A stretch of 64,000 nt of DNA from an uncultured virus (IMG/VR IMGVR_UViG_3300012665_000884). Its lineage: Duplodnaviria; Heunggongvirae; Uroviricota; Caudoviricetes. Shown here one piece after another: positions 1-64,000 of this stretch. The stretch is from IMG/VR virus record IMGVR_UViG_3300012665_000884; one strand, 5' to 3'. Within the stretch, counting starts at the first letter, position 1; each line of letters begins with the position of its first letter. Both the position numbers and the translations under genes were made by a program. The notes under the pieces are model-generated. The model made no database searches. It had not been told where the DNA came from and worked only from the letters and a program-made list of their open reading frames with translations.

Positions 1-77
1 ATGTAAAAAAACAAGAAATCGGTTCAACATTGTTTAATGGCAAAGTAGAACAATCAGCAGAAGAAAACGCAGAATGA
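1..77 (+). CDS. 3' end of probable prohead core protein (gp67-like), truncated by window start
   Basis: Frame reads VKKQEIGSTLFNGKVEQSAEENAE*; lies upstream of gp68/gp21; stop overlaps next ATG (ATGA). Confidence 0.5.
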   Translation, partial: VKKQEIGSTLFNGKVEQSAEENAE

Positions 78-904
78 AATCACTCCAAGAATTTAGAAAT
101 GTAGTTGTTGAGGAAGAAAAACAGGACTTCACAAAGTTCGATGCACTTGTTCGTGCAGGATTGGCTAATAAAGCACAACTTCAGAGATTACATCAAATTC
201 TTGGTAAAATGAGTGAAGAACATCCATCTTTCAATAACGCTGACAGACAAATTATTCAAAACATGTTTACCAAAATGGTAGACTTGATTACCAATAATCC
301 ACAAATCTATCGCAATGCACGTAAAGCAGTAAGTGAAGATGTTGAGTTGGAAGAAGGCTTACATGATACTGCCGATTATAAAATCGGTAAAGATGGTAGA
401 AAAGTAAGAGCGCATAGAGTTTCTATTGGCGATAAGGATGACACGGAGTTTAAAGAAGAAACTTCCATCGAAGAAGCATCCTCTGATAATCCAGATAAAA
501 CACCACCATTTGTATTGCTACTGAAGAGACAAGCAATCCGTATCTATCCAAATAACACCAAGATTGCATTGTACTATAATGAAAGACTTGGTAAGTATTT
601 CAGTATTCCATTCGTTGGCGATAAAGCCGATATGATTCAAGCACAAGAAAGTGTTGATGAATTTGAACAAATTGATGAGGCAGTAATGGACACATTACAT
701 AAGATTGTATCGGGTAAGTCCGCACAGTCTGTTAAGTTTGCATCAGGTCATACTCGTAAAGTTGACATGTATACCGCTTCCGCTATCACACAAGTACATA
801 AAGCACTGAACGATGCCAACAAAAAGAAATTTGCTGATATGGTTCACAAGTCACCAGAACATTTCTCCAAAGCATCTGAATTCGCATTCAGTAAAGTTAA
901 ATGA
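74..904 (+). CDS. Head-module protein, probable capsid-internal modular protein
   Basis: 276 aa in head operon; N-terminus MKSLQEF..VVEE resembles T4 capsid-targeting sequence; Glu-rich linkers (VSE, LEE, IEE, IDE) separate small domains. Confidence 0.6.
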   Translation: MKSLQEFRNVVVEEEKQDFTKFDALVRAGLANKAQLQRLHQILGKMSEEHPSFNNADRQIIQNMFTKMVDLITNNPQIYRNARKAVSEDVELEEGLHDTADYKIGKDGRKVRAHRVSIGDKDDTEFKEETSIEEASSDNPDKTPPFVLLLKRQAIRIYPNNTKIALYYNERLGKYFSIPFVGDKADMIQAQESVDEFEQIDEAVMDTLHKIVSGKSAQSVKFASGHTRKVDMYTASAITQVHKALNDANKKKFADMVHKSPEHFSKASEFAFSKVK

Positions 905-1332
905 GATTTGTTGATTTAATTGGTCAAGGCAAGTTTGCTGACGCAAAAGAGTTTATACAGTTGCGACTAGAAGAAATCGCAAAGAAAAGACTCCAGGAAG
1001 CCAAATGCATTATTGCCGCAGATATATATGAAGAAGTGGAAGAAATTGCTGAAGCAAATATTCAACGTATGGGCCGAGTCCAAAAGATTCGTAGACGCAT
1101 TAGAAGAAATGCCAAAGGTAGAATTATCGTCCAGAGAAACGTTAAACGTTCAGCAATTAAAGGATTTAGAATTTCTGGAAACACAGTTAAGAGAATTCCT
1201 GCTATGCAGAGAATTAACAAAGCCAGAAAATTAAAGAGATACTGGAAAACAAAAGGTAGAGCTAAGTTGAATAGAACATTACTAAAAAGAAAAATGTCAA
1301 TGCGCCGCCGTAAATCAATGGGAATCAAATAA
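901..1332 (+). CDS. 68: Prohead core protein gp68-like
   Basis: 143 aa, acidic N-half and very basic C-half ending RKMSMRRRKSMGIK; synteny before gp21. Confidence 0.7.
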   Translation: MRFVDLIGQGKFADAKEFIQLRLEEIAKKRLQEAKCIIAADIYEEVEEIAEANIQRMGRVQKIRRRIRRNAKGRIIVQRNVKRSAIKGFRISGNTVKRIPAMQRINKARKLKRYWKTKGRAKLNRTLLKRKMSMRRRKSMGIK

Positions 1333-1692
1333 ATGTCATACGAAGTAAATAATACACTAAAAGGATCAAGTGTGATCCGTGTCGTTGATCCTGGTACATA
1401 TACGATAACACTGGCAAATCTTTCTACTAATACACAATTAGAGACTGTAACATCTGCCAATATTAAGCGTATTCAGTGGTCTTCTAACGGCTACATCAAC
1501 ATCGGACGTGGTGCTACACCAACTCCTATGTTGTCATTACACAATGCGGGCAAAATGTATTTTGATGAACAAGGATATTCAATTGCAAATACTAACACAG
1601 GTAACGTTGTTGTTACTGTTGTTACTGGTGGTTCAGTTGTAATTGAATTGTCTAAGCAAGCGACATTCTCAACTAACTTGGATACAATGTAA
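1333..1692 (+). CDS. Hypothetical beta-rich virion protein
   Basis: 119 aa, Thr/Ser/Asn/Val-rich, tightly packed between gp68 and gp21. Confidence 0.55.
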   Translation: MSYEVNNTLKGSSVIRVVDPGTYTITLANLSTNTQLETVTSANIKRIQWSSNGYINIGRGATPTPMLSLHNAGKMYFDEQGYSIANTNTGNVVVTVVTGGSVVIELSKQATFSTNLDTM

Positions 1693-2345
1693 TGAAGTTA
1701 ATCACAGAAACAGTCGAAGACGTTAAATACTTAACAGAGACTACAGAAACAGGCAAGAAGAATCTTTATATTGAAGGTATCTTCTTAGTCGGTGAGCAGG
1801 CTAACAAGAACCGCAGAATGTATAAGATTGATACATTACGTGAAGAAGTTGGTCGTTACACACAAGAATATATTCATACCAATCGTGCTTTGGGCGAACT
1901 AGGTCACCCAGACACACCATCTATTAACCTTGAGCGTGTATGTATCAAGATTGAATCTTTGAAAGAAGATGGCAACAATAGATTTGTTGGTAAAGCAAAA
2001 GTGCTAGATACACCATATGGTAACATCGTTCGTAATTTTATCGAATCCGGTGTTAGTCTTGGTGTTTCTTCTAGAGGCATGGGTTCCTTAATTGCTGGTC
2101 GAGACGGCATTAATATCGTTGGCGGTGACTTCAGATTGGCTACAGCCGCTGACGTTGTTGCTGACCCTTCCGCACCAGGAGCATTCGTGAATGGTATTAT
2201 GGAAAACAAAGAATGGCTTTTCGTTGAGGGCCGATTTGTTGAAGTTGACATTGATAGAGCAAAGCAAGCAATTCGTTCTGCCTCATCTAAAGATATTGAA
2301 AAAGTGGCATACAGCCTCTTTGAAAATTTTATTCGAAAACTTTAA
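1692..2345 (+). CDS. 21: Prohead protease gp21
   Basis: MKLITE start, NKNRRMY, ALGELGHP, GVSSRGMGS, DVVADPSAPGAFV motifs. Confidence 0.97.
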   Translation: MKLITETVEDVKYLTETTETGKKNLYIEGIFLVGEQANKNRRMYKIDTLREEVGRYTQEYIHTNRALGELGHPDTPSINLERVCIKIESLKEDGNNRFVGKAKVLDTPYGNIVRNFIESGVSLGVSSRGMGSLIAGRDGINIVGGDFRLATAADVVADPSAPGAFVNGIMENKEWLFVEGRFVEVDIDRAKQAIRSASSKDIEKVAYSLFENFIRKL

Positions 2346-2349
2346 TAAT

Positions 2350-2357
2350 TATAAATA
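2350..2357 (+). promoter_or_regulatory. T4-type late promoter TATAAATA
   Basis: Exact consensus upstream of gp22 and its AAGGAG RBS. Confidence 0.85.
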
Positions 2358-2380
2358 AACAAACACAAAGGAGATTCCTA

Positions 2381-3409
2381 ATGGCTAAAAATAAACTTTT
2401 TGAGGCAGCGGCAGAAATTCTTGCATCAGGCAAGGGTAAAAACGCTATGCCAGCACAAAAGTTAGACGGCGAAGTTCAAGACTTGGGTGGACCAACACCA
2501 CAAGACAGCAAGCCTGATGACAATTCAAACAAGATTGATGCAACTAAAGGTGCTAAGAGCGCAACTGCTCCTACCACTAAAGGTTCTGATGCATCATCTG
2601 ACGACCAAGTTAAACTTGGTGGTGGCAAAAAGACAATGAAAGAAGATGAAGAAGTTACAGAAGACAAACTTGACTTATCGGAAGATATCAAGGCTTTGTT
2701 CGCTGACGATTCTAGCATCTCTGAAGAATTCAAATCGAAAGTTACTACAATTTTCGAAGCACGTGTTAATGACCGTGTAAATCAAATCGCTGAAGAAACA
2801 GAAGCATACTATGCTGGCATGTTGGAAGAAGCGGTTGAATCTGTTAAAACAGATTTGACAGAAAAAGTTAATGATTACCTTGCTTACGTTGTTGAGCAAT
2901 GGATGGCCGACAATGAATTGGCTATCGAAAAAGGTATTCGTGCAGAATTGACTGAAGATTTCATTTCTGCATTGCGTAACGTATTCGTGGAACACTACAT
3001 TGACGTACCTTCCGATAAAGTTGACCTAGTTGACGAATTAGCAACTAAGATTGACGAATTGGAAAGCAAGTTGAATGAAGAAGTTGAGCGTGGTGTTGAG
3101 TACAAGAAAGCTCTTGTTGAAGCACACAAAGTTGAAGTCACTCGCACAGTTTGTGAAGGTTTGACAGATACTCAAGTTGAAAAAATCAAATCGCTTGCAG
3201 AGAGCGTTGAATTCTCCACAGAGGCAGAATACGAAAACAAACTTGAGACTATCCGTGAAAATTACTTCCCATCTGGCGTAAAGAAGGCTGAAGTTACACA
3301 ACTACACGAAGAAGTGTCTGCTGATGAAGCTGGTGAAAGAAAAGCATCTAGCAATGCTTACGTTGATCCATTCGTTGCAGCCGCTGTACAATCATTTTCC
3401 AAAAAATAA
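2381..3409 (+). CDS. 22: Prohead core scaffold protein gp22
   Basis: Acidic coiled coil, TIFEA, YLAYVVEQWM, FVEHYIDVP; between gp21 and gp23. Confidence 0.95.
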   Translation: MAKNKLFEAAAEILASGKGKNAMPAQKLDGEVQDLGGPTPQDSKPDDNSNKIDATKGAKSATAPTTKGSDASSDDQVKLGGGKKTMKEDEEVTEDKLDLSEDIKALFADDSSISEEFKSKVTTIFEARVNDRVNQIAEETEAYYAGMLEEAVESVKTDLTEKVNDYLAYVVEQWMADNELAIEKGIRAELTEDFISALRNVFVEHYIDVPSDKVDLVDELATKIDELESKLNEEVERGVEYKKALVEAHKVEVTRTVCEGLTDTQVEKIKSLAESVEFSTEAEYENKLETIRENYFPSGVKKAEVTQLHEEVSADEAGERKASSNAYVDPFVAAAVQSFSKK

Positions 3410-3434
3410 ACTAAAACAAAACTAGGAGAACTTT

Positions 3435-4769
3435 ATGTTTTTATCTGAAAATTTACAAAAGAAATGGGCACCAGTGCTTGAACACACTGACATGCCAGCA
3501 ATTACTGATCCATACAAGCGTGCTGTTACAGCCGTTATCTTGGAAAACCAACAACAAGCGATGATGAAAGAAGCGGGCATCATGTATGAAGCCGCTCCTA
3601 CAAACTCTGCTACTGCTGGTGGTTACGGTGCTGATGCTACTGGTACTGGCCCAGTTGCCGGTTTCGATCCAATCCTTATCAGCTTGGTTCGCCGTTCATT
3701 GCCTAACCTAATCGCTTACGATATCTGCGGTGTACAACCAATGACTGGTCCTACAGGCATGATTTTCGCTATGCGTTCTATGTACGCTACTGACCGTGTT
3801 CCATCAACTGGTACTGAAGCATTCTACAACGAAGCAAACACTACACACGCTGGTGCCGCTTCCGGAACTGGTCAACAAACTCTTGGTTTGAAGGCTTCTA
3901 CATCTGACCGTCCATACGGTATTTTTGACGCTAACACAGTTGGCGCTATGACTACTACTGTTGCAGAAGGTTTGACACCAAATGAAATGGGCTTCAGCAT
4001 TGAGAAAGTTACAGTTACTGCAAAGACACGTGCTTTGAAGGCTGAATACTCAATGGAATTGGCACAAGACTTGAAGGCAGTTCACGGTTTGGACGCTGAA
4101 ACAGAATTGGCTAACATCCTTTCTTCAGAAATCTTGGCTGAAATTAACCGCGAAGTTCTACGTACAATCTACACTACTGCTAAAGTTGGTGCAGTTACAG
4201 GTACAACTACTGTTGGTACTTTCGACTTGGATACTGACTCTAACGGTCGTTGGATGGTTGAAAAAGTTAAAGGTTTGGCATTCCAAATCGAACGTGAAGC
4301 GAACCAAATCGCCAAGCAAACACGCCGTGGAAAAGGTAACGTGCTTATCTGTTCTTCAGACGTAGCATCCGCTTTGGCAATGGCTGGTCTTCTTGACTAC
4401 CAATCAGCATTGAACAGCCAAGTTAACTTGACAGTTGACGATACAGGCAACACATTCGCTGGTACAATCTTCGGTCGTATCAAAGTGTACATCGACCCAT
4501 ATTTCCCAGCAGGCGCTACTTCCGAGTTCGCAGTTGTTGGTTATAAGGGTTCTAACGCTTATGACGCTGGTTTGTTCTACTGCCCATACGTTCCATTGCA
4601 AATGGTTCGTGCTGTGTCTACAGACACATTCCAACCAAAGATTGGCTTCAAGACTCGTTACGGTATTGTTGCTAACCCATTTGCACAAGGTACAACACAA
4701 GGTACTGGCATTGTTAACCCTACTTCTAACGTGTACTACCGTGCATTCAAGATTGCCAACATCATGTAA
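3435..4769 (+). CDS. 23: Major capsid protein gp23
   Basis: KWAPVL, GVQPMTGPTG, RALKAEYSMELAQDLKAVHGLDAE, FQPKIGFKTRYG. Confidence 0.99.
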   Translation: MFLSENLQKKWAPVLEHTDMPAITDPYKRAVTAVILENQQQAMMKEAGIMYEAAPTNSATAGGYGADATGTGPVAGFDPILISLVRRSLPNLIAYDICGVQPMTGPTGMIFAMRSMYATDRVPSTGTEAFYNEANTTHAGAASGTGQQTLGLKASTSDRPYGIFDANTVGAMTTTVAEGLTPNEMGFSIEKVTVTAKTRALKAEYSMELAQDLKAVHGLDAETELANILSSEILAEINREVLRTIYTTAKVGAVTGTTTVGTFDLDTDSNGRWMVEKVKGLAFQIEREANQIAKQTRRGKGNVLICSSDVASALAMAGLLDYQSALNSQVNLTVDDTGNTFAGTIFGRIKVYIDPYFPAGATSEFAVVGYKGSNAYDAGLFYCPYVPLQMVRAVSTDTFQPKIGFKTRYGIVANPFAQGTTQGTGIVNPTSNVYYRAFKIANIM

Positions 4770-4798
4770 TCTAAGCCTCCATTAAGAGAGGTATTTTA

Positions 4799-4829
4799 AA
4801 GGGGAGTCCGAAAGGGCTCCTCTTTTTTT
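4799..4829 (+). terminator. Rho-independent terminator after gp23
   Basis: GGGGAGTCC-GAAA-GGGCTCCTC followed by T7. Confidence 0.9.
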
Positions 4830-4830
4830 A

Positions 4831-4838
4831 TATAAATA
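4831..4838 (+). promoter_or_regulatory. Late promoter TATAAATA
   Basis: Exact consensus 5 nt before the gp3 ATG (near-leaderless mRNA). Confidence 0.8.
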
Positions 4839-4843
4839 CTAAT

Positions 4844-5383
4844 ATGACTGCTACCGCACTATCAAACACACCATTCAATCAGAATTTTTTACATCCAAAT
4901 AAGTTCCAGTTAACTTTCTCTAGGGTGCCAAACATTCAGTATTTCTGCCAAGCCGTATCTGTACCAGGTATCTCTCTAAGTGAGATTGCTGTACCAACGG
5001 CATTCGTAGAAAAATACTCACCTGGCGAAAAAGCAATTTATGATTCGTTGAACGTGACTTTTGCTATTGATGAAGAGATGCGTTCATGGATCGAAATACA
5101 CGACTGGATTCGTGCTTTGACATTCCCTGAAAATTTCGATCAATACAAAGAACTGCCAAGACTATCACGCGGTACTGGTAATCCAAAACAACCACAATTC
5201 TCTGATGCAACACTGACTATATACTCTTCAGCATACACACCATTGTATAGAATGAAGTTCGTTGATTTATTCCCAACATCACTAGCATCATTCATGTTGG
5301 CATCACAAGATACTCCAGAAAACGTATTGACCTCTGATGCAACATTCAGATTTACCTATTATACGATAGACAAACTTTTCTAA
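4844..5383 (+). CDS. 3: Tail completion / tube terminator gp3-like
   Basis: NFLHPNKF, YFCQAVSVPGI, SDATLTI, FVDLFPTSL; synteny gp23-gp3-uvsY-uvsW. Confidence 0.85.
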   Translation: MTATALSNTPFNQNFLHPNKFQLTFSRVPNIQYFCQAVSVPGISLSEIAVPTAFVEKYSPGEKAIYDSLNVTFAIDEEMRSWIEIHDWIRALTFPENFDQYKELPRLSRGTGNPKQPQFSDATLTIYSSAYTPLYRMKFVDLFPTSLASFMLASQDTPENVLTSDATFRFTYYTIDKLF

Positions 5384-5398
5384 ACTAAGAATTATATT

Positions 5399-5833
5399 AT
5401 GACAAAACTTGACGAACTATTAGCAGAATGGGACAAAGATTCCCAAATCGACCGTACCGAACCAGGTAAGGCGTTGATTGATATTCCTAAACTTCACTCG
5501 AAGTACCTACGCATACTATCTCACCATAAACTTCTCATTAAAGATGCAGATTTTAAGTATGCTCGTATGCGTAAAGTTAAATGGGAATACTACACAGGCA
5601 AGATGGGTGATGACGATTTGAAGAAGTATGGATGGACACCATTTCCATTTACCATCAAATCTGAGATATCTACATATATGGAAGCAGACGAAGACATGAA
5701 CAAGTACGTTGCTTCCAGACTACTACACGAAGAAATTGTAAGTGCGTGTGAGTTAATAATGAAGGAATTGCATAGCAGAACCTTTCAATTGAAATCTTTT
5801 ATTGATTGGGAACGCTTTGTACAAGGTGTATGA
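5399..5833 (+). CDS. uvsY: Recombination mediator UvsY
   Basis: IPKLHSKYL, KWEYYTGK, IDWERFVQG. Confidence 0.92.
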   Translation: MTKLDELLAEWDKDSQIDRTEPGKALIDIPKLHSKYLRILSHHKLLIKDADFKYARMRKVKWEYYTGKMGDDDLKKYGWTPFPFTIKSEISTYMEADEDMNKYVASRLLHEEIVSACELIMKELHSRTFQLKSFIDWERFVQGV

Positions 5834-7293
5834 ACGACATAATTGTAAGCAAAGTAAATGAAGCGTATATAAAATTAGAATGTGAACGTGCTACGGCACA
5901 AGAGATATCCGATCACTTCACATTCTACGTCCCAGGACACCAATTCACTCCTGCATTCCGTAATAGATTATGGGATGGCAAAATTAGATTGTTAGATCAA
6001 CGTTCTAGCATGTTGTACTATGGACTGATTCCATATCTACAAAAGTTTTGTGACGACCGTGGGTATAAAATTTACTATGAACCAGATGTTCAACTTACAG
6101 AAAACTTTTCCGTAAAAGAAGCGATAGACTTTATCAGCACACTTGGACTACCATTCAATCCAAGAAACTATCAGGTAGATGCATTCGTACATGCAATTCG
6201 TAACAAACGAACATTGTTACTTTCACCAACAGCTTCAGGTAAATCTTTAATTCTTTACCTCATCCTGAGATTCGTACAGACACAATGTAAGAAGGGACTA
6301 TTGATTGTTCCTACAACATCATTGGTCGAACAGATGTACTCAGATTTTCAATCGTATGGATATGATTCTGAAACAAATTGCCATAAACAATATGCTGGTA
6401 AAGATAAAGTGACAGATAAGTTTCTGACTATCACCACATGGCAGTCTATCTACAAGAATCCACCTGAATACTTTGAACAGTTTGATTTTGTTCTTGGTGA
6501 TGAAGCACATCAATTCAAGGCAAAATCTCTAGGTACAATTATGAGTGGTCTAGTGAATACACAGTACCGTATCGGATGTACTGGTACACTTGATGGTACA
6601 CAAACACATAAACTTGTACTTGAAGGTTTGTTTGGTGCAGTACTGAAAGTTACAACAACTAAAGAGTTGATTGATGATAAACAACTTGCTGAATTTAAAA
6701 TCAAATGTCTGATTCTAAAGTACCCAGAACTTATCTGTAAAGAAAGCAAGTCGTGGGACTATCAGGCTGAGATGGACTATATAGTTAAGAACAGCGCAAG
6801 AAATGCGTTTATCAAAAATTTGACGCTATCATTAGAAGGCAACTCACTCGTATTATTCCAGTACGTTGAGAAACATGGCAAAGAACTAATGAGGCTTATT
6901 GATGCTGAAAAGAAAAATAGAAAGGTATTCTTTGTTTATGGTGACACTGATGTGGAAGTACGTGAAGATGTTAGGGCTATTACTGAGAAAGAATCTGATG
7001 CAATTATTATTGCTAGTTATGGTACTTTTTCAACTGGTATTAACATTAGAAATTTACATAATGTCATCTTTGCTTCTCCATCAAAATCAAGGGTGCGAAA
7101 TCTCCAATCAATCGGGCGTGTCTTGCGTAAGGGAGAAAACAAAGAATCCGCAATATTATTCGACATAGCTGATGACTTCAGGGTTGGTAAACATACCAAC
7201 TTTACCTTGAAACATTTCGTAGAACGTGTTAAAATCTACGAAGAGGAAAAGTTTAAATATAAATTTTACAACATAGAGTTAAAGAATGCATAA
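5830..7293 (+). CDS. uvsW: SF2 helicase UvsW
   Basis: WDGKIRL, SPTASGKS, DEAH, QSIGRVLR; ATG 5830 overlaps uvsY stop. Confidence 0.96.
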   Translation: MNDIIVSKVNEAYIKLECERATAQEISDHFTFYVPGHQFTPAFRNRLWDGKIRLLDQRSSMLYYGLIPYLQKFCDDRGYKIYYEPDVQLTENFSVKEAIDFISTLGLPFNPRNYQVDAFVHAIRNKRTLLLSPTASGKSLILYLILRFVQTQCKKGLLIVPTTSLVEQMYSDFQSYGYDSETNCHKQYAGKDKVTDKFLTITTWQSIYKNPPEYFEQFDFVLGDEAHQFKAKSLGTIMSGLVNTQYRIGCTGTLDGTQTHKLVLEGLFGAVLKVTTTKELIDDKQLAEFKIKCLILKYPELICKESKSWDYQAEMDYIVKNSARNAFIKNLTLSLEGNSLVLFQYVEKHGKELMRLIDAEKKNRKVFFVYGDTDVEVREDVRAITEKESDAIIIASYGTFSTGINIRNLHNVIFASPSKSRVRNLQSIGRVLRKGENKESAILFDIADDFRVGKHTNFTLKHFVERVKIYEEEKFKYKFYNIELKNA

Positions 7294-7759
7294 CAAATTA
7301 GACAACGTTAAAATATTAAGATTGAACGATGGTGAAGATATTATCACTGATTACACAGTCGAAGAAGGTAATGTTTTTGTAATGCATAACCCTATGACAC
7401 TTTTCTTTAAACGAATGAGTGTTGGTAAATCTATGGTGATTATGCAACCATGGCTGCCAATCGAACTCGTTGATGTTAATATGGCCAAGATTTTCTCTAA
7501 TCAAGTTCTCACTATCATTGAACCAAGAAACGCATTGATTGAATACTATCGTAATGCAGTGGAAGAGTCCAATGATATCATTACACAATATGATGAACAG
7601 ATTAGTGAATCTCTATTAAACGATGCTTTCGCATCGTCAGACGATTCACTTGATGAAGAAGACATTGAAGATGAATCTTCTGAAGAGTACACCGAAGACG
7701 ATGCATTCATTGACCAGATGCAACAATCAAAAGCAACTAGAAACAAAACAATACATTGA
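7286..7759 (+). CDS. Hypothetical protein (Sm-like N-terminal fold, acidic tail)
   Basis: KILRLNDGEDII...QPWLP pattern typical of the gene between uvsW and gp55. Confidence 0.6.
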   Translation: MHNKLDNVKILRLNDGEDIITDYTVEEGNVFVMHNPMTLFFKRMSVGKSMVIMQPWLPIELVDVNMAKIFSNQVLTIIEPRNALIEYYRNAVEESNDIITQYDEQISESLLNDAFASSDDSLDEEDIEDESSEEYTEDDAFIDQMQQSKATRNKTIH

Positions 7760-7775
7760 AGAGCCTAACAGCCAC

Positions 7776-7804
7776 AGTATACAACAGGCCAATAATCCTG
7801 TCAA
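7776..7804 (-). promoter_or_regulatory. Antisense sigma70-type promoter
   Basis: Minus strand TTGACA (7804-7799), 17 nt, TATACT (7781-7776), intergenic. Confidence 0.65.
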
Positions 7805-7824
7805 CCATTTAATTAGGTAATAAT

Positions 7825-8412
7825 ATGAGTAAAGTGAAACATTATGTGAACAACGCCGACTTCTTGCAGGCGTTGATTGAATATAGAGTGAGGTGTGATT
7901 CGGCGAAAGCCGAGGGCAAAGAAGAACCGATAATTCCAAATTACATCGGCGAATGCTTCCTGAAGATTGCTAATCATCTAGCGAGAAAGCCAAACTTTGG
8001 ATCATACTCATTCCGTGAGGAAATGATTTGTGATGGTATCGAAAACTGTATCATGTATTTCAGAAACTTTGATCCATCAAAGTCTAGTAATCCATTCGCA
8101 TACTTCACTCAGATTATCTACTTTGCATTCCTACGCCGTATCCAAAAAGAGAAGAAACAACTATACGTGAAGTACAAGGCTACACAACAATTTGGTATTC
8201 TTGATGAAATGGAAATGTTTGAAGATACAGATGGCAACATGAAACAGTTTGTCCTTTATGACAACATCTCGGAATTTATCCAAACATTCGAGGATAAGAA
8301 AGCGGAAAAGAAGAAGACTACCAAGAAATCCAAAGAAAAAGGTCTTGACAAATTCATGGTAGATGATATAATCGAGGAACCAATAGTTCCTGAGGATGGA
8401 GAGTTAGAATGA
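7825..8412 (+). CDS. 55: Late-transcription sigma factor gp55
   Basis: HYVNNADF, YIGECFLKIA, NPFAYFTQIIYFAFLRRIQKEKKQ. Confidence 0.97.
   Translation: MSKVKHYVNNADFLQALIEYRVRCDSAKAEGKEEPIIPNYIGECFLKIANHLARKPNFGSYSFREEMICDGIENCIMYFRNFDPSKSSNPFAYFTQIIYFAFLRRIQKEKKQLYVKYKATQQFGILDEMEMFEDTDGNMKQFVLYDNISEFIQTFEDKKAEKKKTTKKSKEKGLDKFMVDDIIEEPIVPEDGELE
8345..8372 (+). promoter_or_regulatory. Sigma70-type promoter inside gp55 3' end
   Basis: TTGACA-16 nt-TATAAT with TGn extension. Confidence 0.55.
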
Positions 8413-8837
8413 AAATCGGATTTACTTGTTCAACGTTTGACCTGTTTCATGCAGGTCATATCATGATGTTGAAAGATGCTAAAGAGAAATGTGGATATTT
8501 GATTGTAGGATTACAGACTGATCCAACAATTGATCGTGCAGAGAAGAACAAACCAGTTCAATCTGTGTTTGAGCGATACATTCAACTTGATTCATGTAAA
8601 TATGTTGATGAAGTTGTGGTTTATGCCACAGAGAAAGAATTGCTGGACATTCTTCAGTCTTATCATATTGATGTTCGTATCATCGGCGAAGAGTATGCAG
8701 ATAAAGAATTCACAGGAAAGCAACTTCCTATTGAAGTTTACTACAACAAACGCAGACATAGTTTCTCTACCACGGAGTTGCGTAAGCGTGTGCAAGAAGC
8801 GGAATCACTGAAAGCCGCTAAATCCGAAAAGTGGTAA
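8409..8837 (+). CDS. Glycerol-3-phosphate cytidylyltransferase-like (TagD family)
   Basis: STFDLFHAGH (HxGH), C-terminal RRHSFSTTELR. Confidence 0.85.
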   Translation: MKIGFTCSTFDLFHAGHIMMLKDAKEKCGYLIVGLQTDPTIDRAEKNKPVQSVFERYIQLDSCKYVDEVVVYATEKELLDILQSYHIDVRIIGEEYADKEFTGKQLPIEVYYNKRRHSFSTTELRKRVQEAESLKAAKSEKW

Positions 8838-8838
8838 T

Positions 8839-9906
8839 ATGCAAATTGCTTTGATAAATGATACACATGCTGGCGCACGTGGCGATAGTTTACTGTTCAA
8901 CGAATTCTTTTTCAAGTTTTGGGAAGGCACATTCTTTCCATACTTGAAAGCGAATGGCATAACACATATCGTTCATTTGGGTGATGTTGTTGACCGCCGC
9001 AAGTTTATCAATTACGTGATTCTCAATCAGTGGCGCAAGCGTTTCTTTGATGTGCTTGAACGTGAAGGCATCACGATGGATGTTATCGTTGGTAACCATG
9101 ATGTTACATTTAAGAACACCAACGAAATCAATGCGATGGATGAATTGTTTGACCACTATGAAAACATTCAAGTACTGATAGAACCAAGACTACACACATA
9201 TGATGGACTTGATGTGTTGATGGTTCCTTGGATTAACTCTGGCAACTATGACCAAACGATGGAAGAACTGAGTACCACACCAGCACAAGTTGCATTCGGT
9301 CACTTTGAAATTGCAGGCTTCGAAATGGATAGAGGTAATGTATCACACTCTGGTCTAGATAGAAAAGTGTTTGATAGATTCGACATGGTATTGTCTGGTC
9401 ACTTCCATCATAAGTCTACAGATGGTACAATCTACTATCTTGGTAATCAATATGAAATTACATGGGCAGACCATGGAGATACACGTGGTTTCCATGTTTT
9501 TGATACTGCAACAAGAGACTTGACATTCGTTGCGAATCCTAATAAAATCTTCTACAAAGTTTCTTATGATGATGCGACACAAGACTTTCCTTTCTGGAAA
9601 GAATACGACTACTCGCAACACAAAGATACATATGTTAAGATTGTTGTAGTCAACAAACAAAATGCATACATGTTTGATTATGTTGTTGATGCGATGTACA
9701 AAGCACAAGTTGCTGATATTGCCATCGTTGAGGACTACAGCGATTCGCTAATCGAGGATGATGAAGAGTTGGTAAATCAAGCTGAAGATACCATGACAAT
9801 CCTATCTAAGTACATTGATGGGTTGACAGTTAACGTTGATTCTGTTAAACTGAAGAATCTCATGCGTGAATTGTATGTTGAATCCTTGAACACTGAAATT
9901 GAATGA
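8839..9906 (+). CDS. 47: Recombination endonuclease gp47 (Mre11-like)
   Basis: DTH, GDVVD, GNHD, GHFH metallophosphoesterase motifs; precedes gp46. Confidence 0.95.
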   Translation: MQIALINDTHAGARGDSLLFNEFFFKFWEGTFFPYLKANGITHIVHLGDVVDRRKFINYVILNQWRKRFFDVLEREGITMDVIVGNHDVTFKNTNEINAMDELFDHYENIQVLIEPRLHTYDGLDVLMVPWINSGNYDQTMEELSTTPAQVAFGHFEIAGFEMDRGNVSHSGLDRKVFDRFDMVLSGHFHHKSTDGTIYYLGNQYEITWADHGDTRGFHVFDTATRDLTFVANPNKIFYKVSYDDATQDFPFWKEYDYSQHKDTYVKIVVVNKQNAYMFDYVVDAMYKAQVADIAIVEDYSDSLIEDDEELVNQAEDTMTILSKYIDGLTVNVDSVKLKNLMRELYVESLNTEIE

Positions 9907-11615
9907 TTATTTTTAAGACAATCCGATACAAGAACTTTTTAAGTACCGGTAACTACTTCACTGAGATTAAACTTGACAATAGTGCCAACACATTAGTGAT
10001 CGGCACTAATGGTGCTGGTAAGAGTACAATGCTTGATGCATTGTGCTTTGGATTGTTCGGAAAACCATTTCGTAACATTAACAAGCCACAACTTCTGAAC
10101 AGTATCAATCAGAAAGATTGTGTCGTTGAAGTTGAACTTATTATAGGTTCAAAATCGTACAAGATTGTACGTGGTATAAAGCCAAATATCTTTGAAATTT
10201 ATTTGGACGGTGAATTGTTGAACCAAGATGCGGCTGTAAAAGACTATCAAGAACACTTAGAGAAATTCATCCTCAAATTAAATTACAAGTCTTTCACACA
10301 GATTGTTATTCTTGGTTCAGCGTCATTTGTTCCATTCATGCAATTGTCTGCCAGCGACCGCAGAGCAATCATTGAAGACTTGCTGGACATTCAAATCTTT
10401 TCTACCATGAACTCGGTACTAAAAGATAAAGTGTCTGTCAACAAAGAAGCAATCAGTAACAATAAGCATGACACCAATTTGTTTACTACCAAGTATGACA
10501 TGCAAAATAATCACATTAATGTTCTCAAACAAAATAATGAAGAAATGATTGTTGCTAAGGAAGCAGAGATTGCCGCAGCCATGTTACAAATTGATGATGT
10601 AAATAAAATTATATCCGAGTTGAACAATGATGTTGCCACTCTGCAAGAATGCATCACCGACAGGGAAAGCGTTAGTGTTAAGTTGAAAAAGATGAATCAG
10701 TTTGAAACTCAAATTGAATCTAATATGGCTAAGCACAAGAAAGATATTAAATTCTTTGAGAATAATGATGACTGTCCTACTTGTCGCCAAGCAATTAATC
10801 AAGAATTCAAAGATACACAAATCAAAGAACTTGGTGGTAAGGTTGAGAAATTCACCGAAGGTTTGTATAAACTCGAAGCTGATATCCTTGAACAACAAGA
10901 TAGACTGAATACCATTCAATCAATAACCACTAATATTCAAAACAAACAAGTCAATATTGCATCAAACAATATGACCGTGATTCAATCCACAAAATACATT
11001 GGCAAACTACAAAAAGAAATCGCCGCACTGAGTGGAACAAAAGAAGACCTAAAGACAGAGACAGAGAAGTTGGAACTACTGAAAACTTCACTTGCGAATC
11101 TGGAGGAGACAAAAAAAGAATTGTTTGAAGAGAAGTCTTACCTTGAAGCAGCCTCGTTGTTACTGAAAGATTCTGGTATCAAGACCAAAATCATCAAACA
11201 GTATTTACCTGTTATCAACAAACTTGTGAATAAGTACCTTGCTACACTTGACTTCTTTGTAAACTTTAACTTGGATGAATCATTCAAGGAAACAATCAAG
11301 TCCCGTCATCGTGATGAATTTAGTTATGCATCATTTAGTGAAGGTGAGAAACAACGTATTGATATGGCATTGATGTTAACTTGGCGGGCTGTTGCTAAGT
11401 TGAAGAACTCTACCAATACCAATCTGTTGATTCTTGATGAGGTGTTCGATTCAAGTCTTGATGCTAATGGCACAGAGTACTTAATGAATATCCTACATAT
11501 GTTAGAAGATGTGAATTTGTTTGTTATCTCTCACAAAGGAGATATCCTACAAGACAAATTTAGAAACCTGATCCGTTTTGAGAAGGTAAATAATTTTAGT
11601 AGAATAGCGAGGTAA
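9903..11615 (+). CDS. 46: Recombination ATPase gp46 (Rad50-like)
   Basis: GTNGAGKS, CPTC hook, FSEGEK signature, LILDE. Confidence 0.97.
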   Translation: MIIFKTIRYKNFLSTGNYFTEIKLDNSANTLVIGTNGAGKSTMLDALCFGLFGKPFRNINKPQLLNSINQKDCVVEVELIIGSKSYKIVRGIKPNIFEIYLDGELLNQDAAVKDYQEHLEKFILKLNYKSFTQIVILGSASFVPFMQLSASDRRAIIEDLLDIQIFSTMNSVLKDKVSVNKEAISNNKHDTNLFTTKYDMQNNHINVLKQNNEEMIVAKEAEIAAAMLQIDDVNKIISELNNDVATLQECITDRESVSVKLKKMNQFETQIESNMAKHKKDIKFFENNDDCPTCRQAINQEFKDTQIKELGGKVEKFTEGLYKLEADILEQQDRLNTIQSITTNIQNKQVNIASNNMTVIQSTKYIGKLQKEIAALSGTKEDLKTETEKLELLKTSLANLEETKKELFEEKSYLEAASLLLKDSGIKTKIIKQYLPVINKLVNKYLATLDFFVNFNLDESFKETIKSRHRDEFSYASFSEGEKQRIDMALMLTWRAVAKLKNSTNTNLLILDEVFDSSLDANGTEYLMNILHMLEDVNLFVISHKGDILQDKFRNLIRFEKVNNFSRIAR

Positions 11616-11617
11616 TT

Positions 11618-11821
11618 ATGGATGGTGACTACCAAATTTTAAAAAAGTTGCATAGATTCACTGAAGGTACACGAAATGCTGATGTGTACCTAGTACAAGG
11701 TAAAAATAGATTCTTAGTCTTGTATTATGATGCCGCTGACGATTATAATGATGCAGACTATTACAATGAAGAAACTGTAGCGGAAGAATCCGCAGAAAAC
11801 TGGGTACTACAAAATGAATGA
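11618..11821 (+). CDS. Hypothetical protein
   Basis: 67 aa with GAGG RBS, coupled to neighbours. Confidence 0.55.
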   Translation: MDGDYQILKKLHRFTEGTRNADVYLVQGKNRFLVLYYDAADDYNDADYYNEETVAEESAENWVLQNE

Positions 11822-12395
11822 TGATATTTTAGTAATTGATACGAATGCGACAAGCGTAAAACCTACCAAGGTAACATATGATCCGATGCCTGTTTATACA
11901 GATGGACATCCATTCTTGAAACTTCCGACAAGAGAAGTTGAAGAATCTGAGATTAAAACTGTAGACTTCCAGCAAGCAATTGGACAATTGAAGGCTACGA
12001 TGAGGACATATGATGCAGTTGGCATGTCTGCTAATCAGTGTGGTTTGAATTTGCGTTTCTTTGTTCTTGGTACAGATACATTTCAGATGGCTTGCATTAA
12101 TCCAAAGATTCTTTCCACTAAAGGACCAAAAATTCCAAAGCGTGAAGGTTGTGTATCATTTCCTGCATTGTTCTTGTCTGTTCCACGATACGAAAGTGTT
12201 GAAGTGGAATACTTGAATGAGAATGGCGAGAAGACCGTTACCTGGCTTGACGGTGTAACGGCTCAATGTTACCAGCACGAACTTGACCACATGAACGGAA
12301 TATGTTATACTGACTTAGTTGGTTCTTTGTCTGTTAAGATGGCAAAGCAACGCCAAGTTAAATTGATTAAGAAAATCAAACGGAGCATGAAATAA
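11814..12395 (+). CDS. def: Peptide deformylase
   Basis: VGMSANQCG, EGCVS, QHELDH motifs. Confidence 0.93.
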   Translation: MNDDILVIDTNATSVKPTKVTYDPMPVYTDGHPFLKLPTREVEESEIKTVDFQQAIGQLKATMRTYDAVGMSANQCGLNLRFFVLGTDTFQMACINPKILSTKGPKIPKREGCVSFPALFLSVPRYESVEVEYLNENGEKTVTWLDGVTAQCYQHELDHMNGICYTDLVGSLSVKMAKQRQVKLIKKIKRSMK

Positions 12396-12763
12396 TGACA
12401 GATAAGAAAATTGAAGAGTCCACAGAATATGAAAGTTGTTTGGACTTTGTTAGTGACGAAGTTAATGATGTTACCAAATTCTTGGAAGATGGTGCCCTTC
12501 CAGAAGATACGCCTCTAGAAGAGACTGATGATTCACAACTAACACGTGACCAATTCTTTAGAAAATATTGGAAAGGCATGCCCACTTTTGACCAGAATGA
12601 TAATCCACCATACAAACAGATTTATTTGAACTTCCGAAACGAAGAAGATTATAAAGAGTTTGCTAAATTGGTGAATCAGAATTTGTCGGATAAAACGAAG
12701 AGTATCTGGTATCCTAAATTAGAGATTGAAGACAATTCTTTACATCGTTGGATCGTAGAATGA
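12395..12763 (+). CDS. Small partner protein of TAGT-type glycosyltransferase
   Basis: WKGMPTFDQ...LNFRNEEDYKEF...KSIWYP; coupled to the next gene. Confidence 0.55.
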   Translation: MTDKKIEESTEYESCLDFVSDEVNDVTKFLEDGALPEDTPLEETDDSQLTRDQFFRKYWKGMPTFDQNDNPPYKQIYLNFRNEEDYKEFAKLVNQNLSDKTKSIWYPKLEIEDNSLHRWIVE

Positions 12764-13671
12764 TTATTAATCCAAAATATCCAGTTTACATTATCTCTAA
12801 GGGACGCCATGAAACCATGGGTACCTCGAGGTCACTTGCACGTATGAAAGTTCCTCATTACATTGCAATTGAACCACAAGACTTAGATAATTATGAAAAA
12901 GCATTGGACATTTTTAAGATTCGTCCATACGTAACATTGTTGGTTGCACCATTCAGTAATCATGGAGATGGTCCTGGTCGTGCCCGAAATTGGTGTTGGG
13001 ATCATTCGATTGAGATTGGCGCTGAGAAGCATTGGGTGCTAGATGATAACATTGATGACTTCTATCGTTTAAACAACAACAAACGATACCGAGTTGAATC
13101 TGGTGCTATCTTTCGTGCGGCAGAAGATTTCGTTGACAGATTCGAGAATGTGCCAATCTCTGGCTTTCAATACAGATTTTTCGTTGCACCAAACTCTAAG
13201 TATCCACCGTTTGTGACCAACACTAGAATTTATTCTTGTCTGTTGATTTCGAATGATTGTAAGCACCGATGGCGTGGTCGTTACAATGAAGATACTGATA
13301 TCTGTCTCCGTGTCTTGAAAGATGGAGATTGTACAATTCAGTTCAATGCATTCTTGCAAGGTAAAGCCGCTACACAAACAGTTAAAGGTGGTAACACCGA
13401 AGAGTTCTATCACAAAGAGTTTGCAGACTCCGATGAAAACTTTAAGAAGACTGGTTACAATAGCAGTGGTACAATTAACAAATCTAAGATGCTAGCCGAT
13501 ATGCATCCTGATGTTGCTAGAGTTGTCTGGCGTTATGGACGTTGGCACCATTTCGTTGACTATAATCCATTCAAGGTCAACAAACTTCGGTATAAACCTG
13601 ATGTTGTTATTCCAGAAGGTAATAATGAGTACGGAATGAAACTCAACCACAATTGGAAAGAAGAAACTTAA
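12760..13671 (+). CDS. TET-associated (TAGT/GREB1-like) glycosyltransferase, putative DNA base modification
   Basis: YPVYIISKGR, ARNWCWDH, WVLDDNI, RIYSC, WRGRYNEDTD, GGNT. Confidence 0.75.
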   Translation: MIINPKYPVYIISKGRHETMGTSRSLARMKVPHYIAIEPQDLDNYEKALDIFKIRPYVTLLVAPFSNHGDGPGRARNWCWDHSIEIGAEKHWVLDDNIDDFYRLNNNKRYRVESGAIFRAAEDFVDRFENVPISGFQYRFFVAPNSKYPPFVTNTRIYSCLLISNDCKHRWRGRYNEDTDICLRVLKDGDCTIQFNAFLQGKAATQTVKGGNTEEFYHKEFADSDENFKKTGYNSSGTINKSKMLADMHPDVARVVWRYGRWHHFVDYNPFKVNKLRYKPDVVIPEGNNEYGMKLNHNWKEET

Positions 13672-13685
13672 TACTTTTTCTGTAC

Positions 13686-13713
13686 TTGACATTCTTTCTG
13701 GACCTGTTATACT
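13686..13713 (+). promoter_or_regulatory. Sigma70-type early promoter within inverted repeat
   Basis: TTGACA-16 nt-TATACT with TGn; arms 13689-13699 and 13727-13737. Confidence 0.7.
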
Positions 13714-13738
13714 TGTATTTGTAGTTAGAAGGAATGTT

Positions 13739-16009
13739 ATGAAATTTACTCAAGAATCCAAGTCTCAGTTAGCCAAACTCATGGCTACTGAGAATATCAT
13801 TGTAGAACACCAAAAAATTCCAACTGCGGCTTTCAATCTGAAAGACCGTGTGTTGTATTGCCCAATCTGGACAGATATGTCTGGTGATTTGTATGACTTG
13901 TTGTTAGGTCACGAAGTTGGTCATGCACTAGAAACTCCTGAAGAAGGCTGGCACAATGCTGTCGTTGGCTCAGGTAAGTTTAACAAAAATTTCAAACACT
14001 TCCTTAACGTAGTTGAGGACTCACGTATTGAAAAGAAAATCAAACGCCGCTATCCTGGCTTGCGTAATTCGTTCGTAAAAGCATACGGTCAATTGGTAGA
14101 ACGTGACTTCTTCGGCTTGAAGAACCGTGACGTTAACTCCATGCCTTTCATTGACCGCTTGAACATGTTCACCAAAGCAGGTGTACAACTCGGTATTAAA
14201 TTCACCGATGATGAACAAAAATTGGTTGACCAAGTTGAAGGTTGTGAATCATGGGATGATGTTGTCCGTGTCACTGAGGCAGTTTATGCTTATTCTAAGA
14301 CTGAGCAAAATGAATTGAATCAAGAAAAATTGCGTCCTCATAACTTGGGTATGATGGATGACTTGGACGAGGAAGAACTTGATTTTGATATGGATGACTT
14401 GGACGAGGAAGAATCGACCTCACCATCAGGTCAAAAAACTGATAAGCAAGAAAAAGAAGGTAAACCAGCTAAGTCATCTAATAATGATGAGCCATCGGAA
14501 GATGATGAATCGGAAGAATCTGAAAGCAAACAATTCAATCGTGAAAAGCCATCACAATCTGTTTGGAATGATAACTTTGATATGGATGAACCAGTCTGTG
14601 AGACTGATGAAGCATACCGCGAGAATGAATCACGCCTCTTGGACGAAAAGTGTAAAGAATACATTTATGTAAACTTGCCAAAACCACAACTTGATAATGT
14701 GTTGACACCAGCAAAACGTGTCCATGAATTGATGGAACTACACTGGAATGTTTATAAGGACGGTACTTTCGAAGCTAATCGTGATAAATTGTACAGTGAT
14801 TTCAAACAAAAGAATGATCGTTATGTTGGTTTGCTTGCTAAGGAATTTGAAATGCGTAAAGCCGCTTCCAAGTTTGCTAAAGCCAAAGTGTCAGAATCTG
14901 GTGATATTGATATCAGCCGTATCTACAAATACCAAGTTGATGATAATATCTTCCGTAAGATTACTAAAGTGCCAAAAGGCAAGTCACATGGTTTGGTTAT
15001 GATGTTTGACCGCTCAGGTTCTATGCAATATAACATGGCACCAACAATCGAACAAATGATGGTTGTGGCAACATTCTGTCGTAAAGTTAATATTCCATTC
15101 GTGGTGTATGGCTTCGGTAACAATATAGCTGGTTTCGAAATCGACCACGGTCGCCGTTCGAATGGTCGATGTTTTACTTCTAATACTGGTGAGTTGGCAT
15201 GTGGTGAGGTTTTCTTACGTGAGTATATTAATTCACGTATGAACAACACCGACTTCCAACGTTCTATGAAAAACTTGGCTGTGTTGGCTAATTCATACAC
15301 TGGTCGTGTTAAACGTAGTTACACTGTTCCATACAGTGAAGGTTTGTCGAACACTCCGATGCTTGAAGCCATGATTGCTTTGCAGCCATTGACTAAACAA
15401 TTCCGTGAGCAAAACAAACTTGATATTGTTAATATGGTTCTGTTGCATGATGGTGATACGGACAGCATTAACTATACATACGGTTCTAGTAACACAGAAT
15501 GGTTTGATGTGAAACGCCAAAACGTTGTGGTGCAAGATAAGAAAGAAAAATTTCAGTCTATTGCACCTCACATGGAATATGACGATGGTTTGCGCAAATC
15601 AGTTTTTGAATGGTACACACACACAACTGGTGCTAAAATTATTGGCTTCTTTATTTCGCCACCTGGTTCTGGTGTTCGTAGTTCGGTTGAACGCCGTTAC
15701 ATTGATACTAATGGTAAGTGCTTGTGGGATGAACGTAATGTTCCTGGTAAGTTTTATGAAACAAAAGCCAAGTCTGATGCCTTGGTCAAAGAACTGAAAA
15801 CCAACCGATTCTTGGAATCACATAATGCTGGCTACAAAAAGTTCTTTTTGATTCCTGGTGGTGATGAACTCTCAGTTGAAAACGAAAGTTTACAAATTGA
15901 AGGCGATATTACTGCATCTAAATTGCGTAATGCATTTATCAAAATGAACAAAAAGAAACAGATCAGCCGTGTGTTGGTGAATCGTTTTATTGGTGAAATT
16001 GCGGTATAA
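13739..16009 (+). CDS. CobT-like protein: HExxH metallopeptidase-like domain, acidic linker, vWA domain
   Basis: HEVGH, NVVEDSRIE, acidic linker, MIDAS DRSGS; adjacent to MoxR/CobS ATPase. Confidence 0.85.
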   Translation: MKFTQESKSQLAKLMATENIIVEHQKIPTAAFNLKDRVLYCPIWTDMSGDLYDLLLGHEVGHALETPEEGWHNAVVGSGKFNKNFKHFLNVVEDSRIEKKIKRRYPGLRNSFVKAYGQLVERDFFGLKNRDVNSMPFIDRLNMFTKAGVQLGIKFTDDEQKLVDQVEGCESWDDVVRVTEAVYAYSKTEQNELNQEKLRPHNLGMMDDLDEEELDFDMDDLDEEESTSPSGQKTDKQEKEGKPAKSSNNDEPSEDDESEESESKQFNREKPSQSVWNDNFDMDEPVCETDEAYRENESRLLDEKCKEYIYVNLPKPQLDNVLTPAKRVHELMELHWNVYKDGTFEANRDKLYSDFKQKNDRYVGLLAKEFEMRKAASKFAKAKVSESGDIDISRIYKYQVDDNIFRKITKVPKGKSHGLVMMFDRSGSMQYNMAPTIEQMMVVATFCRKVNIPFVVYGFGNNIAGFEIDHGRRSNGRCFTSNTGELACGEVFLREYINSRMNNTDFQRSMKNLAVLANSYTGRVKRSYTVPYSEGLSNTPMLEAMIALQPLTKQFREQNKLDIVNMVLLHDGDTDSINYTYGSSNTEWFDVKRQNVVVQDKKEKFQSIAPHMEYDDGLRKSVFEWYTHTTGAKIIGFFISPPGSGVRSSVERRYIDTNGKCLWDERNVPGKFYETKAKSDALVKELKTNRFLESHNAGYKKFFLIPGGDELSVENESLQIEGDITASKLRNAFIKMNKKKQISRVLVNRFIGEIAV
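14354..14413 (+). repeat. 24-nt direct repeat, 2 copies, period 36
   Basis: ATGGATGACTTGGACGAGGAAGAA at 14354 and 14390 (MDDLDEEE) in the acidic linker. Confidence 0.85.
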
Positions 16010-16015
16010 ATTTTG

Positions 16016-16053
16016 AAATACCACTTGACAAGGTGGTGTTTTTCTGTTAAACT
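16016..16053 (+). promoter_or_regulatory. Overlapping terminator hairpin and sigma70 promoter
   Basis: AAATACCAC/GTGGTGTTT stem with TTGACA (16025-30) in loop, 17 nt, TAAACT with TGn. Confidence 0.7.
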
Positions 16054-16083
16054 ACTTGTATTGATTGATTAATTGGAGTTGTA

Positions 16084-17256
16084 ATGAGTAAACGTGATGC
16101 TTTCCTGTCGCTGGCTGCCTCTACTGGTAAGTCTATTATGTCTCGTAATGAGATTGGTATGCTATGTGATGAAAATGGCATTGCCTTTCCTCAATGGTTC
16201 ACTAAAAATCCTGAGAATCGTGCAGGTCGAAATTTGTATAAAATGCCTGGTGCTTCGGCATCTATTGTTGAGAATGTTGTGCCTATGAAAAAAGAATCCG
16301 CACCAGCGCCTGTTGTTGGTAATCGTATCGCTAGTGTGACTACCGATTTGGAAACTGAGAATCTGATTCCTTCAGTTTATAAGAACTATGTGCCATTTGG
16401 CAACTACCAAGACTTGCTGGCGATTGTGCAAAGTAATCAGTTCTTCCCAATCTTCATTACTGGTCAATCTGGTAACGGTAAGACTATGTCCGTAGAACAA
16501 GCCTGTGCCAAAGCCAAGCGCAAATTCGTTTGTATCTCTATGACACCTGATACCGATGAATCTGATTTGCTCGGCAACTATGTTTTGATTAATGGTCAGA
16601 TGGAATGGCGGGATGGTCCGGTGACAGTTGCCGCCCGACAAGGTGCAGTATTGTGTATTGATGAAATTGATTACGGTGCTCAAAACTTGTCCTGTTTGCA
16701 ACGGGTTCTCGAAGGTAAACCTTTTATGTTGAAAAAGAAAGGTGAGACTGTTACACCAGCCACTGGCTTTACGATTGTTGCTACTGCTAACACTAAGGGT
16801 AAAGGTTCCGATGATGGTCGCTATATGTTTACCAACGTTCTTAACGAAGCATTCTTGGAACGATTCTTGAACACTTATGAACAAGAATACCCACCAGTTG
16901 CAGTTGAAAAGAAGATTATCAAAAAAGAATTGGTTGCTTCAGGTAAGGAAGACAATGACTTTGCCGATATGTTGGTAATGTGGGCTGATACAATTCGTAA
17001 GACTTATGCAGAAGGTGGTGTTGATGAAATTATCTCCACACGCCGTCTGGTACATATCTGTAAGACTTACGGTGTGCATGGTGACCGAATGAAGTCTGTT
17101 GGTTTGTGTTTGAATCGTTTTGATGATGACACTAAAATGTCCTTCCTTGATTTGTACACTAAACTGGACGCTGAATCCAAAAAAGTGGATGAACCTGTAG
17201 CGACAACAATTGATAATGTTTTGCCATCAGAATTTGATGTTGAAATTCCTTTCTAA
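16084..17256 (+). CDS. MoxR/CobS-like AAA+ ATPase
   Basis: GQSGNGKT, LCIDEID, ATANTKGKGSDDGRY, NEAFLERF, ISTRRL. Confidence 0.92.
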   Translation: MSKRDAFLSLAASTGKSIMSRNEIGMLCDENGIAFPQWFTKNPENRAGRNLYKMPGASASIVENVVPMKKESAPAPVVGNRIASVTTDLETENLIPSVYKNYVPFGNYQDLLAIVQSNQFFPIFITGQSGNGKTMSVEQACAKAKRKFVCISMTPDTDESDLLGNYVLINGQMEWRDGPVTVAARQGAVLCIDEIDYGAQNLSCLQRVLEGKPFMLKKKGETVTPATGFTIVATANTKGKGSDDGRYMFTNVLNEAFLERFLNTYEQEYPPVAVEKKIIKKELVASGKEDNDFADMLVMWADTIRKTYAEGGVDEIISTRRLVHICKTYGVHGDRMKSVGLCLNRFDDDTKMSFLDLYTKLDAESKKVDEPVATTIDNVLPSEFDVEIPF

Positions 17257-17273
17257 GTAATTTCATTATTACC

Positions 17274-17312
17274 GCACAGAGTATTGACTTACTCTGTGCT
17301 TTTTGCTATGAT
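17274..17312 (+). promoter_or_regulatory. Overlapping terminator hairpin and sigma70 promoter
   Basis: GCACAGAGTA-[TTGACT]-TACTCTGTGC-T5; 17 nt to TATGAT with TGn. Confidence 0.75.
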
Positions 17313-17378
17313 GTTACATATTGAGATATAATCACCTCTCAATTTAAGTTAAAGTGTGATTTTATTATGGAGTTAAAA

Positions 17379-17633
17379 ATGAGTAAATTATCTGCTAAAG
17401 AAAAAATGTTGGCCGCCTTGTCCAAGAAAGAAGGTTACAACACATTCACCGTTGCACAGGCTCGCCATCGTTTTGGTGTAACCAACGTAGCGGCACGTAT
17501 TAGTGAATTGCGTCAGGATGGCCATGCTATCTACTTGAACACACGCAAATTGGAAGATGGTCGTAAGATTTCCTTCTATCGCCTTGGCACACCAACTAAG
17601 CGTATGTCCAAAGTGAACCGCACTTTTGCCTAA
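17379..17633 (+). CDS. Winged-helix DNA-binding protein
   Basis: FTVAQARHRFGVTNVAARISELRQDGHAI...YRLG; GGAG RBS before ATG 17379. Confidence 0.75.
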   Translation: MSKLSAKEKMLAALSKKEGYNTFTVAQARHRFGVTNVAARISELRQDGHAIYLNTRKLEDGRKISFYRLGTPTKRMSKVNRTFA

Positions 17634-17651
17634 AATTCTGTGAAATTTTTT

Positions 17652-17690
17652 GAGGGACGTGATATATACTTGTATCACTCCCTCTTTTTT
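17652..17690 (+). terminator. Rho-independent terminator
   Basis: GAGGGA-c-GTGATAT / GTATCAC-TCCCTC stem then T6. Confidence 0.8.
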
Positions 17691-17701
17691 ATGGATATAT
17701 T

Positions 17702-18517
17702 ATGGAAATTAAAGTTAAAATTGAAGACCTGAAACAACATAGATTGTTTGTTGCTACACCAATGTACGGTGGTCAGGCACATGGCATGTATGTTAAGGCT
17801 TGTCTTGACTTGCAAGGTTTACTGAATAAGTATGGTGTCGAAGTTCGATTCTCATTCTTGTTTAATGAATCTCTCATTACACGGGCACGTAATTATCTGG
17901 TTGATGAATTCTTGCGTTCGGATTGTACGCATATGCTTTTCATTGATTCTGATGTACATTATAATCCCCAAGACGTTATCGCATTGCTGGCTCTGGACAA
18001 AGATGTTATCGGTGGTCCATATCCCAAGAAAGCAATTAACTGGAATAACGTAGCACACGCCGCACGTACACACAAAGACCTTGCGCCAAGTGAATTGGAA
18101 AATGTTGTTGGCGATTATGTCTTTAACGTTGTAAAAGGCACACAACAATTCTCTGTAAATGAACCTTTGGAGGTTATGGAGATTGGTACTGGTTATATGA
18201 TGATTAAACGTCATGTGTTTAAGATAATGGAAGAAGCGTATCCACAATTGCGTTACAAACCAGATCATGTTGGTCAAGCGCACTTTGATGGTACACGATA
18301 CATCCATGCATACTTTGATACAATCATTGATACTGTTGATAGTGCAACGGGTGGTGGTTCTGACCGTTACTTGTCTGAGGATTATATGTTTTGTCAACTC
18401 TGGCGCAAAACAGGTGGTACAATCTTCTTATGTCCATGGATGAGAACACAACACATCGGCACATACCCATTCACAGGTAACATGCCTAAAATTGCTGAAC
18501 TCACAGGAAAATTATAA
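17702..18517 (+). CDS. Putative GT-A fold glycosyltransferase
   Basis: VATPMYGG, ESLITRARN, FIDSD (DxD), YLSEDYMFC. Confidence 0.7.
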   Translation: MEIKVKIEDLKQHRLFVATPMYGGQAHGMYVKACLDLQGLLNKYGVEVRFSFLFNESLITRARNYLVDEFLRSDCTHMLFIDSDVHYNPQDVIALLALDKDVIGGPYPKKAINWNNVAHAARTHKDLAPSELENVVGDYVFNVVKGTQQFSVNEPLEVMEIGTGYMMIKRHVFKIMEEAYPQLRYKPDHVGQAHFDGTRYIHAYFDTIIDTVDSATGGGSDRYLSEDYMFCQLWRKTGGTIFLCPWMRTQHIGTYPFTGNMPKIAELTGKL

Positions 18518-18846
18518 TGGAAGATGCGACTAAAGGTCGCAAGTATGATGGTGGTAAACTTGAGTATGGTTTACTACCACCTCTTGCACTAGAAGAAACT
18601 GTTCGGGTACTGACCTTCGGTGCTCAAAAGTATGAGCGAGACAACTGGCAAAAAGTACCTGATTCTAAACGCAGATACTTTGATGCTATGCAGAGACACA
18701 TATGGTCATGGAAACAGGGTGAAATAAATGATCCTGAATCTGGTATTCATCACTTGGCACATGCTATGTGTTGCTTGATGTTTTTGTATGAACATGATAT
18801 AATGTACTCACGTGACAATGAATTTTATAATGGAGAAACTAAATGA
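18517..18846 (+). CDS. dATP/dGTP diphosphohydrolase-like protein (DUF5664 type)
   Basis: GRKYDGGK, LTFGAQKY..NW, DPESGIHHLAHAMCCLMFL. Confidence 0.8.
   Translation: MEDATKGRKYDGGKLEYGLLPPLALEETVRVLTFGAQKYERDNWQKVPDSKRRYFDAMQRHIWSWKQGEINDPESGIHHLAHAMCCLMFLYEHDIMYSRDNEFYNGETK
18775..18803 (+). promoter_or_regulatory. Sigma70-type promoter upstream of gp45
   Basis: TTGATG-17 nt-TATAAT with TGn. Confidence 0.5.
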
Positions 18847-19523
18847 AACTATCTAAAGAAACACAAGAACTTTTGAAAAACTTTGCAAGCATTAATGACG
18901 GTATTGTATTCCGTTCAGGTAATGTATTGCGCACATGTGATGCATCTAAACAAGTCTTGGCTGAGACTACAATCAATGAGACAATCACTTCCGACTTTGG
19001 CATTTTTGACTTGAATCGTTTTTTATCTGCTATGAGTTTGCATGAAGGCGATTCTGAGTTGGAGTTTGACGACAAGGCAGTTACAATGACTGATACATCC
19101 GGTCGTATGAAAAATTTCTATCGTATTTGTGATGTTTCGATGGTGAAGAATGCGCCTGAGAAATCAATCGTTATGCCTACAAGTGATGTTACTTTCACAC
19201 TCGACCAGAAAGATTTTGCGTCAATTCAACGTGCCGCATCTGTATTGGGCACTCCACACATTGCCATCAAATCTGATGGTAGCAAAGTATTCTTGTCCGC
19301 AATCGACAACAAAAATACATCTACACACACTAGCCAAATTGAAATTGGCACAAATGATTCCGGTAAGAAGTATACTATGTTGTTCAAGACCGAGAACATG
19401 AAAATGATTCCTGGTACATATGAAATCACCATTTCCTTTAAAGGTCTCGCACGATTCAAAAATACTGCGAAGCCATTGCAATATTGGGTTGCAACAGAAG
19501 TTGGTTCTTCTGGAGAAGCATAA
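18843..19523 (+). CDS. 45: Sliding clamp gp45
   Basis: MKLSKETQELLKNFASIN, FGIFDLNRFL, YWVATE. Confidence 0.95.
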   Translation: MKLSKETQELLKNFASINDGIVFRSGNVLRTCDASKQVLAETTINETITSDFGIFDLNRFLSAMSLHEGDSELEFDDKAVTMTDTSGRMKNFYRICDVSMVKNAPEKSIVMPTSDVTFTLDQKDFASIQRAASVLGTPHIAIKSDGSKVFLSAIDNKNTSTHTSQIEIGTNDSGKKYTMLFKTENMKMIPGTYEITISFKGLARFKNTAKPLQYWVATEVGSSGEA

Positions 19524-19696
19524 TGTTTCAATACGTTATTGATACCAATAAACATGCTTGGTGCATTAACGTTAACAAAATAACCAAGGTAACAGAAGGT
19601 GATAATGTTACCTTGATTTATTTTGATAATGGTGATATAATCAAGACCAGCACACCAATGCTTACTTTGGTGCCATTCTTGAACAGTCGTTCTTGA
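19523..19696 (+). CDS. Hypothetical protein
   Basis: 57 aa from ATG overlapping the gp45 stop. Confidence 0.5.
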   Translation: MFQYVIDTNKHAWCINVNKITKVTEGDNVTLIYFDNGDIIKTSTPMLTLVPFLNSRS

Positions 19697-19722
19697 TTTG
19701 AATTTTATATTATGGAGTTGTT

Positions 19723-20658
19723 ATGGAACATATGATTTGGGTCGAGAAACATCGTCCTCAAACAATTGATGAGTGTATTTTACCTGAACGCCTTAAGAAG
19801 CCATTTCAGGAATACGTAAGATCAAATCACATTCCTCATTTATTACTATCAGGTAGTGCCGGTGTTGGCAAGACCACCGTTGCTAAAGCATTGTGTAATC
19901 AGATTGGTGCAGACTATCTGGTTATCAACGGCTCGGATGAAGGTCGTCTGATTGATACGTTCCGAACTAAGATTAAAGACTTTGCATCATCAACATCATT
20001 CACTGGTGGTAAGAAAGTTATTATCATTGATGAAGCTGACTATATGAATGCCGAATCTGTTCAGCCTGCGTTGCGTAACTTTATGGAAGAGTTTGCCGCT
20101 AACTGTTCGTTTATTTTCACATGTAACTTTAAGAGTAAGATTATTGATCCATTGCATTCTCGGTGCGCGGTGATTGACTTCACTTTGAAGAATGATGAAA
20201 AGACACCAATGGCTGGTCTGTTCTTCAAACGCATTCAAGGTATTCTTGATACAGAAGGTGTTGAGTATGAACCTAAAGTTATCGCAGAGTTGGTGAAGAA
20301 ACACTTCCCAGACTTCCGCCGTATTCTTAATGAGTTGCAAAGATATGCACAGTTTGGTAAAATCGACACTGGTATCTTGGCACAACTTGCTGATGTATCT
20401 ATTGGTGAGATTGTTAAACACTTGAAAGCGAAAGACTTTGGTGCGATTCGTAAGTGGGTTGCTGTTGCTGACGTTGATCCTACCACACTGTATCGCAAAC
20501 TGTATGATAACTTGTATGATGTTTTGCAACCACAAAGCATTCCTCAAGCTGTCATTATTCTTGCTGACTATCAATACAAACAAGCCTTCGTTGCTGACCA
20601 TGAAATCAACACAGTTGCATGTTTGACTGAGTTGATGGTAAGTGTGGAGTTCAAATGA
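19723..20658 (+). CDS. 44: Clamp loader large subunit gp44
   Basis: WVEKHRP, GSAGVGKT, DEAD, HSRC, FPDFRR. Confidence 0.97.
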   Translation: MEHMIWVEKHRPQTIDECILPERLKKPFQEYVRSNHIPHLLLSGSAGVGKTTVAKALCNQIGADYLVINGSDEGRLIDTFRTKIKDFASSTSFTGGKKVIIIDEADYMNAESVQPALRNFMEEFAANCSFIFTCNFKSKIIDPLHSRCAVIDFTLKNDEKTPMAGLFFKRIQGILDTEGVEYEPKVIAELVKKHFPDFRRILNELQRYAQFGKIDTGILAQLADVSIGEIVKHLKAKDFGAIRKWVAVADVDPTTLYRKLYDNLYDVLQPQSIPQAVIILADYQYKQAFVADHEINTVACLTELMVSVEFK

Positions 20659-20945
20659 ATGAACTACTAAAACCCACATTTGATTGGATAAAAGATGATT
20701 ATAGAACTCATCCTTTACGCTTTTGCGTTGAGTTGTTTGCTTGGGCTATTAGTATTGGTTGTTCAATTACAATGGCAGTTACAGTCCCGAGTCCTCCACT
20801 ACTTATTCTATATCCTATCTGGATCTGTGGTTGTGCTATGTATGCTTGGGCTGCTTACACTAGGAAATCGTTTGGGATGTTGGCTAACTACATCTTGCTA
20901 ACAACGATTGATACGATTGGTCTCTTTAGGATGTTAACACAATGA
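20655..20945 (+). CDS. Small membrane protein (about 3 TM segments)
   Basis: Hydrophobic segments; ATGA-coupled at both ends. Confidence 0.6.
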   Translation: MNELLKPTFDWIKDDYRTHPLRFCVELFAWAISIGCSITMAVTVPSPPLLILYPIWICGCAMYAWAAYTRKSFGMLANYILLTTIDTIGLFRMLTQ

Positions 20946-21205
20946 TATATGATGTGAATGTTCCCAACACAATTGGACACCAAACTATTATTGCTACAAT
21001 AAACAATACGGCACCTCCACCAACAACTGTTAAGATTGCAAAACCTGTATCCTACCAGTTTCAAGTCGTAGAGTATACTGATGGTAACGACAAAGTGGTT
21101 AAGGTTGAATTGCAGGTCCAACAGACTGAGCATGATAACAATGGTAATACCATTATGTCTTCTGGTTTCAAACCAGTGCCACGAATTAGAATGCCTTTGC
21201 CATGA
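20942..21205 (+). CDS. Hypothetical protein
   Basis: 87 aa, ATGA-coupled. Confidence 0.55.
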   Translation: MIYDVNVPNTIGHQTIIATINNTAPPPTTVKIAKPVSYQFQVVEYTDGNDKVVKVELQVQQTEHDNNGNTIMSSGFKPVPRIRMPLP

Positions 21206-21588
21206 GTAGCCCATTTGATTATGTAAACGATATCCTTCAAGGTAAGAAGAACATTATCGTGGATGCTCAAACTGAGAAAGCATACGAGCCATACTTGGTG
21301 AACAAATCACTTTCCTATCATAAGGACTGTATTATGTACGCCAATGAAATGAATCGTAGACACCAGATTGATAAAAAACTACAAAATGATTATTTGCTAA
21401 ATACTATCAGGTCTAGAAAGAGACCGTTCAATAAGTGGGTTAAGGCTGATAAAAGTGAAGATTTAGCATGTGTGAAGATATACTTTGGTTACTCTGATGC
21501 CAAAGCACGTGAAGCCTTGCGCCTACTTTCCGATGAACAAATCCAACAATTAAAAGAAAAAACCGACCCAGGTGGATTGAGGAAATGA
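21202..21588 (+). CDS. 62: Clamp loader small subunit gp62
   Basis: PFDYVNDI, YANEMN, RKRPFNKW, YFGYSDAKAREAL. Confidence 0.93.
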   Translation: MSSPFDYVNDILQGKKNIIVDAQTEKAYEPYLVNKSLSYHKDCIMYANEMNRRHQIDKKLQNDYLLNTIRSRKRPFNKWVKADKSEDLACVKIYFGYSDAKAREALRLLSDEQIQQLKEKTDPGGLRK

Positions 21589-21608
21589 TTCTTTGAAATG
21601 TGATTTTT

Positions 21609-21616
21609 TATAAATA
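21609..21616 (+). promoter_or_regulatory. Late promoter TATAAATA
   Basis: Exact consensus before the HNH gene, GGAG RBS follows. Confidence 0.75.
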
Positions 21617-21635
21617 AAGAATCTATGGAGAATTT

Positions 21636-22217
21636 ATGACCAATAAAATAGGATACAATCAATATCCTTCGGCAGATGAGTTTTCGGATTTGTATAAACG
21701 ACACACCCAACAAGAATTGGCAGATATTTATGGATGCACAAAAAAGCGAATTCATAAGTGGATTATTCATTTTGGTTTAGAATTGCGACCTCAGGGTGGA
21801 GGAAATAATCGAAAATATGATATAGATTTTGAAACACTTCAAAAATTATTGATTGATGGGTATACAAATAAAGAGATATGTCATTTACTAAATATAAAAC
21901 GGTCATCATTATATAATTGGATAAATAAATTTGAACTGAAACGAGACTATAAAACGGAAGATAAACAGATTTATGCTAGACGAGTCCGCTGGCTATCTGA
22001 AAAAAATTATGTTTTATATAAAGATATTTTGAATCCGAATAATTATCCCAGAACATTATGTGGTGTAAAAGATGGTTATCAACTGGATCATAAAAAAAGT
22101 ATTGTTGAATGTTTTCACGAAAAATTGAGTGCTGAATTTTGTTCATCGCTAGAAAATTTACAATTTATACCATGGCAAGAAAATTTAAAAAGAAGAACCT
22201 TCAAAAAGGCAAAATGA
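21636..22217 (+). mobile_element. Free-standing HNH homing-endonuclease-like gene with two N-terminal HTH repeats
   Basis: TQQELADIYGC and TNKEICHLLNI HTHs; YQLDHKKS...ENLQFIPWQEN; AT-rich; interrupts gp62-regA. Confidence 0.7.
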
Positions 22218-22218
22218 T

Positions 22219-22635
22219 ATGAATGATAAAACTGATATTTTTCGTGGCGTAGGCATAGAGATTACTCTGAAAGAACAAGATGACTTCCTGAAAGTCCGTG
22301 AAACCTTAACTAGAATTGGTGTCTCTTCTAGAAAAGAAAAGATGTTGTATCAATCATGCCACATTTTACATAAACAAGGAAGATACGCAATTCTGCATTT
22401 CAAAGAACTGTTTGCATTAGATGGTAAACCATCCAATATCTCAGACAATGACATTGAAAGACGTAACGCTATTGCAAAACTTTTGGAAGAATGGGGTTTA
22501 GTTAAGATTGTGAATCCCGATGTGATAGGTGAGTTGATTGCTCCATTGCATCAGATTAAGATTATTGCTTTCCGTGAGAAAGATGACTGGCAGTTGGTCA
22601 GTAAGTATAACATTGGTAAGAAGCCACAAGAATAA
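22219..22635 (+). CDS. regA: Translational repressor RegA
   Basis: DDFLKVRETLTRIG, LYQSCHILHKQGRY, HFKELFALDG, KYNIG. Confidence 0.97.
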   Translation: MNDKTDIFRGVGIEITLKEQDDFLKVRETLTRIGVSSRKEKMLYQSCHILHKQGRYAILHFKELFALDGKPSNISDNDIERRNAIAKLLEEWGLVKIVNPDVIGELIAPLHQIKIIAFREKDDWQLVSKYNIGKKPQE

Positions 22636-22644
22636 TGAGATTAC

Positions 22645-22833
22645 ATGATGAAAAAAGTGAAAGAAGAAATTACAAAACTAAAGAACATCTACACGGGTGA
22701 AACTGTGTTGACTAGCAACTTGTTTGAGAAAAGAGTTGAGAGTACAATGACATTCATTCAGGTGTATACCGAGGAAAATCCTAATAGAAAATACTTTGTG
22801 AATGGTGAAGCATTCATAAAAGTTGCTAAATAA
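22645..22833 (+). CDS. Hypothetical protein
   Basis: 62 aa ORF after regA. Confidence 0.55.
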   Translation: MMKKVKEEITKLKNIYTGETVLTSNLFEKRVESTMTFIQVYTEENPNRKYFVNGEAFIKVAK

Positions 22834-22837
22834 GATT

Positions 22838-23093
22838 AACACCCTCGGGATGGGAAACTAGGAGACGGCATGCCTAGTAAAATAATGACCGTCAAAATTA
22901 TGGCTGGATGCGGAATGTCTTCGGAGTTTTGCCATTCAGTTTTTCGAACCCACCTTAGGGCTGTTTGACGCTACGGTATAAGGCGTCCGAGCAATTGAAC
23001 TGCCATTCGTTAATTGGCGCTGGATAAAGTAACCAGCACTGCTATGCCATTTTGGGTAGCATAATTTTAACTTGCTTTAATTAGGAGAACTAT
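22838..23093 (+). ncRNA. Structured hsp20 leader / candidate ncRNA with two H-type pseudoknots and several hairpins
   Basis: Longest clear non-coding gap, GC-richer than flanks; stems identified by eye; CTAAATA late-promoter variant at 22826-22832. Confidence 0.6.
23071..23087 (+). promoter_or_regulatory. ROSE-like RNA thermometer hairpin over the hsp20 SD
   Basis: CTTGCT-ttaatt-AGGAG: U(U/C)GCU pairs with SD leaving a bulged G; 6 nt before ATG. Confidence 0.65.
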
Positions 23094-23573
23094 ATGACAT
23101 TACATAACCCACGTGTTCAATTCGGACAATTACTTCCATCGACTGTTGGTTTCGACCACTTCTTTGATGCGATTGAAACTCTGTCTGCTGACAAATACAC
23201 TTCAACATTTCCACCACACAACATAGTTAAGATTGACGAAAATAATTATCTGGTTGAGTTGGCTATCGCTGGCTTTTCCGATGATGATATCTCAATTGAG
23301 GTTGTTAAGAATCAACTGGAAATTTCTGGTAAGAAGACTGATAAAGATGAGAATCGTTCTTATTTGCATCATGGTATCGGTACCCGTTCTTTCAAGAAAA
23401 CAGTCCACATGGCTGACACGGTTCAGGTAAAAGGAGCGTCCCTATCGGACGGTATTTTAACCATTGAACTGGAGAACATCGTACCAGAGGAAAACTTGCC
23501 AAAACGCATTCCAATCGTTTCTGGCGGTAAGAAGAAAGTATTACCAAGTAAGACGGAACTCTTACAAGAATAA
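23094..23573 (+). CDS. hsp20: Small heat-shock protein Hsp20 (IbpA-like)
   Basis: FPPHNIVK, ELAIAGF, YLHHGIGTRSF, DGILTIELENIVPE. Confidence 0.95.
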   Translation: MTLHNPRVQFGQLLPSTVGFDHFFDAIETLSADKYTSTFPPHNIVKIDENNYLVELAIAGFSDDDISIEVVKNQLEISGKKTDKDENRSYLHHGIGTRSFKKTVHMADTVQVKGASLSDGILTIELENIVPEENLPKRIPIVSGGKKKVLPSKTELLQE

Positions 23574-23576
23574 TGC

Positions 23577-23605
23577 TTGACGAACCTGCCTTTTTGGTGT
23601 ATAAT
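23577..23605 (+). promoter_or_regulatory. Sigma70-type promoter within inverted repeat
   Basis: TTGACG-17 nt-TATAAT; arms 23586-23596 and 23611-23621. Confidence 0.7.
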
Positions 23606-23624
23606 TTACTCAGAAAGGCAGATT

Positions 23625-23870
23625 ATGAACGAAGCATACCTCCGTAAGTTGACATCCGATGAAGTGCGTGAGACTTTAATGTTTTGCGGATTTGTGGATA
23701 CATATCATTGTAAGACTAAAGAACTTGACAAGAATGGCAAAGCCAGTTATACTTTTAAGACTAACATTGGCCCTGTCATTGTTAATGGTTCTAAATCTAT
23801 ATACGTGAACGGAAAGCGATTTCCGTCTTTAACACAAGCCCGCTATGAATTGGGAAAATATTTAACATGA
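23625..23870 (+). CDS. Hypothetical protein
   Basis: ATG 23625 after AAAGG; 81 aa. Confidence 0.55.
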   Translation: MNEAYLRKLTSDEVRETLMFCGFVDTYHCKTKELDKNGKASYTFKTNIGPVIVNGSKSIYVNGKRFPSLTQARYELGKYLT

Positions 23871-24724
23871 AATTTGCTATTGCATCGGATGTCCATCTAG
23901 AGTTTGGACGCCTAGAATTATTTAATGATGAAGACGCAGACGTATTGGTACTGTCCGGTGATATCTGTGTCGCCAAAGATTTGAATGAACGTGATGTATA
24001 TGAACTTTCTGGACAGAATCGTTCTTCCATGTATCACACATTCTTTCAAGAATGCTGTGCTAGATTTGCACATGTTGTTTATGTCGCTGGCAACCATGAA
24101 CACTATCATGGTGATTTTGCTAAAACAACAACACGCCTTCGCCAGTTCTTGGCATATCTTCCTAATCTCCATATCTTGGAGAAAGAAACATTCACGTACA
24201 AAGATGTTACCTTTATCGGTGGCACATTGTGGACTGACATGAACAAGGAAGATCCACAAACATTATATGGCATTCGCGGTTACATGAATGACTTTCAGAT
24301 TGTGGAGAACAGTGCTAACCCAGTTCACTTTCGTGATACTGATGGAAATTTCCAAACACGCACAGGAACGTTGTTGCCCGAGGAAGTTGTTGTCGAACAC
24401 AAAGCAATGTTAACATTCATTGATGTGGTAACAAAAGTGTTGGGTCAGAATGATAAAAAGTATGTAGTTGTTGGTCATCATGCACCAAGTCGTCAGTCTA
24501 CACATCCACGATACAAAGAAGACTTCATGGTGAATGGTGGTTACTCTTCTGAATTGTCAGAGTTTATTCTTGATCGACCACAAATCAAAGCATGGACACA
24601 TGGTCACACACATGAGCCGTTCGATTATATGATTGGTGCAACACGCATCGTTTGTAATCCACGTGGTTACATTAATTATGAACAACGTGCGGATGATTTT
24701 AAACTACAGTATGTCGAAATTTGA
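23867..24724 (+). CDS. Calcineurin-like metallophosphoesterase
   Basis: SDVHLE, GD, GNHE, GHHAP, HGHTH. Confidence 0.9.
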   Translation: MKFAIASDVHLEFGRLELFNDEDADVLVLSGDICVAKDLNERDVYELSGQNRSSMYHTFFQECCARFAHVVYVAGNHEHYHGDFAKTTTRLRQFLAYLPNLHILEKETFTYKDVTFIGGTLWTDMNKEDPQTLYGIRGYMNDFQIVENSANPVHFRDTDGNFQTRTGTLLPEEVVVEHKAMLTFIDVVTKVLGQNDKKYVVVGHHAPSRQSTHPRYKEDFMVNGGYSSELSEFILDRPQIKAWTHGHTHEPFDYMIGATRIVCNPRGYINYEQRADDFKLQYVEI

Positions 24725-25181
24725 TTTATCACATATGGAAGCAGCCGAGGTATACGCTAAGTTATCCTCTGCTGTTAGATTAAAAGTTGGTTGTGTTATT
24801 GTGAAAGATAACACAATCATTGGTATCGGTTACAATGGTATGCCGTCTGGATGGGATAATACATGTGAAGATAAAATCTATTGTGAAGACGGCGATGTTT
24901 ACGAACAACAATATCCTAAAGATTCCAACACTTGGGAAAGATATAAACTCGTAACAAAGAAAGAGGTACTACATGCTGAAACAAATGCTATTGCAAAACT
25001 TGCAAAAACTACCTCATCTGGCTTGGGTGCTAGTTTATTTGTTACTCACGCACCGTGCATTGACTGTGCCAAACTGGTCTACCAGTCTGGAATCAATTCT
25101 GTATATTATCGCAATAATTATCGTGACGAAGCCGGTTTGGAATTCCTTAACAAAGCAGGAGTGAAAGTTGAAAGAATATAA
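24711..25181 (+). CDS. dCMP deaminase
   Basis: KVGCVIV, GYNG, HAETNA, PCIDC. Confidence 0.92.
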   Translation: MSKFDLSHMEAAEVYAKLSSAVRLKVGCVIVKDNTIIGIGYNGMPSGWDNTCEDKIYCEDGDVYEQQYPKDSNTWERYKLVTKKEVLHAETNAIAKLAKTTSSGLGASLFVTHAPCIDCAKLVYQSGINSVYYRNNYRDEAGLEFLNKAGVKVERI

Positions 25182-25338
25182 AACATACACATCACAGGTA
25201 TCTGAAATTTGTGAAAATGGTGATGCTATCTTAGATTTACCGGAAGACTTGCTCAAAGACATGGGTTGGAGTGAAGGTACTGTACTAAATATTGAATTGA
25301 AAGATGGCGAAATCATTTTGACTGAAGTGAAAAAATAA
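25168..25338 (+). CDS. AbrB/MazE/SpoVT-like small DNA-binding protein (not in ORF track)
   Basis: TTG start after AGGAG; 56 aa ...NGDAILDLPEDLLKDMGWSEGTVLNIELKDGEIILTEVKK. Confidence 0.7.
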   Translation: MKEYKTYTSQVSEICENGDAILDLPEDLLKDMGWSEGTVLNIELKDGEIILTEVKK

Positions 25339-25412
25339 AGCGGATTAGTGAAACGGTATCACAAAGGACTCATAATCCTTAGTTCCAGGTTCGAATCCTG
25401 GGTCCGCAACCA
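25339..25412 (+). tRNA. tRNA with CAT anticodon (Met; Ile2 not excluded)
   Basis: Cloverleaf: GCGGAT/GTCCGC acceptor, GTGA/TCAC D stem, AAGGA-CTCATAA-TCCTT, CCAGG-TTCGAAT-CCTGG, encoded CCA. Confidence 0.93.
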
Positions 25413-25423
25413 ATAGGATAATT

Positions 25424-25783
25424 ATGACTGATATGAATAAAGACGTTAATATTTTTATTGACGCATGTGACCAAATTCCATCACCAGAGAACGTAAGTCT
25501 CTATCGTAACCTCATCATCGAGGAATACTTGGAATTCCAAGACGCAGTAAAAGAACATGATGAGGTAGAACAACTAGATGCATGTATGGACATGATTTGG
25601 GTTATTCTAGGCTACTGCCGTATGAAAGGCTACAATGTTGATGGTGCTTGGGCAGAAGTTGCACGAAGCAACCTGTGTAAGATTGATTCTGTAACTGGTA
25701 AAGTTATCAAGAATGATGCTGGTAAAGTTATGAAACCTGAAAGATGGAGTGCTCCAGTGCTTGCACCTTTCATCAAACTGTGA
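25424..25783 (+). CDS. MazG-like nucleoside triphosphate pyrophosphohydrolase (all-alpha dUTPase-like)
   Basis: LIIEEYLEF, EQLDACMD, AWAEVARSNLCK, GKVMKP. Confidence 0.8.
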   Translation: MTDMNKDVNIFIDACDQIPSPENVSLYRNLIIEEYLEFQDAVKEHDEVEQLDACMDMIWVILGYCRMKGYNVDGAWAEVARSNLCKIDSVTGKVIKNDAGKVMKPERWSAPVLAPFIKL

Positions 25784-25789
25784 TATAAT
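25761..25789 (+). promoter_or_regulatory. Sigma70-type promoter
   Basis: TTGCAC-17 nt-TATAAT with TGn, 5 nt before ATG 25795. Confidence 0.55.
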
Positions 25790-25794
25790 ACATT

Positions 25795-26079
25795 ATGAAC
25801 GAAGATACCCGTGAAATTCTATTAATCCTCCAAGAGGAATGTGCCGAAGTTACACAAGCGATTAGCAAATGTTTTCGGTTTGGCCCCGACCAAGTAAAAC
25901 CTGGTTCTGCTAACATTCAAACGAATGTTCAAGCATTACAGGAAGAGTTGGGTGATTTGTTAGCGATGATTGAATTGCTTGTTAATAAGGATGTTGGAGT
26001 TACTAACAATGGTCTAGAAAAAGCAAAGATGCAAAAATTTGAAAAACTTAAAACATGGAGCAATATTGCTATTAAATAA
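25795..26079 (+). CDS. Second MazG-like NTP pyrophosphohydrolase
   Basis: LQEECAEVTQAISKCFRFG ... LQEELGDLLAMI. Confidence 0.8.
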   Translation: MNEDTREILLILQEECAEVTQAISKCFRFGPDQVKPGSANIQTNVQALQEELGDLLAMIELLVNKDVGVTNNGLEKAKMQKFEKLKTWSNIAIK

Positions 26080-26312
26080 TGAGGACTAATATGAATACGG
26101 TCAAATTAGCGCAACACTTGGCGCAGGAAGCAGGCGTGAAAGCCTATAAGTACGACCTCTTTTTGCGAGAGTTCGATAACATGGTTGAGTTGGTCGGTCT
26201 AGTGAACGACCCAACCTTGGACATGGGAGACTTTGACTCCCGTGAAATGTTGTTCCCCAAGAAGTGGGTAACATTAAAAACCTTTTCTGCTGACGAAAGG
26301 GTTGCAGTATGA
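26079..26312 (+). CDS. Hypothetical protein
   Basis: 77 aa coupled ORF. Confidence 0.55.
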   Translation: MRTNMNTVKLAQHLAQEAGVKAYKYDLFLREFDNMVELVGLVNDPTLDMGDFDSREMLFPKKWVTLKTFSADERVAV

Positions 26313-26599
26313 TTAAGTGTATCACACTTAAAACTGCCCAGACATTGATGGGCGATATTGATGAGAGTTCTTCAACTCTCAAAATTAAAAAGCCTGTGCA
26401 AGTGATTGTACAGCCAGGGCAAGATGGACAGCCTATGATGGGTTTTGCGCCATTCTTGCAATTTACAACAGAATTTGATAATGGAATTCTCATCGGAAAA
26501 GATGACATTCTAACTATTACAACACCAGTTACTGAACTTGAGAATCAATATAGTAAAATGTTTGGTTTAGGAATTCAAATCGTATCATCAATGCCATAA
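26309..26599 (+). CDS. Hypothetical protein (Sm-like fold) preceding gp43
   Basis: GFAPFL, YSKMFGLGI pattern typical upstream of T4-like polymerase genes. Confidence 0.6.
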   Translation: MIKCITLKTAQTLMGDIDESSSTLKIKKPVQVIVQPGQDGQPMMGFAPFLQFTTEFDNGILIGKDDILTITTPVTELENQYSKMFGLGIQIVSSMP

Positions 26600-29152
26600 A
26601 TGACAAATAAGTTTTATACTAACGTAGTGTGTGTTGGCAACAACATTCTTTACAGAGGTGTAGAAAACGGTAGGCGTGTAAAACTCCGAGTGGGTTACAC
26701 GCCTACAATGTTTTTAGCCTCACAAAAACCTACCAAATGGAAGAATCTTCAAGGTGATTACCTCGAAGAGATTAAACTTGGTTCTATCCGAGAATGTCGT
26801 GACTTTATTAAACGTTATGATGAAGTGCAGAATTTTAAAATCTTCGGCAACAATCGTTATGAGTATGCATTTATTGCAGACGAACATAAAGGTATGATTG
26901 AATGGGACCAATCACTACTCGCAATTGATGTAATTGATATTGAAGTTGGCTCAGAGAATGGTTTCCCAGACCCATACAAAGCAGAAGCTCCTATTACCGC
27001 TATTGCCATCAAGCGATTGAATGGTGCAATGAAAGTTTATGGTTGTGGTGATTTCAATAACTACAACGAAAACGTTTCGTATATCAAGTGTCGTGATGAA
27101 TATGACTTGTGTAAAAAGTTCTTGGGTGATTGGCAATTCGATTGTCCGGATGTTATTACTGGTTGGAACACCAAGTTCTTTGATATTCCATACTTGGTAA
27201 ATCGTTTCAATAAAATTCTCGGTGAAGATGAAATGAAGAAGTTGTCACCATGGAATATGGTGCAAGAGCGCAAGACTAACATTCGTGGTCGTGAAATGAT
27301 TGCTTATGAAATTTATGGTGTTGCATCACTTGATTACATTGAATTGTATAAGACTTTTGCTCCTGGTGGTAAGTCGCAAGAATCATATCGCCTAGACAAT
27401 ATCGCTAACGTTGAATTGGGTAAGCAGAAACTATCATATGATGAATTCGATAACTTGCATCAGTTGTATAAGTTGAACTATCAAAAGTTCATTGAATATA
27501 ACATCATTGACGTTGAATTGATTGTTGAACTTGAGAGTAAGTTAAAGTTGATTGAGTTGACACTAACTCTGGCGTATGACACCAAGTCCAACTTTGAGGA
27601 TGTGTTTACACAAACTCGTATGTGGGATGCCATCATTTACAACTACTTGCTTGAGAGAAACATTATTGTTCCTCCACGTGAGACAAGTATCAAAGATGGT
27701 GCATTTGAAGGTGCGTATGTTAAAGACCCACAAATTGGTATGCATGAATGGGTTGCATCATTTGACTTGAACAGTTTGTATCCTCACTTGATGATGCAGT
27801 ACAATATCTCACCAGAGACTGTTGTGGAAGTGCGTGACTATACACCAGAAATGCGCCAGATTATCTCCGATGGTGTTACTGTTGATAAATTGTTGAACCG
27901 TGAGATTGATACATCTGTTCTTGATGGTGTTACTATTACTCCTAACGGTCAGTTCTTCCGTACAGACAAGCGTGGGTTCTTGCCTACAATGTTGGAAGAA
28001 ATGTATAATGACCGTAAGAAGTTTAAGAAGCTGATGCTTCAAGCCAAACAAGAATATGAGTTGGAGAAAGACCCAAGAAAGATTAGAGAAATCGAAAACA
28101 GAATTTCACGTTATGAAAACTTGCAACTTGCTAAGAAAGTGTCATTGAACTCCGCTTATGGTGCCATGGGTTCACAGTACTTCCGTTTTTATGACTTGCG
28201 TATGGCTCTCGGTGTTACTACTGCTGGTCAGTTGTCTATTCGTTGGATCGAACACAAGATTAACGATTACATGAACACTCTTCTAAAAACGAATGAAGAT
28301 TATGTTATCGCATCTGATACAGATTCTATCTATCTGCGACTTGATGGTTTGGTAAAGAAAGTTTATGGTGCAAATGGAGTTGTGTCTCCTAACATTGATA
28401 AGAAAAAAGTGATTGATTTCATGGATAGAGTTTGTGAAGATAAGATTCAGCCATACATTGATAGTTCTTATGATGAGCTGGCTGTTTATGTTCGTGCTTA
28501 TGAGCAGAAGATGCAAATGAAGCGTGAAGGTCTGTCTAACAAAGGTATCTGGACTGCCAAGAAGCGATACATTCTAAATGTGTATAACAACGAAGGTGTG
28601 CAGTATGCGGAGCCATCATTGAAAGTTATGGGTTTGGAAATGGTGAAGTCTTCTACACCATCTATCATCCGTAAGAAGATGAAAGAAGTTATTAGGTTGA
28701 CTGTTACTGGTAATGAACAGCAAGTTCAAGACTATATTGCCGAGTTTCGTGATGAATTTAAATCTTTGCCACCTGAAGAAGTATCTTTTCCTCGATCAGT
28801 CAATGGTTTGAAGACTTACTCCGACTCGGGTCAAATATATACTAAGGGTACACCGATTCATGTGCGTGGTGCTTTGATTTATAATTACTTCCTAAAGAAG
28901 TATGATTTGACCAATAAGTACCAGATGATTCAAGAGGGTGAGAAGTTGAAGTTCACTTACGTGAAGCAACCTAACCCATTCGGTGATAATGTAATTTCAT
29001 ATCCATCACGATTGCCACCAGAATTTGGTCTTGACAATTACATTGATTATGATTTACAATTCAGCAAAGCCTTCCTAGAACCAATTAAAATTATTCTTGA
29101 TTCTATTGGATGGCAATCAGAGAAGCAGAATTCTCTGGCAGACTTCTTCTAA
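26600..29152 (+). CDS. 43: Family B DNA polymerase gp43
   Basis: DIE exonuclease, SFDLNSLYP, KVSLNSAYG, SDTDS; uninterrupted. Confidence 0.99.
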   Translation: MTNKFYTNVVCVGNNILYRGVENGRRVKLRVGYTPTMFLASQKPTKWKNLQGDYLEEIKLGSIRECRDFIKRYDEVQNFKIFGNNRYEYAFIADEHKGMIEWDQSLLAIDVIDIEVGSENGFPDPYKAEAPITAIAIKRLNGAMKVYGCGDFNNYNENVSYIKCRDEYDLCKKFLGDWQFDCPDVITGWNTKFFDIPYLVNRFNKILGEDEMKKLSPWNMVQERKTNIRGREMIAYEIYGVASLDYIELYKTFAPGGKSQESYRLDNIANVELGKQKLSYDEFDNLHQLYKLNYQKFIEYNIIDVELIVELESKLKLIELTLTLAYDTKSNFEDVFTQTRMWDAIIYNYLLERNIIVPPRETSIKDGAFEGAYVKDPQIGMHEWVASFDLNSLYPHLMMQYNISPETVVEVRDYTPEMRQIISDGVTVDKLLNREIDTSVLDGVTITPNGQFFRTDKRGFLPTMLEEMYNDRKKFKKLMLQAKQEYELEKDPRKIREIENRISRYENLQLAKKVSLNSAYGAMGSQYFRFYDLRMALGVTTAGQLSIRWIEHKINDYMNTLLKTNEDYVIASDTDSIYLRLDGLVKKVYGANGVVSPNIDKKKVIDFMDRVCEDKIQPYIDSSYDELAVYVRAYEQKMQMKREGLSNKGIWTAKKRYILNVYNNEGVQYAEPSLKVMGLEMVKSSTPSIIRKKMKEVIRLTVTGNEQQVQDYIAEFRDEFKSLPPEEVSFPRSVNGLKTYSDSGQIYTKGTPIHVRGALIYNYFLKKYDLTNKYQMIQEGEKLKFTYVKQPNPFGDNVISYPSRLPPEFGLDNYIDYDLQFSKAFLEPIKIILDSIGWQSEKQNSLADFF

Positions 29153-29164
29153 CAAAGGTATAAT

Positions 29165-30211
29165 ATGAGTTTACTTGAAAAAATTAAAAAAAATAGCACA
29201 ATCAAAGACAGTGCGATTCTATCGAAATCAAAGTTCTTTAATGAAAAAGATATGATTCCAACGTCAGTTCCAATGATTAACGTTGCATTGTCTGGAAGAC
29301 TAGATGGTGGTTTGACACCTGGTCTAACTATGTGGGCTGGTCCATCGAAGCATTTTAAGACAGCGTTCTCATTGCTGATGGCTAAATCTTACATGGAGAA
29401 ATATCCTGAAGCCGTTCTGTTGTTCTATGACAGCGAATTCGGCACTCCTAAATCTTACTTTGAGACATTCAACATTGATATGGAACGTGTACTACATACT
29501 CCATTGACAGATATTGAACAGTTAAAGTTTGATATTATGAAACAACTTGAAGGTATTGTCCGCGGAGATAACGTCATCATCTTGGTAGATTCGATTGGTA
29601 ACTTGGCTTCTAAGAAAGAAGTTGAAGATGCACTCGAAGGTAAATCTGTTGCAGATATGAGCCGTGCTAAACAAGTGAAGAGTTTGTTCCGTATGGTAAC
29701 ACCACACTTGTCGCTCAAAGACATTCCTATGATTGTAGTGAACCACACTTACAAGACTATGGAATTATATTCCAAAGATGTTGTTGGTGGTGGCACAGGT
29801 TCTTACTACTCCGCAGATAATATCTTTATCTTGGGTCGTCAACAAGAAAAAGAAGGCACCGAGATTGTTGGTTACAACTTCATTATCAACGTTGAGAAAT
29901 CACGTTACGTAAAAGAGAAGTCTAAGATTCCTGTTACAGTTGCATATGAAGGTGGCTTGAACAAGTATTCTGGATTGATGGATGTAGCACTTGAGGGTAA
30001 TTTTGTGACTAAGCCAAGTAATGGTTGGTATGCAAAAGTTGACCAAGAGACGGGTGAGATTGGTGACAAGAAACGCCTAGCAGACACTATGACTGGTGAA
30101 TTCTGGGATGAGTTACTTACTAATGAAAAGTTCAAAGAATTTGTGAGGAAGAAATATGAAATATCTTATGGCAGCATTATGGGAAAAGATAGCGTTCTGG
30201 AAGAAGCCTAA
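29165..30211 (+). CDS. uvsX: RecA-like recombinase UvsX
   Basis: AGPSKHFKT, YDSEFG, DSIGNLASKKE, VVGGGTG. Confidence 0.97.
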   Translation: MSLLEKIKKNSTIKDSAILSKSKFFNEKDMIPTSVPMINVALSGRLDGGLTPGLTMWAGPSKHFKTAFSLLMAKSYMEKYPEAVLLFYDSEFGTPKSYFETFNIDMERVLHTPLTDIEQLKFDIMKQLEGIVRGDNVIILVDSIGNLASKKEVEDALEGKSVADMSRAKQVKSLFRMVTPHLSLKDIPMIVVNHTYKTMELYSKDVVGGGTGSYYSADNIFILGRQQEKEGTEIVGYNFIINVEKSRYVKEKSKIPVTVAYEGGLNKYSGLMDVALEGNFVTKPSNGWYAKVDQETGEIGDKKRLADTMTGEFWDELLTNEKFKEFVRKKYEISYGSIMGKDSVLEEA

Positions 30212-30524
30212 TGGCTTAGTGCCGGATGTTGATTACAAGTTCCATGACTTTGAAGATAGTGATTTGACTGGCATTAGGGTCTTACAAGGACCTTATGCTG
30301 GTATCTTATACTACTATACTGGTGCATCTATTGCTGAAGAAGGCTTTGGTGCAGTATTCAAATTTGGATATCAAGTAGTCGAATCTGGTGAGTTTACCAG
30401 AAAAGACTTAGATAATGACGAGAAATTTGTTACAATGATGGGTGACATTCTCACAACAATTATATTAATGGACGGACAATTTGAATCGCCTAGAACTTTC
30501 TATTCTCAAGAATCTAACATATAA
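30156..30524 (+). CDS. Hypothetical protein in gp40 position
   Basis: Between uvsX and gp41, overlapping both; function inferred from synteny only. Confidence 0.5.
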   Translation: MKYLMAALWEKIAFWKKPNGLVPDVDYKFHDFEDSDLTGIRVLQGPYAGILYYYTGASIAEEGFGAVFKFGYQVVESGEFTRKDLDNDEKFVTMMGDILTTIILMDGQFESPRTFYSQESNI

Positions 30525-31881
30525 TGAAGAGTACACTCGCAAGGTGTTACCATTCATTGATGCTGAGTATTTTTCAGATAACACAGAGAAACTTGTATTT
30601 CAAGAAATTGCAGATTTCGTGGACAAGTACAAAACATTACCGACACATGAAGCGTTGTTGATTAACTTCACAGAAAGTAAATCACACACCGAAGAACAGG
30701 TTCGTGGTGCAATTGATATTCTAAAAGAACTTCATGCCAATAAAGATGAACCTACTGAGATGCAATGGCTAACCGAGCAGACTGAAAAGTTCTGCCAAGA
30801 CAAAGCAATCTACAACGCTATCATGGAATCGGTTTCGATTCTGGACGATAAGAAATCAACCAAAGCAAAGGGTGAGATTCCTAAGATTTTATCTGATGCT
30901 TTGGGTGTTTCATTTGACCAGAACGTTGGTCATGATTACTTGGGTGACTATGAAGCACGTTTTGCATTCTATCACCAAAAAGAAGAGAAGATTCCTTTCG
31001 ACTTAGAATTCTTCAATAAGATTACTAAGGGTGGTTTGCCAAACAAGACTTTGAATATTGCACTTGCTGGTACTGGTGTTGGTAAATCTTTGTTCATGTG
31101 TCACGTGGCTGCTGGATGTATCTCTCAAGGTATTGATGTACTCTATATTACCATGGAAATGGCAGAAGAGAAGATTGCCGAGCGTATTGATGCTAACATG
31201 TTGAATATTAAACTGGACGACTTGCACATCATTCCTAAAGAAGATTATGTTCGCCGATTTGAAGCACTTCAGTCTAAGACACGTGGTAAGCTAATCATTA
31301 AAGAATATCCTACGGCTGGCGCTAGTGTTACACACTTCCGTTCTTTGTTGAATGAATTGCAATTAAAGAAGAGTTTTCGACCACAGATTATCTTTATTGA
31401 CTATTTGAATATCTGTTGTTCTTCACGTATGAAACAAGGTGGTAGTGTTAACTCATATACTTACATCAAGTCTATTGCAGAAGAATTGCGTGGTCTTGCT
31501 GTCGAATTTAATGTGCCTGTCGTATCTGCAACACAAACAACACGTACTGGTTACAGTAACTCAGATGTTGGTCTGGAAGATACCTCAGAATCATTTGGTT
31601 TACCAGCGACTGCCGACTTTATGTTTGCTTTGATTAGCACAGAAGAGTTGCAACAATTGAATCAGATCATGGTTAAACAGTTGAAGAATCGCTACAATGA
31701 TCCTAGCCAGAATAAAAAGTTTGTGGTAGGTGTTGACAGGTCTAAGATGAAGTTGTATGATGTTGAGGATTCCGCACAAAGTCTAGTTGATTCTGGACAG
31801 GTTGCAGAAGACAAGCCACTGAATACATTCGGAAATCGTGAACGTAGATTCAACTCCAAGTTTGAAGGTGTGCGTGTATAA
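30481..31881 (+). CDS. 41: Replicative helicase gp41
   Basis: LAGTGVGKS, IKEYPT, IDYLNIC, SATQTTR, KQLKNRY; TTG start. Confidence 0.97.
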   Translation: MNRLELSILKNLTYNEEYTRKVLPFIDAEYFSDNTEKLVFQEIADFVDKYKTLPTHEALLINFTESKSHTEEQVRGAIDILKELHANKDEPTEMQWLTEQTEKFCQDKAIYNAIMESVSILDDKKSTKAKGEIPKILSDALGVSFDQNVGHDYLGDYEARFAFYHQKEEKIPFDLEFFNKITKGGLPNKTLNIALAGTGVGKSLFMCHVAAGCISQGIDVLYITMEMAEEKIAERIDANMLNIKLDDLHIIPKEDYVRRFEALQSKTRGKLIIKEYPTAGASVTHFRSLLNELQLKKSFRPQIIFIDYLNICCSSRMKQGGSVNSYTYIKSIAEELRGLAVEFNVPVVSATQTTRTGYSNSDVGLEDTSESFGLPATADFMFALISTEELQQLNQIMVKQLKNRYNDPSQNKKFVVGVDRSKMKLYDVEDSAQSLVDSGQVAEDKPLNTFGNRERRFNSKFEGVRV

Positions 31882-31884
31882 ATA
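31877..31884 (+). promoter_or_regulatory. Late promoter TATAAATA
   Basis: Exact consensus overlapping the gp41 stop; GGAG RBS follows. Confidence 0.8.
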
Positions 31885-31904
31885 CTCTATAAAATGGAGA
31901 TTAC

Positions 31905-32654
31905 ATGGCTGCCCAACAAGGATTCCAGTACGAAATTAACGCCGCAAAGATACTAAAGCCTATGGGACTTGTTCCCAAGAACTTTGTACCTGCTGGCGCT
32001 GGTCACGATCAACCCGACTTAATGTTGGAATATAAAAATCAAAAAGTGGGATGTGAGTTGAAAATCACTGCCGCTTCTGCTGGTTCTTTGGTACTAAAGT
32101 ACGATTCTAAGGATAAGAATGAACCTTGGAAATTTGGTAATGTTAGTGAAGATGATGCTGAAAAGTTCTTCATTAAAAATCTTGCGGAAGAAGTTGGTCT
32201 TTTCGATATCATTAAGAAACAATGGAAAGAAAAACCATATAAGCGTGACAAAGACGCAACGTGGGAAGCAACCGCAGGCAAGTTGACACCTAAACAAAGA
32301 TATGAACGAGATAGAGATACATTCCGTGATATCAAAGGCGAGATTCCAGCCACTAAGATTGAAGATTATTACAACAAAAAGAAAACTTATTATGTCAACG
32401 TTGGTACACACGGTTTCTATTTGATGGGTTCTAAGAATCCATTCAAGCTGAAAGATGTTCCTAGGTTCGGTAGTTCCGCAAAGGCTACATATCGTGCAAG
32501 GGTACAATATAAGGGCAATGATAACTATCAATTCACTTTTGAAATGCAGTTTGCTATTCCAGTTGCTAAGAAATCACCATTCAATATTGCTCCAGTTGAC
32601 GGCAAGACTGTCACAATCATTAAGAAAAATTTAAACCTGGCTTGTTTTCCATGA
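31905..32654 (+). CDS. Putative PD-(D/E)xK nuclease-fold protein
   Basis: GFQYE ... QPDL ... CELK spacing matches restriction-endonuclease-like catalytic motif. Confidence 0.5.
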   Translation: MAAQQGFQYEINAAKILKPMGLVPKNFVPAGAGHDQPDLMLEYKNQKVGCELKITAASAGSLVLKYDSKDKNEPWKFGNVSEDDAEKFFIKNLAEEVGLFDIIKKQWKEKPYKRDKDATWEATAGKLTPKQRYERDRDTFRDIKGEIPATKIEDYYNKKKTYYVNVGTHGFYLMGSKNPFKLKDVPRFGSSAKATYRARVQYKGNDNYQFTFEMQFAIPVAKKSPFNIAPVDGKTVTIIKKNLNLACFP

Positions 32655-33883
32655 AATTCACCGAGTTCTTAACCGAAGCAAAAAAAGAAGGTGCTAACCT
32701 TCACCTCGAACACATCGAAGATGAAGTTCTAAATCGTGGCGTTGCTGGTGCCCGTGATGCTATTAACTTTCTCCGTTCACTTAGAGATATGCTTGCTGGT
32801 CATGCTGACAGTAAAGTTAATCTTACGACTAAGTGGGATGGTGCTCCTGCTATCTTCTGTGGTATCAATCCTGACAACGGTAAGTTCTTTGTCGGTACCA
32901 AAGGAGTTTTCAATGCTAATCCTAAGTTAAACTATACGGAAGCAGATATTGATGCTAATCACCCATCTGAAGGTTTGAGTTCTAAGTTAAAAGTTGCTTT
33001 GCGATATCTACCAAAACTTGGTATCGAAGGTGTGTTACAAGGCGACATGATGTTTGCTAAGGGTGACATTGATAAAAAAGTCATCGAAGGTGAATCGTAT
33101 ATCACATTCCAACCTAACACAATCGTATATGCTGTACCTGCCGATTCCGCATTAGCAAAGACTATGTTAGCGGCACAGTTGGGTATCGTATTCCATACAT
33201 CATACACTGGCAAGACTTTTGCTGATATGAAAGCATCCTTCAATATTGATATCAATCACTTGAAGACTACCAAAGATGTTTGGTTCCGTGATGCATATTT
33301 TATTGATGCATCTGGTACTGCATCTTTCACTGAGCAAGAAACAAAAGAAATCACATACATTCTGTCACAAGCAGGTACCATCTTTCAGAAGATGAGTGGT
33401 ATGACATTGAATCGTATTGCCGCAAGCGATACATTGTTGATGCAGATTAAGACATTCAACAATACCAAAGTTCGTTCAGGCGAACACATCAAAGATACTG
33501 GTAAGCATGTACAAGAATTGACGAAGTGGGTTGAGGAAAGACTTAACAAACAAATTATTGATGCTAAGATGGAAAAAACCAAACTCAAGTATCAAGCTGA
33601 AAAGAATGAGTACATGCATTTTTATCGTAACAATACCGCTGAGTTGAAAAATATTTTTGACTTGATGAATATGTTGGTAGATTCCAAGAACATGATTGTT
33701 AAGAAACTACAGGGCATGAAGCAAGTCACTGGTACATTCCTACAGACAGATGATGGCTACAAAATTACCAACCCAGAAGGGTTCGTTGCTGTTGACAAAC
33801 TGAAGGGTAATGCTGTAAAATTGATTGATAGATTGGAATTCGCACATGCAAACTTTAATGCCGCAAAGAATTGGAGCAAGTGA
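32651..33883 (+). CDS. Conserved T4-like protein (DUF6267-like) with ligase/nucleotidyltransferase motifs
   Basis: HLEHIED, KWDG, LQGD, PEGFVA, VKLIDR; N-terminus MKFTEFLTE. Confidence 0.7.
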   Translation: MKFTEFLTEAKKEGANLHLEHIEDEVLNRGVAGARDAINFLRSLRDMLAGHADSKVNLTTKWDGAPAIFCGINPDNGKFFVGTKGVFNANPKLNYTEADIDANHPSEGLSSKLKVALRYLPKLGIEGVLQGDMMFAKGDIDKKVIEGESYITFQPNTIVYAVPADSALAKTMLAAQLGIVFHTSYTGKTFADMKASFNIDINHLKTTKDVWFRDAYFIDASGTASFTEQETKEITYILSQAGTIFQKMSGMTLNRIAASDTLLMQIKTFNNTKVRSGEHIKDTGKHVQELTKWVEERLNKQIIDAKMEKTKLKYQAEKNEYMHFYRNNTAELKNIFDLMNMLVDSKNMIVKKLQGMKQVTGTFLQTDDGYKITNPEGFVAVDKLKGNAVKLIDRLEFAHANFNAAKNWSK

Positions 33884-34194
33884 TGGAAAGTTTTAAGAGT
33901 TTTCAAGAATTAGCAGAAGCCGCATATGCTGGTAACATTGGTGTTATGGAGTTGATTAAGTTCAAGCAGAAAGCAACACCTGAACAGAAAAAGAAATTTG
34001 ATGACCACTTGAAGAACAAAAAGCACAAAGAGGTTTGGGACTTAGTCCAACATGTGACAGGAGTTCAACTACATAAGAGTGTTCACGAAGAAAAGAAGTC
34101 TCCTGATCCTGATATTCTGCCAGTCTCTGGTGCAGGACAAGACGGCACAAATAAATTAGTTAAGAACTATAAGCGAGATACACCCGGACAGTAA
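33883..34194 (+). CDS. Probable capsid-internal small protein
   Basis: MESFKSFQELAE start; C-terminal YKRDTPGQ. Confidence 0.55.
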   Translation: MESFKSFQELAEAAYAGNIGVMELIKFKQKATPEQKKKFDDHLKNKKHKEVWDLVQHVTGVQLHKSVHEEKKSPDPDILPVSGAGQDGTNKLVKNYKRDTPGQ

Positions 34195-34209
34195 ACAAAA
34201 GGATATATT

Positions 34210-35046
34210 ATGAAAGATGTGATTATCGGAGCCGCAAGTGGCTACACTTGGGACACTCTAAAATATTGGATTAACTCCATCAAAAAATCAGGATTCAGGG
34301 GCGACACAGTTCTTATTCTGATGAATTGTGATTATGAAACTGTGAAGAAAGTTGCTGAGGCTGGTGTTAAAATCATTGGCTTCGAACAGGATGAACAAGG
34401 CAATCTTGTGTATCAGCATGGCAAGATTCCTGTCCACGTAGAACGGTTCATCCATATCTACGAATTTCTCCGTGCAAACGAATACCGCTTTGCTGTCACT
34501 ACAGATGTAAAAGATGTGGTGTTTCAGAAAGACCCAATGGAATTCATCGAATCACACATTGGTGACAAGAATATGTTATTCGCATCCGAGAGTATGAAGT
34601 ACAAGGATGAATCATGGGGTAATCAAAACTTGTTGGAAACTTATGGACCATATATTCACGACAAGTTCAAAGACAATGAAATCTATAATGTTGGTGTTCT
34701 AGGTGGTCGAGCATTTGCATTGCGTGATTTGTGCTTGAACATTTTCACTGCCGCTATCAATCGACCAATTCCAATTTGTGACCAATCAACATTCAACTTT
34801 ATGATTTCACAACATCCATATCTTCATACATCGAAGTATATGAAGTCTGAAGATGGCTGGGCAGCACAACTTGGCACAACTGGCGATCCAAGTAAGATTG
34901 ATGCATTTCGACCATTCTTGTTGGAAGCAGAGCCAAGAATGCATGAGCATAGAGTTACCACATCTAAGTTCAAAGAGTTCACAATTGTTCACCAGTATGA
35001 TAGAGTTCCTGAGTGGCGTAAAATTATTGAGGCAAAATATGGTTGA
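34210..35046 (+). CDS. Putative nucleotide-diphospho-sugar transferase
   Basis: VERF, TDVKDVVFQKDP, YNVGV, DQSTFN, VHQYDR. Confidence 0.7.
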   Translation: MKDVIIGAASGYTWDTLKYWINSIKKSGFRGDTVLILMNCDYETVKKVAEAGVKIIGFEQDEQGNLVYQHGKIPVHVERFIHIYEFLRANEYRFAVTTDVKDVVFQKDPMEFIESHIGDKNMLFASESMKYKDESWGNQNLLETYGPYIHDKFKDNEIYNVGVLGGRAFALRDLCLNIFTAAINRPIPICDQSTFNFMISQHPYLHTSKYMKSEDGWAAQLGTTGDPSKIDAFRPFLLEAEPRMHEHRVTTSKFKEFTIVHQYDRVPEWRKIIEAKYG

Positions 35047-35737
35047 TGGTGTATTTTTCATTGGTTCTGCGCTGAATGTTAAACAACTATCTGTATTCAG
35101 TAACGAACAAAGATATCAACAAACATTAGAGACAATCGAATCTATTGACAAATATTGTCCGATTAACATGAAGTTCATGTTTGATACCTCATATGCTGAA
35201 CCAAATCCAGAATATGTTGCTGAGATTGTAAGTCGTGGTGTTAACTTTGTTTGGACTGGTAATAATACAGATGTGCAACGTTTGTCCGATGCTGGTCAAC
35301 GAAGTCTTGCTGAGACTTTAGGCTTCATCATGATGATAAATGCATTCAATAGATTCCGTGAAAAAAATAACTTACAATTCAAACGATTCTACAAGATTTC
35401 TGGTAGATATAAGTTGAATGATAAATTTATACCAAACAGAGAAGACTTTAAGGATTCTTTTGTTTTTTCTAAACTTTGGGATTCTTGGATGAGTAAAGAC
35501 CAACAAGAAAAGATTGGTACAAATCACATGATTGCATTGAGATTGTGGCATATGGATGCTAATTTGCTTGACATTTTCAGTAAAGAGATATATAATATCT
35601 TAGATGAAATGTCCAAGTATAACATTGATGTTGAACACGCTTATTGTAAAGTGTTGAGAAAATATAAATGGACTATTTGTGAACCTATAGGATTAGAAGG
35701 CGTTATTGCGCCAACAGGAGAAATTGTTAATGAGTAA
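35039..35737 (+). CDS. Hypothetical protein, possible glycosyltransferase-related
   Basis: RYQQTLETIESI, FYKISGRY; lies within sugar cluster. Confidence 0.5.
   Translation: MVDGVFFIGSALNVKQLSVFSNEQRYQQTLETIESIDKYCPINMKFMFDTSYAEPNPEYVAEIVSRGVNFVWTGNNTDVQRLSDAGQRSLAETLGFIMMINAFNRFREKNNLQFKRFYKISGRYKLNDKFIPNREDFKDSFVFSKLWDSWMSKDQQEKIGTNHMIALRLWHMDANLLDIFSKEIYNILDEMSKYNIDVEHAYCKVLRKYKWTICEPIGLEGVIAPTGEIVNE
35568..35596 (+). promoter_or_regulatory. Internal sigma70-type promoter
   Basis: Perfect TTGACA-17 nt-TATAAT upstream of the dehydratase gene. Confidence 0.6.
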
Positions 35738-36761
35738 ACATGTTTTAATTACTGGTGGTTGTGGATTTATTGCACACCACGTTGTTGATTTGCTGATGCG
35801 AGAAACTGATTGGAAAATCACAACCCTCGACAGATTAGACTTTTCGGGTAATCTGAACCGTCTTCACGAAATCTTGGACAAATATGATGTTCAGGCCAAG
35901 AAACGTGTGAATGTTGTATTTCACGATTTGAAAGCGGAGATTAATCCTCTTGTTCAAAACTTCATTCATAAGAATGGTGATGTTGATATTGTTTTGCATT
36001 TGGCTGCATCATCACACGTTGACCGTTCAATCTCACATCCCATGGAGTTTATTTTAGATAATACTGTTGGTACAGCACACTTATTGGAGTTTGCACGTAA
36101 ACTTCCATATCATCTAGAAACGTTCTTGTATTTCAGTACAGACGAAATCTTTGGTGTTGCTCCTCCTGGTGTTGCATATGAGGAACGTGCCCGTTATAAC
36201 TCAACTAATCCATACTCAGCATCTAAAGCGGCAGGTGAAGAATTGTGTGTTGCGTATGAAAATACATACAAACTTCCTATCGTTATCACACACACAATGA
36301 ACGTATTTGGCGAACGTCAAACACCAGAGAAATTCATTCCATTGTGTATTGACCGAGTTCGCAAGGGTGAAAAGATTTACATCCATTCTGATGAAACTAA
36401 AACATATGCAGGTAGCAGATTCTACATCCATGCCGCAGACGTTGCCGATGCATTATTGTTCTTGTTGAATAAGAAGCCACAAATTCCTATGGATTATGGT
36501 CATGCTAAGTGTCCTAAGTTCAATATCGTTGGTAAAGAAGAAGTTGATAACTTAACACTTGCTAAGATGGTTGCAGACGCACAGGGCAAAGAATTGAATT
36601 ATGAGATGATTGACTTTCACAATTCACGTCCTGGTCATGACTTGCGTTATGCATTGAGTGGAGACTTGATGCGTTCGTTGGGCTGGGAGCCTAAGATTGC
36701 TTTTAGTGAACGAGTTAAACAAGTGAATGACTGGTATTTGGAGAATACTCAGTGGCTATAA
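35730..36761 (+). CDS. NDP-glucose 4,6-dehydratase (RmlB-like extended SDR)
   Basis: [36 protein letters not shown]. Confidence 0.9.
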
Positions 36762-37348
36762 AATTTTATGAAGTTGGTCCATATATGGGTGGTCAGGGCC
36801 CAACCATTGTTGAAATGGGTAAGTATACATATGGACTAGATAAGATTCTGATTAACAACTATCGTTCACAGAATAATAGATTGAAAATTGGTTCTTTTAC
36901 TTCAATGGCATCATTCACGAAAATCTTCTTATGTGGTGGTAGAGGACATGAACATGAAACCATGACAACATATCCTTTTGGTGCCACTGAAACAGATGTG
37001 TTCAACAACATTAAGTTTGATGTACCATTCAATAACTCTGGTGATGTTACGATTGGTTCTGACGTTTGGTTAGGAGAAGGTGTTACCATTATGTCAGGCG
37101 TCACTATTGGTGATGGTGCAGTTGTTGCTACAAACTCCACTGTAGTATCTGATGTGCCAGCTTATGCTATTGTTGGCGGTAATCCAGCGAAAGTTATCAG
37201 ATACAGATTTGATTCTGAAATTATTGAAGCACTCCTGGATTTAAAATGGTGGAACTTAGATGATGAGACTATTAATTATTTCTTGCCGATAATTAAGCAG
37301 AAACCAACACTAGATAATATTGCTAAAATTAAAAATAATGTGAGGTAA
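36752..37348 (+). CDS. Hexapeptide-repeat O-acetyltransferase (CatB/XAT-like)
   Basis: [42 protein letters not shown]. Confidence 0.88.
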
Positions 37349-37350
37349 AA

Positions 37351-38583
37351 ATGATAGATAATTGTGAATTAATTGATGAATGTATTGCTTGCGGCAACAA
37401 AGACTTGATGCCCGTTTTAGATTTGGGCAGTCAGCCACTAGCAAACTCATATAAAGATAATGCAGAAGATTTGGAACTTTATTTTCCACTGGCAATCAAT
37501 CGTTGCACTCACTGCCATCACGTACAACTAACACATCGGGTTAATCCTGACTTGATGTTTAAAGACTATTCTTATGTCTCCGGCACAGCCAAAACACAAT
37601 TGGATTTTTTCGATTGGTTCGCTGACTTTGCCGCAGAAAAGTATGGTACTCGTCCAATCAATGTATTGGATATTGGTTGTAATGATGGTAGTCAGTTAAA
37701 TGCATTTCAAAATAAAGGAGCCGAAACTTATGGCGTTGATCCAGCAGAAAATTTGTTTGCTACTTCTTCCGCAAGGCACAAAGTCTCATGTGGTTATTTC
37801 ACAGGTAAAGAATTTAAACATACCAAGTTTGATGTTATCACCTGCCAAAATGCTTTTGCGCACAACTTCAATCAACTGGAATTACTCCAAAACATTAAAG
37901 ATGTGATGCACAACGAATCTGTTCTATTTGCGACAACATCGCAATGTGATATGATTCTGAACGGCGAGTTTGATACAATTTACCATGAACATTTGTCATT
38001 CTACAATATCAAATCAATTGATATTTTGTGTAAACGTGCTGGATTGAATTTGATTGATGTAGTGAAGTCACCCGTTCACGGCATGAGTTACATCTTCATT
38101 ATCTCTAAGGGTAGAAAAGCATCCGCCACAGTACAAAACTTGATTGATTTGGAAACGATGAATGGTCTATACACACCTTCAACATATGAAAAGTACCAAT
38201 GGGATTGTTTGGATAATGTTAAGAAATTTGCAGACTATGTTAAAAGATGGAAATCTCAAGGTAAGACCGTAGTTGGTTATGGTGCACCAGCTAAAGGTAA
38301 CACATTGATGAACTTCGCTGGTATTGGTCCAGACTTTATTATTGATGATAATCCATTGAAACAGAATAAGTTCATTCCTGGTCTGGGTATTCCTATCTAT
38401 GGTTCATCACACTTGCAAAACTTTAAAGATGAAAAGGGTCTTGTGTTTATTCCTCTTGCATGGAATTTCTATACAGAAATTACTTCAAAGATTAGAGCAA
38501 TTCGTCCTGCAGGTGAAGATACATTCGTTCGTCACTTCCCTGTGTTCACCGTACAAGAACCAGTAGCATATCATCACGTATGA
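37351..38583 (+). CDS. SAM-dependent sugar C-methyltransferase
   Basis: CIACG zinc site, LDIGCNDG, FDTIYHEH, GYGAPAKGNT, LAWNF. Confidence 0.88.
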   Translation: MIDNCELIDECIACGNKDLMPVLDLGSQPLANSYKDNAEDLELYFPLAINRCTHCHHVQLTHRVNPDLMFKDYSYVSGTAKTQLDFFDWFADFAAEKYGTRPINVLDIGCNDGSQLNAFQNKGAETYGVDPAENLFATSSARHKVSCGYFTGKEFKHTKFDVITCQNAFAHNFNQLELLQNIKDVMHNESVLFATTSQCDMILNGEFDTIYHEHLSFYNIKSIDILCKRAGLNLIDVVKSPVHGMSYIFIISKGRKASATVQNLIDLETMNGLYTPSTYEKYQWDCLDNVKKFADYVKRWKSQGKTVVGYGAPAKGNTLMNFAGIGPDFIIDDNPLKQNKFIPGLGIPIYGSSHLQNFKDEKGLVFIPLAWNFYTEITSKIRAIRPAGEDTFVRHFPVFTVQEPVAYHHV

Positions 38584-39272
38584 AAATAGGTATCGGTTTC
38601 TATGGTATCACTGAGGGTACCGATCCTAAGACTGGATATAGTCGTGACTTCAGACATTGTTGGGATAACATTCAACAGAATATTATTCAGCCTATCATTG
38701 CAAAGGGTCACGAAGTTAAAATATATGCTTCAACATATCCTTTCAAAGATGCATCCACTGAAAAAGAATTCTTTAAGTTAGTCAATCCAACGAAAGTTGT
38801 AATGTCTGACTTTGAGACTTCGGATGCATTTACCGCTAAATCAAAACTACATGATGCATTTGAAGGTGAAGATTTAGATTTTATTATCTTCACACGATTT
38901 GATATCCACTTTCACCAAAACATTTTAGAACTTGATTTGCATGATAGAAAGATAAACTTTTTATTTCCTGAAGGCGATGGATGGTGGGAACGAGTGATGT
39001 TTACATGTGATTGTTTCTATGCATGGCCGCATGAGTTTAGTGGTAATGTTAAAGTTGCTATGCGTGAGACTTATGGATGGCCTAGAGGCACACAATATCC
39101 TGATACCCATGGTATGATGAATATGTTATTGAAATCTGTGTCCATGGAAAACATTCATATGATGAGCATGGAGCCACAGATAAGTAATGTGAATAAATTT
39201 TATACATTATGCAGACCGAATGTTCCAGAACATCCCTGCAAACATCCTGATGTGAAAGCGAAATATGGCTAA
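38580..39272 (+). CDS. Hypothetical protein, possible glycosyltransferase
   Basis: DFIIFTRFD motif; lies within sugar cluster. Confidence 0.5.
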   Translation: MKIGIGFYGITEGTDPKTGYSRDFRHCWDNIQQNIIQPIIAKGHEVKIYASTYPFKDASTEKEFFKLVNPTKVVMSDFETSDAFTAKSKLHDAFEGEDLDFIIFTRFDIHFHQNILELDLHDRKINFLFPEGDGWWERVMFTCDCFYAWPHEFSGNVKVAMRETYGWPRGTQYPDTHGMMNMLLKSVSMENIHMMSMEPQISNVNKFYTLCRPNVPEHPCKHPDVKAKYG

Positions 39273-40002
39273 GAATTTGATTATATGCCCTGTTGGTATG
39301 GAAATGCCACATGACCCGAGATGGAAAAAAGAAGACCACTGGAGATGGACAAACAATCCAAGATTGTATGAAACTCTCTTGGTAGTTTACAATGACTTTG
39401 AACCTGAGCCTGGTTCATATGACCACATCATCCGAATGAAAGGTCACAAATGGCAATTAGTGCAAGAGGTTGCTAAAGTTTTTCCTCTTGAGAAATATGA
39501 CTATATTGGTTGTGTTGATGATGATTTGATAACTGGTTACCAAGACTTTAATGCTGGACTACATTTAGCATACACATTCAATTTCCAATACTGGCAATTA
39601 TCCATGCCACACGATTCAAGTCTAATCTATGGACCATTGTTTAACGATCCTACTTGTGACTTTAGTGAAACGAACTTTATCGAAATGGGTTCTTGTTTCT
39701 TCACACTAGAGAAGTTCAAGTTCCTCATGGAATTTATCGGACATTGGGACTTAGAAATTGCTTGGGGTATTGATAAGACATTCTATGATTTGTTCCAGTG
39801 TCCAGCGAATGTTGTTCATATGGGTATGATTCATCAACCAATCCGTGACAGTTACTATGACAAGAAACGGGCTATGGATGAGATGAACAACTATTTGTTC
39901 TATACATATCCCAAGATTCTCAAAGAACATTATGGGCGTGAATCACATTTTGTTGACAGACAAGATGTGCTTAAAAAATTTAAGTTGAGACAAAATGATT
40001 AA
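39265..40002 (+). CDS. Putative GT-A glycosyltransferase (DUF707-like)
   Basis: YDYIGCVDDD, TNFIEMG, AWGID. Confidence 0.65.
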   Translation: MAKNLIICPVGMEMPHDPRWKKEDHWRWTNNPRLYETLLVVYNDFEPEPGSYDHIIRMKGHKWQLVQEVAKVFPLEKYDYIGCVDDDLITGYQDFNAGLHLAYTFNFQYWQLSMPHDSSLIYGPLFNDPTCDFSETNFIEMGSCFFTLEKFKFLMEFIGHWDLEIAWGIDKTFYDLFQCPANVVHMGMIHQPIRDSYYDKKRAMDEMNNYLFYTYPKILKEHYGRESHFVDRQDVLKKFKLRQND

Positions 40003-40528
40003 ACTCGTTGTATTAGATATTGATGGTGTGATGACTGATGGTAAAAAGTACTATGATAAGGATGGTACCGTCAGATTCAAAACATTCTGTGACAAAGACT
40101 GGACTGCCATCAAACGTTTTCGTGCGCTAGGCTTACAAGTTGTATTCTTGACTGGCGATCCATTCAATGTTTCTATCGCAGAGAATCGCAAAATTGATAT
40201 ATACGTAAATCGTCAGAATGGTGTACATAGTGACAAGTCTAATTATTTGACTGAGTTATGTGCAACATACAATGTCATTCCTGATGAAATTGCTTTTGCT
40301 GGTGATGATATCTTTGATTTGAAACTCATGCGATTGGTCGGTAGAGCATACTGTCCAACAGATTCGCCAGAAATTGTACAAGATGTGGCAATTCGTTTGA
40401 CTAAGGGTGGTGAGAATTTTGTGATGACTATGTTTGACCATATGCAAAAAACAAATCAGTTACCGGCATTTGATTTTCTTGAACACCTCGAACGAGTATA
40501 TGAATTGGATTTACAGGAGAAATTCTGA
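39995..40528 (+). CDS. KdsC-like HAD phosphatase
   Basis: LDIDGVMTDG, AGDDIFD. Confidence 0.85.
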   Translation: MIKLVVLDIDGVMTDGKKYYDKDGTVRFKTFCDKDWTAIKRFRALGLQVVFLTGDPFNVSIAENRKIDIYVNRQNGVHSDKSNYLTELCATYNVIPDEIAFAGDDIFDLKLMRLVGRAYCPTDSPEIVQDVAIRLTKGGENFVMTMFDHMQKTNQLPAFDFLEHLERVYELDLQEKF

Positions 40529-41205
40529 TGTTTGATATTACTTTGTATGGACACCTGTTTAATGATACAATCTATGATGGTCAGTTGGAGACTATGGCAC
40601 TTGGTGGTATTGCTAACTGCTGGAAAGCATTAAACACAATTGATTCGAATCTAAGTGTTGGTTTATCTCCGACTGCATTGTGTGAGGCAAACATCTACAT
40701 CGAAAGAAATCAGAATAAGCGCAGTTCTATTGCCAACTTCAACACAGAAGTTTTTGAGCCAACAATAAAAGAATCTAAAATTTCACATGTCATGTACATC
40801 AATCAGTTGCCGAATGTAGATTTCATTCACAAACTTAATGGTATTGTTAGTGCAGATACTTGTAATGGACCAGAGATTAAAAATGAAAATGTATTAGAAT
40901 TTATTGATTATCTTTTTGTTGCCGATGAAGATGGACAAGATATCGACTTTCTACGCAAGAATGTTAAAGGTTTTGTGATTCTACATTCATCAAACAGTAG
41001 TAAGATTCTCCGTAAGACTACAGAGATTGATTTTGTTGTGCCACAAAAATGGATAGTTCAAAATGTTAATGTCCTTGGTGCAGGTGATTTCTTCGCATCA
41101 TCGTTTTTGTATGCTATACATAAAGCGTGGCCACTAGAATGTGCAGTTGAATATGCTCACACCACCACATCTGATTTGATTAGGAAATATAATGAAGAAA
41201 TATAA
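40528..41205 (+). CDS. PfkB-family carbohydrate kinase
   Basis: LGGIAN, NVLGAGDFFA. Confidence 0.75.
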   Translation: MFDITLYGHLFNDTIYDGQLETMALGGIANCWKALNTIDSNLSVGLSPTALCEANIYIERNQNKRSSIANFNTEVFEPTIKESKISHVMYINQLPNVDFIHKLNGIVSADTCNGPEIKNENVLEFIDYLFVADEDGQDIDFLRKNVKGFVILHSSNSSKILRKTTEIDFVVPQKWIVQNVNVLGAGDFFASSFLYAIHKAWPLECAVEYAHTTTSDLIRKYNEEI

Positions 41206-42343
41206 TTTAGTTTTGCCTATCGCAGGCAAAGCCCAGCGTTTTATTGATGCTGGCTACATGATGCCGAAACCTTTAATTCTAGCTAAAGGTAAGCATGTTA
41301 TTGATTGGTCACTAGAATCTGTTGACACCTCAGAGTGTAACTTGATTTTCATCGTAAGACTTGACCACATCTACAATTTTAGTATCGACAAGATTCTGAA
41401 ACAAAAGTTTGGTGAAGATATCACCATTATTTCCGTTGACCATGTAACTCAAGGCGCACTTGAAACATGTTTACTTGCTGAAGGATACATTGACAATGAC
41501 ACACCTCTATACATTTACACTCCCGATGTTTACTTTGGGCCACAATTTAATCCCAATTGTGTTGGTGATGCTGATGGTTTTTTGTTGACGTTTCTTGCTA
41601 ACAGTCCAGACCATAGTTATGCTGAAATTGGCGAAGGTGGTGTTGTTTCACGTGTAGTTGAGAAAGAAGTTATTAGTGAACATGCAAACGTTGGCTTGTA
41701 TTACTTTAAGACAGGTAGCATGTTTCTGAAGTATGCATGGGAAGCCATTGATAAGAAGTTGTTAATCAAGGGCGAATACTATATTGCACCAATCTACAAT
41801 TTTATGATTCGTGATGGATTGAAAGTTACCGCATGTGATACTGAAAAAATGCACATTCTTGGTACACCAGCCACCTTTGAATTCTTCTGTGATAGAGTTC
41901 TACCATACTTTGGTGATAAACCTATTGCACTAGCATGTGACCATTCTGGATTTGAATTGAAAGAAATTGCACGTGAGATTTTGGATGAATATTTCATTCC
42001 TTACATTGATTGTGGCACGTATGTGAACAAGCCTTGTGATTATTTTGATTATGTCAGTCAGTCCGCACAACTAATCAACAACAATGATTGTGACTTTGGA
42101 TTGTCATTCTGTCGTTCAGGTCAGGGTGTCAATATTTCTGGTAACAAAGCTGGACTAATCTCCGCTCTGTGTTTTGATGAATTCACCGCTGAAATGGCAA
42201 TTCGTCACAATTGTGCCAATCATTTTGCTGTTCCATCTAAGTATGTTGATAAAGACATGCTTCGTAAAATGATTCAGCTTTGGTTTACCACTACATTTGA
42301 TGGTGGTCGTCACTTCACCCGTTTGAATAAGGTACTCAAATAA
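41192..42343 (+). CDS. Sugar nucleotidyltransferase fused to RpiB/LacAB sugar-phosphate isomerase
   Basis: PIAGKAQRF..PKPLI in N-part; ACDHSGFELK, CRSGQG, AIRHNCAN, FDGGRH in C-part. Confidence 0.85.
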   Translation: MKKYNLVLPIAGKAQRFIDAGYMMPKPLILAKGKHVIDWSLESVDTSECNLIFIVRLDHIYNFSIDKILKQKFGEDITIISVDHVTQGALETCLLAEGYIDNDTPLYIYTPDVYFGPQFNPNCVGDADGFLLTFLANSPDHSYAEIGEGGVVSRVVEKEVISEHANVGLYYFKTGSMFLKYAWEAIDKKLLIKGEYYIAPIYNFMIRDGLKVTACDTEKMHILGTPATFEFFCDRVLPYFGDKPIALACDHSGFELKEIAREILDEYFIPYIDCGTYVNKPCDYFDYVSQSAQLINNNDCDFGLSFCRSGQGVNISGNKAGLISALCFDEFTAEMAIRHNCANHFAVPSKYVDKDMLRKMIQLWFTTTFDGGRHFTRLNKVLK

Positions 42344-42792
42344 TGTTAATTGCACATAGAGGAAATACTGAAGGTCGTATCAAAGAACTAGAAAACGATC
42401 CAGCATATATCGAAAAGGCAATCTCTCAAGGCTTTATGGCTGAGGTTGACCTGTGGAAAAATGGCGAAAGATTATATCTTGGACATGATGATGGACAGCA
42501 TGATATCAACTTTTCATGGTTGTATACAAGAAAAGCACATCTCCTAGTTCATTGTAAGAACCGTGAATCTTTTGACCATGCATTAAGAAATGGTTTACAT
42601 GCATTCTGGCACACAGAAGAGGACTATGTGCTATCAAGTTGGGGTTACTGTATTGGTTATCCTGGCAAGTTGGGCGCTGGCACTAGATTCATTCTTGGCG
42701 TTCCAGAAAAACATTGGGAAAATGTAGAAGACTGTAAGCCATTCATTACTTTTGGTGTTCTAAGTGACTATGTAAAACTGCTAAATACATAA
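42343..42792 (+). CDS. Glycerophosphodiester phosphodiesterase-like protein
   Basis: IAHRGN, EN, EVD, LGHD, HCKN. Confidence 0.75.
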   Translation: MLIAHRGNTEGRIKELENDPAYIEKAISQGFMAEVDLWKNGERLYLGHDDGQHDINFSWLYTRKAHLLVHCKNRESFDHALRNGLHAFWHTEEDYVLSSWGYCIGYPGKLGAGTRFILGVPEKHWENVEDCKPFITFGVLSDYVKLLNT

Positions 42793-42795
42793 ATA
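42781..42795 (+). promoter_or_regulatory. Tandem late-promoter variants CTAAATA / CATAAATA
   Basis: Two TAAATA cores before the 846-aa gene. Confidence 0.55.
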
Positions 42796-42830
42796 ATATA
42801 TTAATTTAACTTGCTGTAGAGGCGGGAAAT

Positions 42831-45371
42831 ATGGATTTTAAGCAGTTCTTAAACGAACAAACAGAGAAACACGCTGTCCTAGCATTTGGACGCATGAACC
42901 CACCAACCACTGGTCACGCCAAGTTGGTTGACAAAGTAAAAGAAGTGGCAAAATCTGTGGGCGGAACACATCACGTTGTTCTATCTCACAGTCAGGATGC
43001 AAAAAAGAATCCATTGTCGGCTGAGCAAAAACTTAAACACGCCCACAGATTCTTTCCTAATACCAATCTGAGTACCTCAGATAAAGAACACCCAACATTC
43101 CTTCAACATGCTGCCAAGTTGCACAAAGCTGGTGCTACACACTTGCACATGATTGCAGGTTCTGACCGTGTTGACGAATATAAGAAAAAACTAGCACAAT
43201 ACAATGGAAAACATGAAGGTGCATTGTATAACTTCAAGCACATAACTGTTCACTCTGCTGGCGAACGTGATCCTGATGCTGAAGGCACTGAAGGTATGTC
43301 TGCATCCAAGATGCGTGAACATGCCAAGAATAATAACTTGAAAGACTTTAAGAAGGGTATTCCTTCACATGTGCCTCATGAACATGCAAAAGAATTAATG
43401 CACGATGTTCGTAAAGGTATGGCAATCAAAGAAGACTTCTCTGCGATGGTACAAAACATCCTCACTGAAGGTGTGCATGATACTGCAATCTTTAAGGCTG
43501 TATTCTTATCCGGCGGTCCTGGTTCGGGTAAAGACTATATCTTGGATAACACACTTGCTGGTCATGGATTGACAGAAATTAACTCCGACAAAGCATTAGA
43601 ATTCTTGATGGATAAAAATAATCTAGACAAGAAGATGCCAGAATCCGAAGCCGAAGCACGTAACTTAGTCCGCGGTAAAGCAAAAGATGTTACAGAATTA
43701 CGACAAAAACTAGCATTGCTTGGTAGAAATGGTCTTATTATTAATGGCACAGGCGATGAACCTAAAAAGTATGCTAAAATCAAGAAAGAACTTGAAGAAC
43801 TGGGATATGAGACTTCCATGATTGCTGTGTTAACTGACGATAAAATTTCAGCGCAACGTAATATTGAACGTGGTCAGCGTGGTGGTCGTACAGTGCCTGA
43901 GAACATTCGTAAAGAGAAATGGGACTCAGTTTCTAATGCTCGTCCAGAAATGGCTAAGTTGTTTGGTAGCAATTATAAAGAAATTGATAATTCAATAGAT
44001 TTGCGTGACCAATCTATTTCGATTGAAGATAGAGATGCTAAGAAAAAAGAGATGTTACAACTCTTTAAAGGCATTCAAGAATTCGTTAAGAAACCACCGA
44101 GAAGTCAACAAGCAAAACAATGGGTTGCTGGAGAACTATCTAAGAAAGATACACTTCCTATTCCTAAGAATGGTGGTGAAATGGCTGGTCCACCTTCTAG
44201 TGATGGTACTGCCAGCGAAGCATCTAAACTAGGTTTACAGTACTTCGGATTTGGTCGCTACGGCAAGAATGGTAAGGTTACACACCACTCAGTTCACGGC
44301 AAATTGGTGCAAGACCCAACACATATCGAACAAGAAAAGATGGCTAAGAAGGCTGCTAACGTTACCGCATCGGCTTCAAGTGGTAGTCCTGCAAGAAAAC
44401 CAGTTAAAGAAGATTTCGACACTGATTTTGAAGAATTCTTATCTGAGGCAGTCTTAATCACAATCAATGCGGATACTGCTGATGAATTAAATCATGCTAT
44501 TAAGATGTTGACTGGTAATAATGAAAAAGAAGTTAAAGAAGAAAAATATAAATTGTCTGATACAAGTGCATATAATTTATTGACGTTGGGCACAGGAATG
44601 GTTAAAGAATCCCGTGAAGCAAACTACGGTGGTTCATACCAACAATCTGTCGCCAATCTCAAAGCAAAGGCCAAAAGTAAGCCTGTCGATATGAAATCAT
44701 TGGCTGCCAGAATGCAAGCATCATATGCGAAAGAGAAGCCTGAGCCAGCACAGACAAAACAAACAAACGAGAGTTATACTGGATTGAAAACTATTACTGT
44801 AGATGGTTGTGTGTATATTGCAAGTGGAGATAAACCTCGTATCTATATGTTAAGAAATTCTGCCGCAAAGGATGCACATAGTAACAATGGAGAAATTGTT
44901 AAGGCACCTAGAGGCTATATGGTTAAATTAAAGGATCAAAAAAATGCTAAAATTACTGAAAAGTTTCTTCAAGTCGAAACAAGTTCCGGCACTACTTCAA
45001 GCGCCAGTTACACAGTCACCGTCCCTACCGGAAGTGATAGTGGAACAGTCGCCCTCACCGAAAGTGGAGACAACTGTAGTTGCGGAAGCACCAAAGGAAA
45101 AATCACCATCGGTGAAATCAGAGCCAAGCAAAAAGAGAAATTACAAAAAGAAAGCATCGACAAAGGCATCGAAAGCGGAATGAGCATGGCTGCCGGTGGT
45201 GAATCGGGCAATCGTGACATGGGTGAGAAGTTAAACAAAAAAGGTAAAGCAACACCCGTAGAAGAAATGCAAGGCGATGAAACTACTGCATCTATTGGTG
45301 CCCAAAAATCAGATGAGTTGAAAAAAGTTGGCATATCAATGTCAACATTCAAAGCAAAAGGAACACTATGA
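42831..45371 (+). CDS. Multidomain protein: cytidyltransferase-like NTase, zeta/PNK-like P-loop kinase, small modules
   Basis: FGRMNPPTTGH, GSDR, MSASKMR; GGPGSGK, INGTG, RNIERGQRGGRTVP; start MDFKQFLNE. Confidence 0.8.
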   Translation: MDFKQFLNEQTEKHAVLAFGRMNPPTTGHAKLVDKVKEVAKSVGGTHHVVLSHSQDAKKNPLSAEQKLKHAHRFFPNTNLSTSDKEHPTFLQHAAKLHKAGATHLHMIAGSDRVDEYKKKLAQYNGKHEGALYNFKHITVHSAGERDPDAEGTEGMSASKMREHAKNNNLKDFKKGIPSHVPHEHAKELMHDVRKGMAIKEDFSAMVQNILTEGVHDTAIFKAVFLSGGPGSGKDYILDNTLAGHGLTEINSDKALEFLMDKNNLDKKMPESEAEARNLVRGKAKDVTELRQKLALLGRNGLIINGTGDEPKKYAKIKKELEELGYETSMIAVLTDDKISAQRNIERGQRGGRTVPENIRKEKWDSVSNARPEMAKLFGSNYKEIDNSIDLRDQSISIEDRDAKKKEMLQLFKGIQEFVKKPPRSQQAKQWVAGELSKKDTLPIPKNGGEMAGPPSSDGTASEASKLGLQYFGFGRYGKNGKVTHHSVHGKLVQDPTHIEQEKMAKKAANVTASASSGSPARKPVKEDFDTDFEEFLSEAVLITINADTADELNHAIKMLTGNNEKEVKEEKYKLSDTSAYNLLTLGTGMVKESREANYGGSYQQSVANLKAKAKSKPVDMKSLAARMQASYAKEKPEPAQTKQTNESYTGLKTITVDGCVYIASGDKPRIYMLRNSAAKDAHSNNGEIVKAPRGYMVKLKDQKNAKITEKFLQVETSSGTTSSASYTVTVPTGSDSGTVALTESGDNCSCGSTKGKITIGEIRAKQKEKLQKESIDKGIESGMSMAAGGESGNRDMGEKLNKKGKATPVEEMQGDETTASIGAQKSDELKKVGISMSTFKAKGTL
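44944..45183 (+). CDS. Possible overprinted small protein nested in an alternative frame
   Basis: AAGGA RBS 8 nt before ATG; amphipathic N-terminus, Pro/Glu linker, basic tail. Confidence 0.4.
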   Translation: MLKLLKSFFKSKQVPALLQAPVTQSPSLPEVIVEQSPSPKVETTVVAEAPKEKSPSVKSEPSKKRNYKKKASTKASKAE

Positions 45372-45664
45372 AATCATTCAAGACATTTGTTTCTGAAGGT
45401 TCAGCCGCATGGCAACGCAAAGAAGGCAAGAATCCTGAAGGTGGTTTGAATCGTAAAGGTATTGCATCATACCGTCGTGAGAATCCAGGTTCTAAACTGT
45501 CTATGGCAGTTACAACACCTCCCTCAAAATTGGATCCAGATAGTAAGTCTGCTAAACGCCGTAAGTCATTCTGTGCTAGAATGGGTGGTGTTGATGGTCC
45601 AATGAAAAAGCCAAATGGCGAGCCTACTCGTAAGGCACTCGCACTAAGAAAGTGGAACTGTTAA
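45368..45664 (+). CDS. Basic conserved phage protein (DUF6321-like)
   Basis: AWQRKEGKNPEGGLN, RRKSFCARM, ALRKWNC; start MKSFKTFVSE. Confidence 0.75.
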   Translation: MKSFKTFVSEGSAAWQRKEGKNPEGGLNRKGIASYRRENPGSKLSMAVTTPPSKLDPDSKSAKRRKSFCARMGGVDGPMKKPNGEPTRKALALRKWNC

Positions 45665-46738
45665 ATGGCACAGTATAAAGTAGAAACTGGTTCTTACGAC
45701 CCAAAAATCTCCAAACATTTTGAAGTAATGATGTTGGCCAATGGTGCCAACGGAGAAATTGTATCAACAAGCAATCCATTGCCAGTAACTCTAGGTTCTA
45801 GTAATATTACAATTACCGGAAGTGTTAATGTTGGAACAACAGTTAATGTGGCCAGTACACCAGAAAATTCTGTCCATACACATATCACGGAAGTAGGTAC
45901 CAGCGGGCTAATTGCTGTACCCTACATGCCCATTGGCGGAAATGTTAACATTGGTACAATGCCAGAAGTAGAGATTAAGAACGATTCAGGAAATCCAATA
46001 ACAATTACAGGCAGTGTGACTACTATCGGTGGTAGTGCCCAAGGCAAGTTATGGACTATGCAGATAGCACAGGGATTAATTGCTGGGCATAGCGTAGTAC
46101 AAGTTACAGGATATAATCCAGCCACATCAGCGGGTGATGCTGTATGGTCTGGCGGCACACCCTATCCTTGGAGCAGTTTTACTACAGCACAGACTTTATA
46201 TTTAAAGAGTTCAACCAACAATGCCACTGACAGAAGTATGCCAATGTTTATCGAAGGATTGGATGCTAACTATGTTGTTCAAACAGAAGTTGTGGCATTA
46301 AATGCCTCAGACTCAAGAACAGCAGTAGCAACAACTAAACAATTTTTACGCATTCTCAACATATATTGTAACGGCACAGAAACTAACGTGGGTGACATTA
46401 CTACACACGTTACATCAGGCACAGGCACTCTAGTTTCCAAAATATCAGCAGGTAGAGGTAGTGCTAGAGCGGGAATTTATACCATACCTGCGGGATATAC
46501 TGGATACTTGTTCAAAGGTGATGCCAGCTCAACAGCGGCAACTGTAGTAAACTTTATGGGCCGCTATTTTGGTAAAGCATTTATGGTTCTTCACGTTGCG
46601 ATTGTGGACAACAGCACTTACATTTACGACTTTCCATTTCCACTGATATTGCCGGAAAAGACCGACATGTACTGTACCATAGAAGCAGGCTCTGGAAAGA
46701 CAGCTATAAATTACGAGATACTGTTAGTGGCTAATTAA
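45665..46738 (+). CDS. Putative virion structural protein
   Basis: Thr/Gly/Val-rich; SNPLPV, PEVEIKNDSGNPI, YTIPAGYTGYL. Confidence 0.6.
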   Translation: MAQYKVETGSYDPKISKHFEVMMLANGANGEIVSTSNPLPVTLGSSNITITGSVNVGTTVNVASTPENSVHTHITEVGTSGLIAVPYMPIGGNVNIGTMPEVEIKNDSGNPITITGSVTTIGGSAQGKLWTMQIAQGLIAGHSVVQVTGYNPATSAGDAVWSGGTPYPWSSFTTAQTLYLKSSTNNATDRSMPMFIEGLDANYVVQTEVVALNASDSRTAVATTKQFLRILNIYCNGTETNVGDITTHVTSGTGTLVSKISAGRGSARAGIYTIPAGYTGYLFKGDASSTAATVVNFMGRYFGKAFMVLHVAIVDNSTYIYDFPFPLILPEKTDMYCTIEAGSGKTAINYEILLVAN

Positions 46739-46763
46739 CAATAATAATTAAAAGGAAAAACTT

Positions 46764-47405
46764 ATGTATTCATTCAACAAAAAAATTCAAAATGTGGCAA
46801 ATATTGCCGCGGAAATCATGTACGGTAAACAAGCAGTTACCGAGAAACTTCATCCAAACCAACAGAAGTTAGATGTACATGAGCCAGAAAAAGATAAATT
46901 AACTGCTAAAGATTTTAAAATGTTGCGTAAAGAAGGCTGGGACGATATGGTCAAAGCCGCTAAAGATACATTGAAAGACAAGCCAAAGCCAAACGGCGGT
47001 GCTGGTATGAAGCAGGGTTCTGCATACGGTGGCGGCAAACAAAAAGCTGATGCTCCTGTAAAAGAAGAAGCAACACAAGCAGAATTCACAGCCGAGTTGA
47101 AGAAGGCACAAGCAAAGGCTGCTGGTACTGCCAAGCAAGCACAAGTTTCTAAGCCAGCTGTTCAAGCGGTGCAAAACGAACAAACTCATACAGAGATTCA
47201 AGTTGTTGATTACAGTGACGTTAACGGCGTTAAAATGTCTACAATTGAATTGGATGAGCGTTCATTGACTTCTGATGAAAAATCAGAAATGGAAAAGAAC
47301 GTGAAGGGCATGAAAAAGAATCTTTCTGGTTTTAAAGAACGTTATGGCAAAGACGCTAAGTCTGTGATGTACGCTACAGCAACTAAACAAGCCAAAGGTG
47401 AGTAA
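46764..47405 (+). CDS. Probable capsid-internal modular protein
   Basis: Short Lys/Ala-rich modules separated by VTE, RKE, VKEE, LDE; ends VMYATATKQAK. Confidence 0.55.
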   Translation: MYSFNKKIQNVANIAAEIMYGKQAVTEKLHPNQQKLDVHEPEKDKLTAKDFKMLRKEGWDDMVKAAKDTLKDKPKPNGGAGMKQGSAYGGGKQKADAPVKEEATQAEFTAELKKAQAKAAGTAKQAQVSKPAVQAVQNEQTHTEIQVVDYSDVNGVKMSTIELDERSLTSDEKSEMEKNVKGMKKNLSGFKERYGKDAKSVMYATATKQAKGE

Positions 47406-47406
47406 T

Positions 47407-48711
47407 ATGAAAAAGTTTAGAAGTCTATTTGAAAAGTCTGATCCATGCTGGAAAAATTATGAGATGGTGGGCATGAAAGATAAGAACGGTAAAAAAGTTC
47501 CTAACTGTGTTCCTGTCAAAGAAAGTATTGATGAACAGATTCAGATGTTGGATGAAATGCCTGGTGCTAATATGGACACCCGTGCTGTTCATCAACACTT
47601 GAAGAAACAAGGTTGGTCACTAACACGTTCATCCGGCGGTCATGATGTGTTCACGCATCCAGAAGCAAAACATCACATTCCAGTTCCACGTCACCGTCAG
47701 TTGAAAGCACCTCTAGTTAGAGGCATTTTGAAACAATCAAAAATCAACGAAGCAAAAGACGAACAAGAATATGGTTATGAGGGCGACATGGCAATGAATC
47801 AGTTAGAAACTGTTATTCGCCATGCCACATATCTAAAAGATATGATGAAGCCTGATACAGATTTGCCTGAATGGGTACAATCAAAGATTACTCTTGCTAC
47901 AGACTATCTACAAACCGCCTGTGATTATATGACTTCCGAAATGAAGGAAAGTTACCATGATAATCGCCGTGGTTTTGGTAAACCACCACGTGAAGATGAC
48001 GAGTATCATGTACCTGATCCAACAGTTAAAAAAACAAAGTTGAAAAAAGAAGAAGTTGAACAATTGGAAGAAGGTCGTCCGTCACAACGCCATCCTCTTG
48101 AAGGACATGACTATCACAAAAAGACTGATGCTGAATTGAAGTATATCGCTAAAGATGCTCATGCCGCGGCCGAAGCAATGAAGTCACACAATACTGATGC
48201 TGAAAACAAGTATCGTGACCAAGCAAGCGATTCTGCTACTGTTCGTTATTACCGTCAGAAGAATGGTATGCAACCTTGGTACAAGAAAAAGTACGGACAC
48301 GTTAATGAGGAAGTTGTTTCTGAAGATAATGTTATTAACACAAATGCTATCAACTCTGTCCACAGTCAGCCAAAGAAGAAACAAACACCTGACGTTGAAC
48401 GTTATGTAACAGGTCAATCGAAACAAGTCGCTGGCACAAATGTTGTTGCATCTCCTCGTGAAAGTGTGCAAGAAGGTGTTGCCATGAATATTGCAAAGTT
48501 GGCTGCACGTAGAAACGCTGGTATAAAAGAAGCTAATGATAATACATTGTCTAGTTACGATAAAGAAGACACCCCTGCCAAGAAGACTTTAAGTAAGACT
48601 GCTGGCATGGTAAAAGATTTGGCGACTAATGCTAAAACAAAAGCCAAGGTAAAGAAATCTGACGATGCTTTTCAGCCAGAACCTGAATTGGCTTCCAACA
48701 TCGTTAGATAA
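47407..48711 (+). CDS. Modular protein containing an internal HicA-like RNase domain
   Basis: Start MKKFRSLFE; HicA pattern at 47557-47751; CWKNY..KVPNCVP and LPEWVQSKITLA modules. Confidence 0.75.
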   Translation: MKKFRSLFEKSDPCWKNYEMVGMKDKNGKKVPNCVPVKESIDEQIQMLDEMPGANMDTRAVHQHLKKQGWSLTRSSGGHDVFTHPEAKHHIPVPRHRQLKAPLVRGILKQSKINEAKDEQEYGYEGDMAMNQLETVIRHATYLKDMMKPDTDLPEWVQSKITLATDYLQTACDYMTSEMKESYHDNRRGFGKPPREDDEYHVPDPTVKKTKLKKEEVEQLEEGRPSQRHPLEGHDYHKKTDAELKYIAKDAHAAAEAMKSHNTDAENKYRDQASDSATVRYYRQKNGMQPWYKKKYGHVNEEVVSEDNVINTNAINSVHSQPKKKQTPDVERYVTGQSKQVAGTNVVASPRESVQEGVAMNIAKLAARRNAGIKEANDNTLSSYDKEDTPAKKTLSKTAGMVKDLATNAKTKAKVKKSDDAFQPEPELASNIVR

Positions 48712-48749
48712 TAAGTTTAATAAATATAACAATAACAAAGGAGACTTAA

Positions 48750-49316
48750 ATGTCAACATGGACACAATCCGACGCAAGCGCAGGTGCACCTAAATTCCCA
48801 GGTGTAGACGTTGGCGTTTCAGCTGGCGCAAATGGCGCACAACTTTTCGGTAACACACAAATTGCCGCTTTCCAGACTAACCGAAACATTGCCATTGGTA
48901 TTTTCGGTGTCGATACAACCGAACAAAGAGTATCTGCATCCGGTAACACACATGCACAACACTCCGGTTGGGTTCTAGTTAAGCAAGGCACTGGACCTGT
49001 TCTAACTATCACCGCTAATACGGACGCTGTTGCGACCAACACATATTTGACTTTCACTAACGGTGGAACAGGCAACACTTCTGCTAACGCATTGGTTTCT
49101 GTTAACACTGCTGGTTACATTCAATCTGTCACAGTTAATTCTGGCGGTAACTATTTACGTGCACCAGCTATTACTCAAGTCGGTAACGCATCATTCACAA
49201 TCACCATGGGTGGTCGTGCAGGACGCCGTCAAGTTGAAACATTGGTTGCTACAGGCACTATCGGTGCATCTGGTACTGCTGATGCCGCTGATGACGCAAT
49301 CTTTCCTGACGCATAA
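48750..49316 (+). CDS. Putative virion structural protein
   Basis: Gly/Thr/Ala-rich; HSGWV, GRAGRRQVETLVA; AATAAATA and AAGGAG upstream. Confidence 0.65.
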   Translation: MSTWTQSDASAGAPKFPGVDVGVSAGANGAQLFGNTQIAAFQTNRNIAIGIFGVDTTEQRVSASGNTHAQHSGWVLVKQGTGPVLTITANTDAVATNTYLTFTNGGTGNTSANALVSVNTAGYIQSVTVNSGGNYLRAPAITQVGNASFTITMGGRAGRRQVETLVATGTIGASGTADAADDAIFPDA

Positions 49317-49702
49317 TGATTGACTTTAAATCTTTTCTGACTGAAGAGATTGTGGAATCCACTGTTGTTGAATCAACGGTGGATTCTGCTGTCGTATCTA
49401 GAATTAATGATGTTTTATTCACTGATCTAGATGCACCATTTCTGACACCACAAGCAGGCATTCAACAAATCCGAAAGATTCTACTAATGTATGGTATTGA
49501 TATGCCAGCCGTGTTTGAATTGGATTCTGAGGGTGATGAATTGGTTCTTGATGCTAGTCCATACGGAGAGACTCCTATGGGACTGCTATATATTTTATAT
49601 TCGCTATCTGATGAAGGATATTATGAGTTCTATGCTGAAGTCACCGATGACGCTGGAATTGAAAAATTACTTGCTGACGGAGCAGACGACCAAGTAAATT
49701 AA
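49316..49702 (+). CDS. Acidic hypothetical protein with capsid-targeting-like start
   Basis: MIDFKSFLTE. Confidence 0.55.
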   Translation: MIDFKSFLTEEIVESTVVESTVDSAVVSRINDVLFTDLDAPFLTPQAGIQQIRKILLMYGIDMPAVFELDSEGDELVLDASPYGETPMGLLYILYSLSDEGYYEFYAEVTDDAGIEKLLADGADDQVN

Positions 49703-49703
49703 A

Positions 49704-50096
49704 ATGTCCTTTGATGATTTGACAAGTGAAAATATATTAATCTATGCTGTTAAGGCTTATGATAAGCCGAACTGTATAATGTCTGAGTTTAAAGAGGACA
49801 TGAAGCGATTCAACTATCTGAAAAGATTGTTTCGTAGGTATCGTAAACTAGGTGATTTGAAAGAACGATTAGTTATCAATCATCTGGTAGTTTTATATAA
49901 TGTTTTTGGTGTAGAAGTGGCAACAAGAATGCTATTTTATAAGATGAACGTGGAAGATTATAGTGCATTGAAAACATTTTTATTGTTTTTGAACTATATG
50001 CCCACAACGGTAAATGGTATTAAAGGTAACAACATTCATTCATCCGATATAACTGTAGATTTATTAATTGCTGATAAGCTAAGAGAAATTAAATGA
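49704..50096 (+). CDS. Conserved T4-like hypothetical protein
   Basis: EDMKRFNYLKRLFRRY, ERLVINHLVVLYNVFG. Confidence 0.7.
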   Translation: MSFDDLTSENILIYAVKAYDKPNCIMSEFKEDMKRFNYLKRLFRRYRKLGDLKERLVINHLVVLYNVFGVEVATRMLFYKMNVEDYSALKTFLLFLNYMPTTVNGIKGNNIHSSDITVDLLIADKLREIK

Positions 50097-50446
50097 AAAA
50101 AAATGTCACAGAAGATATGGGTGCGGCGCCAACAAATGGAGTGGGCGGAGGTGTAGTTGCTGGTATTGGCATTCAGAATCCTAACTTACCAAATCAGGCG
50201 GAACCAGGTGTCAAAAAACGCAAAAAATTCGCAGGAAGCACCGTCTTCAAAGTGCCATCAAAATCATTTGTTATGGCTAGAATGCTTAAACGCAAACATG
50301 TACGATTCGAACAATATCTCGGAGATGCAGACGTTGCAAAAGAAATCTCCGAATTTGCCAACTCCAATTGGAAAGAAGCAATCATCATTGAAGATGAACA
50401 AACAGGAGCAATGATGTACTTACGATACGGTAAGGGGAATAGATAA
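50093..50446 (+). CDS. Conserved hypothetical protein
   Basis: APTNGVGGG, IIIEDEQTGAMMYLR. Confidence 0.6.
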   Translation: MKKNVTEDMGAAPTNGVGGGVVAGIGIQNPNLPNQAEPGVKKRKKFAGSTVFKVPSKSFVMARMLKRKHVRFEQYLGDADVAKEISEFANSNWKEAIIIEDEQTGAMMYLRYGKGNR

Positions 50447-50853
50447 TGTGGTTACTACAATTTCTTCCTAACTGGATTTTTTATGCTGCCTTAATCGGTG
50501 GCATTTTTGGTTTGGCACTAAACAGATATGTGCCACAGATTTATAGATTGTATGTGCAGATTGGTTCATTACTTGCGTTTGTTATTGGTACATTCATGTC
50601 TGGCGCCATTTACGATAATGAAACGTGGCTTGCTAGGGTGCGTGAGATGGAAGCAAAGGTTGCTAAAGCTGAAGAACAAGCTAAAGAAGCAACCGCTCAA
50701 GTCGATGCTAAAGTAGATGTACAGAGAACAAAGATTATAGAGAAACAACTTGTGGTTAAAGAATTTATTGACCGTGAGATTGTTAAGTATGATAACCAAT
50801 GTGTAATTCCTAAAGAGTTTATTGAAGTACACAATAAGGCAGCCGAAAAATGA
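50446..50853 (+). CDS. Inner-membrane spanin (Rz-like)
   Basis: N-terminal TM segments, coiled coil, C-terminal CVIP; upstream of lipoprotein and endolysin. Confidence 0.7.
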   Translation: MWLLQFLPNWIFYAALIGGIFGLALNRYVPQIYRLYVQIGSLLAFVIGTFMSGAIYDNETWLARVREMEAKVAKAEEQAKEATAQVDAKVDVQRTKIIEKQLVVKEFIDREIVKYDNQCVIPKEFIEVHNKAAEK

Positions 50854-51074
50854 AATCATTTAATAATTATATTTTAGAAAATGCCAAACTTGTAAAGAAG
50901 TCTGCTTATCGCGGTAGAACAACCGCTGATGTTGAATGGGAAGCACACGATAAGCACGGAAATATTATTAGGGTAGAGAAAAGTAAGAAGGCAGCCCAAG
51001 TGTGGGTTGATATGGAGAACATGTCGAAAGAAGATTTCTTCCAAAAGTATCCACATATGAAAGCACCACAATGA
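50850..51074 (+). CDS. Hypothetical protein between the spanin genes
   Basis: 74 aa, start MKSFNNYILE, ATGA-coupled both sides. Confidence 0.55.
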   Translation: MKSFNNYILENAKLVKKSAYRGRTTADVEWEAHDKHGNIIRVEKSKKAAQVWVDMENMSKEDFFQKYPHMKAPQ

Positions 51075-51328
51075 AATACCTACTGATTGTATTATTACTT
51101 GCTGGTTGTTCAACTACAGTTCCTGTTACTGCAAAATTTCCTGCGGCTCCTAAGTTTGCAATGGAGACATGTCCACAATTAAAGAAACTAAATAACGATG
51201 CGAAGTTGAGTGATGTAGCCACAACTGTCACCAATAACTATTCGACTTATTATGAATGCGCTGTGAAAAATGATGCTTGGATTGAGTGGTATCAAATACA
51301 GAAACATATATTCGAAAGTGTAAAATAA
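51071..51328 (+). CDS. Outer-membrane spanin lipoprotein (Rz1-like)
   Basis: Lipobox LLAGC, Pro-rich segment, two further Cys. Confidence 0.8.
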   Translation: MKYLLIVLLLAGCSTTVPVTAKFPAAPKFAMETCPQLKKLNNDAKLSDVATTVTNNYSTYYECAVKNDAWIEWYQIQKHIFESVK

Positions 51329-51954
51329 TGGAATTGACAAAAGACCAACTGAAGCAATTACTTCCAAAGAATCCATACATTGACCAATGGCATGCTGCCT
51401 TGGCTCAATTATTGCCAGATTACGATATCAATACATCACAACGTATTGCGGCATTCTTGGCTCAATGTGCCCACGAATCTGGTAACTTCTTGTTTCTCAA
51501 AGAGAACTTGAATTACAAAGCCGCATCACTACGTAAGATTTTTTCTAAGTATTTCCCCGATGATCTAATTGCACAAAAATATGCATCGTTGCCAAATAAG
51601 GCAGAAGCAATTGCAAACCGTATCTATGCTAATCGTATGGGTAACGGACCAGAATCATCTGGTGATGGATACAAGTTTTGTGGTCGTGGTCTAATTCAAT
51701 TGACTGGACGTGACAACTATACATTCTTTGCTGGATCACTACAAATTTCTGTTGAAGAGGCATCTGAGTATCTACAAACATTTGAAGGTGCCGCACAATC
51801 TGCCTGCTGGTTCTGGGAAACAAATAACTTGAATCAATATGCCGATAGTGGTGATATTCTTACCATGACTAAGCGTATCAATGGTGGTACAATTGGACTT
51901 GAAGACCGTATTAAACATTACGAACATGCATTGCATGTTTTGGGAGTCCATTAA
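51328..51954 (+). CDS. Endolysin, glycoside hydrolase family 19
   Basis: AAFLAQCAHES, ENLNY, GRGLIQLTG, TKRINGG. Confidence 0.93.
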   Translation: MELTKDQLKQLLPKNPYIDQWHAALAQLLPDYDINTSQRIAAFLAQCAHESGNFLFLKENLNYKAASLRKIFSKYFPDDLIAQKYASLPNKAEAIANRIYANRMGNGPESSGDGYKFCGRGLIQLTGRDNYTFFAGSLQISVEEASEYLQTFEGAAQSACWFWETNNLNQYADSGDILTMTKRINGGTIGLEDRIKHYEHALHVLGVH

Positions 51955-52388
51955 TGAAAAAACTATTAATTGTTTTGGCATTGTTGCCATGTTTGGCATT
52001 TGCACAAAAGCAAAAAGATGGTGTCACATATGATGCTGTAATCACACGTGTGATTGATGGCGACACTGTGGCATTTCAAGCACCATTTCTACCTGCTCCA
52101 CTCAAACAAGAACTTTCTATCCGAGTATTTGGTGTTGACACACCAGAAAAAGGATTCAGAGCAAAATGTCCTAGTGAAGATGTGAGAGGACAAGCCGCTT
52201 CCGCTTTTACTAAGGCTCAGATTAATGCATCAGGCAAGAGACAAATTATCCTGATGGATTGGGATAAGTATGGTGGACGTGTCTTGGGTGATGTATTACT
52301 TGACGGCAAAAGCCTTCGTATGATGTTGATTCAAAATGGCTACGCCCGTGAATATTACGGCGAAGCGAAAACTTCATGGTGCGAATAA
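51954..52388 (+). CDS. Thermonuclease (SNase-like) with signal peptide
   Basis: VIDGDT, IRVFGVDTPE, DKYGGRVLG; hydrophobic N-terminus. Confidence 0.88.
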   Translation: MKKLLIVLALLPCLAFAQKQKDGVTYDAVITRVIDGDTVAFQAPFLPAPLKQELSIRVFGVDTPEKGFRAKCPSEDVRGQAASAFTKAQINASGKRQIILMDWDKYGGRVLGDVLLDGKSLRMMLIQNGYAREYYGEAKTSWCE

Positions 52389-52389
52389 A

Positions 52390-52674
52390 ATGAATGACAA
52401 AAAAGTAGCAAAGTGGTTTGTAGTGTTACTGTTCTTGCCTCTAGCGTTGGCAATTTTCAGTGGCGATAGATTCCGTTATCCATGCCAAGACCCAGAAAAC
52501 TGGGATAAAGAATTTTGTAAAATGCCAATATGTGATGTGACGAGAACATGTCCTGAACATATTTTTAAAGGGCAACGTGACCCTAGATTAGGACCTCCAA
52601 AAGATGGACAAACTCAAACAATTACTCCAGTACCTCAAGCAATACCCACACAAGGAGCAACCTGTGCAAAATAA
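52390..52674 (+). CDS. Small membrane-anchored Cys-containing protein
   Basis: TM segment then DRFRYPCQDPENW...C...C...CP. Confidence 0.6.
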   Translation: MNDKKVAKWFVVLLFLPLALAIFSGDRFRYPCQDPENWDKEFCKMPICDVTRTCPEHIFKGQRDPRLGPPKDGQTQTITPVPQAIPTQGATCAK

Positions 52675-53128
52675 TCAAGAAGATTTTATCTATACCGAAG
52701 AGCAGTTGATGGCTCGACTGAAATTCTTTATCGGTATCTGTCTATCACTGACATTATTCGGTATTGTGTTTGTTGTGTTGTACTCACTTATTTTTGTGAC
52801 ACAGCCATTGAATGCTATTTCTCCAATTGACCAAAAATTCTTTGAGTTGATTATTCCTATTGCAACATTCTTGACAGGTACATTATCAGGTATCATGTTG
52901 GCAGGCGGTGACAAAGATGCACAAAAGCAAGCACTTGCAGCCGCTAACAAAGGATGGGATAAACCTCCAACACCAATTGCTGTTGAGAAGTCTTCTCCTG
53001 CACCAACATTCACACCTGGCATTTCAACAACGCCAGGCATTGTGCCAGCACAGTCATTCACACCATCAGTAACAACAGGCTTTGGTGGCAAAGAAGCGCC
53101 TGTTCAACCACCACATCCAGAGATTTAA
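52664..53128 (+). CDS. Two-TM membrane protein, holin candidate
   Basis: GTG start after AAGGAG (ATG 52604 alternative); two TM helices, Pro-rich tail. Confidence 0.55.
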   Translation: MQNNQEDFIYTEEQLMARLKFFIGICLSLTLFGIVFVVLYSLIFVTQPLNAISPIDQKFFELIIPIATFLTGTLSGIMLAGGDKDAQKQALAAANKGWDKPPTPIAVEKSSPAPTFTPGISTTPGIVPAQSFTPSVTTGFGGKEAPVQPPHPEI

Positions 53129-53344
53129 ATGTTAAGCGGCATCATTAGCATGTTATCAGATGGTATAAATAATACCATCTCCAGCAAGAGAGTTGTCACG
53201 GTTCTTGCTTTCATTCTATGTGGTGTCGCTTTTATCTCGGACCTATTTTGGGGTTTCAAGGTAGAGAAGGCATCATTTGATGCCATGATGTACATTGTGG
53301 TTGCAGGATTAGGTTTTACGGCATCAGAAAAATTTACAAAATAG
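53129..53344 (+). CDS. Small two-TM protein, holin candidate
   Basis: SSKRV, TM, TM, GLGFTASEKF. Confidence 0.55.
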   Translation: MLSGIISMLSDGINNTISSKRVVTVLAFILCGVAFISDLFWGFKVEKASFDAMMYIVVAGLGFTASEKFTK

Positions 53345-53352
53345 GAAAAGTT

Positions 53353-53565
53353 ATGAAAAACATTTTACAAGCAATTATTTTATCATTGTCATTAGTCACT
53401 TGTGCGTATGCCGATACACCCAAAGAAACAACAAAGGTTTGTGTTGACGTTGTTAAAGACGGCAAGCCTGTGTTGGACAAAAAAACTGGTAAACCACAAC
53501 AACAATGTAAGACAATGAAAGTTCACAAAAAACTTGACGGTCATGCGGTACCCGAAAAGAAATAA
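53353..53565 (+). CDS. Small exported protein
   Basis: Signal peptide, two Cys, basic mature part. Confidence 0.55.
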   Translation: MKNILQAIILSLSLVTCAYADTPKETTKVCVDVVKDGKPVLDKKTGKPQQQCKTMKVHKKLDGHAVPEKK

Positions 53566-53566
53566 T

Positions 53567-54004
53567 ATGGTACCCGAATCAGAAATTGTTGCAATGAAGG
53601 TAGATGTTGGTGTTTTGAAAACTCAAGTCACATCATTGACACTACTTTGTGATAAAATGGATAAAGTCATTGAGAAATTGATGGAAAAGCAAGAGAATAA
53701 TACTAATAACATTTACGATGATATGAACATCAAAAAGCAAGAAACGATAGCAGATATCAAAGAAATTCATTCACGCATCACCACAGTTGATAGAAATTTA
53801 ACAGACAAGTTGGATTTAACTGAGCGTAGAATTATGGATGAGATTAGGTGTCTGCGTGATGATATTGCTAGACACAATAAAGTCGAAGATGACCAAATTA
53901 GTAAGATTCTCGAATGGAAATGGATGGCAGCAGGTGGCATCATTACCGTTGCATGGTTGATATCAAACGTCAAATTAGAGTTTATTTCCAAATTATTTGG
54001 TTGA
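53567..54004 (+). CDS. Coiled-coil protein with C-terminal TM segment
   Basis: Heptad pattern, LEWKWMAAGGII. Confidence 0.6.
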   Translation: MVPESEIVAMKVDVGVLKTQVTSLTLLCDKMDKVIEKLMEKQENNTNNIYDDMNIKKQETIADIKEIHSRITTVDRNLTDKLDLTERRIMDEIRCLRDDIARHNKVEDDQISKILEWKWMAAGGIITVAWLISNVKLEFISKLFG

Positions 54005-54041
54005 CAAATCATAGGGGTTCATATATAATGAACCTCTATGA
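54001..54041 (+). promoter_or_regulatory. Sigma70 promoter with -10 at the loop of a 14-bp hairpin covering the primase ATG
   Basis: TTGACA-17 nt-TATAAT; TCATAGGGGTTCAT / ATGAACCTCTATGA. Confidence 0.75.
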
Positions 54042-55066
54042 GCCTTCCTGTCGATCTTAAATATCTCCTTATCCTATCCTCACGTTTCGAGAAATTTCAG
54101 CGCAAGTCTGATTATTTGTTCAATGTGCGTTGTCCACTCTGTGGCGATTCACAAAAGAACAAAAACAAGATGCGTGGCTATGTCTTCCGAAAAAAGAATG
54201 ACCTATTATACAAGTGCCATAACTGTGGTGCTGGTATATCTGTGGGTAATCTTATCAAACACATGGACAACAATCTTCACCGTGAGTACATCATGGAAAG
54301 ATATAAGTCTGGTGAAATTGTTTCCAAAGCAAACGAAATCAAAACGTTTGATATACCATCACCACGCTTTGGTAAACTAGAAACTGCAACATATACCACC
54401 GCAGAACGGTGCGATATGTTACCAGCAGGACACTTCTGTCGTACATACCTAGAGAAGCGCCTAGTTCCAAAAGAACTATTCAACAAACTATATTTTACTT
54501 CAAACTATGAGAAGTATTGTGACGAAGTATATCCAAATCACGGTAAAGATATCACACCTGATGCCAGACTTGTAATCCCATTCTATGATGAATGGAATTC
54601 ATTAGTAGGAGTGTCTGGCCGTGCGTTAACTACCGCAGATAATAAACTCAGGTATGTTACAATCAAGACTAATGATAGTCCTAATAAATTGATATACGGT
54701 TTAGATCGTATTGACTTCACAAAGCCAGTTAAGATTGTTGAAGGACCGATTGATTCATTGTTTCTAAATAACTGCCTAGCCTCTGGTGATTCAAGTATAC
54801 ATGTGACTGCAAAATATTTTGAAGCAAAAGAAAAAATATTAATTTTTGACAATGAGCCTCGAAATAAAGAGATTGTCAAATTAATGCAGGATGCTATCAA
54901 ATTAGGACATAATATTGTTATTTGGCCTGATGTGATGCCAGGCAAAGATATTAATGAAATGGTCATGAACGGTATCTCACCTGATGAAATTGAAAAGATT
55001 ATAAGTAAGAATACAGTAAATGGCTTAGAAGCACAGACGAAATTTGTTTTTTGGAAGAAAGTATAG
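54038..55066 (+). CDS. 61: DNA primase gp61
   Basis: RCPLCGDS, CHNCG, VEGPIDSLF, FDNEPRN, KDINEM. Confidence 0.96.
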   Translation: MSLPVDLKYLLILSSRFEKFQRKSDYLFNVRCPLCGDSQKNKNKMRGYVFRKKNDLLYKCHNCGAGISVGNLIKHMDNNLHREYIMERYKSGEIVSKANEIKTFDIPSPRFGKLETATYTTAERCDMLPAGHFCRTYLEKRLVPKELFNKLYFTSNYEKYCDEVYPNHGKDITPDARLVIPFYDEWNSLVGVSGRALTTADNKLRYVTIKTNDSPNKLIYGLDRIDFTKPVKIVEGPIDSLFLNNCLASGDSSIHVTAKYFEAKEKILIFDNEPRNKEIVKLMQDAIKLGHNIVIWPDVMPGKDINEMVMNGISPDEIEKIISKNTVNGLEAQTKFVFWKKV

Positions 55067-55067
55067 T

Positions 55068-55751
55068 ATGAAAGTGAAATTAATTAGTTATAGCAAACCC
55101 TCTCGGCAGATTGCTAGTGAAGGTTTATATGACATGCAGGAACTCATCGCATTTTGTGCCAGAGTATCGAATCCTAGCAACCAATTCAACACACAGACAA
55201 GTGAAAAGTTAATCAAATATTTGATTAATAATAAACATTGGTCACCTCTTGAAATGGTGTCAGCATGTGTGGAGGTGGAAACAACACGTGATATCGCACG
55301 ACAAATCTTGCGCCATCGTTCGTTTAGTTTTCAGGAGTTTAGTCAACGTTATGCTGATCCAACTAAAGATTTGGATTTTGTTACACGTGAAGCACGAATG
55401 CAAGATACAAAGAATCGTCAGAATAGTGTAGAATTGGATATGCGTAATGATGATGACCGTAGATTGGCAACACAGTGGGAACAGATGCAACTTAAAGTTA
55501 TTGAGGCGTCTAAGGAAGCATATTCCTGGGCAGTTGACCATGGTATTGCAAAAGAACAAGCCCGTGCTGTATTACCGGAAGGCAACACAGTCAGTCGCAT
55601 GTATATGAATGGCAGCCTGCGTTCTTGGATTCACTACATAGATGTCCGAAGTGATATTAGCACACAGAAAGAACATAGAGAGATCGCACAAGCTATTGCA
55701 CAGGTGATTGCAGAGGTATTTCCTCTGTCAACCGAATTTGTACAAAAATAA
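55068..55751 (+). CDS. thyX: Flavin-dependent thymidylate synthase
   Basis: HWSPLE, RQILRHRSFSFQEFSQRY, TQKEHR. Confidence 0.96.
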   Translation: MKVKLISYSKPSRQIASEGLYDMQELIAFCARVSNPSNQFNTQTSEKLIKYLINNKHWSPLEMVSACVEVETTRDIARQILRHRSFSFQEFSQRYADPTKDLDFVTREARMQDTKNRQNSVELDMRNDDDRRLATQWEQMQLKVIEASKEAYSWAVDHGIAKEQARAVLPEGNTVSRMYMNGSLRSWIHYIDVRSDISTQKEHREIAQAIAQVIAEVFPLSTEFVQK

Positions 55752-55771
55752 TAATAAATGGAGTAAAAGAT

Positions 55772-57559
55772 ATGGATATTGTCCATGGTATTAAGGTAGA
55801 ATATAAACGGGATGAATTGTTTGATGAACTTGGGGTAAAACGATTAAAAGAAAGTTACATGAAAGATGAAGAACAATCACCACAAGAGAGATTTGCATTC
55901 GTTTCTGATGCTTTCGGATCTAATGCCGAACATAAACAAAGGCTTTACGAATACTCTAGTAAACATTGGCTTTCATATTCTACTCCTATCTTGTCTTTTG
56001 GCAGGTCTCGTAGGGGTTTGCCTATTAGCTGTTTTCTACCATATCTACACGATAGTGCAGAAGGTTTGGTTGATTGTTTGGCAGAAGTTAACTGGCTAAG
56101 CATGTTAGGAGGCGGCATTGGAATTGGATTGGGTATTCGTTCTGCTGATGATAAGTCCACTGGTATTATGCCTCACTTGCGTACATATGATGCGTCAAGC
56201 CTCGCATATCGCCAAGGTCGTACTCGCCGTGGTTCTTACGCCGCTTATCTTGATATATCTCATCCAGATGTGCCTATCTTTTTGGAAATGAGAAAGCCAA
56301 CTGGTGATCCTAATATGCGTTGCTTGAACTTACATCATGGTATCAACATCACAGATAACTTCATGCAGTTAATTGAAAAGTCTATGCTTGATCCACAATT
56401 TGATGATACATGGGAATTCAAGGATCCATCTTCTGGTGAAGTGCGTGATACAATATCAGCTAAACTATTATGGCAACAAATTCTAGAAATGCGTATGCTT
56501 ACTGGTGAACCATACATTCACTTCATTGATACAAGTAATCGTGCTATGCCAGAATTCCAAAAGAAACTTGGCTTGAAGATTAATCAATCTAATTTGTGTT
56601 CAGAAATTATTCTACCAACAAACAAAGACCGCACTGCTGTGTGTTGCTTGTCGTCAGTTAATTTGGAGTATTTTGATGAATGGAAAAATGATCCATTATT
56701 TCTAAAAGATATGGCAGAGATGTTGGATAATGTGTTACAATACTTCATTGAGAATGCTCCATCTGCAATTTCACGTGCTGTTTATTCTGCTATTCGTGAA
56801 AGAAGTATTGGTATTGGCGCATTAGGATTTCATGCATACTTACAAAAGAATGTTGTACCATTCGAAAGTGCTATTGCTAAATCACTAAACAACAAAATGT
56901 TTAAACACATAAGAGGTAAATTAGATGAAGCTAATCTCGAACTTGGCTCTGAGAGGGGTTCTCCAGAGGATTGCGCTGGTACTGGCCGCAGGTTTGCTCA
57001 TGTTATGGCTATTGCTCCGAATGCTAGTTCGTCTATTCTTATGGGTAACACCAGTCCTTCTATTGAGCCTTATCGTGCTAATGCTTACAGACAAGATACG
57101 CTTAGTGGTTCTTTTTTGAATAAGAACAAATGGCTTGATGCTGTGTTGCGCACAAAGAACTTAACAGAGGATGAATTGTCTGATGTTTGGTCCACTATTA
57201 TTGCCAATGATGGTTCATGCCAACACTTAAACATTCTCACCGATGACGAGAAAGAAGTATTTAAAACTGGCATGGAAATTGACCAACGTTGGGTTGTTGA
57301 ACATGCTGCCGATCGTCAGAAATATATTGACCAAGCACAGTCATTGAATCTATTTTTCCGACCAGATGTAAACATCAAGTATTTACATGCATGTCACTTC
57401 TTGGCATGGAAGAAAGGCTTGAAAACATTGTACTATTGCCGCAGTGAAAAGTTGGCTAAGGCCGACAAAGTATCGAAGCGAATTGAGCGTGAAGTAATTA
57501 AAGAATTAGATATGAGTGCTATTGCTCAAGGTAACGAATGTCTAGCGTGTGAAGGATAA
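55772..57559 (+). CDS. nrdA: Class I ribonucleotide reductase alpha subunit (short, no ATP cone)
   Basis: PISCF, SNLCSEI, VCCLSS, APNASSS, KTLYY, C-terminal CLACEG. Confidence 0.96.
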   Translation: MDIVHGIKVEYKRDELFDELGVKRLKESYMKDEEQSPQERFAFVSDAFGSNAEHKQRLYEYSSKHWLSYSTPILSFGRSRRGLPISCFLPYLHDSAEGLVDCLAEVNWLSMLGGGIGIGLGIRSADDKSTGIMPHLRTYDASSLAYRQGRTRRGSYAAYLDISHPDVPIFLEMRKPTGDPNMRCLNLHHGINITDNFMQLIEKSMLDPQFDDTWEFKDPSSGEVRDTISAKLLWQQILEMRMLTGEPYIHFIDTSNRAMPEFQKKLGLKINQSNLCSEIILPTNKDRTAVCCLSSVNLEYFDEWKNDPLFLKDMAEMLDNVLQYFIENAPSAISRAVYSAIRERSIGIGALGFHAYLQKNVVPFESAIAKSLNNKMFKHIRGKLDEANLELGSERGSPEDCAGTGRRFAHVMAIAPNASSSILMGNTSPSIEPYRANAYRQDTLSGSFLNKNKWLDAVLRTKNLTEDELSDVWSTIIANDGSCQHLNILTDDEKEVFKTGMEIDQRWVVEHAADRQKYIDQAQSLNLFFRPDVNIKYLHACHFLAWKKGLKTLYYCRSEKLAKADKVSKRIEREVIKELDMSAIAQGNECLACEG

Positions 57560-57563
57560 TATT

Positions 57564-58175
57564 ATGTTTAAAGAAACTATGGAAACACTAAGGGTACAAC
57601 GATGGGATGACCACAGGTACTATCACCACAGTCGTATCAACCAATCATTACATTTTTTGTCGTCAATCAGTTTTATGATTGCATACATTTATTTGTTTAT
57701 TGATCCTGTGGTATCAGCATATATTGGATGGTTGGTTGCTATGATGAGTAGACAAGCAGGTCATTTCTTTTTTGAACCAAAAGACTATGACACATATAAT
57801 AGTGCAACACAAGAATATAAAGAAGAAATTAAGATTGGGTATAATCTAAATCGTAAACGTGTGCTAATGGCACTATTCGTAGCAGTACCTATTCTTGCCG
57901 TATTTGATTTGGAGTTTATGAATTATCTTGTACCAGAACAAAATACAGAGACATTTTTGAATCGTGTTGGTATTTGTTGGTTGTGGTTAGGTGTTGGTGC
58001 AATTCTGTTTAGAATGGCACAATTAACAATCAAACAAAGTTTCAAAACTGCTTATGTTTGGTGTATCAAGATTTTGACCGATCCGTTTCATGACTTTATG
58101 ATTTACAGAAAAGCACCATTGTATTTGATGAAAGGTCAATTAATTGATCCTGATCTAAAAAAAGATTACGAATAA
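57564..58175 (+). CDS. Multi-TM membrane protein, Mpo1/DUF962-like
   Basis: YHHSRINQSLH ... RQAGHFFFEPK His pattern and TM segments. Confidence 0.55.
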   Translation: MFKETMETLRVQRWDDHRYYHHSRINQSLHFLSSISFMIAYIYLFIDPVVSAYIGWLVAMMSRQAGHFFFEPKDYDTYNSATQEYKEEIKIGYNLNRKRVLMALFVAVPILAVFDLEFMNYLVPEQNTETFLNRVGICWLWLGVGAILFRMAQLTIKQSFKTAYVWCIKILTDPFHDFMIYRKAPLYLMKGQLIDPDLKKDYE

Positions 58176-58183
58176 GGAATAAA

Positions 58184-58432
58184 ATGAAACAATTATTAAA
58201 ATTCTCAGCAACATGGTGCCAGCCATGTAAATCACTGGCAGGTAATATGAAAAATGTTGATTTTAAAGATGTTGAACTAAAAGAGATTGACATTGATGAA
58301 AACTTAGATGATGCAAAAAAATATGGCATTCGTGGTGTACCAACAATTGTACTATTGAAAGATGGTGTTGAAGTTGGTCGCAAGTCTGGTGTATTGATGG
58401 CAGATAAGATTGAGGAATTCATTCATGGTTAA
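58184..58432 (+). CDS. Thioredoxin
   Basis: FSATWCQPCK, IRGVPT. Confidence 0.92.
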   Translation: MKQLLKFSATWCQPCKSLAGNMKNVDFKDVELKEIDIDENLDDAKKYGIRGVPTIVLLKDGVEVGRKSGVLMADKIEEFIHG

Positions 58433-59417
58433 AAAGAGTTCAACTAGCAGATTAACGGACGAACGTAGTTCATTTAAGCCATTCAACTATCCATGGGCAT
58501 ACGATGCATGGTTAAAGCATGAACAGTCCCACTGGTTGCACACCGAAGTGCCTATGCTTGAAGATGTGAAAGACTGGAAGAAAAAGCTAACCGATGAAGA
58601 GAAACAATTCCTAACACATATCTTCCGTTTCTTCACACAAGGTGATATTGACGTAGCTGGTGGTTATGTTAATAACTATCTACCATACTTCCCTCAACCA
58701 GAAGTGCGAATGATGTTATTAGGTTTCGCCGCACGTGAAGCATTACATGTGGCCGCTTATAGTCACTTGATTGAAACTCTCGGACTGCCAGATACAATGT
58801 ATAATGAATTCATGGCATATCAGGAGATGAAGGACAAGCACGATTATGTAATGGATATATCAGGTAAGAATGGCACTAAAGAAAACACCGCACGACATAT
58901 TGCCGTGTTCTCAGCATTCACTGAGGGTATGCAATTGTTTAGTTCATTCATTATGTTATTGAACTTCCCACGCACAGGTAAGATGAGAGGCATGGGACAG
59001 ATTGTTACTTGGTCGATTGTTGATGAAACAATGCATGCCGAGAACATGATGAAGTTGTTTAAGACTTATATTGCAGAGAACCAAGAAATCTGGAATGATG
59101 AATTAAAATCATCCATATATACTATTGCAGAGCGCATGGTAGAATTGGAAGATAAATTTATTGACCTGGCATTTGGTATGAATGCAATGGAAGGGTTGAC
59201 AAATGAAGAGGTTAAGAAGTATATTAGATACATTGCCGATCGCCGCTTGATTGGCTTGGGTATGAAAGGTATATTTAAAGTTAAACGTAATCCACTGCCA
59301 TGGGTAGAGGAGATGATTAACGCACCAACTCACACAAACTTCTTTGAGAACCGTGCTACAGATTATGCCAAAGGTGCATTGTCTGGTTCATGGGACCAAG
59401 TGTTTCCACAACACTAA
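58425..59417 (+). CDS. nrdB: Ribonucleotide reductase beta subunit
   Basis: FFTQGD, EALHVAAY, EGMQLFSSF, DETMH, NFFENRATDY. Confidence 0.96.
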   Translation: MVKKSSTSRLTDERSSFKPFNYPWAYDAWLKHEQSHWLHTEVPMLEDVKDWKKKLTDEEKQFLTHIFRFFTQGDIDVAGGYVNNYLPYFPQPEVRMMLLGFAAREALHVAAYSHLIETLGLPDTMYNEFMAYQEMKDKHDYVMDISGKNGTKENTARHIAVFSAFTEGMQLFSSFIMLLNFPRTGKMRGMGQIVTWSIVDETMHAENMMKLFKTYIAENQEIWNDELKSSIYTIAERMVELEDKFIDLAFGMNAMEGLTNEEVKKYIRYIADRRLIGLGMKGIFKVKRNPLPWVEEMINAPTHTNFFENRATDYAKGALSGSWDQVFPQH

Positions 59418-59438
59418 TGGTAATAATGTAATTATTGC

Positions 59439-59482
59439 TTGACAAGTGGATCAGGATGACTTATAATTAGTCATCCTTTTTT
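59439..59482 (+). promoter_or_regulatory. Overlapping terminator and sigma70 promoter
   Basis: TTGACA-17 nt-TATAAT, with TATAAT in loop of AGGATGACT/AGTCATCCT followed by T run. Confidence 0.8.
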
Positions 59483-59497
59483 ATATACGGAGTTGTT

Positions 59498-59680
59498 ATG
59501 AAATATTTTTTAGGTCTGATTTTTATTGTTGTACTTGTTGTATTCTTGCCGTTCGTTACAATCTGGTCATTGAACACATTGTTTCCAGTATTGAATATTG
59601 ATTATACTTTTGAGACTTGGCTTGCAACTATTCTATTATCCAGTGGCATATTTGGCAAGAATGTGAGAATTACGAAATGA
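59498..59680 (+). CDS. Small membrane protein
   Basis: Two hydrophobic segments, GGAG RBS. Confidence 0.6.
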   Translation: MKYFLGLIFIVVLVVFLPFVTIWSLNTLFPVLNIDYTFETWLATILLSSGIFGKNVRITK

Positions 59681-59928
59681 GTTATAGTTATGGAATCAAT
59701 AAGATTGATGCCTTTGCGTATGAATCAGGACTATTATGTGATGGTACACCCGATAGTTTCGATAGCAAGGCAATTGAATTATTCGCAGAAAAGATTCTAA
59801 GTGATGTGATAAACATTGTGATGGACGCCGACACCAAAAAAATAACATACACCACATATGATAAAGATGTGGTTGATTCTGTTAAGTTGCGAATCGTTCA
59901 TGCTATCACCAACAGTTACTTAAAATGA
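59677..59928 (+). CDS. Hypothetical protein
   Basis: ATGA-coupled ORF. Confidence 0.55.
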   Translation: MSYSYGINKIDAFAYESGLLCDGTPDSFDSKAIELFAEKILSDVINIVMDADTKKITYTTYDKDVVDSVKLRIVHAITNSYLK

Positions 59929-60158
59929 AAATTGTAGACCTAATTAAGAAATTAGAAGACCTATATTGTACTTACGATGATGAGTACAAACATCATATGG
60001 GCGAGCCTGAGATTATGATTGATTGTTTCGGTATTGATGATACCGGTATTAATATAGAATATCTCGGGTTTATGAAAGAGATTCATATTGAAAAGAGCGC
60101 CGATGGCGTGTATGATATACTAAGAGCATTTGATATAAAGGAACATAAAAATGACTGA
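59925..60158 (+). CDS. Hypothetical protein
   Basis: ATGA-coupled ORF, 77 aa. Confidence 0.55.
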   Translation: MKIVDLIKKLEDLYCTYDDEYKHHMGEPEIMIDCFGIDDTGINIEYLGFMKEIHIEKSADGVYDILRAFDIKEHKND

Positions 60159-60345
60159 ACCAAAAGTTGAACAAAAAGAAGTTAAAGTTAAAGTTGAGAA
60201 AGTACAGCCAAAAGCAATTCAAATTGCTACCAGTACCACAAATACGGGACAAGTATTATTGGTTGTATTGATGGATGATGGCACAATGCACCGCCGCATT
60301 GTTAATAGTGATAGTGGATCATGGGTTGAAGTTCCTGCTGTCTAA
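60151..60345 (+). CDS. Hypothetical protein
   Basis: AAGGA RBS, 64 aa. Confidence 0.55.
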   Translation: MTEPKVEQKEVKVKVEKVQPKAIQIATSTTNTGQVLLVVLMDDGTMHRRIVNSDSGSWVEVPAV

Positions 60346-60665
60346 TGGCTATCCCACTTTATAAGAACGATCCAATCGTTCCTAATTTTGATTTGAGTGT
60401 GAAAGACTATGCTATTGGTGGTCAATTATTCACCATGCGAATGACATTTAATGAGCATGATACGATTGTACTAACGAAAGAACAAATCAAACATAAAATG
60501 GCAATGCAATTGGCTCAGGCTATGGTTGATAATAATGTGATTGAGTTTACCAGACAAGTGGACCATTTAACATTAAATGTTAACATTCATGCCCGTTGCT
60601 ATATGGCACCCGATTCACAAGTAAAGATACTAAGAATCCATGAAGCAAGTATCAATCACCGTTGA
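60345..60665 (+). CDS. Hypothetical protein
   Basis: Coupled ORF, 106 aa. Confidence 0.55.
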   Translation: MAIPLYKNDPIVPNFDLSVKDYAIGGQLFTMRMTFNEHDTIVLTKEQIKHKMAMQLAQAMVDNNVIEFTRQVDHLTLNVNIHARCYMAPDSQVKILRIHEASINHR

Positions 60666-60901
60666 AAATGTTACGCCGCAAGCCTGCAACGAAGAACTAT
60701 AAGGGAGAATACAATTGAGTGAAATTTCAAATAACGAAGCCACTGTACTTAAATGGTTGATGATTAAGAATATGGTCCTTATTGTTACCACGGCATTCTC
60801 GGTATACTATATCTCACCATGGATGTTTTGTATGTTGTTGTGTTATACTACATACTCCCGCAAAGAGGGTGAGGAGAAACATCTATGATAAAGGACTGGT
60901 G

Positions 60902-61135
60902 ATGGAGAAAACAAAGGCAGTACCACAAACAGATTGCGATAAAGAATGTAAATTCTTATTTGGATCAGAGTTTAAGACAATGGTGTATTATCAACCAATG
61001 TATGATAAACAAGGCAATTTGATTAGTAAAGATGGTAATACTATCAGTGGCGCATGTAATTGTATCGTGTGCAATAAGCACTGGACATATATTTGTGCCC
61101 ACGACAATACAAATTTTACAGAATGGAGTAAGTGA
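60902..61135 (+). CDS. Small Cys-containing (possible zinc-ribbon) protein
   Basis: AAGGA RBS; CDKEC and CIVCNKHW. Confidence 0.5.
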   Translation: MEKTKAVPQTDCDKECKFLFGSEFKTMVYYQPMYDKQGNLISKDGNTISGACNCIVCNKHWTYICAHDNTNFTEWSK

Positions 61136-61335
61136 TGGATACAGGTATATTAAGTAAGGTGTGGGAATTAACAATTCAAGCACAGGATCCAAATTTAACA
61201 GGATTCTATACGTATGAGAAAAAGAAAACGTTGTGGATGATTAAGAAGATTATTGATAATGAATTGCCTAAATTGCCTACTCATATGGGCGAAAAGGAAT
61301 GGTTGAAAGAACAGGGTATTAAAAATGGAAATTGA
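61132..61335 (+). CDS. Hypothetical protein
   Basis: Coupled ORF, 67 aa. Confidence 0.55.
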   Translation: MMDTGILSKVWELTIQAQDPNLTGFYTYEKKKTLWMIKKIIDNELPKLPTHMGEKEWLKEQGIKNGN

Positions 61336-61537
61336 TGGCGCATTAAACTTTTTTGGTTGTTCGGTGTTTATTGCACTAGGAATTATTGCTGTTGGTATTG
61401 CAGTATTGGTAGTTAATAACCTGTTTATGAAATACTGGAAGCCAATTCCACTCTGGACATTTACTCAATATAAATTTGTTGAGCATGATGCGACTGCAAA
61501 CACCACAATTGATAAGACACAAGAGCCTCGGCTGTGA
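61325..61537 (+). CDS. Small single-TM protein
   Basis: Hydrophobic N-half, KYWKPI. Confidence 0.55.
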   Translation: MEIDGALNFFGCSVFIALGIIAVGIAVLVVNNLFMKYWKPIPLWTFTQYKFVEHDATANTTIDKTQEPRL

Positions 61538-61773
61538 ATGAACAACAACTAACTGATATATGGAATGGAATGGTTGCAGTATATGGTGATGAATTGCCTG
61601 ATCCTGACCATTGCCCACGACAATTCAAACACTATTTAAAGTTATTCATGCGTTTTCACTATATGAAATAGCGTTTGCTATTAGAGATTGTAGTCTAGAG
61701 AATATTAGCGTTTCTACTAATACGGATGATATATAATTGTATGCGTTGCTCCTTTTGAGAACGCTATAATTAA

Positions 61774-61917
61774 ATGCTTAAAAAGATTTTAAACTTATTC
61801 AAAAATTCATACCAGTATGACCTGGAACAATTCATTCTATCCCGTAATCCACAAAATGAATGGGATGTTGAGAATGCTATCAAACAATATAATACAAGAA
61901 ATGGATGTTTCCTATGA
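61774..61917 (+). CDS. Small hypothetical protein (47 aa, not in ORF track)
   Basis: MLKKILNLFKNSYQYDLEQFILSRNPQNEWDVENAIKQY... Confidence 0.45.
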   Translation: MLKKILNLFKNSYQYDLEQFILSRNPQNEWDVENAIKQYNTRNGCFL

Positions 61918-61996
61918 GAATTCTAATTGATATTATCACTGAGATTAAAGAACTAATGAGTACGGTGAAAATCGCTTACCAATAAAGGATATTACA

Positions 61997-62224
61997 ATGG
62001 ACTACACTAAACTAAACGAAAAAACAAAATCATTGACCATTTCAATGATTGATGCCCAAGAGAAGGCATTCAAAACAACTATCTCCGCCTTCGAGAAATT
62101 CTTGGGTGCCGAATCTGCTACATATATGTATGGTATAATCAAAGTAGCGGAAGAAGTATCGAATAATGCAAGAAAAATCGTTGAAGAAAGCCAGGGCTTT
62201 ACTTATGCAGGAAATACAAAATAA
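61997..62224 (+). CDS. Small helical protein, weakly phasin-like
   Basis: AAGGA RBS; amphipathic helices. Confidence 0.45.
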   Translation: MDYTKLNEKTKSLTISMIDAQEKAFKTTISAFEKFLGAESATYMYGIIKVAEEVSNNARKIVEESQGFTYAGNTK

Positions 62225-62432
62225 TACCAGTTATTTTAGTCCTGTTGTACGTAACGGTTGGATAATAAAATTCTCTGTATATAAGAACTCAGATATATTA
62301 TTGTTATTCACATCAAAGTATACCGGACAAACGATAGTCCGATACTTCACCGAAGAAGATGATGCGGTAGATTTTATTAACATGATAACTGTTAAAGATT
62401 CTACAATCTTCCAAGACCACGCAGACTTCTAA
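62205..62432 (+). CDS. Hypothetical protein
   Basis: RNGWIIKFS...YFTEEDDAVDFIN; start uncertain (62166 alternative). Confidence 0.5.
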   Translation: MQEIQNNTSYFSPVVRNGWIIKFSVYKNSDILLLFTSKYTGQTIVRYFTEEDDAVDFINMITVKDSTIFQDHADF

Positions 62433-62445
62433 CTGGTAAACATTC

Positions 62446-62484
62446 AACCCACCCATTGCGGTGGGTTTCTTTTTGTGCTATAAT
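62446..62484 (+). promoter_or_regulatory. Overlapping terminator and sigma70 promoter
   Basis: AACCCACC/GGTGGGTT stem then T-rich tail; TTGCGG-17 nt-TATAAT with TGn. Confidence 0.65.
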
Positions 62485-62490
62485 AAGCAC

Positions 62491-62835
62491 ATGAACAAGC
62501 CAATCAAATACATTGTCGCTGGTAATTATACTGAGTACCAAGCATATGTGCGCAGTAAGCCAAGAGAAAAATACTATTACAAGTATGTCTCGGAACCAGA
62601 GAAACTATGTGGACTATCCAGTGTCGAAGGATATTATATAGGCACATATATGGACCGACCTGATATTGATGAAATAAAGGTTCGTATTGCCATTATCAAA
62701 TCAAGACAAAGTAAAAAAACTGGATATAGGGCATTAAAAGATCCGGCTAATATTGAGATGCTCCGTAAAGAATTGTATGCCGAGATTGATAAGTTTAATT
62801 CTGGATTGATGAGTGGAGTGAATAATGAAGTTTAA
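62491..62835 (+). CDS. Hypothetical protein
   Basis: ATG just after the promoter; 114 aa. Confidence 0.55.
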   Translation: MNKPIKYIVAGNYTEYQAYVRSKPREKYYYKYVSEPEKLCGLSSVEGYYIGTYMDRPDIDEIKVRIAIIKSRQSKKTGYRALKDPANIEMLRKELYAEIDKFNSGLMSGVNNEV

Positions 62836-63457
62836 AAAGTATGAAGGTCAAACTCTGACCAATGCCACGGTGTCATATAAAATTGATGGTGTTCGTGCCC
62901 ACAATACACCCGATGGTCCTGTATCCCGTGCAGGTAAGCCATTATATAATCTAACACTACCTGATGATATTGAAGTCGCTGAGATATATGGTGGTACCTG
63001 GGAACAAACTATTAGTATGGTTCGGACACAGGTAGGCGCACCAGTGCCGGAATCAGCCATATATTCATTACGCCCTAACATCGACAAGAGATTGGTTATT
63101 GGTGTATATGACACAATTACACCAATGGAAGTGGCTCACCTATTTGATGTAGCCAAATTACAAAAACTTGAGGGACTGATTATCGAATCGGAAGGACTAT
63201 TATATAAAGTAAAAGGCACCGAAACGTTTGATGTACCAGTTATTGGTGTACAGGAAGGCACTGGTCGTAACCTTGGACGCATGGGTGCATTACTAACACC
63301 GATGGGCAAAGTTGGTGGTGGTTTTACTGATGCACACCGCGAGTTATATTACAAAGATATTATCGGTAAGATTATCGAGGTTGAATGTATGGAACTAACA
63401 CCCGATGGTAAGTTTAGACACCCAAGATTTGTACGCCTACGTGAGGACAAAGCATAA
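62825..63457 (+). CDS. Minimal ATP-dependent DNA ligase
   Basis: YKIDGVRA, EGLII, YKVK, OB domain GRMGAL, FRHPRFVRLREDK. Confidence 0.85.
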   Translation: MKFKKYEGQTLTNATVSYKIDGVRAHNTPDGPVSRAGKPLYNLTLPDDIEVAEIYGGTWEQTISMVRTQVGAPVPESAIYSLRPNIDKRLVIGVYDTITPMEVAHLFDVAKLQKLEGLIIESEGLLYKVKGTETFDVPVIGVQEGTGRNLGRMGALLTPMGKVGGGFTDAHRELYYKDIIGKIIEVECMELTPDGKFRHPRFVRLREDKA

Positions 63458-64000
63458 TGTTTGTATTTGATGTTGAAACACTAGGTGTAGAATCCAATTC
63501 TGTTGTCCTATCCATGGCGTGTGTATATTTCAATCCGAAAGATACACCAAGTCACCAAGAATTAAAAGACACCTCATTCTTCTGTAAGTTTGATGTAAGT
63601 GACCAAGTTAAACGATTCGACAGGAAGATTGACCGAGATACTATTGCATGGTGGAAGAAACAATGCAAGAATGCACAGATTAAGTCCTTCATTCCAAATA
63701 AGGAGTGGGATATACCATTTGAAGCCGGACACAGTGCCATGAAAGAATGGGTAAAATCAAAGAACGATCCTGATTGTTATGTCTGGGCACGTGGTGGACT
63801 GGATGATGTTGTACTATCAAGTATGGAACGAGCCACTGGTTGTGAGAATATCTTTTCATATAATAGGTGGAGGGATGTGCGTACCGCTGTTGATTACATG
63901 TACAATAGGACCAATGGATATACCGATACGGAAGTACCAGCCTGGGTGGATGATTTTAATAGTCAACTACATATCACGAAACATAATCCAGTTGATGATT
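63457..64000 (+). CDS. DEDD-family 3'-5' exonuclease, truncated by window end
   Basis: MFVFDVETLG, TIAWW, VWARGGLD, RWRDVRT, HNPVDD. Confidence 0.8.
   Translation, partial: MFVFDVETLGVESNSVVLSMACVYFNPKDTPSHQELKDTSFFCKFDVSDQVKRFDRKIDRDTIAWWKKQCKNAQIKSFIPNKEWDIPFEAGHSAMKEWVKSKNDPDCYVWARGGLDDVVLSSMERATGCENIFSYNRWRDVRTAVDYMYNRTNGYTDTEVPAWVDDFNSQLHITKHNPVDD

Follow-up and report, generated by a model that had tools for sequence, protein, structure and literature searches.

The window analysed here, a stretch of 64,000 nucleotides, comes from an uncultured T4-like phage. Its plus strand carries in succession regA, a 62-aa ORF and hsp20, which encodes a small heat-shock protein (Table 1). The 62-aa ORF has no match among Pfam or PHROGs families, and its 3′ end can be aligned in relatives. 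Among cultured phages, the nearest Hsp20 found is that of Pelagibacter phage HTVC008M, which is 43% identical to the Hsp20 of the window. The 62-aa ORF and hsp20 are separated by a gap of 260 nt, most of which (22838–23040) had been proposed in a sequence-only reading to be a structured RNA with tandem H-type pseudoknots and hairpins, starting just after a variant of a late promoter. That starting point holds: the candidate site at 22825–33 aligns with the TATAAATA-type sites of relatives, and the same CTAAATA variant is found at the same place in other leaders. The region is the upstream two thirds of an hsp20 5′ leader of ~255 nt that runs from the late-promoter-like site. As had been noted, it contains no long ORF; none of 30 aa or more is present except a 32-aa ORF on the plus strand (22870–22968), which begins inside PK1, extends into the core and has a Shine–Dalgarno-like site 5 bases upstream. 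We rejected this ORF as a gene: it is absent from relatives and belongs to no Pfam or PHROGs family. Two further features lie on the plus strand beyond hsp20, namely a near-consensus sigma-70-type promoter-like site directly 3′ of the stop codon (23577–23605; 11 of 12 matches, 17-nt spacer) and a tRNA-Met gene 1.8 kb 3′ of hsp20 (25339–25412).

Table 1 Genes and RNA features at the hsp20 locus of the window
Feature	Position	Strand	Remarks
regA (translational repressor), upstream gene	22219–22635	+	ORF; DNA ~69% identical to annotated cyanomyovirus regA
62-aa ORF	22645–22833	+	Stop codon overlaps the promoter-like site
Late-promoter-like site, candidate	22825–22833	+	Aligns column by column with TATAAATA-type sites of relatives
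5′ hairpin	22842–22855	+	Pairing read by eye; at the predicted late-transcript start
Conserved nine-base G-rich motif	22847–22855	+	Once in the window (exact match)
PK1, H-type pseudoknot	22857–22893	+	Stems 22857–62/22873–78 and 22864–68/22889–93; A-rich third loop
Long irregular hairpin with U run, lineage-specific insert	22902–22944	+	Predicted fold −13.8 kcal/mol; hairpin 22902–22941 with four-base loop, U run 22940–44
Core	22949–23037	+	H0, PK2, PK3 and capping hairpin
H0 hairpin	22949–22960	+	3 bp, invariant six-base loop; 99.3% paired; no two-sided change
PK2	22961–22987	+	Stem 1 22961–64/22973–76; stem 2 22967–72/22982–87
PK3, newly found	22988–23018	+	Stem 1 22988–91/23006–09; stem 2 23002–05/23015–18
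Capping hairpin Hc	23019–23037	+	5 bp, conserved nine-base loop; 99.1% paired; two-sided change in 4 of 5 pairs
ROSE-like hairpin I	23040–23061	+	Unpaired G at 23046; two-sided change in all six main pairs
ROSE-like hairpin II	23071–23087	+	U(U/C)GCU anti-Shine–Dalgarno 23072–76, G23074 unpaired; Shine–Dalgarno site 23083–87
hsp20 (small heat-shock protein)	23094–23573	+	Pfam HSP20, 63.1 bits

Comparison with relatives indicates that the gap before hsp20 is a genuine conserved folded RNA, built of separately conserved modules. In 5′ to 3′ order these are the 5′ hairpin, an optional pseudoknot (PK1), a hairpin with a U run that is confined to one lineage, a core of ~95 nt and a ROSE-like element. 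Every pairing listed in the sequence-only reading can be read directly from the sequence where it had been placed. A fold of 267 nt has a predicted free energy of −74.2 kcal/mol (z = −1.76), and 12 of 200 shuffled sequences fold equally well; because this single-sequence fold is weak, the case rests on relatives. We collected these through their Hsp20 protein (90 loci) or RegA (80 loci), through a sequence word conserved at the ribosome site and through a 20-base pattern of the core; a single metagenome scan added few further variants. The covariation check that had been suggested came out in favour of a conserved structured RNA with tandem H-type pseudoknots: compensatory changes are present in the relatives, and the observed pairing is reached by none of 500 shuffles, both for PK1 and for the core. 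The core fold contains many G–U pairs, and we infer from these that the fold exists only on the plus strand, the strand of hsp20.

The statement that no known family could be assigned by eye is matched by database searches. Nothing among the 4227 families of Rfam 15 matches 22838–23037, whether at the gathering score or with E relaxed to 10, and the pseudoknot part of the leaders of L002–L004 is likewise without an Rfam family. The sole match at the gathering score in the whole window is tRNA. When the 260-nt leader was searched by blastn in 50,697 phage records, seven were returned, all of them with short chance matches (E ≥ 0.2), and a blast of the leader against the window gave no second copy. 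In the full-text literature (with subscription journals and supplements outside its scope), we found no phage hsp20 described as having a thermometer or a structured leader, and no description of the leader pseudoknots; a 2024 review, in its accessible part, merely speculates that viral RNAs could sense conditions in such a manner (PMC10884466).

A putative RNA thermometer at the hsp20 ribosome site

The sequence-only reading ended at 23040, and just beyond lies a ROSE-like element (23040–23087), in the 5′ UTR directly before the Pfam HSP20 gene and with the Shine–Dalgarno site in its 3′-most hairpin. From its sequence and from modelling, it is a putative two-hairpin RNA thermometer of the ROSE-like type, which would mask the ribosome site of hsp20. 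ROSE_3 (RF02523) is the sole Rfam family that matches near the leader, at 23038–23099, with 22.6 bits against a threshold of 43 (E = 0.027 in a search of 701 nt). The same family matches at the same place in three of nine relatives at E up to 1 (L005, 32.9 bits; L002, 27.2 bits; L003, 25.0 bits), so that the scores in the window and relatives (22.6–32.9 bits) all stay below the gathering score.

An alignment of 86 distinct regions upstream of hsp20 contains the two hairpins. In this alignment, 87.7% of cells are paired compared to 78.0% in shuffles, with 108 compensatory cells compared to 32.3, and none of 500 shuffles reaches the observed values. Hairpin II is 94–99% paired, and its sole variation is a U or C opposite a G (UG in 61 sequences, CG in 25). 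The anti-Shine–Dalgarno columns are invariant or nearly so across the 86 sequences, the variable position being either U or C.

We built a covariance model of the element (R1) from 65 of 85 prepared sequences; the 20 left out mostly have a longer upper stem in hairpin I, and L006, which is without hairpin I, had been excluded before the model was built. R1 scores 61.8 bits on the element of the window. It matches 79 of 80 phage hsp20 loci, always ending at the start codon, and the 80th locus has no upstream DNA. The R1 alignment is 95.5% paired, a value that leans towards structure because the alignment was fitted to the model, and contains 152 compensatory cells compared to 36. R1 also matches directly before hsp20 in all six cultured phages tested, which are cyanophages and pelagiphages: S-CRM01 (L197, 45.5 bits), Syn9 (L196, 43.4 bits), P-SSM2 (L199, 42.6 bits), S-PM2 (L195, 37.2 bits), HTVC008M (L194, 28.9 bits) and HTVC115P (L198, 28.1 bits). 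Two weak R1 matches elsewhere in the window were rejected, one at 4802 being a terminator hairpin by a late promoter and the other at 57740 lying in coding sequence. As for promoters, a T4-type late promoter precedes the ROSE-like element in L071, L074, L081, L085, L086 and others, and a sigma-70-like promoter precedes it in L038, L040, L051 and others; both types are located a few bases 5′ of hairpin I.

For hairpin II, the predicted free energy rises from −4.2 kcal/mol at 5 °C through −1.4 kcal/mol at 25 °C to +0.2 kcal/mol at 37 °C. The predicted mean pairing of the Shine–Dalgarno site falls gradually, from 0.75 at 5 °C to 0.54 at 37 °C. Hairpin II is thus predicted to be a marginal helix that weakens as the temperature rises.

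The closest known counterparts are the Pseudomonas ibpA thermometers. The accessible part of their description reports two hairpins in 61–62 nt, a U(U/C)GCU anti-Shine–Dalgarno sequence, a G opposite the Shine–Dalgarno site, a U–G pair and a free start codon (PMC3669281). Measured against that part, the phage element resembles this ROSE_3 type in its location in the 5′ UTR of a small heat-shock gene, in its two hairpins within ~55 nt, and in hairpin I, whose conserved upper stem is similar and which likewise contains an unpaired G. It further shares the imperfect pairing of the Shine–Dalgarno site with U(U/C)GCU, including the G opposite that site and the U–G pair, and it also leaves the start codon free. 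In contrast to the Pseudomonas elements, it is encoded by a phage and preceded by a late-type or sigma-70-type phage promoter, its ROSE_3 score is below the threshold, and in the lineage of the window ~200 nt of pseudoknotted RNA lie upstream, which are absent in Pseudomonas.

Pseudoknot modules upstream of the ROSE-like element

The 5′ hairpin occupies the place just after the promoter-like site in leaders that bear PK1. When the 64 distinct sequence contexts 5′ of the core are compared, 23 have the conserved G-rich motif, which is almost without variation in an alignment of 20 leaders. Both stems that had been proposed for PK1 are located where they had been placed, and both covary in these 20 leaders, with two-sided changes in five of the six pairs of stem 1 and four of the five pairs of stem 2. 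In the PK1 alignment, 78.1% of cells are paired; the value for shuffles is 60.3%, none of 500 shuffles reaches the observed pairing, and slid controls give at most 51%. Compensatory cells number 36, compared to 14.1 in shuffles. These values refer to hand-picked leaders: near-duplicates, two leaders that have long inserts and five in which stem 1 is shifted or has five pairs were left out, and three to four rows are out of register after MAFFT.

A second line of evidence comes from the complementarity of the PK1 loop to downstream sequence. When compared to shuffles, it reaches p < 0.05 in six of eight lineages (p = 0.18 and 0.27 in the other two), with p = 0.0015 for the window and a Fisher combination over seven lineages of p = 6e-7. 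In 17 of the 23 motif-bearing contexts, all six pairs of stem 1 are intact at the expected position, and the loop of stem 1 is complementary to sequence beyond the A-rich spacer. PK1 is missing from 41 of the 64 contexts. The core starts ~6 nt 3′ of a TATAAATA-type site in most of these; in ~10 there is no TATAAATA-type site, and the core follows directly after the upstream stop codon. As judged from these comparisons, PK1 is a real but optional module.

The core was followed with a 20-base pattern, which matched at least 120 viral contigs; 80 of these were fetched and gave 56 distinct sequences. Our alignment of 47 sequences consists of the window, 44 distinct sequences, L003 and L046; L279 (which is nearly the window itself), L244 and L245 were left out. 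In this alignment, 98.8% of cells are paired compared to 86.6% in shuffles (none of 500 reaches it) and at most 43% when slid, and 132 cells are compensatory compared to 40.6 in shuffles. The same structure is 97.0% paired in 11 close leaders. The constancy of core columns 10–29 is no evidence, because these columns are fixed by the search pattern. The stretch of H0 is partly fixed in the same way, and its stems are different in short-form leaders.

PK2 lies where the sequence-only reading had drawn it, and its loops of 2, 0 and 4 nt also agree; the two stems fare differently. Stem 2 changes in a compensatory manner. It is 97.9% paired among the 47 sequences, where its changes are mostly one-sided, and it takes nine different stem sequences among 13 more distant leaders. 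Stem 1, for which an outer pair 22960/22977 can also be read from the sequence, is 99.5% paired, and all of its changes are one-sided (UG in 30 sequences, CG in 17; n = 47). When compared to shuffles leader by leader, stem 1 reaches p < 0.05 in four of 13 leaders (p = 0.07 in the window), and its third pair, read by eye in short-form leaders, is U–A, U–G or C–G. An extra hairpin of ~20–25 nt or a much longer insert is located in the third loop of PK2 in L219, L220, L263, L244 and L245, which fits this segment being a tolerant loop.

The third pseudoknot of the core, PK3, had been missed. Its stem 1 covaries, with the alignment pair 74/93 being UA in 20 sequences, AU in 13, GC in nine and GU in five, and all four pairs of its stem 2 show two-sided change (n = 47). 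PK3 clashes with the stem that had been proposed for 22992–97/23011–16. That stem finds no support: it is 85.1% paired compared to 85.4% in shuffles, and 348 of 500 shuffles reach the observed value. The last proposed stem, 23019–23/23033–37, is present and covaries; it forms the capping hairpin. Compensatory change is thus found in both stems of PK1 and of PK3, and in stem 2 of PK2. Other leaders have a shorter form of the core without PK3. Two additional contacts, a loop–loop pairing between H0 and the capping hairpin and a pairing of the H0 loop with the Shine–Dalgarno site, were sought by eye and rejected, as neither is conserved across leaders.

The loops and joints of the core are nearly invariant among its covarying stems. 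In L004, the DNA of the core is nearly identical to that of the window, and the Hsp20 protein is just 58% identical. A mere stabilizer would not be expected to require a near-invariant core, far better conserved than Hsp20; such conservation suggests a specific partner.

Surroundings of the core

A covariance model of the core, R2, matches the window once (113.8 bits). With a limit of E = 0.1, it gives 11 matches in the 80 RegA loci, of which four are strong, and none in the six cultured phages. Of 56 distinct cores, 53 have a ROSE element and an ORF directly behind them, and three have neither a ROSE element nor hsp20. Instead of a ROSE element, a promoter-like site or a different gene lies behind the core in L206, L226 and L241. 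Where a recognisable ORF lies behind the core (73 loci), it encodes an Hsp20 variant at 64, as judged by eye from the N-termini rather than by Pfam, and at the other nine a protein of 71–74 aa without a Pfam or PHROGs family. Examples of a core-plus-ROSE leader before the latter protein are L227 (4–222, minus strand), L230, L210, L222, L277 and others. The linker between the core and the thermometer is variable in both length and sequence.

In a freshwater metatranscriptome, one contig corresponds to 22959–23100 of the window. Three other contigs share only ~22947–23041 or 22981–23038 with it and diverge on both sides. Since these contigs carry only the 3′ part of the core in other surroundings, the core can exist apart from the thermometer. 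The contigs of this RNA library attest to the presence of 22947–23100 and 23520–23600 of the window. In 185,579 species genomes, the core pattern occurs in three contigs only, all from metagenome bins: L320, L321 and L322, labelled Bacillota, Thiobacillus and Hyphomonadaceae. These are probably phage contigs that were binned with bacteria.

Interpretation and comparison with known systems

Our main reading, to which we give an even chance of being right, is that 22838–23093 is a structured 5′ leader of hsp20 on the plus strand, in which protective pseudoknot modules are combined with a temperature-switched ROSE element. At low temperature, hairpin II of the ROSE element would hide the Shine–Dalgarno site. 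Warming would melt this weak hairpin and allow ribosomes to start, and Hsp20 would be made in proportion to temperature. The pseudoknot modules would form a compact, stably folded 5′ domain. It is known that 5′-terminal structures slow 5′-end-dependent decay, and for four-hairpin ROSE elements the upstream hairpins have been proposed to have a comparable shielding or insulating role. Our best guess for the pseudoknots is stabilization or insulation of the leader: the 5′ domain may shield the message from decay that depends on its 5′ end, and it may stop upstream sequence from mispairing with the thermometer. Several findings count against this reading, namely cores without a thermometer, cultured phages with a thermometer but without a core, the gradual predicted opening of the Shine–Dalgarno site, the sub-threshold ROSE_3 score, the z value of the single-sequence fold and the near-invariant loops of the core.

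The near-invariant loops and the cores without a thermometer keep two rivals alive. In the first, a sensor or operator would be formed by the core, alone or together with PK1; it would bind a small molecule or a protein of the phage or host and give hsp20 a second input besides temperature. We consider this unlikely, if well worth weighing. Nearly invariant loops and joints amid covarying stems are the usual look of an aptamer or protein-binding site, the chain of pseudoknots is compact with middle loops of zero length, an hsp20 variant lies behind the core at most loci, and the core is more conserved than the protein encoded behind it. However, the riboswitch option of the sequence-only reading finds no counterpart in Rfam, as no riboswitch family matches even at E up to 10. 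Inspection by eye also yielded no alternative pairing between the core and the ROSE element that could serve as an expression platform, and both the variable linker and the occurrence of cores without a thermometer count against this rival.

On the second rival view, the core would be a small RNA unit in its own right, acting as a stable RNA or a processing signal or cleaving itself, that is merely parked before hsp20 and released from the late transcript. This is an improbable account. It would fit the promoter-like site or other gene behind the core in L206, L226 and L241, as well as the RNA-library contigs that carry only ~22981–23038 in other surroundings. Against it, a ROSE element and an ORF directly follow nearly all distinct cores, no Rfam ribozyme family matches, and among the matches listed no tRNA gene lies within 350–400 nt of the core at any of 83 loci, all with window-type cores.

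Attenuation, also among the earlier suggestions, centres on the U-run hairpin between PK1 and the core. Here, the hairpin (22902–22944) would stop transcripts coming from regA or from the late promoter, with PK1 modulating the outcome; the evidence leaves this very little room. The feature itself is present, a 40-nt hairpin followed by five U residues, and among near-identical relatives a single U-to-C change converts a G–U pair to G–C and strengthens it. Yet the hairpin is found in the window and three near-identical records (L001, L020 and L279) and in none of the other leaders read. Because it is limited to the lineage of the window, it cannot be a general mechanism, and the conserved modules would go unexplained. 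Moreover, its stem is irregular and rich in G–U pairs, a terminator scan made no call at 22902–44, and PK1 is present in many leaders that have no U-run hairpin.

Type III antitoxin RNAs of the ToxI kind consist of tandem direct repeats beside an endoribonuclease toxin gene. That the leader is chance complementarity or, as had also been suggested, a small RNA mimicking such an antitoxin has a negligible probability and is refuted: the unexceptional single-sequence fold speaks for it, but all modules covary, and the antitoxin idea fails because there is neither a tandem repeat in 22600–23300 nor a toxin-like neighbour (regA, the 62-aa ORF and hsp20).

Compared to bacterial thermometers, the main reading of a protected, temperature-switched leader has partial precedents. 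One account, in its accessible part, assigns thermometers of the ROSE type to small heat-shock genes of bacteria and gives the ROSE-like element of Anabaena an additional extended hairpin (PMC4166951). The four-hairpin rhizobial elements and the Anabaena element resemble the phage leader in carrying a thermometer hairpin at the 3′ end of a more extended leader; the structures upstream of that hairpin are believed to aid folding or to make tertiary contacts (PMC4166951). The upstream part of the phage leader differs in consisting of three pseudoknots with nearly invariant loops, in being modular and in its ability to occur without the thermometer. Another precedent is the message of phage T4 gene 32, which has an autoregulatory pseudoknot at its 5′ end. 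Compared by description, that pseudoknot is likewise of the H-type, near the 5′ end of a message and from a T4-like phage. It belongs to a different gene, however; for the leader of the window there is no known binding protein, and this leader has no unstructured A/U-rich run up to the ribosome site.

Given a bacterial-type ROSE device before nearly every phage hsp20 sampled, including those of cultured cyanophages and pelagiphages, abundant aquatic viruses would, if the main reading is true, tune a chaperone to the water temperature by means of RNA alone. A bolder proposal, which we regard as possible but somewhat doubtful, is that the core at 22949–23037 represents a new autonomous RNA class of aquatic T4-like phages, either a sensor of a ligand or protein or a released stable or catalytic RNA. 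Such a core would be portable and would have been joined secondarily to a captured thermometer of the bacterial type, with PK1 as a second independent module of the same toolkit. Like the orphan RNA motifs from phages and metagenomes in Rfam, the pseudoknotted domain was discovered by comparison in uncultured phage DNA; it differs from them in that none of the Rfam 15 families matches 22838–23037. The domain is widespread, covaries strongly and has no relative among catalogued RNAs. It is a promising candidate for a new RNA fold, regulatory or stabilizing, and its small size suits structure determination.
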